DNA from: a virus
Length of the DNA stretch: 9,966 bases
UHGV virus genome: UHGV-2186022
Strand: one strand, 5' to 3'
Made by a program: the position numbers and the translations under genes
In this document: piece by piece, positions 1 to 9,966 of the stretch
Layout of the letters: every line of letters starts with the position of its first letter
Position numbering within the stretch: position 1 is the stretch's first letter
The notes under the pieces: model-generated
The model's database searches: none
The model's input: only the letters and a program-made list of their open reading frames with translations
What the model was told of the DNA's origin: nothing

Positions 1-282
1 TTACCGCCGTAACCGCTCCGGCTTCTTCCAGTGGTACGTAATTTTTGCTTTTTCCCTGTACGTCTGCACGCGGCGACGGTAGGCCAGCATTTCAAGAACG
101 CGGATCCGTATGTTGCGCATATCCACATCATTAAGCTGGATACCATCACGGCGCATCACCTCAGCAACAACACGCGCATAATTTTCGGCTGTCACGCTGT
201 CCGGCTGCGTGGCCTGTTCGTCAGTCTGCTGGCTGATTCCACCAGCACGGCGGATTAATCCCAGTATTTCGGCTTCTGTCAT
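1..282 (-). CDS. hypothetical protein (93 aa)
   Basis: ATG at 282-280 with a GGGGG Shine-Dalgarno-like motif 5 nt upstream on the minus strand; in-frame TAA at 3-1. The longer 1..480 track ORF would read through the cos-like element, so the internal start is preferred. No family recognised. Confidence 0.5.
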   Translation of the reverse strand: MTEAEILGLIRRAGGISQQTDEQATQPDSVTAENYARVVAEVMRRDGIQLNDVDMRNIRIRVLEMLAYRRRVQTYREKAKITYHWKKPERLRR

Positions 283-315
283 TGTGCCCCCATCGCTCTG
301 ATAGTCTGGTGTCGT

Positions 316-395
316 CGGGTCCTTCCTGGAATTATGGCCCGTTACGGGGCGACGACCTCGCGCGTTTTCACTATTTATGAAAATTTTTCGGGATC
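316..395 (+). other. lambda-type cos site, copy A (cosQ-side flank, cosN, start of cosB)
   Basis: Plus strand 341-395 reads GTTACG GGGCGACGACCT CGCGCGTTTTCACTATTTATGAAAATTTTTCGGG. This matches the recalled lambda right-end/left-end junction (GTTACG + GGGCGGCGACCTCGCGGGTTTTCGCTATTTATGAAAATTTTCCGG) with one mismatch in the 12-nt cohesive-end sequence (347-358). 316-324 CGGGTCCTT matches the lambda right-end ACGGGTCCTTTCCGG. Confidence 0.7.
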
Positions 396-494
396 CATGT
401 CCGGTTTCTCTGCAAGTTAACCATATGAAAAATATAAAAACATGCTTTCCATGAACCGGACATGCGCAAAAAACAGACACTAAAACCGGACATC
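396..494. repeat. three copies of a 12-bp motif CATGTCCGGTTT in the cosB position of cos A (candidate small-terminase binding sites)
   Basis: 396-407 CATGTCCGGTTT (forward); 453-464 GAACCGGACATG and 483-494 AAACCGGACATC (both reverse, 11/12 match). An A-tract-rich segment (408-452) lies between copies 1 and 2. Layout resembles lambda cosB (R sites plus IHF site) but the motif differs from the lambda CGTTTCC core. Confidence 0.45.
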
Positions 495-561
495 GAACCA
501 GTTAACCGAAAGTGTGCACAAATCACATGCATTGCTGCGAGTGATTAACAAGTTATCGGCT

Positions 562-996
562 TTACTGTTCTGTATCGGCTGATTGCTCCATGCTGGCACG
601 GCGAACGCTTACGGCATGACGCCACCCAGCCAGAAAGCCAGCCATTTTATTTCGTGCCTTGCTCACATCTTCCGGTGAATAGCCGTAAATCTGCAAACCT
701 TCATCAAATCGATGTTCTGTTTCTTCACTGGAGTACTCGTCACGCTCAGATGAAAGCAGCCTGGCAAACATAATTTTTTCCAGCGCACTGGTTTCTACGT
801 GATATCTGATGGCCTCAAGACGGCTTTTACCTGAAGACCAAAGCAATGTATGCCCGATGTGATAACCGCCAGACTTTCCGCGATCCGCATTAAGATACGG
901 CATCCCCTGTTTGGTCCATGCGCGAATAGTGGTTCTGTTAACCTTGAAATGTTCAGCTATTTCCTGCTGACTTACAAAACAAGCTTTATCAATCAT
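562..996 (-). CDS. Nu1-like small terminase subunit-like DNA-binding protein (144 aa)
   Basis: ATG at 996-994 with AAGG 8 nt upstream; TAA at 564-562. N-terminus VSQQEIAEHFKVNRTTIRAWTKQGMPY aligns by eye with lambda Nu1 KKQLADIFGASIRTIQNWQEQGMPV (winged HTH, GMP motif) followed by a GGKG-like G-rich loop. Shorter than Nu1 (181 aa). Sits between two cos copies. Confidence 0.55.
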   Translation of the reverse strand: MIDKACFVSQQEIAEHFKVNRTTIRAWTKQGMPYLNADRGKSGGYHIGHTLLWSSGKSRLEAIRYHVETSALEKIMFARLLSSERDEYSSEETEHRFDEGLQIYGYSPEDVSKARNKMAGFLAGWRHAVSVRRASMEQSADTEQ

Positions 997-1063
997 AATG
1001 TTACCTTAACTGCATGGTTAAATATTAATCAAGTGGTGGTGGTGTCACCTTCACGGAAAAACG

Positions 1064-1128
1064 TCATAAATAGCGAAAACCCACGAGGTCGCCGCCCCGT
1101 AACGGGTCCATATGCCGGAAAGGACCCG
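1064..1128 (-). other. lambda-type cos site, copy B (cosQ-like, cosN identical to lambda, truncated cosB)
   Basis: Minus strand reads ACGGGTCCTTTCCGGCATATGGACCCGTTACG GGGCGGCGACCT CGTGGGTTTTCGCTATTTATGA. The 12-mer at 1097-1086 is identical to the lambda cohesive end; first 15 nt match the lambda right end. About 85 percent identical to copy A over roughly 65 bp, in inverted orientation. Confidence 0.7.
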
Positions 1129-1129
1129 T

Positions 1130-1152
1130 AAAAAAAGCCGGATTTCTCCGGC
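1130..1152 (-). terminator. rho-independent terminator of the head operon
   Basis: On the minus strand, hairpin GCCGGAGAAATCCGGC (1152-1137) followed by TTTTTTT (1136-1130), 7 nt after the TGA of the 137-aa gene. Confidence 0.7.
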
Positions 1153-1158
1153 CTTATG

Positions 1159-1572
1159 TCAGATGGTTTTCAGTATGCGATCGACGTCGCCTTCATCGCC
1201 CTGGTTTCTGCCGTCGTATGCCATGCCGGGTGATACGGCTTTCGGGCTGTGCATGTCCATAAAGTTTTCAAAGGCTGCGGTAAGCTCCGGCGCAACCTTT
1301 GGGCGCTCCTGCTCTATGGTCATGTTCAGGATTTCACGAGCATTATCGACGCTAATACATGGCACGTTTGCCATTGCACGTAACAGCGGCTGATAGTCGT
1401 TATGTTCATGAAGCGCCATAATCGCATCAGCGCGCGGCTTGTCCTGCTCTTCCAGTTTGTTGAGTTGATATACGGCCTCGTAGGTTGATAAACCTCTGTC
1501 AGCCATTGCCCGCGCTTCTGCTTTAAATTTACTCGCCAGCGGTAGCGCCATGATGCTTTCATTCGTTGCCAT
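1159..1572 (-). CDS. hypothetical protein (137 aa), last gene of the head operon
   Basis: ATG at 1572-1570 with AGCAGGGGAAACG upstream (SD GGGG); TGA at 1161-1159; 12-bp gap after the D-like gene. No family recognised; position after the capsid genes suggests a head-assembly or packaging accessory role (inference only). Confidence 0.6.
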   Translation of the reverse strand: MATNESIMALPLASKFKAEARAMADRGLSTYEAVYQLNKLEEQDKPRADAIMALHEHNDYQPLLRAMANVPCISVDNAREILNMTIEQERPKVAPELTAAFENFMDMHSPKAVSPGMAYDGRNQGDEGDVDRILKTI

Positions 1573-1584
1573 CGTTTCCCCTGC

Positions 1585-1920
1585 TTATCGCGCCAGCGGC
1601 TGAACGGATACGCCAGAACCCGCAAAGGCGGCGCATTTTTTCGCGTCAGTGTCGGCGCTCTCAGGCCAGTTTACGGCGGCGATATTAAATATCCCCGTCT
1701 TGTAACACTGTGCTGATTTCTGCTTTGACGTGTCCACGGGGTACGAGGTCAGATAAACAGCCTTCCCAGATTCCTGACCATCCCACGGCTTAAACTCGCC
1801 ATTGTCCGCCAGCATCAGCGGGGTAAATTCCTGAATAACGCCAGCATCAGCGGCAAAATGTACCAGCGTCGTGGATACCTGCTGACTGCCTGCAAATAAC
1901 TCAATGTATGGAGTGTCCAT
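1585..1920 (-). CDS. head decoration protein, lambda gpD-like (111 aa)
   Basis: ATG at 1920-1918 with GGGGGA SD; TAA at 1587-1585. By-eye alignment to lambda gpD: TPLML, WDG, YK(T/S)G(I/T)F, WPE(S/A)A and C-terminal KK..AFAG(S/T)..S(V/I) shared. Confidence 0.8.
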   Translation of the reverse strand: MDTPYIELFAGSQQVSTTLVHFAADAGVIQEFTPLMLADNGEFKPWDGQESGKAVYLTSYPVDTSKQKSAQCYKTGIFNIAAVNWPESADTDAKKCAAFAGSGVSVQPLAR

Positions 1921-1931
1921 AGAATCCCCCG

Positions 1932-2987
1932 TTAAGCAATTTTGACGGTAACAAATTTGCGAATATCTGCCGGAACCGGCTGCGGTGCGCTGTGCGTCTG
2001 CACGTACTCAATCGCCGGATCGCCGTCCTCAATCCAGTTTTTCGGGTAGTACATGTTTTGCGTTGCGCCTGTTCTTACCGCTTCCTGATCCATAATCGCA
2101 CCATAGGCCACCAGCCCTTTGTTGTTGGTGTTGCCCAGGACCAGCAAATCAGGATCAAGGAAATATTTTTCTGTGCCGTCGCTGTCAGTGTATTTGCCGG
2201 AATAGACGATAAGGGCCAGATCACCAAGATAGCCTTTAAAGCTCACCACTTCGCCCAGGTTTTTACATGCCAGCTCTGCGGCGGATTCTGAACCACGGGA
2301 GAGATCGTACAGTTCACGGAATTTTTTAAAGCTGCGTAACATGCGCCATACATCAACGCCCATAATCATGACGTTTGCGGGGCAACCTGCCTGATCTGCG
2401 TATAGCTCAATGTCATAGATTGGGTCGTGTATGTCTTTGTCCTGCTCTGACCATTTTTTACCGTCGGCCTGCTCTATGATGTTTTTTTCCGGTATCTTCC
2501 AGTCGATTTCATAGCGCTCTATGCCTTCGCCCTCAATGATGTTTTTTCCGGTCGTTATCGCATTCACCGCCAGCCATTCCACGCGCGCTTTAATGGCGTT
2601 TATCTGGCGGCGCATGTTGCCAGTAATCAGGCGCATACGGCGGTAGGTAGGGTCGTTAAGCTGTGCCGGATCTTCTCCAGCCATGCGCATTATTGTTTTT
2701 AATGGATCGATTTCGTGTTTTGGCTTCATGTAGCCAGGGCGAATAATGCTGGTTTCGTACCCTTTATCGCGCTGAACCTGGCTACCAACCATAGGCGAAC
2801 AAAACGCCGACATAGTGACTTCTTCAATATCCAGGTTATCTAACATGATGTCCTGTGTGTTGAATGTCGCCACGTTCGGGAAAAACAGCGTGGTAAACAG
2901 AGGGCTGAATTTAAAATCCGCAATATCCCCGCGATTCAGGTACATGAAAAGCTGGTTAGTGTTAAGTGCCGTTGCTTTGCCTGCCAT
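1932..2987 (-). CDS. major capsid protein, lambda gpE-like (351 aa)
   Basis: ATG at 2987-2985 with GGGGG SD; TAA at 1934-1932. By-eye alignment to lambda gpE across the length: FKFSPLF vs FKFDPLF, PGYMKPKHEIDP vs PGYVKPKHEVNP, EDPAQLNDPTYRRMRLI vs EDPQNLADPAYRRRRII, WSEQDK vs WSKRDK, VSFKGYLGDLALIVYSG vs VSYKGMYGDVAIVVYSG, LVLGNT, YPKNW..GDPA. Confidence 0.9.
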   Translation of the reverse strand: MAGKATALNTNQLFMYLNRGDIADFKFSPLFTTLFFPNVATFNTQDIMLDNLDIEEVTMSAFCSPMVGSQVQRDKGYETSIIRPGYMKPKHEIDPLKTIMRMAGEDPAQLNDPTYRRMRLITGNMRRQINAIKARVEWLAVNAITTGKNIIEGEGIERYEIDWKIPEKNIIEQADGKKWSEQDKDIHDPIYDIELYADQAGCPANVMIMGVDVWRMLRSFKKFRELYDLSRGSESAAELACKNLGEVVSFKGYLGDLALIVYSGKYTDSDGTEKYFLDPDLLVLGNTNNKGLVAYGAIMDQEAVRTGATQNMYYPKNWIEDGDPAIEYVQTHSAPQPVPADIRKFVTVKIA

Positions 2988-3193
2988 TATTCACCCCCAT
3001 AATTTTTATGCATCCCAAGCGCCGCAAGTAAATAAGAGCGTACAAGTGAACCTATCGACGGCTCCGGCGTCATCAGCGGATCCAGTCCAGCCGCCACGCC
3101 AGCCTCATAGTTTTTTTTGTGGCGCTGCTTGAGCACCTCCACGATTTCGGGGCTTATGTACACCGAAACACCGCCTTTTTTCTCTTCAGCCAT
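2987..3193 (-). CDS. hypothetical small protein (68 aa), first gene of the head operon
   Basis: ATG at 3193-3191 with AAGAGGA 10 nt upstream; TAA overlaps the capsid ATG by one base (TAATG), implying translational coupling. N-terminus GGVSVYISPEIVEVLKQ is weakly reminiscent of an RHH beta-strand plus helix; not a firm call. Confidence 0.6.
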   Translation of the reverse strand: MAEEKKGGVSVYISPEIVEVLKQRHKKNYEAGVAAGLDPLMTPEPSIGSLVRSYLLAALGMHKNYGGE

Positions 3194-3228
3194 AGTAAGA
3201 AATTCCTCTTCGACTTAAAAAATCATAA

Positions 3229-3278
3229 CTGGATGTTCATCCAGCTCTGATTATAATCATGATTGCATTTTGTGCAAT
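3229..3278 (-). promoter_or_regulatory. candidate sigma70 promoter and operators of the head operon
   Basis: Minus-strand -10 TATAAT (rc of 3250-3255) inside a perfect 12-bp palindrome TGATTATAATCA (3248-3259). Weak -35 TTGCAC (rc of 3272-3277), 16-bp spacer. Dyad ATTGCA-N5-TGCAAT (3262-3278) overlaps the -35. Second dyad CTGGATG-TT-CATCCAG (3229-3244) lies at the predicted transcription start. Confidence 0.45.
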
Positions 3279-3354
3279 GATATTGAGTTGTGTTGCAAAT
3301 TATGAAATGATGATCCCGATCATGTGTGTCAGTGCACCAAAAAGCCTCATATGC

Positions 3355-3395
3355 AAAAGCCCGATAAGCCACCTCTGACCTTATCGGGCTTTTTT
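3355..3395. terminator. strong hairpin, likely plus-strand (possibly bidirectional) terminator
   Basis: Perfect 11-bp stem AGCCCGATAAG (3358-3368) and CTTATCGGGCT (3380-3390), 11-nt loop, then TTTTT (3391-3395) on plus; preceded by AAAA so a weaker minus-strand terminator is also possible. No plus-strand ORF upstream. Confidence 0.5.
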
Positions 3396-3504
3396 ATCTG
3401 CCTGCAAAGATGTCGAACGAAAATTAACCACAACCATCATCTTTTTTGCATCAAAACAATTAAAAACAATAAATTACGCTCATGATGATGATGACGATAA
3501 AATC

Positions 3505-3570
3505 ACAAAAATGCGCTTTTTTCCGCGCCTCCCGCCCCGTGTTCAGGCCCACCCCGCCAGGAGGACCCGT
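3505..3570 (-). other. degenerate third cos-like copy (copy C)
   Basis: Minus strand reads ACGGGTCCTCCTGGCGGGGTGGGCCTGAACACGGGGCGGGAGGCGCGG, alignable to copy B (ACGGGTCCTTTCCGG...GTTACGGGGCGGCGACCTCG) at roughly 70 percent. The cosN-equivalent 12-mer is degraded. Confidence 0.4.
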
Positions 3571-3592
3571 AAAAAAGCCGGATTGCTCCAGC
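3571..3592 (-). terminator. rho-independent terminator of the SSB-like operon
   Basis: Minus-strand hairpin GCTGGAGCAATCCGGC (3592-3577, one G-T wobble) followed by TTTTTT (3576-3571), 16 nt after the TAA of the SSB-like gene. Near-identical to the 1130-1152 terminator. Confidence 0.65.
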
Positions 3593-3608
3593 TTCTGTCA
3601 CTCGTCGC

Positions 3609-3977
3609 TTAAAACGGTATGTTATCCCCGTACGGATCATCATTCCCCGCCTGTTGTTTTGCCCTGTTCAGCGCGTCAGTAGCCTGGCCCTGTTGACCTT
3701 TTTTGCCGCCCAGTCGCGCCGTTCGCGCACTGATTACACTGTCTGCGATAACCTGCCAGCCCTGCCGCGTTTCTCCGTTCTGCCCAGTCCACTGGCTGAT
3801 CTGCATGTTACCCGCCACGCTCAGGAGTTCACCCTTGCGGTGCCTTTCCAGTGCTTCGGCCTGGCTGCACGGAAGGGGGGCCGCCATACGCGCCAGCGTC
3901 ATCGGTGTGCCCTTGCTGGTCTGTTTTACCTGCGGGTCGTCCACCAGCCGCCCGTAAGCTGCTATCTGTGCTGTCAT
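3609..3977 (-). CDS. short SSB-like protein (122 aa) with C-terminal ..DNIPF tail
   Basis: ATG at 3977-3975 with GGAGAGG SD; TAA at 3611-3609. N-terminus [25 protein letters not shown] resembles E. coli SSB [41 protein letters not shown] resembles TRKWTDQSGQDRYTTEV; C-terminus [11 protein letters not shown] resembles the SSB acidic tip DFDDDIPF. The middle of the OB fold appears shortened. Confidence 0.6.
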   Translation of the reverse strand: [122 protein letters not shown]

Positions 3978-4219
3978 GATTCCACCTCTCCGGTTTTAAC
4001 GTTGATGGTTGTCACCTGTTCCGCTTCGGCAATCTCCCGTTCTGTCAGCGTGGCAAAGTTTGCCGCTGCCGTGGTCATGAATGCGCTTACCAGTTCGGGA
4101 TGTGCTTTTGCGTACCCTTCTCCCGCGTTGCGGTCGATGATTTTTATCGCCACCCTCAGCCAGTGTTCTGTCAAATCAAGGGCGTGAGATTGTGGTTTTT
4201 TTGCGTGCTTCGTTGTCAC
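3974..4219 (-). CDS. hypothetical protein (81 aa), GTG start
   Basis: GTG at 4219-4217 with GAGG 11 nt upstream; stop overlaps the SSB-like start (ATGA). No family recognised. Confidence 0.45.
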   Translation of the reverse strand: MTTKHAKKPQSHALDLTEHWLRVAIKIIDRNAGEGYAKAHPELVSAFMTTAAANFATLTEREIAEAEQVTTINVKTGEVES

Positions 4220-4270
4220 AGGCTTTACCTCACAGCAATAAAATAAAATTTTTGCATTTTAACCCTTCAC

Positions 4271-4494
4271 CTGTTCACCTTTTGAGATTTTCCCTTTTTA
4301 TTCATAATGTTAAGGGGTGAACAGTTTCACAAAAACTATTCACCAACTGTTCACCACTGTTCACCCTTAAAGCTCAATAAATAATCAAAAAGGTGAACAG
4401 TGAATAGTTTGGTGAACAGTTCACAAATAACTGTTCACCCTATAATGTACTGATATAAAAGATATTTATAACAGGGTGAACAGTGGTGAACAGT
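4271..4494. repeat. iteron array, putative origin of replication
   Basis: Nine copies of the 9-10-bp motif GGTGAACAGT in both orientations. Forward at 4316-4325, 4392-4401, 4411-4420, 4475-4484, 4485-4494; reverse (ACTGTTCACC) at 4271-4279, 4346-4355, 4356-4365, 4431-4439. AT-rich spacers at 4281-4310 and 4441-4470. Immediately downstream of the primase stop. Confidence 0.8.
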
Positions 4495-4506
4495 TATTCC
4501 ATAAGT

Positions 4507-6321
4507 TTAATTTTTGCTGTCGTCATTTGTGACCGATGCACATGATGGCATCCAGTCTTCTGAATCCTCTGTCAGTGTCACATTTGAACGCAAACCGTGC
4601 TTCGTTTTCCGTTTTATATACTCCCTGCCATATTCCGCCATTGCCCCCGGCATATCTTTACCGAAGCGCGTCAGTGTTACAGGTTTACCGAATCCGTGTG
4701 CCCTCATATATGCCAGATAGGCGTGATAAAGATACCTGCGCGGACTGAACGGAATAATTTCGGCATTACCCACTAACAGACCATCACACATTACCGACGA
4801 CATGAGATAGCCACAGAAGTCCACCAGCGAATCGCCCTCGCGTTTTATCACCAGAGCTTCTTCTGATTTCTGCTGCTCATACAGCAGGCGTTTAGCTTCG
4901 TCCTGGTCAGAAAAACGAGTAAGCAGATGGCGAATCACAACCGCCAGCTCTCCTTCTATTTTTTCTGCCAGCATGGGGTCGCGCTCGTTCTCCGGTACAA
5001 CCTCCGAAAAATTGAATATCACCCGACGACGTGAGATCCCCCCGCTGCGGTCACTGAATGACATGGCGTTATTGTTCACCGCCAGCACGACCGCCTGAAT
5101 GCGTGTTGAGTAGGGGGCTTTATGCTTCGGGTCGATTGCCACCTTGTCACCGCCTGTAATGGCCTTAATTCCTGCGCCATCACCAGCGTAGCGGGTCATA
5201 TCCGGCATGATAATCAGCGAAAAGCCAACCACTAACGCGCGTTCCCTTGCATCTTCCAGCGCCTTCATGCTTGCCGATACTGTGTTGGCCTTACCCGCCA
5301 GCATGGTGCAAATCTCCGCCATCACGCTTTTACCACTTCCCCCTGGACCTGTTACCTCAATGAATAACTGCCAGTCGTACCGGTTCGCCAGCACCATGAA
5401 TAATGCAGCCAGCACGCGATCCGTCTTGCGGTCATTCTCTGCCACCGAGCAGCGTAACCACTTCCAGAAATTCGGCGCATGTGTTGCCAGCGTTTCCCCC
5501 TCTGCTGGTGGGCTGAAAGGTAATTCACTGGCAATTAACAACCAGTCGTTTTTGTTATGCTCCCGAAAATTACCTGTTCTGGTATCAAATACCCCGTTAC
5601 TGAATCCAATCAGGTTACGGGCTGTATTCCCCATTACAGGCAAACTTAACTTCATGGTATCGACCGCCGATTTAATGGCGTTCTGCGAATAGCTGATCTC
5701 CGCATCAATGAAAATCTGCGCCATAGCACGCTGTAACTCTTTATCCTGAATCGGCTCCCATACAACGCCGTTGTAATGGTGAACAGTGTCAGAGTCGGCA
5801 TGAATCGCCAGTTCACCGCCATAATGTGCCAGGAGAACTTCGCCGCGCTGGCTTGCTCCCATCTGGTTAAGCGCCAGTGGTGCGGCGCTGTCTTCTGTTT
5901 TTTTCTTAACAGGAAGCTGAATCACCAGACCATCAGAAAGATTCTGGCGCTCACGGGCCAGATATTCGCGCCAGTTCTGCACCTCCTGGCCGTGCATACC
6001 CTCAGGATAAAAATTTGCATCCTGTACGCCTGCCGCCGCCAGCTTCTGACCAATCGCCTTTATCATTACTGGCGCAAGATATCCGGCCCTGAATATGCGC
6101 ACGGATTTTCTGCCTTCCGGCACAATTTGCAGCTTATCCAGTTCGGATAACTGCTGCTCCCCAAGCCACACAGGAGGCTCATTATCTCCGGCCATACGCG
6201 CGTCATGTTCCTGCCATTGTTTTGCGTGTGACCAGGCATCACTACCCGCAAAAATAATGACTTCTGTTTCTTTGTGTTTTATGCCGCGTGACTGCTGTTT
6301 TACGTTCGGTGCCAGTTTCAT
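4507..6321 (-). CDS. primase-helicase, P4-alpha/D5 family C-terminal domain type (604 aa)
   Basis: ATG at 6321-6319 with AGGGGG SD; TAA at 4509-4507. Walker A GPGGSGKS within EVTGPGGSGKSVMAEICTMLAGK, and the overall layout is typical of satellite and plasmid primase-helicase proteins. Confidence 0.85.
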   Translation of the reverse strand: MKLAPNVKQQSRGIKHKETEVIIFAGSDAWSHAKQWQEHDARMAGDNEPPVWLGEQQLSELDKLQIVPEGRKSVRIFRAGYLAPVMIKAIGQKLAAAGVQDANFYPEGMHGQEVQNWREYLARERQNLSDGLVIQLPVKKKTEDSAAPLALNQMGASQRGEVLLAHYGGELAIHADSDTVHHYNGVVWEPIQDKELQRAMAQIFIDAEISYSQNAIKSAVDTMKLSLPVMGNTARNLIGFSNGVFDTRTGNFREHNKNDWLLIASELPFSPPAEGETLATHAPNFWKWLRCSVAENDRKTDRVLAALFMVLANRYDWQLFIEVTGPGGSGKSVMAEICTMLAGKANTVSASMKALEDARERALVVGFSLIIMPDMTRYAGDGAGIKAITGGDKVAIDPKHKAPYSTRIQAVVLAVNNNAMSFSDRSGGISRRRVIFNFSEVVPENERDPMLAEKIEGELAVVIRHLLTRFSDQDEAKRLLYEQQKSEEALVIKREGDSLVDFCGYLMSSVMCDGLLVGNAEIIPFSPRRYLYHAYLAYMRAHGFGKPVTLTRFGKDMPGAMAEYGREYIKRKTKHGLRSNVTLTEDSEDWMPSCASVTNDDSKN

Positions 6322-6605
6322 TTTTTACCCCCTGCGACCAGCATTTCACGAATTTTGCGGATATGACTTGCTGCACGTTTCTGATTTACGGCTTTACGAT
6401 GGCCCACCAGCGTGAAATCACGCCGGAACTGATAAACAGGCATCACGCAGTCATATTCGTAGCCATCACGGCGGTAAGTGATGCGCCGTTCTGCCACGCC
6501 TTTTATCGTTACCGTGCCGCCATAGTTATCCCGGAAAATATCGCCGGGGCGGATTTCAGGCCGAGCGGGGCCGCTGGCAGTAAAGCCAGAATTTTTATTT
6601 TTCAT
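6318..6605 (-). CDS. hypothetical protein (95 aa)
   Basis: ATG at 6605-6603; stop overlaps the primase start (ATGA). Weak SD. No family recognised. Confidence 0.55.
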   Translation of the reverse strand: MKNKNSGFTASGPARPEIRPGDIFRDNYGGTVTIKGVAERRITYRRDGYEYDCVMPVYQFRRDFTLVGHRKAVNQKRAASHIRKIREMLVAGGKK

Positions 6606-6610
6606 GGTTT

Positions 6611-6838
6611 TTATTCCGCGTTTATTTTTTTATCGTGAATTTCGATCGCTTTATTTAATTCGACGATTACCGTATCGAGTAATGAAATAAACGCACCAGC
6701 AAGATTAGACTCACGCTCATCTTCCGGCGCATCACTTAAACCATTAAGCCAGATAAGAAATATTTGCCTCAAACATTCACTGTTAGTCAGTGCGTTTTCT
6801 GCATGGCTCATTGATTTAAAATAACGGTCATCATGCAT
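6611..6838 (-). CDS. hypothetical protein (75 aa from internal ATG; track ORF extends to 6883)
   Basis: ATG at 6838-6836 with AAGGGG 7 nt upstream; overlaps the stop of the upstream gene by 8 nt. The longer form from 6883 has no comparable SD. Confidence 0.5.
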   Translation of the reverse strand: MHDDRYFKSMSHAENALTNSECLRQIFLIWLNGLSDAPEDERESNLAGAFISLLDTVIVELNKAIEIHDKKINAE

Positions 6839-7067
6839 GGTGCGCCCCTTGAATATCTGCGGTAAGAATTTTGCCTGCCTCATTCAGCGCCATATCAGCA
6901 CTAAGTTGCATAACAGCCAGTGAGTGAGGAACGAAAGCCCCGGCATATTCTGTTTCGCTGGTGGCGTGCTTATGCGCCTTGTCTGCGATAACAGAAATAT
7001 CAATCAGCGCGTGCATCAGCGTTTTGATGGCTTCGGCGGCTGCGTCCGGACGGGTGTTATTGCACAT
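6831..7067 (-). CDS. hypothetical protein (78 aa)
   Basis: ATG at 7067-7065 with AGGGGG SD; TGA at 6833-6831. No family recognised. Confidence 0.55.
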   Translation of the reverse strand: MCNNTRPDAAAEAIKTLMHALIDISVIADKAHKHATSETEYAGAFVPHSLAVMQLSADMALNEAGKILTADIQGAHHA

Positions 7068-7263
7068 GGCGTACCCCCTGACGAATACGGGCAGCGAATA
7101 CCATCACGCAGCCATCAGGAGATTGCTGACGCGCTTCCTGTTCGCTGGTGGCCTCAATGGTAATCACGCGCGGTTGTGCCGTGCTCAGGGCGATAAAACG
7201 CCAGATGTATTTATTCAGGTTGTACGAGTCCCGCCCTTGCGGGTGTGTGGTATGATTTCTCAT
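7057..7263 (-). CDS. hypothetical protein (68 aa), first gene of the operon ending in the primase
   Basis: ATG at 7263-7261 with GAGG 6 nt upstream; TAA at 7059-7057. It is the 3-prime part of the 316-aa track ORF; only this part has a credible start. Confidence 0.5.
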   Translation of the reverse strand: MRNHTTHPQGRDSYNLNKYIWRFIALSTAQPRVITIEATSEQEARQQSPDGCVMVFAARIRQGVRHVQ

Positions 7264-7360
7264 AGCTGCCTCGATACTTTCGCTATCGTTGGTGGTTAGA
7301 AGCCCGTTGGTGTTGGTAGCACCTGCGGGCTTTGTCTTTTCATCGATTACCTCAACAAAG

Positions 7361-7441
7361 GTGTCAGCCACTATACTAGTAACAGGTGTCAGCCACGTCA
7401 ATAGTGTTTTTCCATTTTCTTGTGTGTATACTGTCAGCCAC
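7361..7441. promoter_or_regulatory. triple direct-repeat operator in the divergent promoter region
   Basis: GTGTCAGCCAC at 7361-7371 and 7386-7396, TGTCAGCCAC at 7432-7441. TATACT hexamers abut copy 1 (7373-7378) and copy 3 (7426-7431). Lies between divergent starts at 7263 (minus) and 7463 (plus). Confidence 0.5.
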
Positions 7442-7462
7442 CTAATAACAAGGAAATCAGAT

Positions 7463-7642
7463 ATGGCAACGAAAGCAGTTAATGGAAAATCCAAAAAACT
7501 TGAGGCACGAGTCCCCCATGCAATAGCTGACGCTGTAGAAAATTTAAAGGAAGAAGGCGAAAGCACTGGGCAATTTATCGTTTCGGCACTTGAAGGCGAG
7601 ATCAAACGCCGCCAGCGCCGCAAGGCCAAAGAGCAGGAGTAA
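7463..7642 (+). CDS. small ribbon-helix-helix-like DNA-binding protein (59 aa), candidate regulator
   Basis: ATG at 7463 with AAGGAAA SD; TAA at 7640-7642. KLEARVPHAIADAVENLKEEGESTGQFIVSALEGEIKRR fits an RHH pattern (beta-strand LEARVP, helix A, G-x-S/T loop, helix B) with a basic tail. Fold assignment is by eye. Confidence 0.55.
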   Translation: MATKAVNGKSKKLEARVPHAIADAVENLKEEGESTGQFIVSALEGEIKRRQRRKAKEQE

Positions 7643-7684
7643 CCATCACCAGCGCCGTGGTGTAAGGTATTACGGCGCATTGCT

Positions 7685-7873
7685 ATGCAGGACAACACAA
7701 TGACCGATAAAGAATTGACCAAAACATTATCACCGGCACGGAAAAGACGGCGCAGAAAGATAGAGCATGAATCAGAAAGATTCGCGCCATGTGCTTTTGC
7801 CCTTGAGCAATTCCTTAAAGAGTACAGGGAAAAGCGCTCATTGCAGGTATGGCAACGAACTGAACCAGACTGA
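7685..7873 (+). CDS. hypothetical basic protein (62 aa; alternative ATG at 7700)
   Basis: ORF with RKRRRRK basic stretch; weak SD for either start; TGA at 7871-7873; followed by a terminator. Confidence 0.35.
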   Translation: MQDNTMTDKELTKTLSPARKRRRRKIEHESERFAPCAFALEQFLKEYREKRSLQVWQRTEPD

Positions 7874-7968
7874 TTGCATTGCCCACCAGCCTGATAGCGG
7901 CTATCATCCCCGTGCTTATGTTTGGGATCATATACACATAAGGCGCAGCGGGTTAATTGTTCAGAAAG

Positions 7969-7995
7969 GCGGCTCCATATCGGGGCCGCTTTTTT
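7969..7995 (+). terminator. rho-independent terminator between convergent genes
   Basis: Stem GCGGCTCC (7969-7976) and GGGGCCGC (7982-7989), 5-nt loop, TTTTTT (7990-7995). The alpA stop is at 8022 on the other strand. Confidence 0.6.
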
Positions 7996-8021
7996 CGTGT
8001 TTGTCATATCTGTGATACCCG

Positions 8022-8228
8022 TTAAGCAGCCGTTCCGCGTGCTTCCTGTTCGCGTTCTTTCTGCCAGGCCAACACATCATCCTCATACCATCCGCGACGG
8101 CGTAAACCAACGCGAAAACCCTGCGGAAATTCTCCGGCGTTGATCATGCTTTGCAGCGTGCTGTCTGCCTTGATGTGGATAATTTTTTTTACTTCCTGGC
8201 GAAAGATAATTTTTCTGATTGCTTCCAT
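8022..8228 (-). CDS. alpA: AlpA-family phage transcriptional regulator (68 aa)
   Basis: ATG at 8228-8226 with AAGG 9 nt upstream; TAA at 8024-8022. IIFRQEVKKIIHIKADSTLQSMINAGEFPQGFRVGLRRRGWYEDDVLAWQKER fits the AlpA/Vis HTH pattern (EV..STL...I..G.FP....G.R..GW.E..V..W). Position next to a P4-type integrase is typical. Confidence 0.8.
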   Translation of the reverse strand: MEAIRKIIFRQEVKKIIHIKADSTLQSMINAGEFPQGFRVGLRRRGWYEDDVLAWQKEREQEARGTAA

Positions 8229-8361
8229 CGTGATTTACCTTGTGAATCCGGTGTATTCCGGTGACAAATACGGTAAATCATCGGATATGGGTAAAAACAG
8301 TTCCCACCGTTTTTAAACGGTATACACCGTTTTTTATATTGATGATTTGAAATGGAATTAT

Positions 8362-8384
8362 AAAAAAAGCGGCATTTCTGCCGC
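8362..8384 (-). terminator. rho-independent terminator downstream of the int-proximal ORF
   Basis: Minus-strand hairpin GCGGCAGAAATGCCGC (8384-8369) followed by TTTTTTT (8368-8362). Confidence 0.7.
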
Positions 8385-8395
8385 TTCCAGGATTG

Positions 8396-8647
8396 TTACC
8401 GCCATTTTTTGGGCCTGCCTCCGATCTTCATAGATGCCGGACGTACGACCTTATCAATACTTACCGCCAGATTTCTGGAAGCGCCACGGGATACCAGAAA
8501 ATCTACTACCTGTTTTTTTGATGGGGCCGTCGTCCTGTCCTCCGGATCGTAGGTTGACCAAAATTCATGCTGAACCATCAGGGCCAGTTGCAGCCCGTCG
8601 CAATTGCATCTGATATTTTTTTGCATCTTAACGGTTTCATGTTTCAC
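8396..8647 (-). CDS. hypothetical protein (83 aa from GTG; 76 aa from ATG at 8626)
   Basis: ORF between int and alpA ending just before the 8362-8384 terminator. GTG at 8647 has AAGG upstream; ATG at 8626 lacks an SD. No family recognised. Confidence 0.4.
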   Translation of the reverse strand: MKHETVKMQKNIRCNCDGLQLALMVQHEFWSTYDPEDRTTAPSKKQVVDFLVSRGASRNLAVSIDKVVRPASMKIGGRPKKWR

Positions 8648-8724
8648 GGCCTTGTCGTTAAATTTGATGCAATTATACGACGGTTTTACATGGTTTTCGT
8701 AGTTTTTACTGGTTTTCTGTACAG

Positions 8725-9966
8725 CTACACGGCTCGGATACCCCTTTTACCACTGGCGAGGGTTACGCCCGTCGCCGCAGCCTCGACAAATTCGCCCCAC
8801 CAGCGCATCAGCACGATGCGTTTTTCTATGTAGTTGCTCCGGTTGTATGCCCGTCTAACTTCGTTGGTGTCGACGTGGGCAAGTGCCGCCTCTATTACGT
8901 CCGGCTCGAATCCTTCCTCGTTCGCTGCTGTGCTGAATATGGCGCGTAATCCATGAGACACCAGCACGCCAGCGAATCCCATACGCCGCAATGCTGCGTT
9001 AGCTGTCTGGCTGTTCATCGGCTGCTGTGGGTCTTTCAGACTTGGGAAAACGTAATTGCGGTGGTGGCTGATTGGTTTCATGGCCTCCAGCACCGCCATA
9101 GCCTGACCGGAAAGCGGGATAACGTGATCCCTGCGCATCTTCATGCGTCCGGCAGGTATCGTCCATTGCTTCGCGTCCAGGTTGATTTCATCCCACCGCG
9201 TTGATGACGCTTCGGCGGGACGGGTTACGGTCAGTAACTGCCATTCAATCAGTAATCTGGTCTGCCGTTCTGTTGCCGATACTGATAAAGCCTGCATAAG
9301 CTCGGGCAGCTGTTCGGGGCGGATTGTTGGCATATGTTTTTTTACAGGTGAGGGAAACGCCTTACGCACATTCATAGCCGGATTGGCATCAATCAGCCCA
9401 CTGTTGGCGGCGTAATCCATTACCTCATTAACGCGCTGTAAAACCCGTTTGAGTGTTTCCAGGTTGCCGCGCTCCTTGATGGGGGTAAGCACCTCAACGA
9501 ACCTGCGAGCGGTCAGGGTGTCTATTGGGGTGTTGCCGATGAACGGGAATACATATTTATCCAGCGATCGCCAGATGTCTTTAATCGTGTTGGGGGCCAG
9601 ATTCTGGCTGATTTTCACCTGGTACCATGCCGCCGCCACATTTTCGAACGTGTTCCCTTGTCTTCGGGCCTCTGCCTCTCGTTTTTTCTTCTCATGGCCC
9701 TGCGGGTCAGTTCCGGCACTGATTAACGCTCTGTACTCGCTACGGCGTTTTCTGGCATCAGCCAGGGAAACATCATCAAGCGATCCAAAACTCAGCAATA
9801 TTCTTTTTTTGTCCGATGGCCGGTAGTAGGAAAATCGCCAGAGTTTTGATCCGGACGGTTTGACCAGGAGAAAAAGCCCTCCGCCGTCCTGTAGGGTGTA
9901 TTCCTTTTCCGCTGGTCTGGCTGCTTTGATCTGCACCGTGGTTAATGGGGGTGTTTTTCTCGCCAT
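8725..9966 (-). CDS. int: tyrosine site-specific integrase, P4 type (413 aa)
   Basis: ATG at 9966-9964 (window edge); TAG at 8727-8725. N-terminus LTTVQIKAARPAEKEYTLQDGGGLFLLVKPSGSKLWRFSYY is the characteristic P4-integrase arm-binding region. C-terminal catalytic elements present: TVTRPAEA (Arg), HGLRAIFSTAA (H-x-x-R), HVDTNEVRRAYNRSNY (Tyr region). Confidence 0.95.
   Translation of the reverse strand: MARKTPPLTTVQIKAARPAEKEYTLQDGGGLFLLVKPSGSKLWRFSYYRPSDKKRILLSFGSLDDVSLADARKRRSEYRALISAGTDPQGHEKKKREAEARRQGNTFENVAAAWYQVKISQNLAPNTIKDIWRSLDKYVFPFIGNTPIDTLTARRFVEVLTPIKERGNLETLKRVLQRVNEVMDYAANSGLIDANPAMNVRKAFPSPVKKHMPTIRPEQLPELMQALSVSATERQTRLLIEWQLLTVTRPAEASSTRWDEINLDAKQWTIPAGRMKMRRDHVIPLSGQAMAVLEAMKPISHHRNYVFPSLKDPQQPMNSQTANAALRRMGFAGVLVSHGLRAIFSTAANEEGFEPDVIEAALAHVDTNEVRRAYNRSNYIEKRIVLMRWWGEFVEAAATGVTLASGKRGIRAV

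Follow-up and report, generated by a model that had tools for sequence, protein, structure and literature searches.

A phage satellite at tRNA-Pro(GGG) in Escherichia coli that is very probably a cos-type, Rpp-encoding PICI of the EcCICFT073 family

The prototype Gram-negative phage-inducible chromosomal island (PICI) is EcCICFT073, from E. coli CFT073 (Fillol-Salom 2018 ISME J, 2019 Mol Cell). AlpA is the activator of its cycle and is induced by the helper, and the PICI replication origin has been described 3' of pri (PMC6092414). Two inverted lambda-type cos sites have been described in this island (PMC6092414; PMC6739421), of which cos1 is needed for RppA-dependent transfer (PMC6739421). 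PICIs have also been found at the yejM-narP (yejM-luxR) site, for which Table S1 of Fillol-Salom 2018 records EcCIATCC25922 and EcCIED1a.1.

The window, the whole 9,966-nt stretch analysed here (UHGV virus genome UHGV-2186022), is taken, with a probability of roughly 93%, to be nearly all of a Gram-negative PICI of the classical kind, cos-type and Rpp-encoding, that belongs to the EcCICFT073 family. Its place of integration in E. coli is tRNA-Pro(GGG), with yejM on one side and yejO/narP on the other. The full island measures 10.76 kb in a public E. coli contig (L012) that is 99.99% identical to the window. The integrase, alpA, primase, iterons, cos, Nu1-like HTH and E/D homologues named in the first-pass annotation are all present and statistically solid (Table 1). 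Gene content, sequence identities, cos sites, iterons, island limits and tRNA target are read directly in the island. The order alpA, icd-like, small ORFs, DUF4222, pri, ori, SSB, ORF68, E, D, ORF137, cos1, rppA, cos2, ORF93 is that of EcCICFT073, and window positions 1-3395 are 93.9% identical to it at the nucleotide level. All five PICI core components of SatelliteFinder, which include a capsid-morphogenesis gene and terS, are present (5/5).

Table 1. Features of the island within the window.
Feature	Position	Strand	Evidence
Terminal conserved ORF, 93 aa (ORF93)	1-282	-	phrog_1561 (unknown)
cos2, second, inverted	316-393	+	cosN GGGCGACGACCT at 347-358
rppA, redirecting-phage-packaging protein, TerS-mimicking winged HTH, 144 aa	562-996	-	100% identical to CFT073 144-aa protein
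cos1	1054-1132	-	cosQ GGGTCCT and cosN GGGCGGCGACCT at 1086-1097; non-lambda cosB immediately upstream of rppA
ORF137, homologue of C-terminal (Nu3/scaffold) part of lambdoid gpC	1159-1572	-	phrog_53 C-terminus at 1.5e-9
Lambda D-type head decoration homologue, 111 aa (= c1500)	1585-1920	-	PF02924 at 1e-17
Lambda E-type major capsid homologue, 351 aa (= EcCICFT073 c1499)	1932-2987	-	PF03864 at 9e-50
Conserved 68-aa ORF before capsid gene	2987-3193	-	phrog_3255 (function unknown); 68% identical to EcCICFT073 counterpart
Third cos-like site, Stx/Gifsy-2 lambdoid type	3406-3590	-	cosQ GGGTCCT, 24 nt, then ACGGGGCGGGAGGCGCGG, ~130 nt downstream
SSB-like protein, 122 aa	3609-3977	-	PF00436 at 1e-8, partial region
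Conserved 81-aa ORF	3974-4219	-	phrog_1231; 88% identical to EcCICFT073 counterpart
Replication origin	4260-4500	.	10 GGTGAACAG iterons, both orientations, around AT-rich core
Pri-Rep primase/helicase, 604 aa	4507-6321	-	D5_N, DUF5906, Pox_D5; phrog_864 at 5e-193
Three small conserved ORFs	6318-6605 (DUF4222), 6611-6838, 6831-7067	-	PHROG unknown-function families; PF13973 at 1e-25
Icd-like small protein, 68 aa	7057-7263	-	NF033153 phage_ICD_like at 1e-19; 95% identical to EcCICFT073 Icd-like protein
YlcI/YnfO-family small gene	7463-7642	+	phrog_949 at 4e-22; 66% identical to EcCICFT073 YlcI/YnfO gene
alpA-type HTH regulator, 68 aa	8022-8228	-	PHROG excisionase/regulator phrog_66 at 5.5e-7
Small hypothetical ORF between int and alpA	8396-8647	-	100% identical to 76-aa hypothetical protein, Nissle island; no family matches
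Tyrosine integrase, P4-type, 413 aa	8725-9966	-	Arm-DNA-bind_3, Phage_int_M, Phage_integrase, E 5e-23 to 6e-29; NF007246 8e-166

The integrase is 98% identical to that of the Nissle 1917 island and only 24% identical to that of EcCICFT073, and it targets the 3' end of tRNA-Pro(GGG) (proL). No tRNA genes are found within the window. In L012, proL lies 219 bp past position 9966, upstream of int, where an attachment site at a tRNA had been predicted. The island is directly 3' of this tRNA and is flanked by yejM and yejO/narP, with its limits set from the K-12 empty site; a 10.8-kb unit with the same limits is conserved in many genomes. The full island in L012, bounded in this way, lacks genes for portal, TerL, tail and lysis, which upholds the earlier assignment to a phage satellite and not to part of a prophage.

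The alpA product is 100% identical to the HTH regulator of the Nissle island and 42% identical, in a partial alignment, to that of EcCICFT073; its Pfam AlpA score (17.6 bits) is under the gathering cut-off. The YlcI/YnfO gene is the sole plus-strand gene, and is also called as a gene in L012. A 316-aa ORF at 7057-8007 was rejected as an over-extended reading frame, the real product there being the Icd-like protein. The small ORFs that follow (6318-7067) match those of EcCICFT073 in position, and ORF93 is 86-95% identical to its EcCICFT073 and Nissle counterparts.

In the replication module, the primase is 55% identical to EcCICFT073 Pri, and an identical protein is found in capsid-forming PICIs (cf-PICIs) and other PICIs. 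The 10 iterons (9 exact) lie between 4271 and 4493, immediately past the 3' end of the primase gene, a placement that matches the described PICI ori. Across the window, GGTGAACAG matches are seen 19 times against 1.7 expected, a count that none of 200 shuffles reached. Aligned with its Nissle and CFT073 counterparts, the SSB-like protein shows an 18-aa in-frame deletion in the OB fold.

The cosN of cos1 is the exact lambda cohesive-end 12-mer, within a 79-nt stretch that is 85% identical to the lambda cosQ-cosN junction, and from 1082 downward the site is identical to EcCICFT073 cos1. The cosN of cos2 has a G-to-A substitution at 352; the 12-mer is perfect in EcCICFT073, Nissle and AST198. The third site is 88-91% identical over 170 nt to the stretch just upstream of Stx-phage terS, with a weaker match in mEp460, suggesting a cos-like function. 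It is present in the Nissle island and absent from EcCICFT073. Between the two lambda-type cos sites lies either an rppA or a terS cassette, exchanged among islands. Here it is rppA, identical to that of CFT073 in DNA (100%) as well as protein, within an identical 730-nt block, and its product matches the RppC crystal structure (PDB 6hlk, 5e-31). The gene had been read as TerS-like. Weak similarity to the Nu1 DNA-binding domain does exist (30% identity over 64 aa of the Nu1 N-terminus, E 5e-5), so the Nu1-like HTH stands, but the protein is RppA itself.

Taken together, the alleles indicate that the element is a mosaic of the int/alpA allele of the Nissle 1917 island, a primase allele as in cf-PICIs and the rppA cassette of EcCICFT073. 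It differs from EcCICFT073 in its integrase, its alpA and primase alleles and its attachment site, which in the prototype is in the roxA/phoQ region. EcCICFT073 also has perC where the island has the Stx-phage-type cos-like segment, and lacks the SSB deletion and the cos2 substitution. Because of these last two changes, some functions of the island may be impaired, and with int, alpA and pri alleles unlike those of the prototype, the island could respond to another inducing signal from its helper.

A life cycle can be proposed by homology with EcCICFT073, the experimentally studied prototype; given 100% or high identity to it, induction, Rpp-TerS redirection and helper range would be expected to correspond. 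A lambdoid helper, induced or infecting, would switch on alpA, and AlpA would activate the co-directional island operon. The integrase would excise the 10.8-kb element, and Pri-Rep would fire the iteron origin just 3' of its own gene, giving concatemers. RppA would bind the DNA-binding domain of the helper Nu1-type TerS, such that the complex would no longer recognise the phage cosB and would recognise instead the island's own cosB beside cos1. TerS would bring helper TerL to the lambda-type cosN, and island DNA would be cut and packaged into helper-made capsids while helper packaging is blocked. A head of lambda size would be full with about four 10.76-kb copies (43 kb). The lambda-type packaging signals and lambdoid helper proposed at first pass fit the lambda-type cos sites and the prototype, for which lambda, phi80 and a lambdoid CFT073 prophage all act as mobilising helpers (PMC6092414).

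Purifying selection has conserved the E-, D- and Nu3-like genes. The E homologue (dN/dS 0.13-0.16) shares 94% identity with c1499, 43% with lambda E and 45% with the E protein of the CFT073 prophage, and the D homologue (dN/dS 0.07-0.10) is 97% identical to c1500 and 37% to lambda D. ORF137 is 90% identical to its EcCICFT073 counterpart, and aligns over 83 aa at 36% identity (E 3e-9) with residues 416-493 of gpC, a 501-aa S49 peptidase from a lambdoid prophage of CFT073. An active capsid module, in which these coat, decoration and scaffold-like proteins are combined with helper portal and protease to form heads specific to the satellite, and possibly smaller, when the right helper is present, would make the island a partial capsid-former PICI. 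All three genes are intact (dN/dS 0.07-0.33), ORF137 is homologous to gpC at its scaffold end, a capsid gene occurs in 21 of the 29 Gram-negative PICIs used as reference, and true capsid-forming PICIs share an identical replication module. Furthermore, the published tests used islands marked c1501::tetA and c1499::cat; at least the latter removes a capsid-module gene, and c1501, by its numbering, may be the ORF137 homologue. However, the E- and D-like genes of EcCICFT073 are dispensable, deletion of c1499 or c1500 leaving both transfer and interference unchanged, and DNA packaged with lambda was all phage-sized (PMC6092414). Of the post-ori genes expressed singly, only rppA inhibited lambda, and genes for a portal, a protease or head completion are missing from the island, making an active module unlikely.

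The other readings concern the identity of the element. The first-pass annotation saw a possible under-described lineage without a named family, in which a P4/PICI-like front end is fused to a lambda-like packaging and head module. Alleles of different islands are indeed combined, and none of the collection's complete E. coli genomes covers 80% of the window or more in one place. That combination of modules is nevertheless how classical E. coli PICIs are normally built, and exactly this gene set defines PICIs in SatelliteFinder. The proposal was to fall if a defined satellite family matched gene for gene, and EcCICFT073 does so in order and content, with an identical RppA. A nearly identical public contig exists, the attachment site and sister islands are in the 2018 catalogue, and E. 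coli PICIs have been described as varying in their Int, AlpA and Pri alleles (PMC6092414). The island thus very probably belongs to an already described family, and a new lineage is very improbable. Slighter still is the chance of a decayed lambdoid prophage remnant, a head-gene fragment with an integrase, as the cos sites, the E/D homologues and pseudogenes in some relatives (AST198 mcp and int have internal stops) might suggest. The order E-D-Nu3-like-cos-rpp differs from that of lambda, E and D share no more than 37-45% identity with their phage counterparts, a dedicated primase/iteron replicon is present, many genomes keep the unit with unchanged limits, and experiments with the prototype gave high-frequency mobilisation (PMC6092414). 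Hardly any weight, likewise, falls on a P4-like satellite dependent on a P2-type helper. P4 does share with the island its integrase family, alpA/vis-type regulator, Icd-like gene, primase family and tRNA integration. However, homologues of Psu, Sid, Delta and Epsilon were not found among the ORFs scanned, the cos sites are of lambda and not P2/P4 type, the helper would be lambdoid, and the Rpp carried targets Nu1-type TerS. In addition, E. coli PICIs have been explicitly set apart from P4, and no plasmid state is known for the EcCICFT073 family (PMC6092414).

As a PICI of the EcCICFT073 family, the island shares its integration site, yejM-narP(luxR), with EcCIATCC25922, EcCIED1a.1, EcCI11128 and the Nissle 1917 island. 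These are 98.4% identical to it in the int/alpA region (nucleotide) and 92-98% in the E/D/ORF137 module (protein), and also carry the third cos-like site. However, they have a different primase allele (55% identity), and a 180-aa Nu1-family TerS (PF07471) between the cos sites in place of RppA. The cf-PICIs (prototype EcCIEDL933; Alqurainy et al.) share the identical 604-aa primase, a replication/regulation module with 94-97% nucleotide identity to window positions 3609-7891, and a similar last gene (81% nucleotide identity to ORF93 in two loci, L006 and L008). They build their own heads, encoding HK97-type capsid, protease, portal, connectors, HNH, TerS and TerL; the island lacks all of these, and has E/D homologues and Rpp instead. 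SaPIbov5, a cos-type staphylococcal PICI of a different taxon and unrelated sequence, is likewise cos-packaged and carries a homologue of the helper major capsid protein (Ccm); this redirects capsid size, whereas no such effect was found for the EcCICFT073 family (PMC6092414). Finally, the helper-embedded 11capE (Mageeney et al. 2023) is another Gram-negative PICI whose capsid gene is of the lambda E family, and it has a cos segment in common with its lambdoid helper. It integrates inside the helper's capsid gene, whereas the island is found at a chromosomal tRNA.

The window carries a mosaic member of the EcCICFT073-type, Rpp-encoding family of classical PICIs, a family that is already known. 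The island next to phoQ in E. coli CFT073 has the same gene order as the window; this island is EcCICFT073, the prototype of Gram-negative PICIs (PMC6092414; PMC6739421), and it shares 93.9% nucleotide identity with window positions 1-3395. The first-pass annotation had listed an integrase, alpA, a primase, iterons, cos, a Nu1-like HTH protein and lambda E/D homologues, and this list is confirmed in every particular. It had also proposed an under-described satellite lineage, a proposal that is overturned by the gene-for-gene match to the EcCICFT073 family.

In the ORF listing and family scans, the minus strand carries one co-directional gene array, and the single plus-strand gene belongs to the YlcI/YnfO family. 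The Pfam AlpA score of the HTH regulator (17.6) falls below the threshold of 21 bits; PF05930 is flagged in the precomputed hits of the sister locus L005, and the protein is identical to the regulator of the island in E. coli Nissle 1917. A 316-aa ORF (7057-8007, minus strand) was rejected as an open-frame artefact that over-extends the Icd-like gene, because its C-terminal 68 aa (the Icd-like part) are alone conserved or annotated in relatives, and the YlcI/YnfO gene lies antisense inside it. The corresponding region of relatives also contains, by RefSeq annotation, a further pseudogene fragment of Icd-like type. No function was returned by Pfam, PHROG or NCBIfam for ORF68, ORF81, ORF93, ORF83 or a 140-aa ORF just beyond the window. 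The Rfam scan of the window found no RNA family at gathering thresholds, so a P4-like CI or antisense RNA is without support. Promoter-like sites did not exceed the shuffled expectation and were set aside, and terminator-like sites are modestly enriched in the terminator scan.

Features of the window, with identity of the encoded proteins to their EcCICFT073 counterparts
Feature	Coordinates	Strand	Family match or annotation	Identity to EcCICFT073
Integrase	9966-8725	-	Arm-DNA-bind_3, Phage_int_M, Phage_integrase; NF007246 at 8e-166	24%
Small hypothetical ORF	between integrase and AlpA-type HTH	-
AlpA-type HTH regulator	8228-8022	-	phrog_66 at 5.5e-7
YlcI/YnfO-family gene	7463-7642	+
Icd-like protein	7263-7057	-	NF033153 at 1e-19	95%
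Three small conserved ORFs	between Icd-like gene and primase	-	one is DUF4222
Primase-helicase, D5/P4 family	6321-4507	-	D5_N, DUF5906, Pox_D5; phrog_864 at 5e-193	55%
Iterons	4271-4493	both
ORF81, 81 aa	between primase and SSB-like gene	-		88%
SSB-like protein	3977-3609	-
cos3, third cos-like site	3406-3590	-
ORF68, 68 aa	between SSB-like gene and major capsid homologue	-
Major capsid homologue, lambda E-type	2987-1932	-	PF03864 at 9e-50	94% (c1499)
Decoration homologue, lambda D-type	1920-1585	-	PF02924 at 1e-17	97% (c1500)
ORF137, 137 aa	1159-1572	-	annotated 'hypothetical' everywhere	90%
cos1	1054-1132	-
144-aa HTH protein (RppA)	996-562	-
cos2	316-393	+
Terminal ORF93, 93 aa	282-1	-		86%

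The complete island was found with the exact primase sequence in contig JAKWNB010000003.1 (GCA_023857505.1; locus L012), which is 99.99% identical to the window over all 9966 bases and has flanks 99.6-100% identical to E. coli K-12. Comparison with the empty K-12 site gives an insertion of 10.76 kb (L012 ~6140 to 16895), flanked by tRNA-Pro/yejM on one side and yejO/narP on the other. The tRNA scan of the window itself returned none; in L012, tRNA-Pro(GGG) ends 219 bp past window position 9966, in agreement with the earlier prediction of an attachment site at a tRNA just beyond the integrase. Of the att structure looked for in the flanks, the tRNA was thus found, but a long direct repeat of its 3' end was not, with a 12-nt seed. 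All that the two junctions have in common is CTCTCGTGC (9 nt) and AAA, and CGACC is missing from the tRNA fragment at attR; PICIs with similarly damaged attR sites have been reported (PMC10111431). Repeats of TTAGTTATACG, direct and inverted, are seen at both island ends outside the window (L012 6268-6355 and 16803-16851), as is a GTGGAATCATATACAT repeat. The TTAGTTATACG repeats are the sequences given as att in the 2018 PICI catalogue; both kinds of end repeat are probably arm-type sites for Int/AlpA. The same site is occupied by sister islands in Nissle 1917, ATCC 25922 and AST198, and the PICIs at yejM-luxR listed in Table S1 of PMC6092414 are EcCIATCC25922, EcCIED1a.1 and EcCI11128.

At the int/alpA end (7612-9966), the window and the Nissle island share 98.4% nucleotide identity, and the regulatory and replication module (3609-7891) is 94-97% identical in relatives sharing the primase. 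The exact 604-aa primase recurs in capsid-forming PICIs (cf-PICIs; L006-L011) and in a PICI variant with a Nu1-type TerS (L005, L009). The int/alpA module, the replication module and the packaging-specificity module each derive from a different sister island. For E. coli PICIs, several alleles of AlpA and of Pri-Rep are already on record, along with eight att sites (PMC6092414). The cf-PICIs with the 604-aa primase sit at four other chromosomal sites, and their last gene shares 81% identity with that of the window (1-283); from the shared replication module and last gene it follows that classical PICIs and cf-PICIs exchange modules freely. In the close relative in AST198, the major capsid gene and integrase contain internal stop codons, so some copies of the island are decaying.

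Directly 3' of the primase are 10 copies (9 exact) of the iteron GGTGAACAG, in both orientations. The expected number of matches in the whole window is 1.7, and the observed count was reached in none of 200 shuffles. Compared with the Nissle allele, the SSB-like gene lacks 18 aa (QADDGTATMWLSVLAFGR) through an in-frame deletion that takes away part of the OB fold, and the protein may be non-functional.

The 144-aa HTH protein is 100% identical to a CFT073 protein of the same length, and RppA (c1503) has been described as having 144 residues. It matches the RppC crystal structure 6hlk (5e-31, residues 2-125), matches lambda Nu1 DNA-binding domains weakly, and has an N-terminal match to the terS family phrog_57 (3.9e-8); it aligns with Nu1 (181 aa) over 64 aa only. 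The features of the Rpp family are all present, namely a winged HTH at the N-terminus resembling the DNA-binding domain of TerS as a mimic, a length within 139-154 aa, no TerL-binding C-terminus, and a gene position just downstream of a cosQ-cosN having a non-phage cosB. From position 1082 downward, the cos1-to-rppA sequence is base-for-base that of EcCICFT073, and therefore the recognition site and the protein are those that have been characterised experimentally. Binding of helper TerS and a switch of packaging specificity have been shown for RppA (PMC6739421), from which we infer that RppA of the window island would bind helper TerS and switch packaging to the island cos.

On the minus strand, cos1 carries the exact lambda cohesive-end 12-mer GGGCGGCGACCT at 1086-1097. 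The surrounding 79 nt, located 58-136 nt upstream of rppA, show 85% identity to the lambda cosQ-cosN junction. Lambda-like sequence extends to ~44 nt beyond the nick, and a lambda cosB is therefore absent at cos1. The inverted cos2 shares 92% identity with lambda across 51 nt, and its 12-mer, GGGCGACGACCT (347-358, plus strand), carries a G-to-A change at 352. EcCICFT073 and the Nissle and AST198 islands have a perfect 12-mer, and the change is therefore specific to the window island. It may be neutral or beneficial, since deletion of cos2 from EcCICFT073 increased lambda-mediated transfer.

The 730 nt between 353 and 1082 are identical to EcCICFT073, and the flanks are ~6% divergent; the ends of the identical block lie in or adjoin cosN of both inverted cos sites. 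The Nissle island and L005 have unrelated DNA in place of the interval ~395-1050, and this DNA encodes a Nu1-family TerS. This pattern suggests that the packaging-specificity gene moves together with its cosB, as one exchangeable unit between inverted cos sites. At a coverage of 80% or more, the RppA cassette occurs in 53 of 5426 genomes. A model in which the cos sites alone bound the cassette is weakened by further breakpoints within it in other genomes; the cos sites are therefore not the sole junctions.

The third cos-like site, cos3, consists of a cosQ (GGGTCCT), a 24-nt spacer, ACGGGGCGGGAGGCGCGG and ~130 nt downstream. Across 170 nt it matches, at 88-91% identity, the sequence immediately upstream of the DUF1441-family terS in the Stx phages VT1-Sakai and Stx2d_112808; its similarity to the corresponding part of mEp460 is weaker. 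The site is present in the Nissle island, whereas EcCICFT073 has perC there instead, and related sequence is found in 589 of 5426 complete E. coli genomes. By this resemblance cos3 would be a functional cos, through which a second class of lambdoid helper, phages with a DUF1441 TerS, may package the island directly. On an unlikely reading, the island would have two packaging systems: RppA with cos1, aimed at TerS of the lambda/phi80/21 type, and cos3 as a complete cos of the Stx/Gifsy-2 type.

Helper-dependent induction, replication and high-frequency transfer have been shown for EcCICFT073 only (PMC6092414), and the life cycle of the window island can be proposed by homology. Helper phages (lambda, phi80 or a lambdoid CFT073 prophage) would induce alpA, and AlpA would then activate the island genes, with Int and Pri needed for excision and replication. 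RppA would bind the DNA-binding domain of helper TerS, and the heterocomplex would leave the phage cosB and recognise the island cosB at cos1. TerS would still be required, probably recruiting TerL to the lambda-type cosN. Packaged EcCICFT073 DNA is phage-sized; a lambda head would have room for four copies of the 10.76-kb unit (43 kb, 89% of lambda).

Purifying selection acts on E, D and ORF137, all three of which are intact; dN/dS against the CFT073 and Nissle alleles is 0.13-0.16, 0.07-0.10 and 0.23-0.33, respectively. ORF137 aligns over 83 aa at 36% identity (E 3e-9) with residues 416-493 of a gpC-like S49 peptidase (501 aa) from a lambdoid CFT073 prophage, the matched region being the Nu3/scaffold end, and it also matches the C-terminus of PHROG 53. 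By this homology the island encodes coat, decoration and scaffold-like proteins; it encodes no portal or protease. An active capsid role for the three appears improbable. Transfer and interference were unaffected in EcCICFT073 without c1499 or c1500, and when genes were expressed singly, rppA alone inhibited lambda. The marked islands in the published tests carried c1501::tetA and c1499::cat, and c1501 is, by gene numbering, probably the ORF137 homologue. The published negatives might reflect the c1499 and c1501 marker insertions together with poorly matched helpers. That the trio works as a capsid module with particular helpers only, making own or smaller heads on the helper portal, and that two packaging systems widen the helper range, is similarly an unlikely reading.

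The discovery value of the island is small, as this is among the best-characterised satellite families of E. coli and tools of the SatelliteFinder type would classify it. Its residual value is as a clear case of modular mosaicism, with a replication module common to cf-PICIs. It also bears on questions of the original authors, the role of the capsid homologues and why some PICIs have more than one cos site, and offers small, testable leads on both in the scaffold-like ORF137, the Stx-type cos3 and the cos-bounded rppA/terS cassette.

Among other identities for the element, a complete lambdoid prophage is ruled out, as the yejM/tRNA-Pro and yejO/narP regions flank the island directly. No portal, TerL, tail or lysis genes belong to the full island in L012, and the contiguous terminase, portal, tail, lysis and immunity modules of a lambdoid prophage are absent; given these and its chromosomal limits, the element is not part of a prophage. 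The earlier view of a satellite with a lambdoid helper is borne out by the island limits, the lambda-type cos and the homology to EcCICFT073. A previously deposited phage is also ruled out, since a phage-database search with the whole window gave only short patches, to the primase (78%, in a 16.5-kb 'phage' record) and to cos regions. Two short records deposited as 'phages', LR881103.1 (16.5 kb) and ON470578.1 (16.2 kb), have their similarity to the window in the primase (78%) or around cos3 and, by their size, may be packaged PICIs or cf-PICIs.

The SatelliteFinder definition of a PICI comprises int, a regulator, pri-rep, a capsid-morphogenesis gene and terS, and does not permit genes for tail, holin, portal or connector; 97% of the five-component PICIs in SatelliteFinder are from E. 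coli. In the island, the integrase lies at one end and has its own att site in the chromosome, an alpA-type regulator is downstream of int, an iteron origin directly follows the 3' end of the primase-replicase gene, and both a major capsid homologue and a terS-homologue/Rpp gene are present. At 10.76 kb, with all but one gene on the same strand, it also agrees with the classical Gram-negative model of ~10-15 kb and mostly unidirectional genes, and the full island in L012 contains no tail, holin, portal or head-tail connector genes. The combination had seemed to match no named family; in gene content it matches the classical PICI set and neither the cf-PICI nor the P4 set. The cf-PICI genes (HK97-type capsid, protease, portal, connectors, HNH, TerS and TerL) are absent from the window and the full island, whereas the cf-PICI loci with the same primase (L006-L011) have all of them. 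Similarly, no ORF matches P4-like psu, sid, delta or epsilon in Pfam, PHROG or NCBIfam, and while P4-like satellites have a P2-type cos, that of the window island is lambda-type.

Follow-up and report, generated by a model that had tools for sequence, protein, structure and literature searches.

The window analysed here, the whole 9,966-nt stretch of UHGV virus genome UHGV-2186022, holds near its left end a 144-aa gene on the minus strand, rppA, that is bracketed by two lambda-type cos sites. The cos1–rppA–cos2 arrangement is the already published packaging-hijack system of EcCICFT073, a satellite island of E. coli whose cos1 and cos2 were published by Fillol-Salom (ISME J 2018, PMC6092414; Mol Cell 2019, PMC6739421). 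Since the module matches that system, the finding is a correct rediscovery of a known one. The sole new lead is that cos2 resembles the packaging signal of another prophage family, one that is very common, as sequence comparison suggests. The features referred to throughout are as follows.

312..531, plus strand: cos2, with a cosQ-like element, cosN and a phage-type cosB; 213/218 to the OCR-read sequence labelled 'EcCICFT073 cos2' in Fig. S1A of PMC6739421
317..326, plus strand: cosQ-like element of cos2, GGGTCCTTCC, which aligns to lambda cosQ
347..358, plus strand: cosN of cos2, GGGCGACGACCT, where position 6 is A in place of the G of lambda and CFT073
390..493, plus strand: cos2 cosB containing three R-like repeats; differs from the PhiR12_1 cosB at one position in 104
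396-406: cos2 repeat CATGTCCGGTT, inverted
454-464: cos2 repeat AACCGGACATG
484-493: cos2 repeat AACCGGACAT
562..996, minus strand: rppA (redirecting phage packaging protein A, 144 aa), identical to CFT073 c1503
913..1132, minus strand: cos1, with a cosQ-like element, cosN and an RppA-TerS-specific cosB; 214/219 to the OCR-read 'EcCICFT073 cos1' of the same figure (PMC6739421)
916..1056, minus strand: experimentally defined cos1 cosB, placed by the 3' parts of primers phi80quimera-cosB-3m (1035-1056) and -4c (916-937)
1033..1045, minus strand: ACACCACCACCAC block, then TTGATTAAT; conserved almost without change in every Rpp type's cos1 cosB
1086..1097, minus strand: cosN of cos1, GGGCGGCGACCT, identical to lambda
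1117..1127, minus strand: cosQ-like element of cos1, GGGTCCTTTCC, placed by the lambda alignment and an eight-locus cos1 alignment
1130..1155, minus strand: hairpin and T-run (fold -15.7 kcal/mol, z = -3.4; GCCGGA/TCCGGC stem, then seven T)
4507-6321: D5-type primase (Pfam match)
8725-9966: integrase (Pfam match)

Results

Two lambda-type cos sites in inverted orientation

A repeat search identified inverted arms at 316-393 (plus strand) and 1051-1128 (minus strand), 78 nt long, 79% complementary and 657 nt apart. Each arm contains a lambda-like cosQ and cosN, and GTTACG lies 5' of both cosN 12-mers. Local alignment with the circularised lambda cos gave 64/74 identical positions (score 84) for cos2 and 70/77 (score 102) for cos1; the scores of 300 shuffles averaged about 17 to 18 (sd about 2) and peaked at 24 to 29. 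Both alignments include cosQ (GGGTCCTT(T)CC) and cosN, extend about 40 nt further right and end before lambda R3. The R3/R2/R1 elements of lambda (CGTTTCC-type) were absent from cos1 and cos2, and the IHF consensus was not enriched, with no occurrence in the cos2 cosB.

An earlier, sequence-only reading had described two opposed lambda-type cos sites around the 144-aa gene, and the repeat search and the lambda alignments, scoring well above every shuffle, bear this out. The exact lambda 12-mer at 1097-1086 on the minus strand and its one-mismatch copy at 347-358 on the plus strand read as described, and the distance from the upstream cosN to the start codon, put at about 90 bp, measured 89 nt (1085..997). 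That reading was also right that both copies are real cos sites and that the downstream copy carries a repeat-rich, cosB-like region, the repeats being 10-11 nt long. Its assignment of roles needs correcting: the repeat-rich copy is the dispensable cos2, and the copy upstream of the gene is cos1.

The EcCICFT073 packaging system

Over window positions 1-1600, 1532/1596 positions are identical to CFT073 (about 4% nucleotide divergence), and the gene order int-alpA-pri-...-capsid-decoration-137aa-rppA-93aa is common to both; this comparison was verified in three independent ways. The RppA translation matches CFT073 C_RS07025 (= c1503) at 145/145 positions (144 residues plus stop), and the c1503 primers of PMC6739421 match the window exactly at 588-633 and 637-685. 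The backbone typical of a phage-inducible chromosomal island (PICI; an integrase, an AlpA-type regulator, a primase/replicase, mostly a single gene direction and about 11 kb) is present: Pfam matches place the integrase and the D5-type primase, and the gene at the alpA position is annotated as an HTH regulator (context in EcPF5 and CFT073). We are highly confident that the module is the packaging module of an EcCICFT073-family PICI.

The published work on EcCICFT073 established that island transfer requires phage terS and that RppA binds TerS (PMC6092414, PMC6739421), contacting TerS residues 1-98 and redirecting the protein to the island's own cos (PMC6739421). Together, cos1 and RppA drive transfer by lambda and phage 80 (PMC6092414, PMC6739421). 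RppA stimulates transfer of cos1 only and not of cos2, the cos1 cosB is sufficient in chimeras, and moving the cos1 cosB segment into phage 80 made phage 80 packaging RppA-dependent (PMC6739421). Plasmid transfer is supported by either site, so both are functional; island transfer is reduced by deletion of cos1, raised by deletion of cos2, and abolished by the double deletion (PMC6092414).

According to the published mechanism, RppA and the small terminase of a lambda/80-type helper would form a heterocomplex whose hybrid DNA-binding domain would stop reading the phage cosB and would read the cos1 cosB (916-1056, minus strand) instead. The helper large terminase would then nick the cosN at 1086-1097, whose sequence is that of lambda, and helper capsids would be filled leftwards from the island concatemer, with phage packaging blocked. 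These steps were published for CFT073 and are transferred to the window because of the sequence identity; helper-dependent transfer needing RppA, phage TerS and cos1 is assumed for the window on the same grounds. The earlier proposal that a helper-type cosN next to a Nu1-like factor of the island's own marks packaging hijack agrees with the mechanism published for this element (PMC6739421), and the accompanying speculation about packaging in either direction fits the published functionality of both sites. A further suggestion, of a decoy or abortive site, holds solely in that cos2 deletion raises lambda-mediated transfer; the published work found cos2 to be functional.

Organization of cos1

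Packaging begun at cos1 runs leftwards through rppA, and the cos1 cosB overlaps both the region upstream of rppA, which is likely its promoter, and the first rppA codons. This cosB is short and unremarkable, and its segment 997-1060 had no match among 50,697 phage records. When eight cos1 regions taken from RppA, RppB and Klebsiella-type loci are aligned, the GGGTCCTT cosQ block is invariant, and the same alignment defines the conservation of the ACACCACCACCAC block, which may be an RppA-TerS recognition element, the -35 region of rppA, or both. A sigma-70 scan upstream of rppA gave weak 9/12 matches at best. The hairpin at 1130..1155, which abuts the cosQ of cos1, is likely the intrinsic terminator of the upstream 137-aa gene, and a consensus terminator scan did not flag it.

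The cosB of cos2 matches a widespread prophage family

Published work called the cos2 cosB "completely divergent" (PMC6092414, PMC6739421). We found that window positions 315-493 are 92.7% identical to the PhiR12 phages. Compared with the E2348/69 prophage, the cos2 cosB has 14 mismatches in 104 positions, none of them within the repeats (Fisher one-sided p = 0.004); that prophage retains the three repeats at exactly the same spacing, and the spacers have diverged. In both PhiR12 and E2348/69 the cos2-like cosB lies directly upstream of the Nu1 gene (Nu1-A in PhiR12). The PhiR12-type cosB plus Nu1 (at least 80% query coverage, most sampled matches being full length) occurs in 1149/5426 complete E. 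coli genomes, about one in five. A megablast count of places per genome, used as a proxy for the island and PhiR12-type prophages occurring together, returned 226 genomes instead of about 1,100, because megablast misses cosB copies of about 87% identity such as that of E2348/69. The natural helper of CFT073, phi4, has a third, 21-like cosB type, and the known resident helper is therefore not one that cos2 matches.

The Nu1 of PhiR12 aligns with lambda Nu1 in its C-terminal half only; since the N-terminal half is unaligned, the TerS of this family may escape RppA. The cos2 cosB may be a working copy of a PhiR12/E2348-69-type cosB whose repeats would be recognised by the 169-aa Nu1 of these phages, and such phages could package the island straight from cos2 with their own terminase and without RppA. 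Packaging begun at cos2 would run rightwards and cross rppA in antisense. These comparisons suggest that cos2 provides an RppA-independent route through a second helper family. Two routes into capsids would then exist, an RppA-redirected terminase at cos1 (lambda/80/21-type helpers) and cos mimicry at cos2 (PhiR12/E2348-69). Counting against the PhiR12 route is a possible effect on nicking of the G-to-A change in the cosN of cos2 in the window, the one base that differs from CFT073 within the stretch compared (310-394). The same GGGCGACGACCT variant forms the upstream cosN in one further locus (L029) and is also found in another (L010).

Among the IMG/VR loci, the two-cos inverted layout is found in 19/19 with RppA and 3/3 with RppB, so that both copies are conserved in all 22 E. 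coli loci of these types; Klebsiella-type Rpp islands had no second cos. RppB islands have a different cosN type at both sites, and locus L025 has a G6T change at both cosN. The cos2 cosB varies among islands whose rppA is 89-100% identical, and the cos1 cosB is constant. The other cos2 variant, with GGTTGTTGT repeats, was seen in only 46 genomes and had no match in the phage collection, and a general rule that cos2 always copies a phage cosB was rejected on these grounds. Scans of a species-representative genome collection with the single protein and with a 13-sequence alignment retrieved no Rpp loci; the cross-species survey therefore rests on the IMG/VR loci and one Klebsiella look-up. The E. 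coli PICIs of this family would carry a swappable cassette of the form cos - cosB(x) - specificity gene - cosB(y) - inverted cos.

We tentatively favor, at somewhat below even odds, a joint reading in which cos2 is a working PhiR12/E2348-69 signal, the island has two capsid routes, the cassette is swappable and the convergent layout permits the two sites to coexist. A rather unlikely alternative is that cos2 has no adaptive role, being a leftover of phage cos capture that acts as a mildly costly competing or abortive initiation site and is kept similar to cos1 by gene conversion. Deletion of cos2 raises lambda-mediated transfer significantly and phage 80 transfer slightly (PMC6092414), as a costly site would predict, and cos2 is not stimulated by RppA (PMC6739421). 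The upstream-only cos of the Klebsiella-type islands points the same way, and the cosN variants common to both sites in L025 and the RppB islands could reflect arm-to-arm gene conversion. A useless site that lowers transfer would, however, be expected to decay or vanish, and the second site is present throughout the 22 E. coli loci. The repeats of its cosB remain unbroken, with the same sequence as in a living phage family, even as the spacers drift, and that position has received different cosB types by exchange.

Orientation of the two sites

In lambda, termination needs cosQ and cosN to be encountered in the forward direction. A second site in direct orientation would thus terminate packaging, deleting or duplicating the 740-bp rppA segment between the sites. 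Inverted orientation would let the two cos sites coexist, as textbook lambda biology predicts that an inverted site is passed through and does not act as a terminator.

The inverted repeats had also raised the idea that the segment 381-1063 is invertible and flips rppA as a switch. The length and 79% identity of the arms would allow this, and the cos-terS-cos modules of two related PICIs, L005 and L006, lie in opposite orientations relative to the same backbone genes. We nevertheless consider such a switch very improbable. Scored relative to the decoration, 137-aa and 93-aa genes, rpp has one orientation in 22/22 flanked IMG/VR loci plus EcPF5 and CFT073 (24/24), and at least 80% of window 1-1600 aligns collinearly in 64 complete genomes. 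There is no adjacent invertase gene, the only recombinase being the island integrase 7.7 kb away. The L005 and L006 modules themselves differ in sequence, with terS products 57% identical and different cosB types, so cassette replacement seems likelier than switching.

RppA and the small terminases

The window protein matches RppC (PDB 6hlk) with E = 5e-31. Its translation contains R21, T22, R25, K29, L51 and F121, the residues that PMC6739421 names; in alignment A1 all are invariant except L51, which is nearly so. The sequence-only reading had called the gene a Nu1-like small terminase. The N-terminal winged-HTH resemblance holds, as residues 7-47 match the small-terminase family phrog_57 (E = 4e-8), but the gene is rppA and not a small terminase. 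The match to the DNA-binding domain of lambda gpNu1 (1j9i) is weak (E = 0.13), no terminase family was found in Pfam at E = 0.01, and the rest of TerS gave no detectable match. Genuine TerS proteins match phrog_57 from profile positions of about 8-12 to about 189-193, and those of PhiR12, L005 and L006 match it end to end and match phrog_1790 in addition. A comparison of RppA with the TerS encoded by the PICI L006 detected no similarity (E = 1.4), and there is therefore no support for a recent descent of Rpp from that TerS. It is extremely improbable that the protein is a self-sufficient small terminase recruiting helper TerL to the island cos, like SaPI TerS: its phrog_57 match and its position just 3' of a cos, as for Nu1, would fit, but only the DNA-binding region matches, and the requirement of EcCICFT073 transfer for phage terS, with a 100% identical RppA, refutes a small-terminase identity genetically (PMC6092414, PMC6739421).

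Discussion

The Rpp module is textbook-level satellite biology, in which one small protein lets a pathogenicity island steal the terminase of its helper phage. If cos2 does serve a different helper family, islands of this kind hedge across phage packaging specificities, and a wider set of prophages could spread them, a point of relevance for their spread among uropathogenic and other E. coli. Convergent cos sites would then also offer a simple design rule for engineered dual-helper cosmids or PICI delivery vehicles. A literature search that took in few subscription journals turned up nothing on cos1/cos2 or the PhiR12 phages after the 2018/2019 papers, which makes this a weak negative.

Comparison with known systems

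EcCICFT073 has an identical RppA, the same cos1 and cos2 positions, orientations and cosB sequences, the same flanking genes and the same island backbone. It differs by one base in the cosN of cos2 and two bases in the cos1 core. The insertion site is tqsA in the closest complete genomes, as opposed to between phoQ and roxA for EcCICFT073.

Over cosQ, cosN and the adjoining 40 nt or so on the right, the lambda cos is 86-91% identical to the window sites, but lambda has one site with R3/R2/R1 and the window has two converging sites without them. Lambda gpNu1 and RppA have the winged-HTH region in common, with no detectable match of RppA to the rest of TerS.

The PhiR12/E2348-69-type cos (PV340549-PV340554; NC_011601 at about 746,200) has three CATGTCCGGTT-type repeats at spacing identical to that of cos2. 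In these phages the cos is followed by Nu1 and A, whereas the island cos2 runs into the 3' end of rppA. The similarity stops right after the last repeat, and the cosQ-cosN core is less alike than the cosB.

The terS-carrying PICIs (E. coli JNE151685 and AVS0093; L005, L006) have the same backbone and two inverted cos sites around one packaging-specificity gene. L005 and L006 encode a full-length TerS instead of rpp, have cosB types that are 21/phi4-like, lambda-like or GGTGGTGGT-type, and differ from each other in module orientation relative to the backbone. Cos-type SaPIs (SaPIbov5; SaPIbov4, with two putative cos) and satellite P4 likewise carry a helper-type cos for the helper terminase (PMC6092414; 10.1101/2022.09.08.507074), but they lack an Rpp-like redirector, and their sequences are unrelated.

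Results

The island and its RppA

The window consists entirely of a phage-inducible chromosomal island (PICI) that codes for a tyrosine integrase, a D5-type primase, an SSB-like protein, and lambda E-like capsid and lambda D-like decoration proteins, with nearly all genes on one strand, and the same island is found inside tqsA in complete E. coli genomes. The 144-aa protein encoded between the two cos copies matched the crystal structure "Redirecting phage packaging protein C (RppC)" (E = 5e-31) and agreed at 145/145 translated positions (144 residues plus the stop) with the product of CFT073 C_RS07025, which is c1503, the rppA gene of island EcCICFT073. CFT073 is identical to window 1-1600 at 1532 of 1596 positions, with gene order unchanged, and the published c1503 mutagenesis primers match the window exactly. 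The sequence-only reading had taken this gene for a Nu1-like small terminase. The N-terminus is indeed Nu1-like, but the match to the Nu1-type family is confined to residues 7-47, whereas the small terminases of phage PhiR12 and two related islands match it end to end; RppA is therefore not a small terminase.

Three lambda-type head proteins, namely a major capsid protein resembling E, a decoration protein resembling D and one of 137 aa, are encoded consecutively (1159-1572, 1585-1920 and 1932-2987, all minus strand). The 137-aa protein matches solely the C-terminal end of a head-maturation-protease family (phrog_53 positions 494-567, E = 1.5e-9), the location of the lambda Nu3 scaffold. Capsid genes of Gram-negative PICIs are known and have been reported to be dispensable for transfer, and no mention of a scaffold-like partner was found alongside those reported (10.1101/2022.07.18.500453). 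A conserved 93-aa ORF (1-282, minus strand; phrog_1561) always lies immediately outside cos2, at the island end, and varies much more (74-100% nucleotide identity) than the adjoining rppA of the same loci. The 316-aa ORF listed at 7057-8007 (minus strand) is probably not a real gene; in the annotated relatives the corresponding stretch is occupied by a number of short genes, located on either strand (Icd-like, YlcI/YnfO-like, hypothetical). At the other end lies the integrase (8725-9966, minus strand). As related loci L002 and L054 show, near-identical packaging modules occupy different integration sites, tqsA in EcPF5 versus, in CFT073 and JNE151685, the phoQ-roxA interval, which indicates that the packaging and integration ends of the island reassort.

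Two inverted cos sites flank rppA

Packaging features of the window
347-358, plus strand: cosN of copy A (cos2), reading GGGCGACGACCT, GTTACG just before
1097-1086, minus strand: cosN of copy B (cos1), reading GGGCGGCGACCT, GTTACG just before
316-393 and 1051-1128: arms of a 78-nt inverted repeat, 79% complementary, enclosing both cos
562-996, minus strand: rppA, the 144-aa ORF between the two copies
312-531, plus strand: published cos2 (copy A), 213/218 identical to Fig. S1A
1132-913, minus strand: published cos1 (copy B), 214/219 identical to Fig. S1A

The 12-mers, their GTTACG flanks and the inverted repeat confirm the earlier proposal of two lambda-type cos sites bracketing a gene in inverted orientation. 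The lambda ends were fetched, joined into one cos region and aligned to each copy, with 300 shuffles as control. Copy A was identical to lambda cos at 64/74 positions (score 84) and copy B at 70/77 (score 102), whereas the shuffled sequences averaged ~17 to 18 (sd ~2) and peaked at 24 to 29. Both alignments cover cosQ (GGGTCCTT(T)CC), cosN and ~40 nt rightward, and stop short of lambda R3. The repeat-rich region noticed beside copy A consists of three 10-11-nt repeats of CATGTCCGGTT type to the right of its cosN, and the spacing of about 90 bp between copy B cosN and the rppA start codon was measured as 89 nt.

The feature is thus real and was correctly read, but it has already been described and experimentally dissected: EcCICFT073 has two named sites, cos1 and cos2 (Fillol-Salom et al., ISME J 2018, PMC6092414; Mol Cell 2019, PMC6739421), whose sequences we read from Fig. 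S1A by OCR and mapped to the window. Each enables plasmid transfer by lambda and phage 80; RppA binds the small terminase of the phage, prevents phage packaging and increases plasmid transfer from cos1 but not from cos2, and in chimeras the cos1 cosB alone suffices for this effect (PMC6092414, PMC6739421). Window 916-1056 is the counterpart of the cosB segment that the authors transplanted into phage 80. They called both EcCICFT073 cosB regions "completely divergent" from phage cosB (PMC6092414, PMC6739421). A literature search, largely of work outside subscription journals, found no later work on the two EcCICFT073 sites.

The cos2 cosB resembles that of PhiR12-type phages

BLAST of 300-1160 against 50,697 phage records returned many short matches to the cosQ-cosN core, plus five phages (PhiR12_1 to PhiR12_5) that match window 315-493 at 92.7%; in these phages the matched stretch is the true cos and lies just ahead of Nu1 and A. 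Within cosB (390-493), cos2 and PhiR12_1 differ by 1 mismatch in 104, closer than in the cosQ-cosN core, and the likeness ends immediately past the last repeat. The cos1 cosB had no match among the phage records. Of 5426 complete E. coli genomes, 1149 carried PhiR12-type cosB plus Nu1 at a query coverage of at least 80%; in an even sample of 25 matches, about 20 were full length. Between the window and the E2348/69 cosB copy there are 14 mismatches in 104 positions and no indels. Since none of these mismatches falls in the three repeats (0/32, versus 14/72 outside; Fisher one-sided p = 0.004), the repeats are the conserved units, and the island copy has retained them. The 169-aa Nu1 of the PhiR12 family aligns to lambda Nu1 in the C-terminal half only (46% over 92 residues); TerS residues 1-98 take part in the published RppC complex (PMC6739421).

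Both cos sites are kept in related E. coli islands

An IMG/VR survey gave 24 Rpp loci at 70% protein identity or above. All 19 RppA loci extending far enough keep both copies, with one cos lying ~100 nt upstream of rpp and the other, inverted, ~220-240 nt downstream. The cos1 cosB is conserved among the surveyed loci, ACACCACCACCAC then TTGATTAAT being near-invariant across all Rpp types. The cos2 cosB, among islands with 89-100% identical RppA, takes two unrelated forms, the PhiR12 type and a GGTTGTTGT-repeat type. The latter is present in 46 E. coli genomes and matched nothing in the phage collection, so mimicry of phage cosB by cos2 is not a general rule, and we rejected the idea that it always occurs.

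Features of related islands
L015-L017, L019, L020, L022-L025, ~3433-3640, minus strand: alternative cos2 cosB, three GGTTGTTGT-type repeats
L026-L028, ~2880-2940 and ~3600-3690: RppB cos-like sites (IMG/VR)
L005 (E. coli JNE151685), 6017-7040, and L006 (AVS0093), 6001-6942: terS modules, terS of 194 or 180 aa

The layout of the alternative cosB resembles that upstream of the L006 island-encoded terS (GGTGGTGGT / ACACCAACC / GGTTGGTGT). In locus L025, both cosN (2900, plus; 3670, minus) carry an identical G-to-T change at position 6 (GGGCGTCGACCT), which suggests either that gene conversion has acted across the inverted arms or that the two sites have adapted jointly to a single helper. Two inverted cos-like sites likewise occur in the three RppB loci, with another cosN type at both: cosQ (GGGTCCTT) and a CGCTATTTATGA block are retained, and the cosN position reads CACCGGGGGTA...CGCGCAAAAACGCGC. 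The sole match to this region in the phage collection (71 nt, 79%) lies under a Nu1-like gene of "phage SerU-LTIIb", a 10-kb record. Klebsiella-type loci have the upstream cos only. In two E. coli islands of the same backbone, full-length terS replaces rpp, with inverted cos on both sides and a lambda-like or 21-like second cosB; these two terS differ in their N-terminal parts and are almost identical in their C-terminal halves.

Discussion

The steps published for EcCICFT073 can be transferred to the window by sequence identity. RppA and helper TerS would read the cos1 cosB, helper TerL would then cut cosN, and the island would be packaged and the phage blocked; cos2 would be functional without stimulation by RppA. 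The packaging hijack proposed earlier, by a helper-type cosN and an own TerS-like factor, agrees with this published system, whose RppA is identical.

The convergent orientation probably makes two cos sites tolerable, a reading that draws on established lambda biology. Because packaging is polar and termination requires cosQ and cosN, not cosB (PMC6739421, introduction), a directly oriented second site would be cut at termination. The 740-bp rppA segment would thereby be lost or duplicated, as happens in lambda cos-duplication phages. An inverted second site would be approached from the wrong side and passed, and packaging from either cos1 or cos2 would take in the entire island.

The chief alternative to a helper-serving role of cos2, proposed below, is that this site is a relic, neutral or mildly harmful. 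Island transfer is lowered by deletion of cos1, raised by deletion of cos2 (significantly for lambda) and abolished by the double deletion (PMC6092414, PMC6739421); the rise is consistent with a relic, as is the lack of a second site in Klebsiella islands, but that site is present in 22/22 E. coli loci and its repeats are intact. The suggestion that the segment is invertible is not supported, as rpp points the same way with respect to its decoration, 137-aa and 93-aa neighbours in 22/22 flanked IMG/VR loci, EcPF5 and CFT073, 64 complete genomes are collinear across at least 80% of window 1-1600, and no invertase gene lies near the module. The sole flip is that of the L005 and L006 terS modules, which are opposite relative to the backbone; as they are unlike in sequence, they are more simply explained by replacement of a cassette through recombination inside the cos cores.

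The role of cos2 is the modest, testable lead left on the second-cos question. From its cosB sequence, cos2 may directly serve PhiR12 / E2348-69-type helpers. In CFT073 the known helper is phi4, whose cosB is of a third, 21-like kind, as compared to the PhiR12-type cosB of cos2.

Follow-up and report, generated by a model that had tools for sequence, protein, structure and literature searches.

The closest described system is the E. coli satellite (PICI) EcCICFT073, which depends on the TerS of its helper (PMC6092414) and has two cos sites, both of them printed in the published figures (Fillol-Salom 2018 ISME J, PMC6092414; Fillol-Salom 2019 Mol Cell, PMC6739421). Its protein RppA forms a heterodimer with helper TerS, by which plasmids with phage cos are blocked and transfer of a cos1 plasmid is raised (PMC6739421). 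For transfer by lambda and phi80, deletion of cos1 lowers the frequency, deletion of cos2 raises it and the double deletion abolishes it (PMC6092414). When cosB-swap chimeras were combined with RppA, transfer was found only for constructs with the cosB of cos1 (GTGAAGGTGACACCACCACC...), and phi80 given this cosB became RppA-dependent (PMC6739421). According to this published work, cos2 serves lambda and phi80 only weakly as a cos site, and its cosB is not recognised by RppA. The authors called the cosB “completely divergent”, with no phage cosB identifiable, and asked why some PICIs have two cos sites (PMC6739421); the repeats in cos2 are neither described as R sites nor tied to another phage class in these papers. 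The review of Murialdo and Feiss 2022 does not mention cos2 (PMC9026076), and the searchable literature holds nothing on it beyond the two Penades papers (PMC6092414, PMC6739421). The other reference is the cosB of lambda, the R3-I1-R2-R1 array of gpNu1, in which the full R3 is published as bp 50-65 (PMC9026076).

The window analysed here (the whole stretch of DNA, 9,966 nucleotides) carries the same locus as the published EcCICFT073 cos2. Its positions 1-1200 are 97.1% identical to 1,387,455-1,388,654 of E. coli CFT073, and the window is a 97% variant of EcCICFT073. The gene order in CFT073 (int...pri...capsid-like genes-rppA-93-aa ORF, beside phoQ) runs from the tyrosine integrase to the 93-aa ORF and corresponds to EcCICFT073. 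The 144-aa protein of the window is the published RppA sequence; it matches PDB 6hlk (RppC) with E = 5e-31, and phrog_57 “terminase small subunit” matches its N-terminus. The site that the original prediction named Cos A is the published cos2, and its Cos B is cos1, which lies directly upstream of rppA. The cos2 printed in Fig S1A of PMC6739421 includes all three repeats, and the window also has G6A in its cosN, a change of its own. The letters of the window had led to the prediction of a satellite with two lambda-type cosN sites, differing cosB segments and a TerS-like 144-aa redirector, and this is indeed EcCICFT073/RppA biology as published (PMC6739421, PMC6092414). The headline idea is not new, since both the element with its two cos sites and redirection by RppA are already in print. 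The features of the locus are as follows.

313-327, plus strand: cosQ of cos2 (GTCGGGTCCTTCCT), a termination element lying outside cosN; agrees with the cosQ conserved among lambda-like phages and prophages, and is the cosQ in Fig S1 of PMC6739421
347-358, plus strand: cosN of cos2, the 12-nt cohesive-end sequence GGGCGACGACCT, with G-to-A at bp 6
359-1085, no strand: 727-bp cassette between the cosN sites (cos2 cosB, rppA, cos1 cosB), found in both orientations in nature
396-407, plus strand: repeat 1 (CATGTCCGGTTT), exact; putative counterpart of R3
418-441, plus strand: A/T-rich spacer with the IHF-like core TAACCATATGAAA (418-430, bp 72-84); proposed equivalent of lambda I1, or bend site
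453-464, minus strand: repeat 2 (CATGTCCGGTTC on the minus strand), 1 mismatch to CATGTCCGGTTT; putative counterpart of R2, inverted relative to repeat 1
483-494, minus strand: repeat 3 (GATGTCCGGTTT on the minus strand), 1 mismatch to CATGTCCGGTTT; in the R1 position
562-996, minus strand: rppA (c1503), 144 aa, TerS-like winged-HTH; DNA 100% identical to CFT073 rppA
1033-1050, minus strand: cosB of cos1 with the proposed R3-PICI, bp 48-65, and ACCACCACC at bp 55-63 (swaps in PMC6739421, site proposal in PMC9026076)
1052-1063, minus strand: CGTTTTTCCGTG, bp 35-46 of cos1, earlier taken as lambda-R-like; without an exact CGTTTCC core and about 15 bp too near cosN
1086-1097, minus strand: cosN of cos1 (GGGCGGCGACCT), convergent with cos2
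1117-1127, minus strand: cosQ of cos1

The three predicted copies are present at their positions, and a 10-mer core, ATGTCCGGTT, is exact in all three (397-406 on the plus strand, 454-463 and 484-493 on the minus strand). None of 300 shuffled windows gave a 10-mer triple within 100 nt, while the 12-mer with at most 2 mismatches has 4 matches in the window against 0.98 expected. We numbered cos2 with bp 1 of the cohesive end at window position 347; as the cohesive end is 347-358, the copies fall at bp 50-61, 107-118 and 137-148. In lambda, the 12-mer core of R3 (CGTTTCCGTTCT) begins at bp 53 and the inverted R2 at bp 109. The predicted agreement with lambda for about 45 bp past cosN, followed by divergence, was also borne out, with 41 of 45 positions identical over the first 45 bp and 4 of 25 over the next 25.

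The layout of cos2 resembles lambda cosB in several respects: the array starts directly after cosN, with a first site at bp 50 and an inverted second one at about bp 107-118, an A/T-rich IHF-like spacer stands between them, a third site comes after, and in phages of the class described below the terS gene is next. It differs in that the repeat is ATGTCCGGTT and not CGTTTCC, a core that is absent from 300-1150, as expected from the claim that the repeat is unlike lambda R. The third copy is oriented as R2 here, not as R3, and the cognate TerS has an N-terminal domain that is unmatched to Nu1 by BLAST and Pfam. The A-rich spacer between copies 1 and 2 was likewise found as predicted. Its element TAACCATATGAAA has 2 mismatches to the IHF consensus YAANNNNTTGATW, the same score as lambda I1 (bp 74-86), and is followed by an A-tract, still between repeats 1 and 2. 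A diverged relative has TAACTATTTGAAA at this spot (by eye 1 mismatch), and the spacer 418-441 shows few variable columns among phage cos regions. We propose it as a candidate IHF site or bend, equivalent to lambda I1.

The cosN of cos2 carries a change that is private to this window, G6A at bp 6 (window 352); GGGCGGCGACCT stands there in CFT073, in other PICIs and in nearly all phage and prophage copies compared. Read from the sequence, bp 6 and 7 appear to be the central symmetric pair of cosN, so cos2 may be nicked less well in this copy, and its cos2 ends would mismatch the cos1 ends.

To find the origin of the repeats, we compared the locus with phages and prophages. Window 315-493, that is cosQ, cosN and the repeats, is 92.7% identical to the region directly upstream of the Nu1 gene in five PhiR12 phages. 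The homologous stretch covers exactly cosQ to repeat 3 and no more; a literature search on the PhiR12 phages found no paper. All non-PICI E. coli matches (4 of 4) are lambdoid prophages, from an O104:H4 strain, O55:H7, O2:H6 and strain AR_0086, in which the repeats end about 49 nt before a terS gene for a 169-aa protein (TerS169), with terL, W and portal further downstream. In IMG/VR, a scan for the repeat pattern found 120 occurrences, 107 of which are followed by terS169, while 5 are in RppA PICIs, 7 in rppA-less PICI relatives and 1 on a sequence too short for assignment. A second sample was selected by terminase instead of repeats, to avoid repeat-based selection, and comprised loci with enough upstream DNA. 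In these viral contigs the sites at bp 51 (plus) and 108 (minus) are present in 77 of 77 loci, nearly all of which also have those at 138 (minus) and 146 (plus, 1 mismatch). Among the 41 distinct upstream sequences in the terminase-selected set, R3 has 0 of 12 variable columns and the spacer at bp 119-136 has 18 of 18. The phages contain a fourth overlapping copy, ATGACCGGTT (plus), after repeat 3, which is decayed in the PICI. The terminase-based scan of species-representative genomes gave 4 loci, and a query of cos plus terS169 was covered by at least 80% in 1141 of 5426 complete E. coli genomes (about 21%).

TerS169 is related to Nu1 in its C-terminal half, which is 46% identical to Nu1 residues 86-177, and the Pfam family Phage_Nu1 covers residues 49-150 only. 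Its N-terminus (VATQTEVARHLSLTDRQLRRLQKLPGAP...) is in register with the HTH of Nu1 and RppA and has a different recognition helix; on this N-terminus Pfam gave nothing beyond a sub-threshold Sigma70_r3. As for co-variation of the TerS helix with the R site, all TerS169 variants (88-100% identity) carry identical repeats. Similar-looking repeats of another class are known from the phage 21-type cosB, as in CFT073 phi4, whose R sites CGTGTCGGTACT, CATGTCGGAC and CATGTCGGGCC share CATGTC..GG and the layout with the repeats here. The core is off by one extra base, however (CATGTCCGG versus CATGTCGG), and the phi4 TerS (MKVNKKRLAEIF...) is closely related to Nu1, unlike the 169-aa TerS. Our first suspicion, that the repeats are phage 21 R sites, was dropped because the phi4 cos shows the 21-type to be CRTGTCGG, one base shorter and with a Nu1-like TerS.

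From position, conservation and gene neighbourhood, the repeats are very probably terminase-binding sites, namely R3, R2 and R1 in a cosB of the lambda type that was captured from a TerS169-class phage. The packaging-specificity class to which they would belong differs from those of lambda, phi80 and phage 21, and its members include PhiR12_1, the O104:H4 and O55:H7 prophages and the potB prophage of CFT073. As judged from the extent of the homology, the satellite has evidently captured exactly the cosQ-cosN-cosB module as a second cos site. In the window, the repeat region is not followed by terS; the 3' end of rppA, on the opposite strand, stands there instead, so that this copy would be a captured site without its gene. 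The repeats had been supposed to be private to the satellite; instead, a large family of lambdoid prophages, which has a 169-aa TerS of its own, carries them as its conserved cosB.

The assignment of the two sites in the original prediction, with a private motif at cos2 and a helper-like one at cos1, is reversed. The supposed single lambda-R-like element CGTTTTTCCGTG of cos1 (reverse complement of 1052-1063) is present as a sequence, but the role given to it did not hold, as it lies at bp 35-46 and not in the R3 position. By their primer junctions, the published chimeras define a functional cos1 cosB from GTGAAGGTGACACCACC onward (PMC6739421); this excludes CGTTTTTCCGTG from the RppA-dependent segment, and CGTTTTTCCGTG is therefore not the determinant. 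The RppA-dependent cos1 with its R3-PICI (Murialdo and Feiss 2022, PMC9026076) belongs to the same cassette and has the same cosQ-cosN core as cos2, but it contains a single proposed site, ACCACCACC, has no repeats and needs RppA. At bp 55-63, cos2 has ATGTCCGGT and not the ACCACCACC motif of the RppA-dependent cosB.

Relatives of the satellite show how the repeats are kept and how they are combined. Between the window and an 86%-identical PICI relative (L019), the three repeat cores have 0 of 30 mismatches while the rest of cos2 has 22 of 106 (Fisher p = 0.0024). In this relative (L019 13581-13910; also L027, L038 and L062) a single cos site consists of cosQ, a variant cohesive end (GGGCGGGAGCGG) and the triple repeat, after which the phage gene for the 169-aa TerS is present with its first 24 codons. 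Judged by its sequence, this terS remnant is a clear, direct trace of capture from a phage. The rppA-less relatives (L034 9799-9970; L047; L129 and L130 1201-1430) have a third cosB type opposite the triple-repeat cosB, in which the repeat is GGTTGTTGT and lies at bp 49-60 and at about bp 110-118. In E. albertii and Escherichia sp. prophages, a nearly identical cosB of this third type stands upstream of a chimeric TerS, whose N-terminus is new and whose C-terminus is the same. The triple-repeat block is thus kept in three different cassette types, and the different cosB pairings make the inter-cos cassette look modular, with cosQ outside each cosN and a swappable cosB inside.

With a probability of about 65%, we consider cos2 to be a packaging entry for TerS169-class helpers that would not require RppA. 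We infer both the binding of TerS169 to the repeats and the RppA-independent packaging. When a helper of this class grows, TerS dimers would occupy repeat 1 and, beyond a bend induced by IHF or the A-tract, the inverted repeat 2. Repeat 3 would stabilise the TerS169-cos2 complex, and the TerS C-terminus would bring TerL, leading to the nick at cosN 347-358 and to packaging that proceeds rightward from cos2 without RppA. For helpers that could not read the repeats (lambda, phi80 and the 21-like phi4), the RppA-TerS heterodimer would use cos1, which is the published step. Two convergent cos sites with different cosB would thus give two entry routes and a wider helper range. The presence of the triple-repeat cos as the sole cos site in the L019-type relative speaks for an entry function of cos2, and the finding that RppA does not act through the cos2 cosB is consistent with it (PMC6739421). 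Against it stand the rise of lambda and phi80 transfer upon cos2 deletion (PMC6092414), the loss of the fourth overlapping phage repeat in PICI copies, and G6A at the central symmetric position of cosN in this window.

Other explanations account for part of these observations. The original prediction took the repeats as a private motif to which the 144-aa RppA would bind, with or without helper TerS, and their place in the cosB position, the TerS-like wHTH in RppA and their unlikeness to lambda R all fit this idea. It is now largely refuted and very improbable: in the published swaps RppA acts through the cosB of cos1, transfer with RppA occurs only through that cosB and cos2 is not essential (PMC6739421, PMC6092414), 107 of the 120 motif occurrences are in phages with their own TerS and without rpp, and the repeats are retained in PICI relatives that lost rppA. 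It is also possible, though we think it doubtful, that cos2 is a functionless relic of recombination between a satellite and a TerS169-class prophage that does little harm. Transfer does not drop on cos2 deletion (PMC6092414), the fourth repeat is lost, cosN is changed by G6A in this window, and the terS remnant in a relative indicates a recombinational origin, all of which a relic would explain. It would not explain why the homology block is exactly the functional module from cosQ to the last repeat, why the repeat cores stay unchanged between diverged PICI lineages while the positions around them change, or why the block recurs in three cassette types and is the sole cos site in one lineage.

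Less likely still is a role of cos2 mainly in interference, in which multicopy R sites would titrate the TerS169-class terminase or provoke unproductive cutting and so lower the helper yield. PICIs in general interfere with helper packaging, the cos2 cosB is the cognate site of a common prophage class, and lambda transfer is lowered by cos2 (PMC6092414). Nevertheless, a full cosQ-cosN-cosB in working geometry would be packaged and not just bound, and one lineage uses the triple-repeat module as its only cos site. The reading of cos2 as an entry for TerS169-class helpers gives a concrete answer to what the discoverers had asked, namely why there are two different cos sites in some PICIs: one would be RppA-specific, and the other would be a ready-made cosB from prophages in about one fifth of complete E. 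coli genomes. If this is true, the helper range of virulence-associated satellites is wider than the set of lambda, phi80 and phi4 tested so far and is set by swappable cosB modules, and the 169-aa TerS with its ATGTCCGGTT sites forms a further specificity class for lambda-type packaging recognition.

In CFT073 itself, the PICI has a lambda-like prophage on each side, and the two belong to different packaging classes. The potB prophage (L213 20504-21238) encodes the same 169-aa TerS (WP_000235436) and has a ATGTCCGGTT-type cosB, while the icd prophage, which is phi4 (L212 26680-27481), has a phage 21-type TerS and CRTGTCGG sites and is the natural helper of EcCICFT073. Transfer of the PICI in CFT073 is unchanged by deletion of prophages other than #4 and is abolished by deletion of #4, which speaks against a role of cos2 in this strain, as the resident potB prophage is not needed for transfer and does not suffice for it; since loss of #4 also removes PICI induction, packaging by potB was never isolated in these deletions. 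A composite query of rppA and the terS169 N-terminus was matched a second time in 40 of the best 60 records with rppA, beside an overall terS169 frequency of about 21%; this count ignores clonal kinship, and the second match was identified in CFT073 alone.

The cassette between the two cosN sites was also found inverted. The two convergent cos sites form a 78-nt inverted repeat (79% complementary). In E. coli CUVET16-394, at the same chromosomal site (L211 1660-2386), the cassette agrees with the reverse complement of window 359-1085 at 726 of 727 positions, between colinear flanks. A synthetic inverted junction was matched over its full length in 15 E. coli genomes, while 68 have the orientation of the window. 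The rppA-less cassette is flipped too, with agreement at 510 of 512 positions (L034 9812-10323 versus L047 9526-10037), and the breakpoints in this pair (L034 versus L047 and L093) fall within a 24-bp core, CCGTTACG-cosN-CGCG; for the inverted rppA cassette the breakpoint cannot be placed, because both outer arms are of the same type in L211.

If both cosN sites were cut, both ends of the freed 727-bp segment would have an identical 5'-GGGCGGCGACCT overhang, which would allow re-annealing in both orientations. We tentatively propose, while thinking it on the whole unlikely, that the helper terminase itself flips the cos-bounded cassette, which together with cosB swapping from other phage classes would be an undescribed way of diversifying helper range. 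The alternative is homologous recombination across the inverted repeat, and an exchange of outer arms in L008 and L211 indicates that recombination occurs too. Flipping by terminase, if true, would reshuffle the pairing of cosB with its flanks and the direction in which the satellite enters the capsid; the precise inter-cos inversion is in any case an unexpected structural polymorphism deserving a mechanism. The R sites of a separate, common lambdoid TerS class, the mixed-class cosB modules in PICIs and the inversion appear to be new, as they were not found in the searchable literature.

Several other features of the window were recorded. A 53-aa ORF across the repeats (371-532, minus strand; old c1504) is probably not a gene. 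The current RefSeq annotation no longer lists it, and a published screen saw no phenotype for its clone; PhiR12_1 has a hypothetical protein annotated over this stretch. The Rfam scan of the window gave no RNA family, and the promoter and terminator scan of 250-1250 gave nothing above shuffle expectation. Three products are encoded at 1159-2987 (minus strand): a major capsid protein of 351 aa similar to lambda E, a D-like decoration protein of 111 aa, and a protein of 137 aa that looks like the C-terminal part of head maturation proteases. According to the 2018 paper, the element is without genes for capsid morphogenesis, and no phenotype was seen for c1499 or c1500 (PMC6092414). At 4316-4494, intergenic and just downstream of the gene for a 604-aa primase, there are 8-9 copies of ACTGTTCACC in both orientations, which are probably the replication-origin iterons of the satellite. 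Three copies of GTGGCTGACA lie within 80 nt at 7362-7441 (minus strand), in or near a 316-aa ORF (7057-8007).

Follow-up and report, generated by a model that had tools for sequence, protein, structure and literature searches.

Why should a single element carry two look-alike segments, each consisting of a terminator and a cos-like site and each placed immediately after the final gene of a minus-strand block? The window considered here, i.e., the whole 9,966-nucleotide stretch of UHGV virus genome UHGV-2186022, presents two such segments at 1064-1152 (site B) and 3505-3592 (site C), and their position after the last genes of the two blocks (stop codons at 1159-1161 and 3609-3611) is confirmed. 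A preliminary description had taken C for an internal copy of B, alignable over about 90 bp and subsequently degraded in its cohesive-end sequence. Our analysis points to a different origin for C.

By gene content and gene order, the window is a cos-type phage-inducible chromosomal island (PICI) belonging to the EcCICFT073 family; it reads on the minus strand and bears three cos-like sites. EcCICFT073 is the PICI of Escherichia coli CFT073, for which cos1, cos2 and RppA have been described (Fillol-Salom 2018 ISME J, PMC6092414; 2019 Mol Cell, PMC6739421), and helper-phage induction and transfer have been demonstrated in those papers for EcCICFT073 itself only. Its genes, ordered as in EcCICFT073, encode an integrase, a primase (accompanied by origin repeats), an SSB-like protein, Rpp and, in a small operon, capsid-like proteins. 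Genes are co-directional, with integrase (Pfam domain matches, 5.8e-29) and alpA at one end; the AlpA match is weak (E 0.0035, under the Pfam cut-off), and in relatives the gene carries the annotation HTH regulator. The primase/replicase carries D5_N, Pox_D5 and DUF5906 domains and is followed by an origin with repeats, while the rpp gene adjoins cos1 and its product also shows a weak match to the DNA-binding domain of lambda Nu1. An Rfam scan of the window returned zero matches. The genes and repeats relevant here are:

562-996, minus strand: rpp, encoding an RppC-like redirecting phage packaging protein (match to RppC, PDB 6hlk, E 5.3e-31)
1159-3193, minus strand: capsid-like operon (Pfam Phage_cap_E 8.8e-50 and HDPD 1e-17; PHROG matches), which includes a 68-aa gene
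1159-1572, minus strand: 137-aa gene, the last of the capsid-like operon
1585-1920, minus strand: gpD-like decoration protein of the same operon
1932-2987, minus strand: gpE-like major capsid protein of the same operon
3609-3977, minus strand: SSB-like gene ending the replication (primase-SSB) block (Pfam SSB 1.1e-08; PHROG 44)
4260-4508: origin repeats GGTGAACAG, from self-comparison of the window

Two of the three cos-like sites correspond to the published pair:

317-420, plus strand: site A, cos2, inverted relative to cos1 (99% identity to EcCICFT073 over 231 nt; matches 'CFT073 cos.2')
317-323 and 347-358, plus strand: cosQ and cosN of cos2, the latter reading GGGCGACGACCT
1020-1152, minus strand: site B, the published cos1, identical to 'CFT073 cos.1' in Fig. 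S5 of Fillol-Salom 2018 (PMC6092414)
1020-1085, minus strand: cosB side of cos1, island-specific and running into rpp (98% identity to EcCICFT073 over 211 nt)
1086-1097, minus strand: cosN 12-mer GGGCGGCGACCT of cos1, the exact lambda cohesive-end sequence, matching 'CFT073 cos.1'
1121-1127, minus strand: cosQ heptamer GGGTCCT of cos1, the same as in lambda; the ACG before cosN lies at a distance of 27 nt

Judged by these parts, site B is a genuine lambda-type cos, the cosQ heptamer, the spacing of about 27 nt and the cosN 12-mer all being exact. The R3, R2 and R1 sites that Nu1 uses in lambda cosB are absent from site B, which is unrelated to lambda past about +45; this agrees with the published finding that EcCICFT073 has a different cosB, recognised with the help of Rpp (PMC6092414, PMC6739421). 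Sites A and B form a 78-nt inverted repeat, as seen in the self-comparison of the window.

Sites B and C each abut a hairpin on the side of the preceding gene block, and a second hairpin lies beyond C:

1137-1152, minus strand: hairpin GCCGGA-GAAA-TCCGGC closing the capsid-like operon, 7 nt past the stop codon, U-tract at 1130-1136 (-17.4 kcal/mol, z -3.7)
3577-3592, minus strand: hairpin GCTGGA-GCAA-TCCGGC closing the primase-SSB block, 17 nt past the stop codon, U-tract at 3571-3576 (-21.1 kcal/mol, z -3.1)
3355-3395, both strands: second, two-way terminator-like hairpin, the cassette boundary of C on the capsid-operon side (-25.6 and -20.8 kcal/mol)

The first two were assessed by direct RNA folding; a consensus terminator scan of the window listed neither. 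In the minus-strand RNA both have a GC-rich stem of 9-10 bp (A-U pairs included), a short GNRA loop and a run of six or seven U (U7 and U6, respectively) just after a stop codon, i.e., the features of intrinsic terminators, and from the predicted folds both probably terminate transcription in vivo. The suggestion that the cosQ-side hairpin doubles as a terminator calls for amendment: the hairpin is separate from cosQ, lying just upstream, and is island-specific, with no counterpart in phage cos regions. A third terminator, at 8361-8384, shows 83% likeness across 24 nt.

Site C itself consists of the following parts:

3562-3568, minus strand: cosQ heptamer GGGTCCT, the same as in lambda and in type-II phages
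3523-3540, minus strand: cosN-like core, ACG GGGCGGGAGG CGCGG, aligning with type-II phage cosN
3406-3522, minus strand: cosB-like arm, containing ATCATCATC / GATGATG as inverted motifs; its identity to a phage site in Rz-cos-terS-terL context is 89% over 116 nt

Here 'type II' is our label for a lambdoid lineage with a DUF1441 small terminase and a gpA-type large terminase. Positions 3406-3574 are 87-91% identical, over about 170 nt, to the sequence at the cos position of this second lambdoid phage group (E 6e-58). Among the named matches are Stx2d phage Stx2_112808 (90.7% over 170 nt), VT1-Sakai, 1720a-02 and mEp460; the group takes in Stx-converting phages, with mEp460 and cdtI being more distant members. 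The phage matches always lie between the lysis genes and DUF1441 terS plus terL, the latter with Pfam GpA_ATPase (5e-82). That these references might themselves be island sites beside a truncated terL was considered and rejected: among seven phage-context sites checked, Rz lies upstream in six, and terS and the N-terminus of terL lie downstream in all seven. The cosN GGGCGGCGACCT of lambda is not found in C, which reads GGGCGGGAGG(CG), whereas homology to type-II sites between Rz and terS extends through cosQ, cosN and cosB, the last represented by about 116 nt of cosB-like sequence that is absent from B. On this homology, C is a near-complete cos region from a different lambda-like phage group, joined to a terminator. 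The earlier remark that its cohesive-end 12-mer is degraded is right in that the 12-mer differs from that of lambda (7 of 12 by count), and wrong as to the cause, since C is a member of another cos family. Some 160 complete E. coli genomes carry C, including Nissle 1917, which matches the full window over 68% only; no second, prophage-borne copy of the C sequence was found in the three C-carrying genomes checked (Nissle 1917 among them), a point against the reading preferred below.

We consider it fairly probable that this EcCICFT073-family PICI combines cos1 with a heterologous type-II cassette, C, whose most likely role is that of an Rpp-independent packaging site for type-II helpers. In this arrangement, B has lambda-type cosQ and cosN followed by the island's own cosB beside rpp, with the capsid-operon terminator preceding it, and C is a 169-bp cassette of cosQ, cosN-like core and cosB-like arm set directly against the primase-SSB terminator; the two sites have in common only a left arm of hairpin, T-run and cosQ. 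Comparison of Rpp with type-II TerS gave no similarity, and a phage-like cosB would therefore be the simplest route to recognition: type-II helpers would recognise the island through their own cosB at C, which would enlarge the set of helpers open to it. The terminators next to cos would bring transcription of the upstream operons to a stop and shield cos from it.

The distribution of such sites was followed in a census of 85 viral-database contigs, E. coli-like sequences in IMG/VR. In it the site after SSB is of type II in 51 of 51 cases and the site after the 137-aa gene is of lambda type in 39 of 43. The hairpins recur as well, the one after the 137-aa gene in 44 sites of that context and the GCAA-loop hairpin in 45/45 after-SSB sites. 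A strong GC hairpin abutting cosQ is found in islands only, not in phages, among the sites compared; it occurs in four different sequences in islands, folding at -15 to -17 kcal/mol, whereas phages reach -5 to -7. Neither the hairpin-cosQ pattern nor the type-II cos pattern had matches in a species-representative genome collection. Several cosB subtypes can be told apart among the after-SSB sites, each 80-99% identical to a phage-context cosB (most of them 88-99%), and this variety matching that of phages indicates recurrent exchange with phages at this single position. A more far-reaching proposal, which we put forward tentatively, is that the after-SSB terminator serves as a landing pad where PICIs of this family repeatedly swap in whole cos cassettes from DUF1441 phages while keeping the Rpp-dependent lambda-type cos elsewhere, such that two unrelated small-terminase systems could package one island.

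The strongest competitor to a functional C, although in our view unlikely, is that the heterologous cassette is no longer cut, having remained behind after recombination with a sister island or a type-II phage, so that only its terminator still matters. It draws on the cosN core. At least 10 island sites have the sequence GGGCGGGAGG, but no phage-context site among the matches listed does; there, phage cores read GGGCGGGCGG, GGGCGGGCGGG or GGGCGGGTCGG and each differs from that of C by one or two bases. The core is also the most variable spot among island copies of C's subtype (10-12 nt), which could reflect relaxed constraint, and EcCICFT073, which is without C, still transfers well. Against a dead site, phage cores of the same subtype vary as well (10-11 nt among the matches listed), and in the mEp subtype island and phage cores are identical among the matches listed. 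Since core length varies in both phages and islands, the core alone cannot decide whether C is competent for cleavage. The surroundings of the core also speak for function: cosQ and the cosQ-cosN spacing are retained, as are 116 nt of cosB, with about 89% identity to phages, and several phage cosB subtypes at the same island position would be hard to explain for a dead site. The cdtI and Tritos phage records open with GGGCGGGAGCGT and close with ...CCACG, in the same register as lambda, and their first base is the exact equivalent of a G in the cosN-like core of C. From this correspondence, type-II phages presumably cut at this sequence and C may be cut too; we found no experimentally mapped type-II cos ends and no experiments on C in the literature.

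The preliminary description's own account, an internal copy of the cos1-plus-terminator module whose cos part then decayed, is very improbable. Local alignment pairs 1121-1161 with 3562-3600 (37 identities, 2 mismatches, 2 gaps; score 53 against 15.9 +/- 2.4 in shuffles), a core of 41 bp at 90% identity that comprises the cosQ heptamer (AGGACCC on the plus strand), the A-run, the hairpin and CTTnTGTCA. This real similarity in the left arm speaks for a copy, as does an in-register 9-mer, CCGCCCCGT, which is the left half of cosN and lies 27 nt (B) or 28 nt (C) from cosQ, as in lambda. The remainder of the claimed 90 bp is not supported, however: with the core removed (1020-1120 against 3460-3560), that 9-mer is the best local match, its score of 9 being reached by 358 of 1000 shuffles (8.2 +/- 1.5) and not significant, so that beyond the left arm the likeness of B and C is at chance level. 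Moreover, the 87-91% identity of C to type-II phage cos covers some 170 nt, cosB included, and the phage counterparts sit in intact Rz-cos-terS-terL contexts; decay cannot create such a match, and the copy-and-decay scheme is rejected on this ground.

Equally improbable is that C serves lambda-type packaging, with cosQ and the left cosN half influencing either termination or the pausing of terminase at a point 2.4 kb ahead of cos1. C has the cosQ heptamer and ACGGGGCGG exactly as in lambda and shares the orientation of cos1, but the right cosN half is unlike lambda, the tracking of type-II phages by the cosB arm would be left unexplained, and EcCICFT073 does without C. Least credible of all is a likeness of B and C that reflects just two generic GC hairpin terminators, for which the terminator at 8361-8384 could be cited, since the match runs through cosQ and 9 nt past the hairpin (with no significant extension beyond), scores far over shuffles and involves stems identical across dozens of islands. 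Chance and generic-terminator readings were both rejected, the shuffle maximum being 26 and the hairpin being kept across islands.

As a packaging site for type-II helpers, C would mean that the island may use two kinds of helper phage. It adds a cos-like site from another phage lineage to the lambda-type sites to which the EcCICFT073 papers are confined. If C is active, helper range would depend not on Rpp alone but also on an exchangeable DNA cassette, with consequences for the spread of islands and their cargo among E. coli, including via Stx-type phages, for the prediction of satellites from sequence and for the design of PICI-based delivery vehicles. The landing-pad proposal, if true, would answer a published question, namely why some PICIs have more than one cos site, and the strong, island-specific terminator abutting cosQ provides a simple, testable signature for finding satellite cos sites.

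Compared with known systems, B has in common with lambda cos the GGGTCCT heptamer, a spacing of 27 nt, GGGCGGCGACCT and some 35 nt immediately past cosN, and C has in common with it cosQ, the spacing (28 nt in C) and ACGGGGCGG. Lambda R sites are absent from both, C also differs in the right cosN half and in cosB, and upstream of cosQ lambda has an AT-rich palindrome where the window sites have a GC hairpin. The order of elements in C is that of lambdoids with DUF1441 TerS (Stx2_112808, VT1-Sakai/CP-933V, 1720a-02, mEp460, cdtI, Tritos and Ayreon); in type-II phages, however, the site lies within the late operon, between Rz and terS and with no strong hairpin, whereas the island C follows SSB and a terminator. 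SaPIbov5 and SaPIbov4 of Staphylococcus are likewise satellites packaged via a borrowed helper cos, and SaPIbov4 reportedly has two putative cos sites; host and phage family are different, and two cos specificities in one element are not evidenced there. EcCICFT073 resembles the window in gene order, cos1 and cos2 (98-99% identity), an Rpp homologue, the capsid-like operon and the hairpin after the 137-aa gene. It differs in having perC and a hairpin after SSB, with no cos there and no C, while the window is without perC; in EcCICFT073 the two-way hairpin directly follows the first hairpin (L006), where the window has the 169-bp type-II cos cassette in between. [quoted passage not shown] The same module of SSB, hairpin and type-II cos is found in helper-embedded PICIs and sister islands that combine a ClpP-capsid fusion with a DUF1441 gene of their own (Williams lab, PMC10111431; L010, L011). 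In these islands the second site, beside the DUF1441 gene, is also of type II, whereas the window pairs a type-II site with the lambda-type cos1 and cos2.

The gene order of the island is also present in E. coli AST198, Nissle 1917 and CFT073, the CFT073 island being EcCICFT073, the model Gram-negative PICI (PMC6092414, PMC6739421). The following features were located in the window:

9966-8725, minus strand: tyrosine integrase gene (Pfam 5.8e-29)
8228-8022, minus strand: AlpA-like gene, a weak match
6321-4507, minus strand: D5-type primase gene
4260-4508: probable replication origin, a dense cluster of GGTGAACAG repeats, both direct and inverted, downstream of the primase gene
3977-3609, minus strand: SSB-like gene
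3193-1159, minus strand: small operon of a 68-aa gene, lambda gpE-like capsid protein, gpD-like decoration protein and a 137-aa gene
996-562, minus strand: gene for a 144-aa protein matching the solved structure of RppC (E 5.3e-31)

A 316-aa open reading frame at 7057-8007 (minus strand) overlaps small plus-strand frames and is probably not a gene, since relatives carry only short Icd-like and YlcI/YnfO annotations there. The AST198 copy of the island is probably in decay, with internal stop codons in its capsid (L001 7930-8985) and integrase (L001 15410-16651) genes.

The "CFT073 cos.1" and "cos.2" sequences printed in Fig. S5 of Fillol-Salom 2018 (PMC6092414) correspond to site B (minus strand, adjoining rpp) and site A (plus strand, 317-420), respectively. 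The rpp gene is bracketed by a cos2/cos1 inverted repeat of 78 nt, 79% complementary (316-393 / 1051-1128), and the cosN of cos2 (317-358) reads GGGCGACGACCT, a single G-to-A change relative to lambda and EcCICFT073 cos2.

A further cos-like site, C (3406-3574), follows the SSB-like gene and had been taken in the preliminary description for a degenerate copy of site B and its terminator, alignable over about 90 bp. The similarity is real, and strong over only ~40 bp: strict local alignment pairs 1121-1161 with 3562-3600 (37 identities, 2 mismatches and 2 gaps; score 53 versus 15.9 +/- 2.4 in shuffles), a core comprising the cosQ heptamer, an A-run, a 16-nt GNRA-loop hairpin and CTTnTGTCA. With this core removed, the best match between B and C is one 9-mer, equalled by 358 of 1000 shuffles. 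This 9-mer, ACGGGGCGG, is the left half of cosN and is separated from cosQ by 27 nt in B and 28 nt in C, a lambda-like placement; outside the core, the likeness is one of cos architecture at the family level.

C is not cos1 duplicated and decayed; it is a heterologous cassette whose cos belongs to a second lambdoid lineage. A search of E. coli genomes with window 3380-3720 returned two kinds of match, namely islands including the SSB gene and places matching 3406-3575 only. In EDL933 and E2348/69 the latter have lysis genes on one side and, on the other, a DUF1441 gene and then a large terminase. In a phage collection, the same stretch matches the Stx2d phage Stx2_112808 (90.7% over 170 nt, E 6e-58), VT1-Sakai and 1720a-02, and more distantly mEp460 and PhiR40_1, always between Rz and terS in the annotated records inspected. 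These phages have a gpA-type large terminase (Pfam GpA_ATPase 5e-82) and a DUF1441 small one. Anchoring the sites on cosQ yielded two cos families, lambda-type (GGGTCCTTTCCGG...GTTACG GGGCGGCGACCT CGCGGGTTTTCGCTATTTATGA) and type II (GGGTCCTCCYGGTGGGGTGG...ACG GGGCGGG... CGCGGAAAAAGGC), and C goes with type II all the way through cosB, where it has the ATCATCATC and GATGATG motifs. In GenBank, the records of phages cdtI and Tritos (the latter linear) start with GGGCGGGAGCGT and end in ...CCACG, in the same register as the start and end of the lambda record, which supports this record-start sequence as the putative cosN of type-II phages.

The sound part of the preliminary description, whose observation and interpretation each held in part, is the terminator-plus-cos module, which closes two operons: terminator-like hairpins lie 7 nt past the stop of the 137-aa gene (1137-1152) and 17 nt past that of the SSB-like gene (3577-3592), and RNA folding gives them -17.4 and -21.1 kcal/mol, like typical intrinsic terminators. 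A consensus terminator scan listed neither, though both seem to fit its stated rule. In a second IMG/VR scan, island type-II sites always had a GC hairpin and T6-7 against cosQ (-15 to -17 kcal/mol), whereas any hairpin upstream of cosQ in phage-context type-II sites was weak (-5 to -7 kcal/mol). The module is therefore a real design specific to islands, whose cos sites carry four different hairpin sequences. Just upstream of cosQ, where islands have the GC hairpin, lambda (L003 ~250-272) and Stx-type phages (L007, L012, L014) have in common an AT-rich palindrome, TGATAAnnATTATCA, together with a T-run.

C probably is, or recently was, an alternative packaging site. It retains cosQ, the spacing and 116 nt of cosB, these being 89% identical to a verified phage site. 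Moreover, the after-SSB position is occupied across islands by no fewer than four or five cosB subtypes, among them Stx-a (window), Stx-b (resembling 1720a-02) and the cdtI/Tritos and mEp460 types, and each has a phage-context counterpart at 80-99% identity (most 88-99%); such recurrent replacement at a single position speaks for selection. No similarity was detectable between Rpp and type-II TerS, so that the phage-like cosB of C would be the route by which a type-II terminase finds the island. That C is an inactive leftover appears rather unlikely, even though its cosN core, GGGCGGGAGG, occurs at 10 island sites and at no phage-context site among the matches listed, where phage cores read GGGCGGGCGG, GGGCGGGCGGG or GGGCGGGTCGG, and is the most variable spot (10-12 nt) among near-identical island copies. 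Phage cores of the same subtype also vary in length, and core sequence alone therefore does not decide activity; no experimental mapping of C or of type-II cos ends was found in the literature.

The SSB-hairpin-C arrangement occurs in ~160 of 5426 complete E. coli genomes (80% or more of the query matched), with C 99.6% identical in Nissle 1917. EcCICFT073 and AST198 lack C, carrying after SSB perC, the same GCAA-loop hairpin and directly the second terminator; perC plus hairpin and hairpin plus cos seem to be alternative cassettes for the space between SSB and that terminator. In coordinates, L006 (EcCICFT073) 12960-13260 faces window 3355-3611, where the hairpin is joined to a 169-bp cos cassette. 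An IMG/VR pattern scan for the hairpin-cosQ junction recovered 95 sites on 85 contigs: the cos is type II at 51/51 sites after the SSB gene and lambda type at 39/43 after the 137-aa gene, with 3 chimeras; the second scan, with the hairpin left unconstrained, found at least 187 type-II sites. Among island copies near-identical over 230 nt (L018-L095), variation falls nearly all mid-core (window 3528-3537), as G-run changes. Some relatives (L009 2572-2790; IMG/VR L022, L024, L040) have, after the 137-aa gene, a chimeric site whose cosQ arm is lambda-type, whose cosN core, GGGCGGGAGCGG, is type II and whose cosB resembles that of cos2; the L009 site is not followed by an rpp gene. Two sister islands, L010 and L011, carry a ClpP-capsid fusion and a DUF1441 gene of their own; each has two directly oriented type-II sites (L010 2478-2571 and 5001-5155; L011 1597-1752 and 5001-5154), both sites of an island sharing one cosN core (AGCGT in L010, AGCGG in L011). 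L010 appears to lie inside a prophage, as it adjoins a terL fragment without its N-terminus and then a portal gene.

[quoted passage not shown] EcCICFT073 has been described with two cos sites (PMC6092414, PMC6739421), neither of them after SSB, whereas the window carries there the further cos-like site C.

Follow-up and report, generated by a model that had tools for sequence, protein, structure and literature searches.

A lambda-type shell gene operon with a putative Nu3-type scaffold is under purifying selection in an EcCICFT073-family satellite

The DNA analyzed here (the window) is a stretch of 9,966 nucleotides from virus genome UHGV-2186022. The element measures 9,966 bp from its last gene to int; the integrase gene is located at one end, and all genes that were assigned lie on the minus strand. 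The features are given below in order of position.

1-282, minus strand: 93-aa conserved protein, last gene before the host junction; phrog_1561, 3e-55
315-493, plus strand: third cos-like segment, in the opposite orientation to the first two; GGGCGACGACCT at 347-358
562-996, minus strand: RppA (redirecting phage packaging), 144 aa; 144/144 residues identical to the protein at the c1503 position of CFT073
1060-1150, minus strand: cos1, a cosQ-like sequence plus the lambda cosN cohesive-end sequence; exact match, read from the sequence
1159-1572, minus strand: putative scaffold of the Nu3 type, shortened (137 aa); homologous to EcCICFT073 c1501
1585-1920, minus strand: head decoration protein of the gpD type (111 aa); homologous to EcCICFT073 c1500
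1932-2987, minus strand: major capsid protein of the gpE type (351 aa); homologous to EcCICFT073 c1499
2987-3193, minus strand: 68-aa protein encoded at the head of the operon; homologous to EcCICFT073 c1498
3358-3390, minus strand: terminator-like hairpin followed by TTT; read from the sequence as AGCCCGATAAG...CTTATCGGGCT TTT
3406-3575, minus strand: second cos-like segment; matches the non-coding interval that separates Rz from terS in Stx/VT1 lambdoid phages at about 90% identity
3609-3977, minus strand: SSB-like protein of the PICI backbone; Pfam SSB, 1.1e-8; 99% identity with its counterpart in the Nissle 1917 PICI
4507-6321, minus strand: D5/P4-type primase-helicase of the PICI replication module; Pfam D5_N, DUF5906, and Pox_D5; phrog_864 DNA primase, 5e-193
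8022-8228, minus strand: AlpA-like regulator, 68-aa HTH protein; 100% identity with its counterpart in the Nissle 1917 PICI, where the gene occupies the alpA position
8725-9966, minus strand: P4-type tyrosine integrase; Pfam Phage_integrase, Phage_int_M, and Arm-DNA-bind_3

The ORF list contains four tightly packed minus-strand genes between positions 1159 and 3193, encoding the 68-aa protein, the gpE-type capsid protein (E), the gpD-type decoration protein (D), and the 137-aa protein; all four ORFs were recovered where the sequence-only reading had placed them. They form a translationally coupled operon, in which the stop codon of the 68-aa gene overlaps the start of E (TAATG), and the gaps between E and D and between D and the 137-aa gene are 11-12 nt long, with G-rich Shine-Dalgarno sequences. 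E precedes D, which is the reverse of the C/Nu3-D-E order in a CFT073 lambdoid prophage; the comparison with this prophage bears out the earlier remark that the order is inverted relative to lambda. Each of the 16 E. coli copies examined keeps the E-then-D order, as do PICIs from four other genera. The strong terminator-like hairpin at 3358-3390 separates the replication module from the capsid operon. This hairpin is absent from the output of the terminator scan because its loop exceeds the length that the scan allows; the counts from the promoter and terminator scan were not above those in shuffled sequence. The search for Rfam families gave zero matches in the window.

The 351-aa protein matched the Pfam family Phage_cap_E (8.8e-50, 170 bits against a cut-off of 22.9) over positions 16-328 of the 329-position profile, and the PHROG major head protein (1e-106). 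Its matches in the PDB included 3BQW (3e-228), which is the crystal structure of the capsid protein corresponding to this E, and lambda gpE (7VI9, 1.2e-81). The protein is 94% identical to the CFT073 copy, c1499, and 45% identical to the E protein of the CFT073 lambdoid prophage. The 111-aa protein matched the Pfam family HDPD over its full length (1e-17, 64.7 bits against a cut-off of 29.1), phrog_49 (4e-27), and the solved decoration proteins of the gpD/SHP type (PDB 1TD0/1TD3, 6e-13; lambda gpD, 1e-9). It is 97% identical to the CFT073 copy, and the PICI D proteins are about 43% identical to helper-type D. These matches place the two proteins in the lambda-type capsid and decoration families, in agreement with the earlier call of clear gpE and gpD homologs.

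The 137-aa protein matched phrog_1999 (6.7e-62), and a second match (1.5e-9) fell on the C-terminus of phrog_53, "head maturation protease". In BLASTP, it aligned with an 80-aa C-terminal stretch of a lambdoid S49 protease of the gpC type (36% identity, E-value 7e-10), the match covering residues 416-493 of the 501-aa lambdoid gpC. The Nu3-equivalent 201 aa of the lambdoid gpC protease spans phrog_1999 from end to end (7.6e-70), and a free-standing 195-aa relative, P0066, matched both phrog_1999 and the "head scaffolding protein" phrog_8399. A Pfam search found no S49 peptidase domain in the 137-aa protein, and the sole protease-family match among the ORFs (Pfam, PHROG) was to the non-catalytic C-terminal scaffold region. 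The protein contains two repeats of about 40 aa and a C-terminal motif, TAAFENFMDMHSPKAV; the free-standing phage-type relative P0066 has three repeats. The motif in the PICI protein (FENFMDMHSPKAV) is common to the C-terminus of helper-type gpC/Nu3 (FEHFMANHSPAAV), which is compatible with the PICI and helper scaffolds acting on related shells. The AF2 model is all-helical, which would fit an internal procapsid scaffold that is removed on maturation; a Foldseek search of the model against the PDB returned nothing significant. NCBI labels this protein a "phage head-tail connector protein"; no NCBIfam model matches it, and we prefer the Nu3-type assignment. On homology, the protein, which is 90% identical to c1501 of CFT073, is assigned here for the first time as a shortened Nu3-type scaffold without the protease domain. 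The earlier suggestion that both small proteins are candidates for scaffold or size-determination factors gained support for the 137-aa protein and for this protein only.

The 68-aa protein matched phrog_3255 (8.5e-46), and searches against Pfam, NCBIfam, PADLOC, and PDB sequences gave zero matches. It was found in E. coli and Salmonella only, and relative to c1498 of CFT073 it is a different allele (68% identity). The AF2 model, of moderate confidence (pLDDT 75), has an extended N-terminus and two helices, and Foldseek searches against the PDB and viral models returned nothing significant. The possibility that it is a diverged lambda gpW, which is also 68 aa long, or FI or FII was considered and rejected, as BLASTP showed no similarity; a ribbon-helix-helix fold, guessed from the sequence pattern, found no support. 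In tblastn searches with the 68-aa and 137-aa proteins against 50,697 phage records, one weak match was obtained for one of them and none for the other; both are essentially PICI-specific.

The cos1 site closely follows the capsid operon and precedes rpp. It contains the exact lambda cosN cohesive-end sequence GGGCGGCGACCT at 1086-1097, and is nearly identical to cos1 of CFT073; this cos-rpp layout has been described (PMC9026076). The Rpp protein matched the RppC crystal structure 6HLK (5e-31). RppA has been shown experimentally to bind the helper TerS (PMC6739421); the protein that had been taken for a TerS-like factor is Rpp, a binding partner of the helper's TerS. The third cos-like segment (315-493) shares 92.7% identity with the sequence that immediately precedes Nu1 in PhiR12 phages. 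The AlpA-like HTH protein aligned with the full Phage_AlpA profile, at 17.6 bits, below the 21-bit cut-off. The integrase is 98% identical to that of the Nissle PICI, which adjoins tRNA-Pro/yejM. Searches of the window by tblastn, Pfam, and PHROG for portal, protease, and TerL were negative, as had been reported from the sequence; in particular, tblastn with lambdoid portal, gpC, TerL, W, FI, FII, Z, U, V, and H proteins gave zero matches. The description of a satellite with P4-type integrase, AlpA-like regulator, and primase, which would need a helper for portal, protease, TerL, and tails, holds.

The sequence-only reading had left room for further head genes immediately outside the window. 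The 93-aa gene is located at the end of the element in all relatives (dN/dS 0.16-0.44). In five relatives the element stops right after this gene and is followed by host genes (yejO, phoQ, and a tqsA fragment), so there are no head genes beyond the left edge of the window.

By gene content and order, the element can be assigned to the classical Gram-negative PICIs of the EcCICFT073 family, a gene set that was already known. EcCICFT073 is the PICI prototype from E. coli CFT073 (Fillol-Salom et al. 2018, 2019), and the supplement of PMC6092414 lists c1498 with 68 aa, c1499 as a capsid protein with 351 aa, c1500 with 111 aa, and c1501 with 137 aa. The order in EcCICFT073 is the same as in the window: int, alpA-type gene, primase, SSB, 68-aa gene, c1499, c1500, c1501, cos1, rppA (c1503), and 93-aa gene. 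The sequence-only reading had held that the gene set matches no satellite family cleanly; the identical order, the 100% identity of RppA, and the 90-97% identity of E, D, and the 137-aa protein contradict this. The two islands differ in the integrase, which in EcCICFT073 is of a different type (27% identity) and in the window matches the Nissle 1917 PICI, in the primase (56% identity), and in a PerC gene that is present between SSB and the operon in EcCICFT073 and not in the window's element. These differences, together with the divergent 68-aa allele, reflect mosaic exchange among members of a single family. Enterobacterial PICIs have a capsid gene among their recognized core components (SatelliteFinder), and one was found in 21 of 29 reference Gram-negative PICIs. 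Several marks of a classical PICI were found in the window: a tyrosine integrase at one end with the genes running mostly in one direction, a primase module, a capsid-like gene downstream of the replication module, Rpp with a helper-type cos site, the mark of packaging hijack, and a small size (classical PICIs measure about 10-15 kb) without portal, TerL, tail, or lysis genes. Helper-dependent induction, packaging, and high-frequency transfer have been shown experimentally for EcCICFT073 alone (PMC6739421); the near-identical rppA and cos1 suggest that the element in the window would behave likewise.

Other satellites share parts of this gene set. Capsid-forming PICIs (cf-PICIs; prototype EcCIEDL933) also carry int, an alpA-type gene, primase, and their own HK97-fold major capsid protein; however, they additionally encode portal, protease, head-tail connectors, HNH, TerS, and TerL, make small capsids of their own, and steal only tails. 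None of the cf-PICI portal, maturation protease, adaptor/connector, TerL, or HNH genes was found in the window by Pfam, PHROG, or tblastn, and the capsid genes of PICIs and cf-PICIs have been reported as separate clades. With P4-like satellites, the common ground is limited to the types of integrase, AlpA-like regulator, and primase (PMC6092414); Sid, Psu, Delta, and Ash/epsilon were absent from the Pfam and PHROG matches of the scanned ORFs. SaPIbov5 is a cos-packaged satellite that, like the element in the window, encodes a diverged homolog of the helper major capsid protein. This protein, Ccm, occupies the pentamers, turns prolate phi12 heads into small T=4 heads, and strongly blocks the phage, whereas for the EcCICFT073 family only phage-sized DNA and no deletion phenotype were observed; the window's element also has decoration and scaffold homologs, which are not reported in SaPIbov5. 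The helper-embedded PICIs (11capE type, Mageeney et al. 2023) likewise carry E then D downstream of primase and SSB, and we recovered E-D examples of this kind in E. coli, Cedecea, and Kosakonia, inserted in the E gene of a prophage. These PICIs sit inside the late genes of the helper, whereas the type of element in the window is free-standing and chromosomally integrated; in the embedded PICIs, the 68-aa and Nu3-type genes are missing and D is followed by an HTH protein of about 128 aa. The C/Nu3-D-E segment of lambda is homologous in the C-terminal domain of the scaffold and in the decoration and coat proteins. Compared with lambda, the order in the PICI is mirrored (E, D, Nu3-like), the putative scaffold is free-standing, shortened, and without the protease domain, the identities are 36-45%, and the window has no portal (B), W, FI, or FII.

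The four genes are under purifying selection and are not relics, a result that is new here. The dN/dS values were 0.11-0.16 for E (a range that excludes one near-identical pair with just 12 differences), 0.03-0.12 for D among close copies, 0.15-0.39 for the 68-aa gene, and 0.17-0.37 for the 137-aa gene. The value for E against strain AST198 (0.80) was discarded as unreliable, since the AST198 copy has an internal stop. The overall range of 0.03-0.39 across the four genes holds even between copies that are only 65% identical in DNA, and at this distance the gene order and reading frames are also kept. E was intact in 15 of the 16 copies, D in all 16, and the 137-aa gene in 15; the exceptions are strain AST198, with a premature stop in E, and strain CM2, which lacks the 137-aa gene. 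Of 5,426 complete E. coli genomes, about 590-630 carry the capsid module. A scan of species-representative genomes yielded four loci, too few to describe the distribution; these served as out-of-genus comparisons.

Published experiments bear on what the module does. Deletion of c1499 or c1500 in EcCICFT073 left both transfer by the resident helper prophage and interference with lambda unchanged (2018; PMC6092414), an island in which cat replaced c1499 was transferred well by lambda and phi80, and with lambda as the helper all packaged DNA was phage-sized (PMC6092414). We suspected that the background of the deletions without phenotype, c1501::tetA, disrupts the scaffold gene; the primers place the cassette right after the c1501 stop codon, and the gene is intact. 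The silent deletions, the transfer of the cat island, and the phage-sized DNA count against a contribution of the module to the shell, and they run counter to the implication of the sequence-only reading that the element builds, and needs, a shell of its own.

The near-identity of the packaging genes suggests that the steps shown for EcCICFT073 (PMC6739421, PMC9026076) carry over to the element in the window. A lambdoid helper would induce the island, which would excise and replicate with its own primase. RppA would bind the helper TerS and redirect the helper terminase to cut the PICI cos1 directly downstream of the operon, and PICI concatemers would enter full-size helper-type capsids, with portal, protease, TerL, and tails supplied by the helper. 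The operon encodes a lambda-type shell kit that has no portal or protease and consists of a putative Nu3-type scaffold, a gpE-type coat, a gpD-type cement, and the 68-aa partner. We propose that these proteins may assemble on the helper portal, alone or mixed with the helper E, D, and Nu3, as lambda-like shells that would accept Rpp-redirected packaging and thereby supplement the shell proteins of the helper or substitute for them. If this contribution is redundant with the laboratory helpers tested, that would explain why the deletions gave no phenotype; natural populations would still exert selection, e.g., where a helper's own shell genes are defective, interrupted, or a poor match. Co-assembly is not assured, given the identities of about 45% and 43% between PICI and helper-type E and D. 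The related PICI lineages that keep E-D without the scaffold or the 68-aa gene indicate that E-D can be retained without a PICI-encoded scaffold. We regard it as an even call that the operon is an EcCICFT073-family morphogenesis operon whose shell proteins supplement or substitute for those of the helper.

An anti-phage function would also account for genes that are under purifying selection yet dispensable for transfer. The PICI shell proteins could act as dominant-negative subunits or decoys against lambdoid phages other than those tested, co-assembling with them or sequestering their portal or scaffold and so lowering their yield. Interference is a hallmark of PICIs, the SaPIbov5 Ccm strongly cuts phi12 titres, and the E and D of PICIs belong to a lineage of their own, separate from those of phages, at about 45% identity. 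However, deletion of c1499 or c1500 left the interference with lambda in place, and this interference is fully explained by RppA (PMC6092414, PMC6739421); none of the four proteins matched a PADLOC defence model, and no phage is reported to be blocked by these proteins. We consider this function unlikely. A somewhat smaller chance is given to redirection of capsid size, in which natural helpers would be made to form small (e.g., T=4) capsids for one or two PICI genomes, with the 68-aa protein or the two-repeat scaffold as the size determinant. SatelliteFinder assumes this role for the "capsid morphogenesis" component of enterobacterial PICIs, the SaPIbov5 Ccm operates in this way, and PmCI172, which has a capsid homolog and makes small capsids, is a suspected case (PMC6092414); the two repeats of the PICI scaffold, compared to three in P0066, would also fit. 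Against this, the lambda helper yielded phage-sized DNA only, induced CFT073 gave no PICI-monomer band, the island without c1499 is transferred efficiently, and the same group later described PICIs of the EcCICFT073 type as packaged in large capsids.

It is very improbable that a phage head module was captured and merely persists on the island as non-functional remnants. The absence of a phenotype for c1499 and c1500, the premature stop in the AST198 E gene, and the loss of the 137-aa gene in CM2 would be expected for remnants; in contrast, all four genes have dN/dS values clearly below 1, even where the copies compared are saturated at synonymous sites, and order and frames persist at 65% DNA identity. 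The intact E and D copies counted above also answer the earlier suggestion that the E and D homologs might be frameshifted relics in related strains, and the gene order, a mirror image of the phage order, argues against a recent passive capture.

A more far-reaching reading is that, with its natural helpers, the family would be a "half capsid-forming" PICI. It would make its own scaffolded and decorated lambda-like shell, possibly of another size, with the two-repeat scaffold or the 68-aa protein acting as the size determinant or portal adaptor, and would take the portal, protease, terminase, and tails from the helper. We give this reading little credence. The trait may have been overlooked because the helpers tested were lambda, phi80, and one CFT073 prophage, and because the deletions were of single genes. 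If true, the family would be an intermediate between the classical PICIs and the cf-PICIs.

The EcCICFT073-family satellite is among the commonest in E. coli, present in about a tenth of the complete genomes, including O157:H7, CFT073, and Nissle 1917. With the putative Nu3-type scaffold, its module resembles a coherent shell-building kit and not a lone capsid homolog. A complete set of coat, cement, and putative scaffold genes is maintained by purifying selection, yet the island in the laboratory uses helper capsids and dispenses with these genes.

A sequence-only reading of this window had placed four genes in one minus-strand operon, and all four open reading frames were present at the positions it gave:

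2987-3193, minus strand: 68-aa protein (open reading frame)
1932-2987, minus strand: major capsid protein E, of the lambda gpE type, 351 aa (open reading frame and family matches)
1585-1920, minus strand: decoration protein D, of the gpD type, 111 aa (open reading frame and family matches)
1159-1572, minus strand: 137-aa protein, putative shortened Nu3-type scaffold (open reading frame and family matches)

The proposed gpE and gpD homologies were confirmed. The 351-aa protein matched Pfam Phage_cap_E (8.8e-50), the PHROG major head protein family (1e-106), and lambda gpE structures (1.2e-81); a crystal structure of the capsid protein is in the PDB (3BQW, match 3e-228). The 111-aa protein matched Pfam HDPD (1e-17) and solved decoration proteins (6e-13). 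The operon is compact: the stop of the 68-aa gene overlaps the E start (TAATG), and 11-12 nt, carrying G-rich ribosome-binding sites, separate E from D and D from the 137-aa gene. As had been noted, E precedes D, the opposite of C/Nu3-D-E in a lambdoid prophage of CFT073. In tblastn searches of the window with the proteins of that prophage, portal, protease, and TerL gave zero matches, in agreement with the earlier claim, and W, FI, FII, and the tail proteins gave nothing.

A strong hairpin (3358-3390, minus strand; 11-bp stem followed by TTT) separates the SSB/cos-like region from the capsid operon and resembles an intrinsic terminator, in which case the operon would have its own promoter or require antitermination. 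A second stem-loop (3227-3246) lies immediately ahead of the 68-aa start. A PerC-family regulator gene sits between the SSB and 68-aa genes in CFT073, O157:H7, O26, and other copies; it is absent from window 3194-3608 and likewise from Nissle 1917.

Among complete E. coli genomes, the best-matching relatives came from AST198, Nissle 1917, CFT073, EcPF5, and ETEC1732. In all five, the 93-aa gene (window 1-282) is the last gene of the element and adjoins host genes (yejO, phoQ, or a tqsA fragment), so there are no hidden portal, protease, or TerL genes to the left of the window, where the sequence-only reading had suggested looking. The opposite end is the integrase, adjoining tRNA-Pro/yejM or another attachment site. 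The gene order in CFT073 is that of the window (integrase, HTH regulator, small genes, primase, SSB, 68 aa, capsid, decoration, 137 aa, 144 aa, 93 aa), and the proteins are close to the CFT073 copies (144-aa protein, 144/144; D, 97%; E, 94%; 137-aa protein, 90%). By gene order and protein identity, we assign the element to the classical Gram-negative PICIs of the EcCICFT073 family. The satellite interpretation was thus correct in outline; the statement that the gene set fits no known satellite family was wrong, and the novelty claim does not hold, as the element and its capsid genes were already known. Capsid-forming PICIs encode portal, protease, connectors, and TerL; the window element lacks all of these and is therefore not one of them. 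Nor is it P4-like, because no Sid, Psu, or Delta family came up among the Pfam and PHROG hits of the scanned ORFs.

Within its family the element is a mosaic. The integrase, AlpA-like protein, and SSB are 98-100% identical to those of the Nissle 1917 PICI (at tRNA-Pro/yejM), and rppA is of the CFT073 type (100% identical); the primase is ~56% identical to both the Nissle and CFT073 copies, yet 74% identical to that of a Kluyvera PICI. A 316-aa ORF (7057-8007, minus strand) has no family match and could be a fusion or a long frame left open by chance; the annotation of relatives across this region shows several small genes, pseudogenes of the Icd-like kind, and a YlcI/YnfO gene on the plus strand.

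The identification of the 137-aa protein as a probable shortened Nu3-type scaffold is new to this analysis. The protein is similar to the C-terminus of the PHROG family of head maturation proteases (1.5e-9) and, at 36% identity (E 7e-10), to residues 416-493 of a lambdoid protease of the gpC type (501 aa), which gives a second, weaker repeat match. Its family, phrog_1999, is covered end to end by the Nu3-equivalent C-terminal 201 aa of the lambdoid protease (7.6e-70), and a free-standing 195-aa relative matches both phrog_1999 and 'head scaffolding protein' families. The protein contains two ~40-aa repeats and ends in the motif FENFMDMHSPKAV, where the phage protein has FEHFMANHSPAAV. AF2 models it as all-helical, the tail being flexible. 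Members of the family are very few: 8 cluster representatives among 1.84 billion proteins. Many RefSeq copies (proteins P0001, P0004, P0006, and others) carry the NCBI name 'phage head-tail connector protein'; we rejected this name, which has no HMM support among NCBIfam models, since the sequence comparisons favour a Nu3-type scaffold.

The 68-aa protein had no match among families, the PDB, or defence models, and no similarity to gpW, FI, or FII, which were considered as candidates. Its AF2 model has two helices at moderate confidence, and a fold search with it returned nothing significant. The protein occurs only in E. coli and Salmonella. The gene has two alleles with ~68% protein identity (dS ~0.5-0.8), whereas the neighbouring capsid gene is ~94% identical, which points to a recombination boundary at the operon start; the window-type allele is shared with O157:H7 and three further loci (L017, L019, L020).

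The capsid operon genes are not relics, a possibility that had been raised for E and D. Pairwise dN/dS against the window was 0.11-0.16 for E (a single near-identical pair, with only 12 differences, excluded), 0.03-0.12 for D (close copies), 0.17-0.37 for the scaffold gene, and 0.15-0.39 for the 68-aa gene; the comparisons took in one copy that is 65% identical in DNA and keeps the four-gene order. D is intact in 16/16 copies and E in 15/16, the sole exception having a premature stop together with a broken integrase. The 68-aa ORF is full-length in 15/16 copies; the scaffold gene is present in 15/16 and deleted once. In AST198, the capsid gene of the PICI (9930-10985) and its integrase gene (17410-18651) each contain a premature stop, so this copy is decaying. 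Strain CM2 has lost the 137-aa scaffold gene and kept the 68-aa gene, E, and D. The module occurs in ~590-630 of 5,426 complete E. coli genomes.

The E-then-D order is also kept in free-standing PICIs of Kluyvera and Superficieibacter and in helper-embedded PICIs of E. coli, Cedecea, and Kosakonia. In these, D is followed by a gene for a ~128-aa HTH protein, and the 68-aa and Nu3-like genes are absent; the core kept across these PICIs is thus E-D, and the EcCICFT073 lineage alone has the scaffold and 68-aa genes. The PICIs of E. coli 24AR0376, Cedecea, and Kosakonia lie inside a prophage major capsid gene, each with its own E-D pair; the latter two extend the published E. coli helper-embedded examples to other genera within the data analysed here.

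The 144-aa protein matched the RppC crystal structure 6HLK (5e-31) and is identified, from this match and its identity to the CFT073 copy, as RppA, the product of c1503; what had been called a TerS-like factor is accordingly Rpp. RppA binds the helper TerS and turns the terminase toward the PICI cos site (PMC6739421). Between the capsid operon and rpp, positions 1086-1097 reproduce the cohesive-end sequence of lambda cosN exactly, and the cos-rpp arrangement is the published layout (PMC9026076). The window holds three cos-like segments; EcCICFT073 has been discussed with only two cos sites.

1060-1150, minus strand: cos1, near-exact lambda cosQ-cosN upstream of rppA, almost the same as CFT073 cos1
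3406-3575, minus strand: second cos-like segment, located upstream of the capsid operon, with ~90% identity to the gap between Rz and terS in Stx/VT1 phages
315-493, plus strand: third cos-like segment, inverted, with 92.7% identity to PhiR12 phage sequence upstream of Nu1

The four genes are listed as c1498 (68 aa), c1499 (351 aa), c1500 (111 aa), and c1501 (137 aa) in the supplement of PMC6092414. Fillol-Salom et al. found that deletion of c1499 or c1500 left both lambda interference and transfer by the resident prophage unchanged, that an island with cat in place of c1499 transferred well with lambda and phi80, and that all DNA packaged with the lambda helper was phage-sized. A suspicion that the marked island c1501::tetA had a broken scaffold gene was dismissed, as the cassette was placed directly behind the stop codon of c1501. 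The review by Dokland points out that EcCICFT073, although it encodes a capsid homolog, is packaged into full-size capsids upon induction by lambda. A capsid-like 'capsid morphogenesis' gene is a core PICI component typical of enterobacterial PICIs in the SatelliteFinder study, and Mageeney et al. reported a major capsid gene in 21/29 reference Gram-negative PICIs. In the later literature, we found no paper giving these capsid-operon genes a function.

Carried over by near-identity from EcCICFT073, where it is established, the packaging route would begin with induction by the helper and replication by the island's own primase; Rpp-TerS would then recognise cos1, and concatemers would be packaged into full-size helper-type capsids. 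Most likely, we infer, the island's coat, cement, and scaffold proteins come together on the portal of the helper, either by themselves or intermixed with helper subunits. They would add to, or take the place of, the shell proteins of the helper, a contribution that would be redundant with the helpers tried to date. That they act instead as an anti-phage decoy or dominant-negative seems unlikely, and a size redirection like that of Ccm, the SaPIbov5 capsid homolog giving small heads, is slightly less probable still and would operate with helpers other than those tried. Non-functional remnants are disfavoured, as the dN/dS values of the four genes speak against them. Cos sites of several lambdoid lineages on one element could broaden its helper range. 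The remaining interest lies in a coat-cement-scaffold set that is under selection yet is carried by a satellite with seemingly no need of it.

Follow-up and report, generated by a model that had tools for sequence, protein, structure and literature searches.

Gene content of the satellite island

The window analysed here (the whole stretch of 9,966 nt, UHGV virus genome UHGV-2186022) is, judged by its gene content, an integrated E. coli phage satellite of the Gram-negative PICI type. Read along the minus strand, it carries a tyrosine integrase gene at the far end of the window (8725-9966), an AlpA-like regulator (8022-8228; a weak match, E = 0.0035, under the cut-off), a DUF4222 gene, a 604-aa primase-helicase with Pfam matches to D5_N, DUF5906 and Pox_D5 (4507-6321) that is the putative replication initiator of the island, an iteron array (4270-4495), an 81-aa gene (3974-4219), an ssb gene (3609-3977), a terminator-like hairpin (3571-3596) and the capsid and packaging genes. 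All genes between 8228 and 3609 lie on the minus strand. The integrase, the primase with its adjacent iterons, the capsid/packaging module and the chromosomal site all agree with a PICI-type element, the AlpA match being weak. The iteron array comprises approximately 12 copies of GGTGAACAG in both orientations within an AT-rich stretch (35-40% GC) between the primase gene and the 81-aa gene, and is presumed to be the replication origin from its position after the primase gene, as has been stated for PICIs (PMC10111431). The same survey lists Primase, SSB and DUF5906 as PICI replication genes that colocalize with mapped origins (PMC10111431).

The head-shell genes occupy 562-2987 on the minus strand. 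Their products are a major capsid protein of the lambda E type (351 aa), a decoration protein of the D type (111 aa), a scaffold-like protein of 137 aa that matches head maturation proteases in their C-terminal part (phrog_1999, phrog_53) and a small terminase similar to Nu1 (144 aa). The window contains neither a portal nor a large terminase gene, nor any tail genes, and its capsid module is partial in comparison with the complete module of islands L006 and L008. The stretch at 3194-3608 (415 nt, AT-rich), which separates ssb from a 68-aa gene preceding the capsid operon, contains no convincing gene; it includes a GC-rich hairpin at approximately 3357-3396 with A and T runs on its sides, and its position is held by PerC-family or ProQ/FinO genes in L006, L008, L010, L012 and L013. 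A mechanically called ORF of 316 aa at 7057-8007 (minus strand) is unlikely to be a gene. In the identical island, gene calling divides this region into a 114-aa gene (7057-7401, minus strand) and a 59-aa gene (7463-7642, plus strand), the latter occupying the position of an annotated 59-aa YlcI/YnfO family protein in related islands. No structured RNA (e.g., C4 or isrK) in the window matched Rfam at gathering thresholds.

An identical island is present between yejM/tRNA-Pro and yejO in E. coli assemblies (L003-L005), and a related island (L013; NZ_AP043606.1) is found at the same site. In L013 the integrase and major capsid genes are both interrupted by internal stop codons, and resident islands at the yejM/tRNA-Pro - yejO site therefore do decay in place. 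The closest full-length ssb relative in a complete genome (L001; NZ_CP077465.1, 2292139-2305207) is carried by an island that sits inside a prophage large-terminase gene, with terminase fragments flanking it on both sides, a 'helper-embedded PICI' arrangement that has been described previously (PMC10111431).

Just past the iteron array and the D5/P4-type primase lie the two genes with which the earlier note was concerned, and its placement of this pair beside the origin agrees with the map. The upstream 81-aa gene has a GTG start, and its TGA stop codon overlaps the ATG of ssb as ATGA at 3974-3977 (minus strand), as that note had also described; by this overlap the 81-aa gene is translationally coupled to ssb. 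A ribosome-binding site, GGAGAGGTGG, is intact a few bases upstream of the ssb ATG. A consensus scan for a sigma-70-like site on the minus strand between the origin and the 81-aa gene found none, and we infer that the two genes are co-transcribed with the primase operon or from an unrecognized promoter. Downstream, the terminator-like hairpin with its U-run (3571-3596, minus strand, located by folding) starts 13 nt past the ssb stop codon and consists of a 10-bp stem and a GCAA loop (-21.8 kcal/mol for a 58-nt stretch, z = -2.5). Its stem is maintained in L001 and L002 despite base changes, and it is not among the sites listed by a consensus scan.

The 81-aa protein belongs to phrog_1231 (E = 5e-50, positions 4-83 of 83) and has no Pfam or NCBIfam match. 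Its close relatives are all annotated as "hypothetical" and come from Enterobacteriaceae, and a profile search returned 655 distant relatives (E <= 0.001), mostly of approximately 60-130 residues among those listed. The conserved core of the family reads ID..FG.GYAK.HPELIAAFM.TAA.DF, and all 56 remote relatives sampled match phrog_1231. AlphaFold models the protein as a helical hairpin (pLDDT 64), for which a Foldseek search of the PDB gave no fold match. Annotations of L001, L002, L010, L012 and L013 show the 4-nt overlap with ssb, and islands of the L006/L011 type carry ssb without such an upstream ORF, so the pairing is common and not obligatory. Two remote members were found in islands that carry both an integrase and a primase (L014, 5001-5240; L015, 5001-5255), in one case following a DUF5906 primase and in the other an AlpA gene, and phrog_1231 therefore belongs to satellite-like islands in general. 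Two further contigs were too short to show a context, the neighbouring genes had no Pfam matches, and across these loci there was no consistent link to SSB. A tblastn search of 50,697 phage records with the 81-aa protein gave no match at E <= 1e-3, and one remote relative in phrog_1231 matched an unannotated Pseudomonas phage.

The satellite SSB family and the 54-nt deletion

The ssb gene of the window (3609-3977, minus strand) encodes 122 aa, identified from its ORF and from partial matches to SSB profiles. That the product derives from an SSB, as the earlier note had proposed, is borne out by a match to the Pfam SSB family (PF00436; 35.5 bits, cut-off 26) and by 140-aa relatives which NCBI annotates as SSB. 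The note had also suspected that part of the OB-fold core is missing, and here too the profiles agree: the PF00436 match covers residues 43-81 only, equivalent to profile positions 63-101 of 104, and the protein scores 38.9 bits against TIGR00621, below the cut-off of 53.95, whereas a 140-aa relative scores 63.9 bits, above it, over profile positions 7-135 of 165. The partial PF00436 match and the low TIGR00621 score thus indicate that the middle of the OB domain is missing from the 122-aa protein. The term "truncated" does not fit, since the difference from the 140-aa relatives is an internal in-frame deletion of 18 residues.

The full-length form is an ordinary gene of E. coli satellites. 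DNA searches found it in 1,060-1,749 of 5,426 complete E. coli genomes, where it bears the annotation "single-stranded DNA-binding protein", and in related islands it measures 423 nt (140 aa), compared with 369 nt in the window. Protein searches returned hundreds of relatives, mostly of 136-149 aa, from Escherichia, Shigella, Salmonella and Citrobacter. Solved SSB structures can be aligned with the 140-aa form over its entire OB domain, and its identity to E. coli SSB is 29%. Members of the family have one OB domain, a linker of approximately 30 residues and an acidic tip ending in ..D-x-I-P-F; the E. coli chromosomal SSB (PF00436/TIGR00621; 1EYG, 1EQQ) has a homologous OB domain and shares this tip but has a linker of approximately 60 residues. 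In the window the tip, the motif through which SSBs bind their protein partners, is encoded at 3612-3641 (minus strand), and in translation its IPF aligns with the tip of E. coli SSB. The earlier note had allowed that the IPF ending might be coincidental, but among 134 relatives nearly every complete sequence terminates in DDP[YF]xDxIPF or a closely similar motif, and by this family-wide conservation the tip is not a chance resemblance.

Compared with the PICI SSBs (NCBI WP_000126699.1 and WP_000126635.1), the window copy lies in the same place, downstream of both primase and origin and coupled to a small ORF upstream. Outside the deletion the identity is 97-99%, and the tip is shared, but the window copy is without residues 39-56. 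By these alignments the window gene is a mutated form of an already annotated member of a known family. The F-plasmid Ssb is likewise an accessory SSB of a mobile element with a host-like C-terminal tip. A phage SSB-like protein, Bas52_0087, resembles the PICI SSB in being a mobile-element SSB with a tip that binds host partners, but has two OB domains (bioRxiv 10.64898/2026.04.29.721553). We also considered that the SSB or the 81-aa protein had been borrowed from a helper phage, and rejected this because tblastn against 50,697 phage records gave no close homologue of the PICI SSB at E <= 1e-10 and none of the 81-aa protein at E <= 1e-3. The literature searched holds no characterization of the intact PICI SSB or of its coupled phrog_1231 partner.

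When the window gene is aligned with full-length genes (L001, L002, L011 and L018), one clean in-frame gap of 54 nt appears. The deletion is bounded by imperfect 10-nt direct repeats, GCAGCCAGGC and GCAGACAGGC, which lie 54 nt apart in the full-length genes. The left repeat in these genes is either GCAGCCAGGC or GCAGTCAGGC and the right one is GCAG[A/G]CAGGC, the pair being also summarized as GCAG[C/A]CAGGC. Deletion alleles retain one hybrid copy, which in the window is GCAGCCAGGC at 3859-3868 (minus strand, placed by alignment to full-length genes), and the breakpoint could be anywhere inside the shared CAGGC. An example of a k-mer that spans the junction of the deletion allele is TGCAGCCAGGCCGA. 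When 54 nt are removed at gene offsets 114-119 from the full-length L018 gene, the product differs from the 369 nt of the window gene at 4 positions, and the same operation on the L011 gene reproduces the L006 allele with 0 mismatches.

The lost residues, 39-56 of the 140-aa form, align to W40-K62 of E. coli SSB (mature numbering), a segment that forms the L23 loop and strand beta3 of that protein. W54 and F60 of E. coli SSB contact ssDNA, and H55 is the site of the tetramer-destabilizing ssb-1 mutation. The positions aligned to W54, H55 and F60 are all inside the deletion, the equivalents of W54 and F60 being W48 and F54 of the 140-aa form. Even in the full-length PICI family the equivalents of W40 and H55 are missing, with Q at the W40 position family-wide, and among the aromatic positions of ssDNA contact (W40, W54, F60 and W88 in E. 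coli) only the W88 equivalent, W63, is left in the window protein. The reading frame, the ribosome-binding site, the linker and the tip are all kept.

Recurrence of the deletion and predicted folding of its product

The exact 122-aa protein is recorded on 40 contigs (81 index blocks) from NCBI, JGI, ENA and Logan assemblies. The three loci that were retrieved with this protein are 99.96-100% identical to the window across the whole island and lie at the same chromosomal site, which points to a single origin with subsequent clonal spread. A query of 48 nt spanning the junction, which detects near-identical alleles only, matched 0 of the 5,426 complete E. coli genomes, and in the same genomes the best 40 matches to a 151-nt query across the junction all retain the extra 54 nt. 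The same deletion of 18 residues is found in three other proteins (P0033, P0035 and P0037), whose capsid-forming islands are unrelated to that of the window and have a DUF927 primase, with an HK97-type capsid, portal and large terminase in L006 and L008. These three alleles are 99.5, 98.2 and 96.9% identical to the nearest full-length gene in complete genomes. The deletion alleles are 88-95% identical to each other and differ by 0 to about 12 nt from a full-length gene, and none extends beyond a few contigs or a single clonal island.

Each deletion allele is thus nearest to a full-length gene, and the simplest reading of these comparisons is recurrent slippage at a repeat-flanked hot spot, each event being recent; very short-patch gene conversion is a possible alternative to independent slippage. 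An ancient, conserved short isoform was rejected, since the sequence closest to any deletion allele is that of a full-length gene and not of another deletion allele. Six other rare alleles (P0067, P0078, P0081, P0111, P0123 and P0147) carry different in-frame deletions within the OB domain (residues 29-44, 31-37, 32-44, 38-78, 52-60 and 91-107), four of the six falling between residues 29 and 60. Such scattered deletions are consistent with sporadic decay of a gene that goes unused as long as the island stays integrated.

The prediction of an OB fold, which the earlier note had proposed as a check, did not favour its reading. AlphaFold2 gave the 122-aa protein a mean pLDDT of 49.8 and a pTM of 0.28 from a shallow family alignment (47 sequences, at least 73% identical), a low confidence that is by itself no proof of misfolding, the 122-aa form having been modelled without a full-length control. 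The model contains strands at residues 16-19, 25-34, 51-64 and 70-83 and a helix at 37-44, and no confident OB barrel is predicted. In a Foldseek search of the PDB, SSBs ranked first but with E >= 0.02, a TM-score of approximately 0.2 and an rmsd of approximately 13 A, and there was no match at E <= 0.001. A complete five-stranded OB fold (beta1-beta2-beta3-helix-beta4-beta5) is not found in the shortened protein, the residues of the L23 loop and beta3 being gone. An OB barrel requires beta3 to bridge beta2 and beta5, and with beta3 lost the barrel cannot form normally, a topological argument that is stronger than the AlphaFold result.

Interpretation of the shortened allele

Our preferred reading, to which we give a probability of about 0.8, is that the ssb allele of the window arose by slippage from an ordinary satellite SSB gene and is probably defective, rather than a new kind of protein. 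The intact SSB of this family would coat satellite ssDNA during helper-induced replication, and its tip would recruit host replication and repair proteins. Slippage, or a microhomology-mediated deletion, between the two 10-nt imperfect repeats would have removed the 54 nt, after which the OB barrel would no longer form normally and the product would be non-functional or strongly weakened. The defective allele may persist because an integrated island is under little selection for replication. The sequences show the deletion with its repeats, its rarity, its recurrence in other islands and the conserved tip, and from there we infer the loss of ssDNA binding by the 122-aa form and the role of the intact protein. 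The intact frame, ribosome-binding site, linker and tip, the persistence of the allele in islands that otherwise look intact in dozens of assemblies, and the recurrence of the deletion would also fit a variant that is tolerated or favoured.

That the 54-nt gap is an error of assembly or sequencing and absent from the real DNA is hardly credible. The deletion does lie between short repeats, where assemblers can occasionally collapse sequence, but the exact protein occurs on 40 contigs from several assembly sources, separate assemblies gave islands that are nearly or fully identical, and a spacing of 54 nt is far below read length. A product that still works as an SSB is easier to entertain, although we consider it unlikely. 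Here beta1, beta2, the helix, beta4 and beta5 would refold as a reduced OB-like domain that binds enough ssDNA for replication, a possibility with which the retention of W63 and of the beta4-beta5 hairpin and the secondary-structure elements of the AlphaFold model agree. The strand through which beta2 and beta5 pair in an OB barrel is gone, however, together with two of the three conserved aromatic positions of DNA contact, and the model has low confidence and superposes poorly on real SSBs.

The earlier note had suggested a mini-SSB that could coat satellite ssDNA or compete with host SSB for partner proteins, and this view finds no support in the comparison with the family, whose norm is a complete protein of 136-149 aa from which the window allele departs by its 54-nt deletion. 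In the form of a decoy, the protein would have lost normal ssDNA binding while its ..DNIPF tip competes with host SSB for partners such as ExoI, RecQ, PriA or the chi subunit, or else it would escape defence systems that sense foreign SSBs, and in both cases the deletion would be favoured. The intact tip, frame and ribosome-binding site, the same deletion in four backgrounds and the spread of the allele over 40 contigs are compatible with this, and according to a preprint the DRT10 defence system is triggered by an SSB-like phage protein that has a C-terminal tip (bioRxiv 10.64898/2026.04.29.721553), which makes it plausible, without direct support, that SSB variants matter for defence. Recurrence at one site is nevertheless to be expected of a slippage hot spot between repeats, the short distance of every deletion allele from a full-length gene makes it young, the alleles are confined to a few contigs or one clonal island with none seen in 5,426 complete genomes, and the other scattered deletions of the OB core suggest decay and not design; we regard the decoy as distinctly improbable. 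A further version, in which the beta3-less allele has been selected repeatedly because, with ssDNA binding lost and the ..DNIPF tip kept, it titrates host SSB partners or spares the resident island from defences that sense foreign SSBs, is very improbable; if it were true, the repeat pair would act as a built-in on/off switch for the satellite SSB.

Reading the window gene as a probably defective slippage allele prevents a deletion mutant from being taken for a mini-SSB of a new class. The comparison further records a small mutational hot spot, formed by a 10-nt imperfect repeat at a spacing of 54 nt, in a gene present in approximately one-fifth to one-third of the complete E. coli genomes. 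Minor points worth keeping from this locus are the deletion hot spot together with the phrog_1231/SSB pair beside satellite origins, and the natural deletion allele may be used as a ready-made comparison for the function of the satellite SSB.

Follow-up and report, generated by a model that had tools for sequence, protein, structure and literature searches.

A predicted ribbon-helix-helix (RHH) protein of 59 residues, its three putative operators and a previously unnoticed candidate antisense RNA form a conserved module in front of the replication genes of a phage satellite, a kind of element for which no repressor has been described in the papers searched. The module was identified in a window of 9,966 bp, the whole stretch of UHGV virus genome UHGV-2186022 that was analysed, and its features are listed in Table 1. 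On comparative evidence, it is best read as an autoregulated repressor of the replication operon supplemented by a cis-antisense RNA, with binding and regulation inferred from sequence.

ORF listing and family searches showed the window to be a satellite of the EcCICFT073 type. Read from right to left on the minus strand, it comprises an integrase, a small ORF and an AlpA-like helix-turn-helix gene, followed further left by an Icd-like gene, three small ORFs including a DUF4222 protein, and a primase, and finally by an SSB-like gene, a major capsid protein, a head decoration protein and a Nu1-like small terminase. Escherichia coli Nissle 1917 has a 98% identical relative at tRNA-Pro, next to yejM. 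EcCICFT073 is described as encoding a capsid protein (c1499) and a decoration protein (c1500), and published deletions of the capsid and decoration genes had no phenotype (PMC6092414). Its RefSeq annotation shows the same gene order.

Table 1. Coordinates of the features discussed in the text (window numbering; minus-strand elements are given 5' to 3' where two dots separate the positions).
Feature	Position	Strand	Description
Capsid, decoration and terminase genes	562-3193	-	Lambda E-like capsid protein, D-like decoration protein, Nu1-like small terminase
Iterons	4270-4495	both	At least ten copies of GGTGAACAG / CTGTTCACC, just downstream of the primase gene; very probably the origin
Primase gene	4507-6321	-	
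Icd-like gene	7057-7263	-	68 aa; first gene of the leftward operon and target of the candidate antisense RNA
Long ORF	7057-8007	-	316 codons; open across ylcI and orf57, ending in the Icd-like gene
Regulatory module	7248-7642		
Candidate promoter of the antisense RNA	7248-7256	+	Extended -10, TGgTATGAT, inside codons 3-5 of the Icd-like gene
Icd-like start codon	7263..7261	-	
Icd-like Shine-Dalgarno sequence	7272..7269	-	GAGG
Candidate antisense RNA	7262-7347	+	About 85 nt; ends inferred
Hairpin A	7263-7298	+	
Hairpin B	7299-7333	+	
U-rich tail	7334-7347	+	UGUCUUUUC follows hairpin B; terminator-like
Operator O1 (putative)	7361-7371		GTGTCAGCCAC; immediately downstream of the leftward -10, over the expected start of the leftward transcript
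Repeat copy 1	7362-7371	+	TGTCAGCCAC
First TATACT	7372-7377	+	Directly after copy 1
Leftward promoter P_L	7373-7401	-	-35 TTGACG (7401..7396), 17-bp spacer, -10 TAGTAT (7378..7373); Icd-like to primase operon
Operator O2 (putative)	7386-7396		GTGTCAGCCAC; inside the P_L spacer, last base shared with the -35
Repeat copy 2	7387-7396	+	TGTCAGCCAC
Rightward promoter P_R	7404-7432	+	-35 GTGTTT (7404-7409; weak, inferred from spacing), -10 TATACT (7427-7432); ylcI
Operator O3 (putative)	7431-7441		CTGTCAGCCAC; overlaps the last two bases of the P_R -10 and the expected start of the ylcI transcript
Repeat copy 3	7432-7441	+	TGTCAGCCAC; first base overlaps the second TATACT
ylcI-like gene	7463-7642	+	59 codons, stop at 7640-7642, AAGGA 8 nt upstream of the ATG
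orf57	7700-7873	+	Small basic ORF (MTDKELTKTLSPARKRRRRK...)
Hairpin terminator	7963-7995	+	Strong; 14-bp stem followed by TTTTTT; closes the ylcI-orf57 unit and separates it from the convergent AlpA-like gene
AlpA-like gene	8022-8228	-	Convergent with the ylcI-orf57 unit
Integrase gene	8725-9966	-	

The predicted RHH protein and its putative operators

The first-pass annotation had reported three direct repeats, two of them abutting TATACT hexamers, in the region upstream of a small plus-strand gene divergent from the operon leading to the primase, and this observation was confirmed. The 10-bp sequence TGTCAGCCAC was found exactly three times in the window, each time on the plus strand, against a mean of 0.02 matches in dinucleotide-preserving shuffles, none of which (0 of 200) reached three. 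Copies 1 and 2 extend to AGGTGTCAGCCAC, whereas copy 3 reads ACTGTCAGCCAC. Two refinements followed. Each "direct repeat" is an 11-bp imperfect palindrome, GTG-TCAGC-CAC, and the first TATACT is better read as the complement of the -10 of the leftward promoter detected by a promoter scan.

The 59-aa protein was placed in the YlcI/YnfO family by NCBIfam (NF041551; 61.9 bits against a curated cut-off of 30, residues 9-50), and RefSeq annotates relatives in the same way. PHROGs lists it only as a family of unknown function, Pfam returned no family at E <= 0.1, including DUF3950, the domain of K-12 YlcI, and neither sequence nor profile searches of the PDB gave a hit. A tblastn search of 50,697 phage records found no match. 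Seventy clusters of homologues were retrieved from Escherichia, Salmonella, Proteus, Xenorhabdus, Pectobacterium, Serratia, Yersinia, Enterobacter and others. In an alignment of 28 homologues, N7, S10, R16, F38 and the tail E46-IKRRQR-52 were invariant, K9 and the G32-E33-S34-T35 turn between the helices were nearly invariant, and residues 11-15 and 17 varied. The AlphaFold model (pLDDT 88), computed as a monomer, comprises an extended segment with a predicted beta strand at about residues 11-17 (KKLEARV), a helix at 19-28, a turn and a second helix at 35-58, and it matched only RHH repressors among solved structures, with AmrZ as the second-best match. The RHH fold suggested by the first-pass annotation is thus the right call.

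A scan of one genome per species returned 66 related loci from about 30 enterobacterial genera. In most of these, three copies of one short sequence lie at about -102 (or -112 or -99), -77 and -32 from the ATG, with the general form [G/C]TG-N5-CAC, an 11-bp element with palindromic arms. A strict version, xTG-N5-CAx, was present at both -77 (+/-2) and -32 in 54 of 67 loci. The spacing between O2 and O3 was 45 +/-1 bp in 54 of 54 loci, whereas the site equivalent to O1 was found at 22-26 or 35-36 bp from O2 and in either orientation, and this variable spacing makes cooperative binding between sites uncertain. In several types, O1 is the reverse complement of O2 and O3, as expected for a symmetric dimer, so that direct repetition is not the essential property. 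A fourth operator-like sequence (ATGTCAGCCAT and variants) was found at about -204 in TCAGC-type loci of Xenorhabdus and Pectobacterium (L006, L007, L008 and L010-L014; L numbers denote the related loci), where it overlaps the start codon of the first leftward gene, but the window has no such site.

The central five bases of the sites change in step with the sequence of the predicted beta strand (residues 11-17), of which 23 types were found. Examples are KKLEARV with TCAGC, KRFDVRV with TCGGA/TCCGA, QQLNARF with AATCG, LQVSVRL with AACAC, QMTTVRI with AAATA, QKMSARV with GCACC and QSLKSRV with TGGCC. By inspection of the strand and core types, without statistical testing, those with K or R at residue 12 have cores starting with T or G, and those with Q, M or L there have cores starting with A. 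Within a locus, the O2 and O3 cores agree at 4.41 of 5 positions, against 1.53 of 5 between loci with different strands (permutation p <= 1e-4). To separate this coupling from mere linkage, pairs of loci with equally diverged non-operator intergenic DNA (identity 0.5-0.6) were compared, and same-strand pairs shared 97% of core bases whereas different-strand pairs shared 31%. The window and eight Xenorhabdus-group loci share 90-100% of core bases, although the other intergenic bases are 53-64% identical and the rest of the protein 61-66%. The three copies therefore change in concert and follow the strand rather than general relatedness.

The sites do not track other genes of the island either. 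Nissle 1917 has an identical AlpA, a 98% identical integrase and a 95% identical Icd-like protein, but a different YlcI (50% identity) and different cores (TAAGT / TAAGC / TAAGA). This argues against an alternative in which the repeats are bound by AlpA, integrase, the Icd-like protein or the primase, for example as excision or origin sites, and the small ORF is incidental or a shadow of the long minus-strand ORF. In favour of that view, the 316-codon ORF runs on the opposite strand across the region, and PGAP places Icd-like and BRO-N pseudogene fragments, or an over-extended 134-aa Icd-like CDS, on this strand in relatives (L001 9580-10059; L071 3988-4392 and 4566-4821). The long ORF may be a remnant of a Bro-Icd gene and could be the "ORF3" used in published reporter fusions. 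However, its third codon positions coincide with those of both ylcI and orf57, as expected for a shadow ORF, the true iterons lie elsewhere, and the 59-aa protein is conserved across many genera with invariant motifs and a confidently predicted fold. We consider this alternative very unlikely.

The model island EcCICFT073 (L069, ylcI at 30474-30653) carries the whole module, with strand QALKARV and sites GTGTGGCCCAC (twice) and CTGTCCCCCAC (once). Its gene differs from that of the window in the N-terminal, presumed DNA-reading half and in the operators, but the two are identical from codon 46 (EIKRRQRRKAKEQE) into the downstream DNA (compared with 7463-7700 of the window). A recombination breakpoint therefore lies inside the gene, and this half of the gene and its sites move as one cassette. 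Genomes with two to four modules (Xenorhabdus innexi, with L013, L023, L029 and L059, and eight others) always carried different strand/operator types. This is suggestive of heteroimmunity but not significant in an underpowered sample, as 0 of 16 pairs shared a type and 25% of label shuffles gave the same result.

With respect to the promoters, the hexamer abutting O2 is TTGAnn in 52 of 54 loci, and most loci carry TAnnnT 17-18 bp further on, as judged by reading the O2-O1 spacers rather than by a systematic count. O2 thus fills the spacer of P_L, and O1 covers the start point or the first transcribed bases. On the other side, TATACT is present in 42 of 54 loci, and its last bases form the left arm of O3. 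These are the positions of a repressor of the leftward operon that also limits its own synthesis, an inference from position alone.

A toxin-antitoxin pair, with the RHH protein as an autoregulating type II antitoxin and orf57 as its toxin, was rejected as very unlikely. orf57, which is probably co-transcribed with ylcI, matched only phrog_21027 (from residue 6 of the 62-aa ORF), gave no match to any family of known function in Pfam, NCBIfam or PHROGs, and is annotated as a 57-aa hypothetical protein in CFT073. Its homologues are confined to E. coli and Shigella, and it is absent downstream of ylcI in the 66 loci of other genera. Moreover, two of the three sites would control the divergent operon rather than the pair's own promoter. 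As orf57 lies opposite BRO-N-like pseudogene fragments, it is uncertain whether it is a real gene.

A conserved candidate antisense RNA opposite the Icd-like start

The stretch between the Icd-like start codon and O1, which the first-pass annotation had missed, encodes a conserved plus-strand RNA structure. An nhmmer search found it at the same place in 63 of the 68 sequences searched (the window plus 67 loci). RNAalifold gave -33 kcal/mol on the plus strand against -3.9 on the minus strand, and the single-sequence fold of the window had z = -3.5. On an alignment of 61 sequences, 96.1% of cells were paired and 18 of 25 pairs showed changes on both sides, whereas no shuffle of 500 reached any observed measure and shifted registers gave at most 47% pairing. 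The RNA would be fully complementary to the Shine-Dalgarno sequence and start codon of the Icd-like gene (NCBIfam NF033153, E = 1e-19; phrog_6196; annotated likewise in Nissle and CFT073), and in the majority type the anti-Shine-Dalgarno CUCC sits in the loop of hairpin A. A TAnnnT hexamer lies 5-8 nt upstream of the structure in 60 of 61 sequences, with its T, A and final T invariant or nearly so, and reads TGgTATAAT in Nissle. The promoter, the expression and the ends of the RNA are inferred. The promoter is only a -10-like hexamer in coding sequence, and the U-tract is imperfect.

We first suspected that these hairpins act in the sense leader of the Icd-like mRNA, like the C4/CI immunity RNAs of P1 and P4. 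P1 has the order c4-icd-ant, and complementary strands of a strong hairpin both fold (z = -3.0). This reading was rejected, and is regarded as unlikely, because 233 G-U cells on the plus strand become A-C mismatches on the minus strand, which has only 7 G-U cells, and because pairing falls from 96.1% to 81.3%. An apparent pairing between the O1 transcript and the Icd-like start was set aside once the strand was settled. No C4 or isrK match was found in Rfam at E <= 1 on the window, at E <= 10 on positions 7200-7420, or at gathering score on 17 related loci. The scan of the whole window returned only spurious plant-miRNA-type hits on the iterons. The permissive scan of 7200-7420 gave only SymR below threshold (7264-7336, plus strand; 23.4 bits against a gathering score of 61, E = 0.016), a resemblance in design only. 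The 17 loci gave tRNAs, int-alpA RNA and an L25 ribosomal-protein leader, but nothing on the new RNA. The int-alpA RNA motif (RF02996) lies just inside the integrase gene end in five related loci (L026, L040, L045, L049 and L062) and was not found in the window at E <= 1.

The antisense-RNA region matched 1256 of 5426 complete E. coli genomes. One Superficieibacter locus (L034) has two copies of the element 2.5 kb apart (3805-3881 and 6360-6436), suggesting tandem or nested satellites. In some E. coli (for example, NZ_CP157243.1 3008563-3008618), the 5' half of the region precedes an "ash family protein" instead of the Icd-like gene, so that the RNA may be combined with different first genes.

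Interpretation of the module

The suggestion of the first-pass annotation, that the small protein is a minimal repressor or autoregulator at the position of a satellite master repressor, is supported by the comparative evidence, and we hold the following explanation with fairly high confidence. The protein would be made from its own promoter and, as a dimer, would insert its two-stranded beta ribbon into the major groove of the 11-bp site, with the invariant residues N7, K9, S10 and R16 reading the constant GTG/CAC arms and the variable residues, mainly 11, 12 and 14, reading the central five bases. Occupancy of O1 and O2 should keep the operon of Icd-like, several small genes and primase shut, and occupancy of O3 would give negative autoregulation. 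The antisense RNA should block translation of any transcript that escapes or reads through. The fold prediction, the conservation and positions of sites and promoters, the coupled variation of sites and strand, and the RNA structure and its strand were established by computation, whereas dimerization, DNA binding, the sign of regulation, the RNA's ends and the link to helper-phage induction are inferences. Indirect support for a DNA-binding homodimer comes from the sites, which are pseudo-palindromic, occur in either orientation and covary with strand residues. The conserved position of the module relative to the integrase, Icd-like and primase genes across genera is in line with this explanation.

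A less likely alternative is that the protein binds the three sites but acts mainly as an activator or dual regulator, as Mnt does for its own promoter in P22 or as AmrZ does, or as a copy-number governor after induction, rather than as the repressor that keeps the island silent. RHH proteins can activate, and O2 lies only 8-13 bp from the presumed -35 of P_R. Furthermore, overexpression of AlpA alone induces excision and replication of EcCICFT073 (PMC6092414), so that the putative repressor is not the only control and perhaps not the top one. Against this alternative, the sites occupy positions that normally exclude RNA polymerase, and the O2-O3 layout is fixed. As to how AlpA might override or bypass the repressor, the hairpin between the convergent units was listed as terminator-like only on the plus strand, so that alpA transcripts may run through it, cross ylcI in antisense and enter the operon.

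More tentatively, and possible rather than probable, Gram-negative PICIs including EcCICFT073 would possess an unrecognized immunity-type switch, consisting of a minimal RHH repressor with more than 20 exchangeable DNA specificities plus a cis-antisense RNA, which, and not AlpA alone, would keep the island silent. The specificities would define satellite "immunity groups" that allow several islands to coexist in one genome, and helper induction would work by defeating the switch, for example through such AlpA-driven antisense transcription or through a helper protein that binds the invariant EIKRRQR tail.

The published model for Gram-negative islands states that a global repressor is "unclear", that AlpA is an activator and that the difference from Gram-positive islands "is a mystery" (PMC6092414), and AlpA is the only regulator named in the literature searched (see also bioRxiv 2022.09.08.507074). 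YlcI/YnfO appears only as an accessory-gene label in one comparative study (PMC13612085), and searches for YlcI/YnfO, for RHH proteins with PICIs and for Icd-like genes with antisense RNA found no functional study, although an existing description cannot be excluded because most subscription journals were outside their reach. If it works as proposed, the module supplies the missing silencing layer, yields a natural set of matched protein/DNA specificities that could serve as a small recognition code for RHH proteins, and adds a new antisense RNA family to annotate, all of which is directly testable in an existing genetic system.

Comparison with known systems

The YlcI/YnfO (DUF3950) proteins of the lambdoid prophages DLP12 and Qin share the NCBIfam N-terminal domain model and the strand-helix-helix pattern in sequence. 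However, K-12 YlcI is only 22% identical, its gene is divergent from the terminase gene nohD and has no [G/C]TG-N5-CAC triplet of sites, and the satellite subfamily has its own invariant EIKRRQR tail, so that the family name says nothing about the function proposed here.

The module sits exactly where Gram-positive islands keep their master repressor, as its gene is divergent from the operon holding the replication genes, and it shares with the Stl/Rpr repressors of SaPIs and Gram-positive PICIs the presumed job of keeping the island silent (PMC6092414). Stl proteins are much larger helix-turn-helix proteins relieved by helper-phage proteins, whereas the fold predicted here is RHH and the present data show no helper interaction.

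As in P1/P7 immI (c4 RNA-icd-ant) and the P4 CI RNA, the first gene of the controlled operon is of Icd type and its translation start is the target of a small RNA, here a candidate, and some relatives carry Ant/Bro genes in the same zone. C4 and CI are processed from the sense transcript and act on complementary sites (PMC10111431), whereas the RNA proposed here is cis-antisense.

The pMV158 CopG repressor and antisense RNAII, which exert dual control of repB, follow a similar logic, although CopG is co-transcribed with repB and binds one pseudo-symmetric element, whereas here the gene is divergent, has three sites and belongs to an integrated satellite. Finally, a tiny RHH repressor gene divergent from its target operon, combined with an antisense RNA over a translation start, is the logic of the immunity I region of phage P22 (mnt, arc, sar, ant; PMC2629481). 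There is no sequence relationship to the proteins or RNAs of P22, pMV158 or P1, and for P22 this rests on the absence of any PDB hit by sequence or by profile. In contrast to P22, there is one RHH protein rather than two, there are three separate 11-bp sites rather than one larger operator per repressor, and the operon presumed to be regulated runs from Icd-like to the primase of a satellite rather than encoding an antirepressor in a phage late region.
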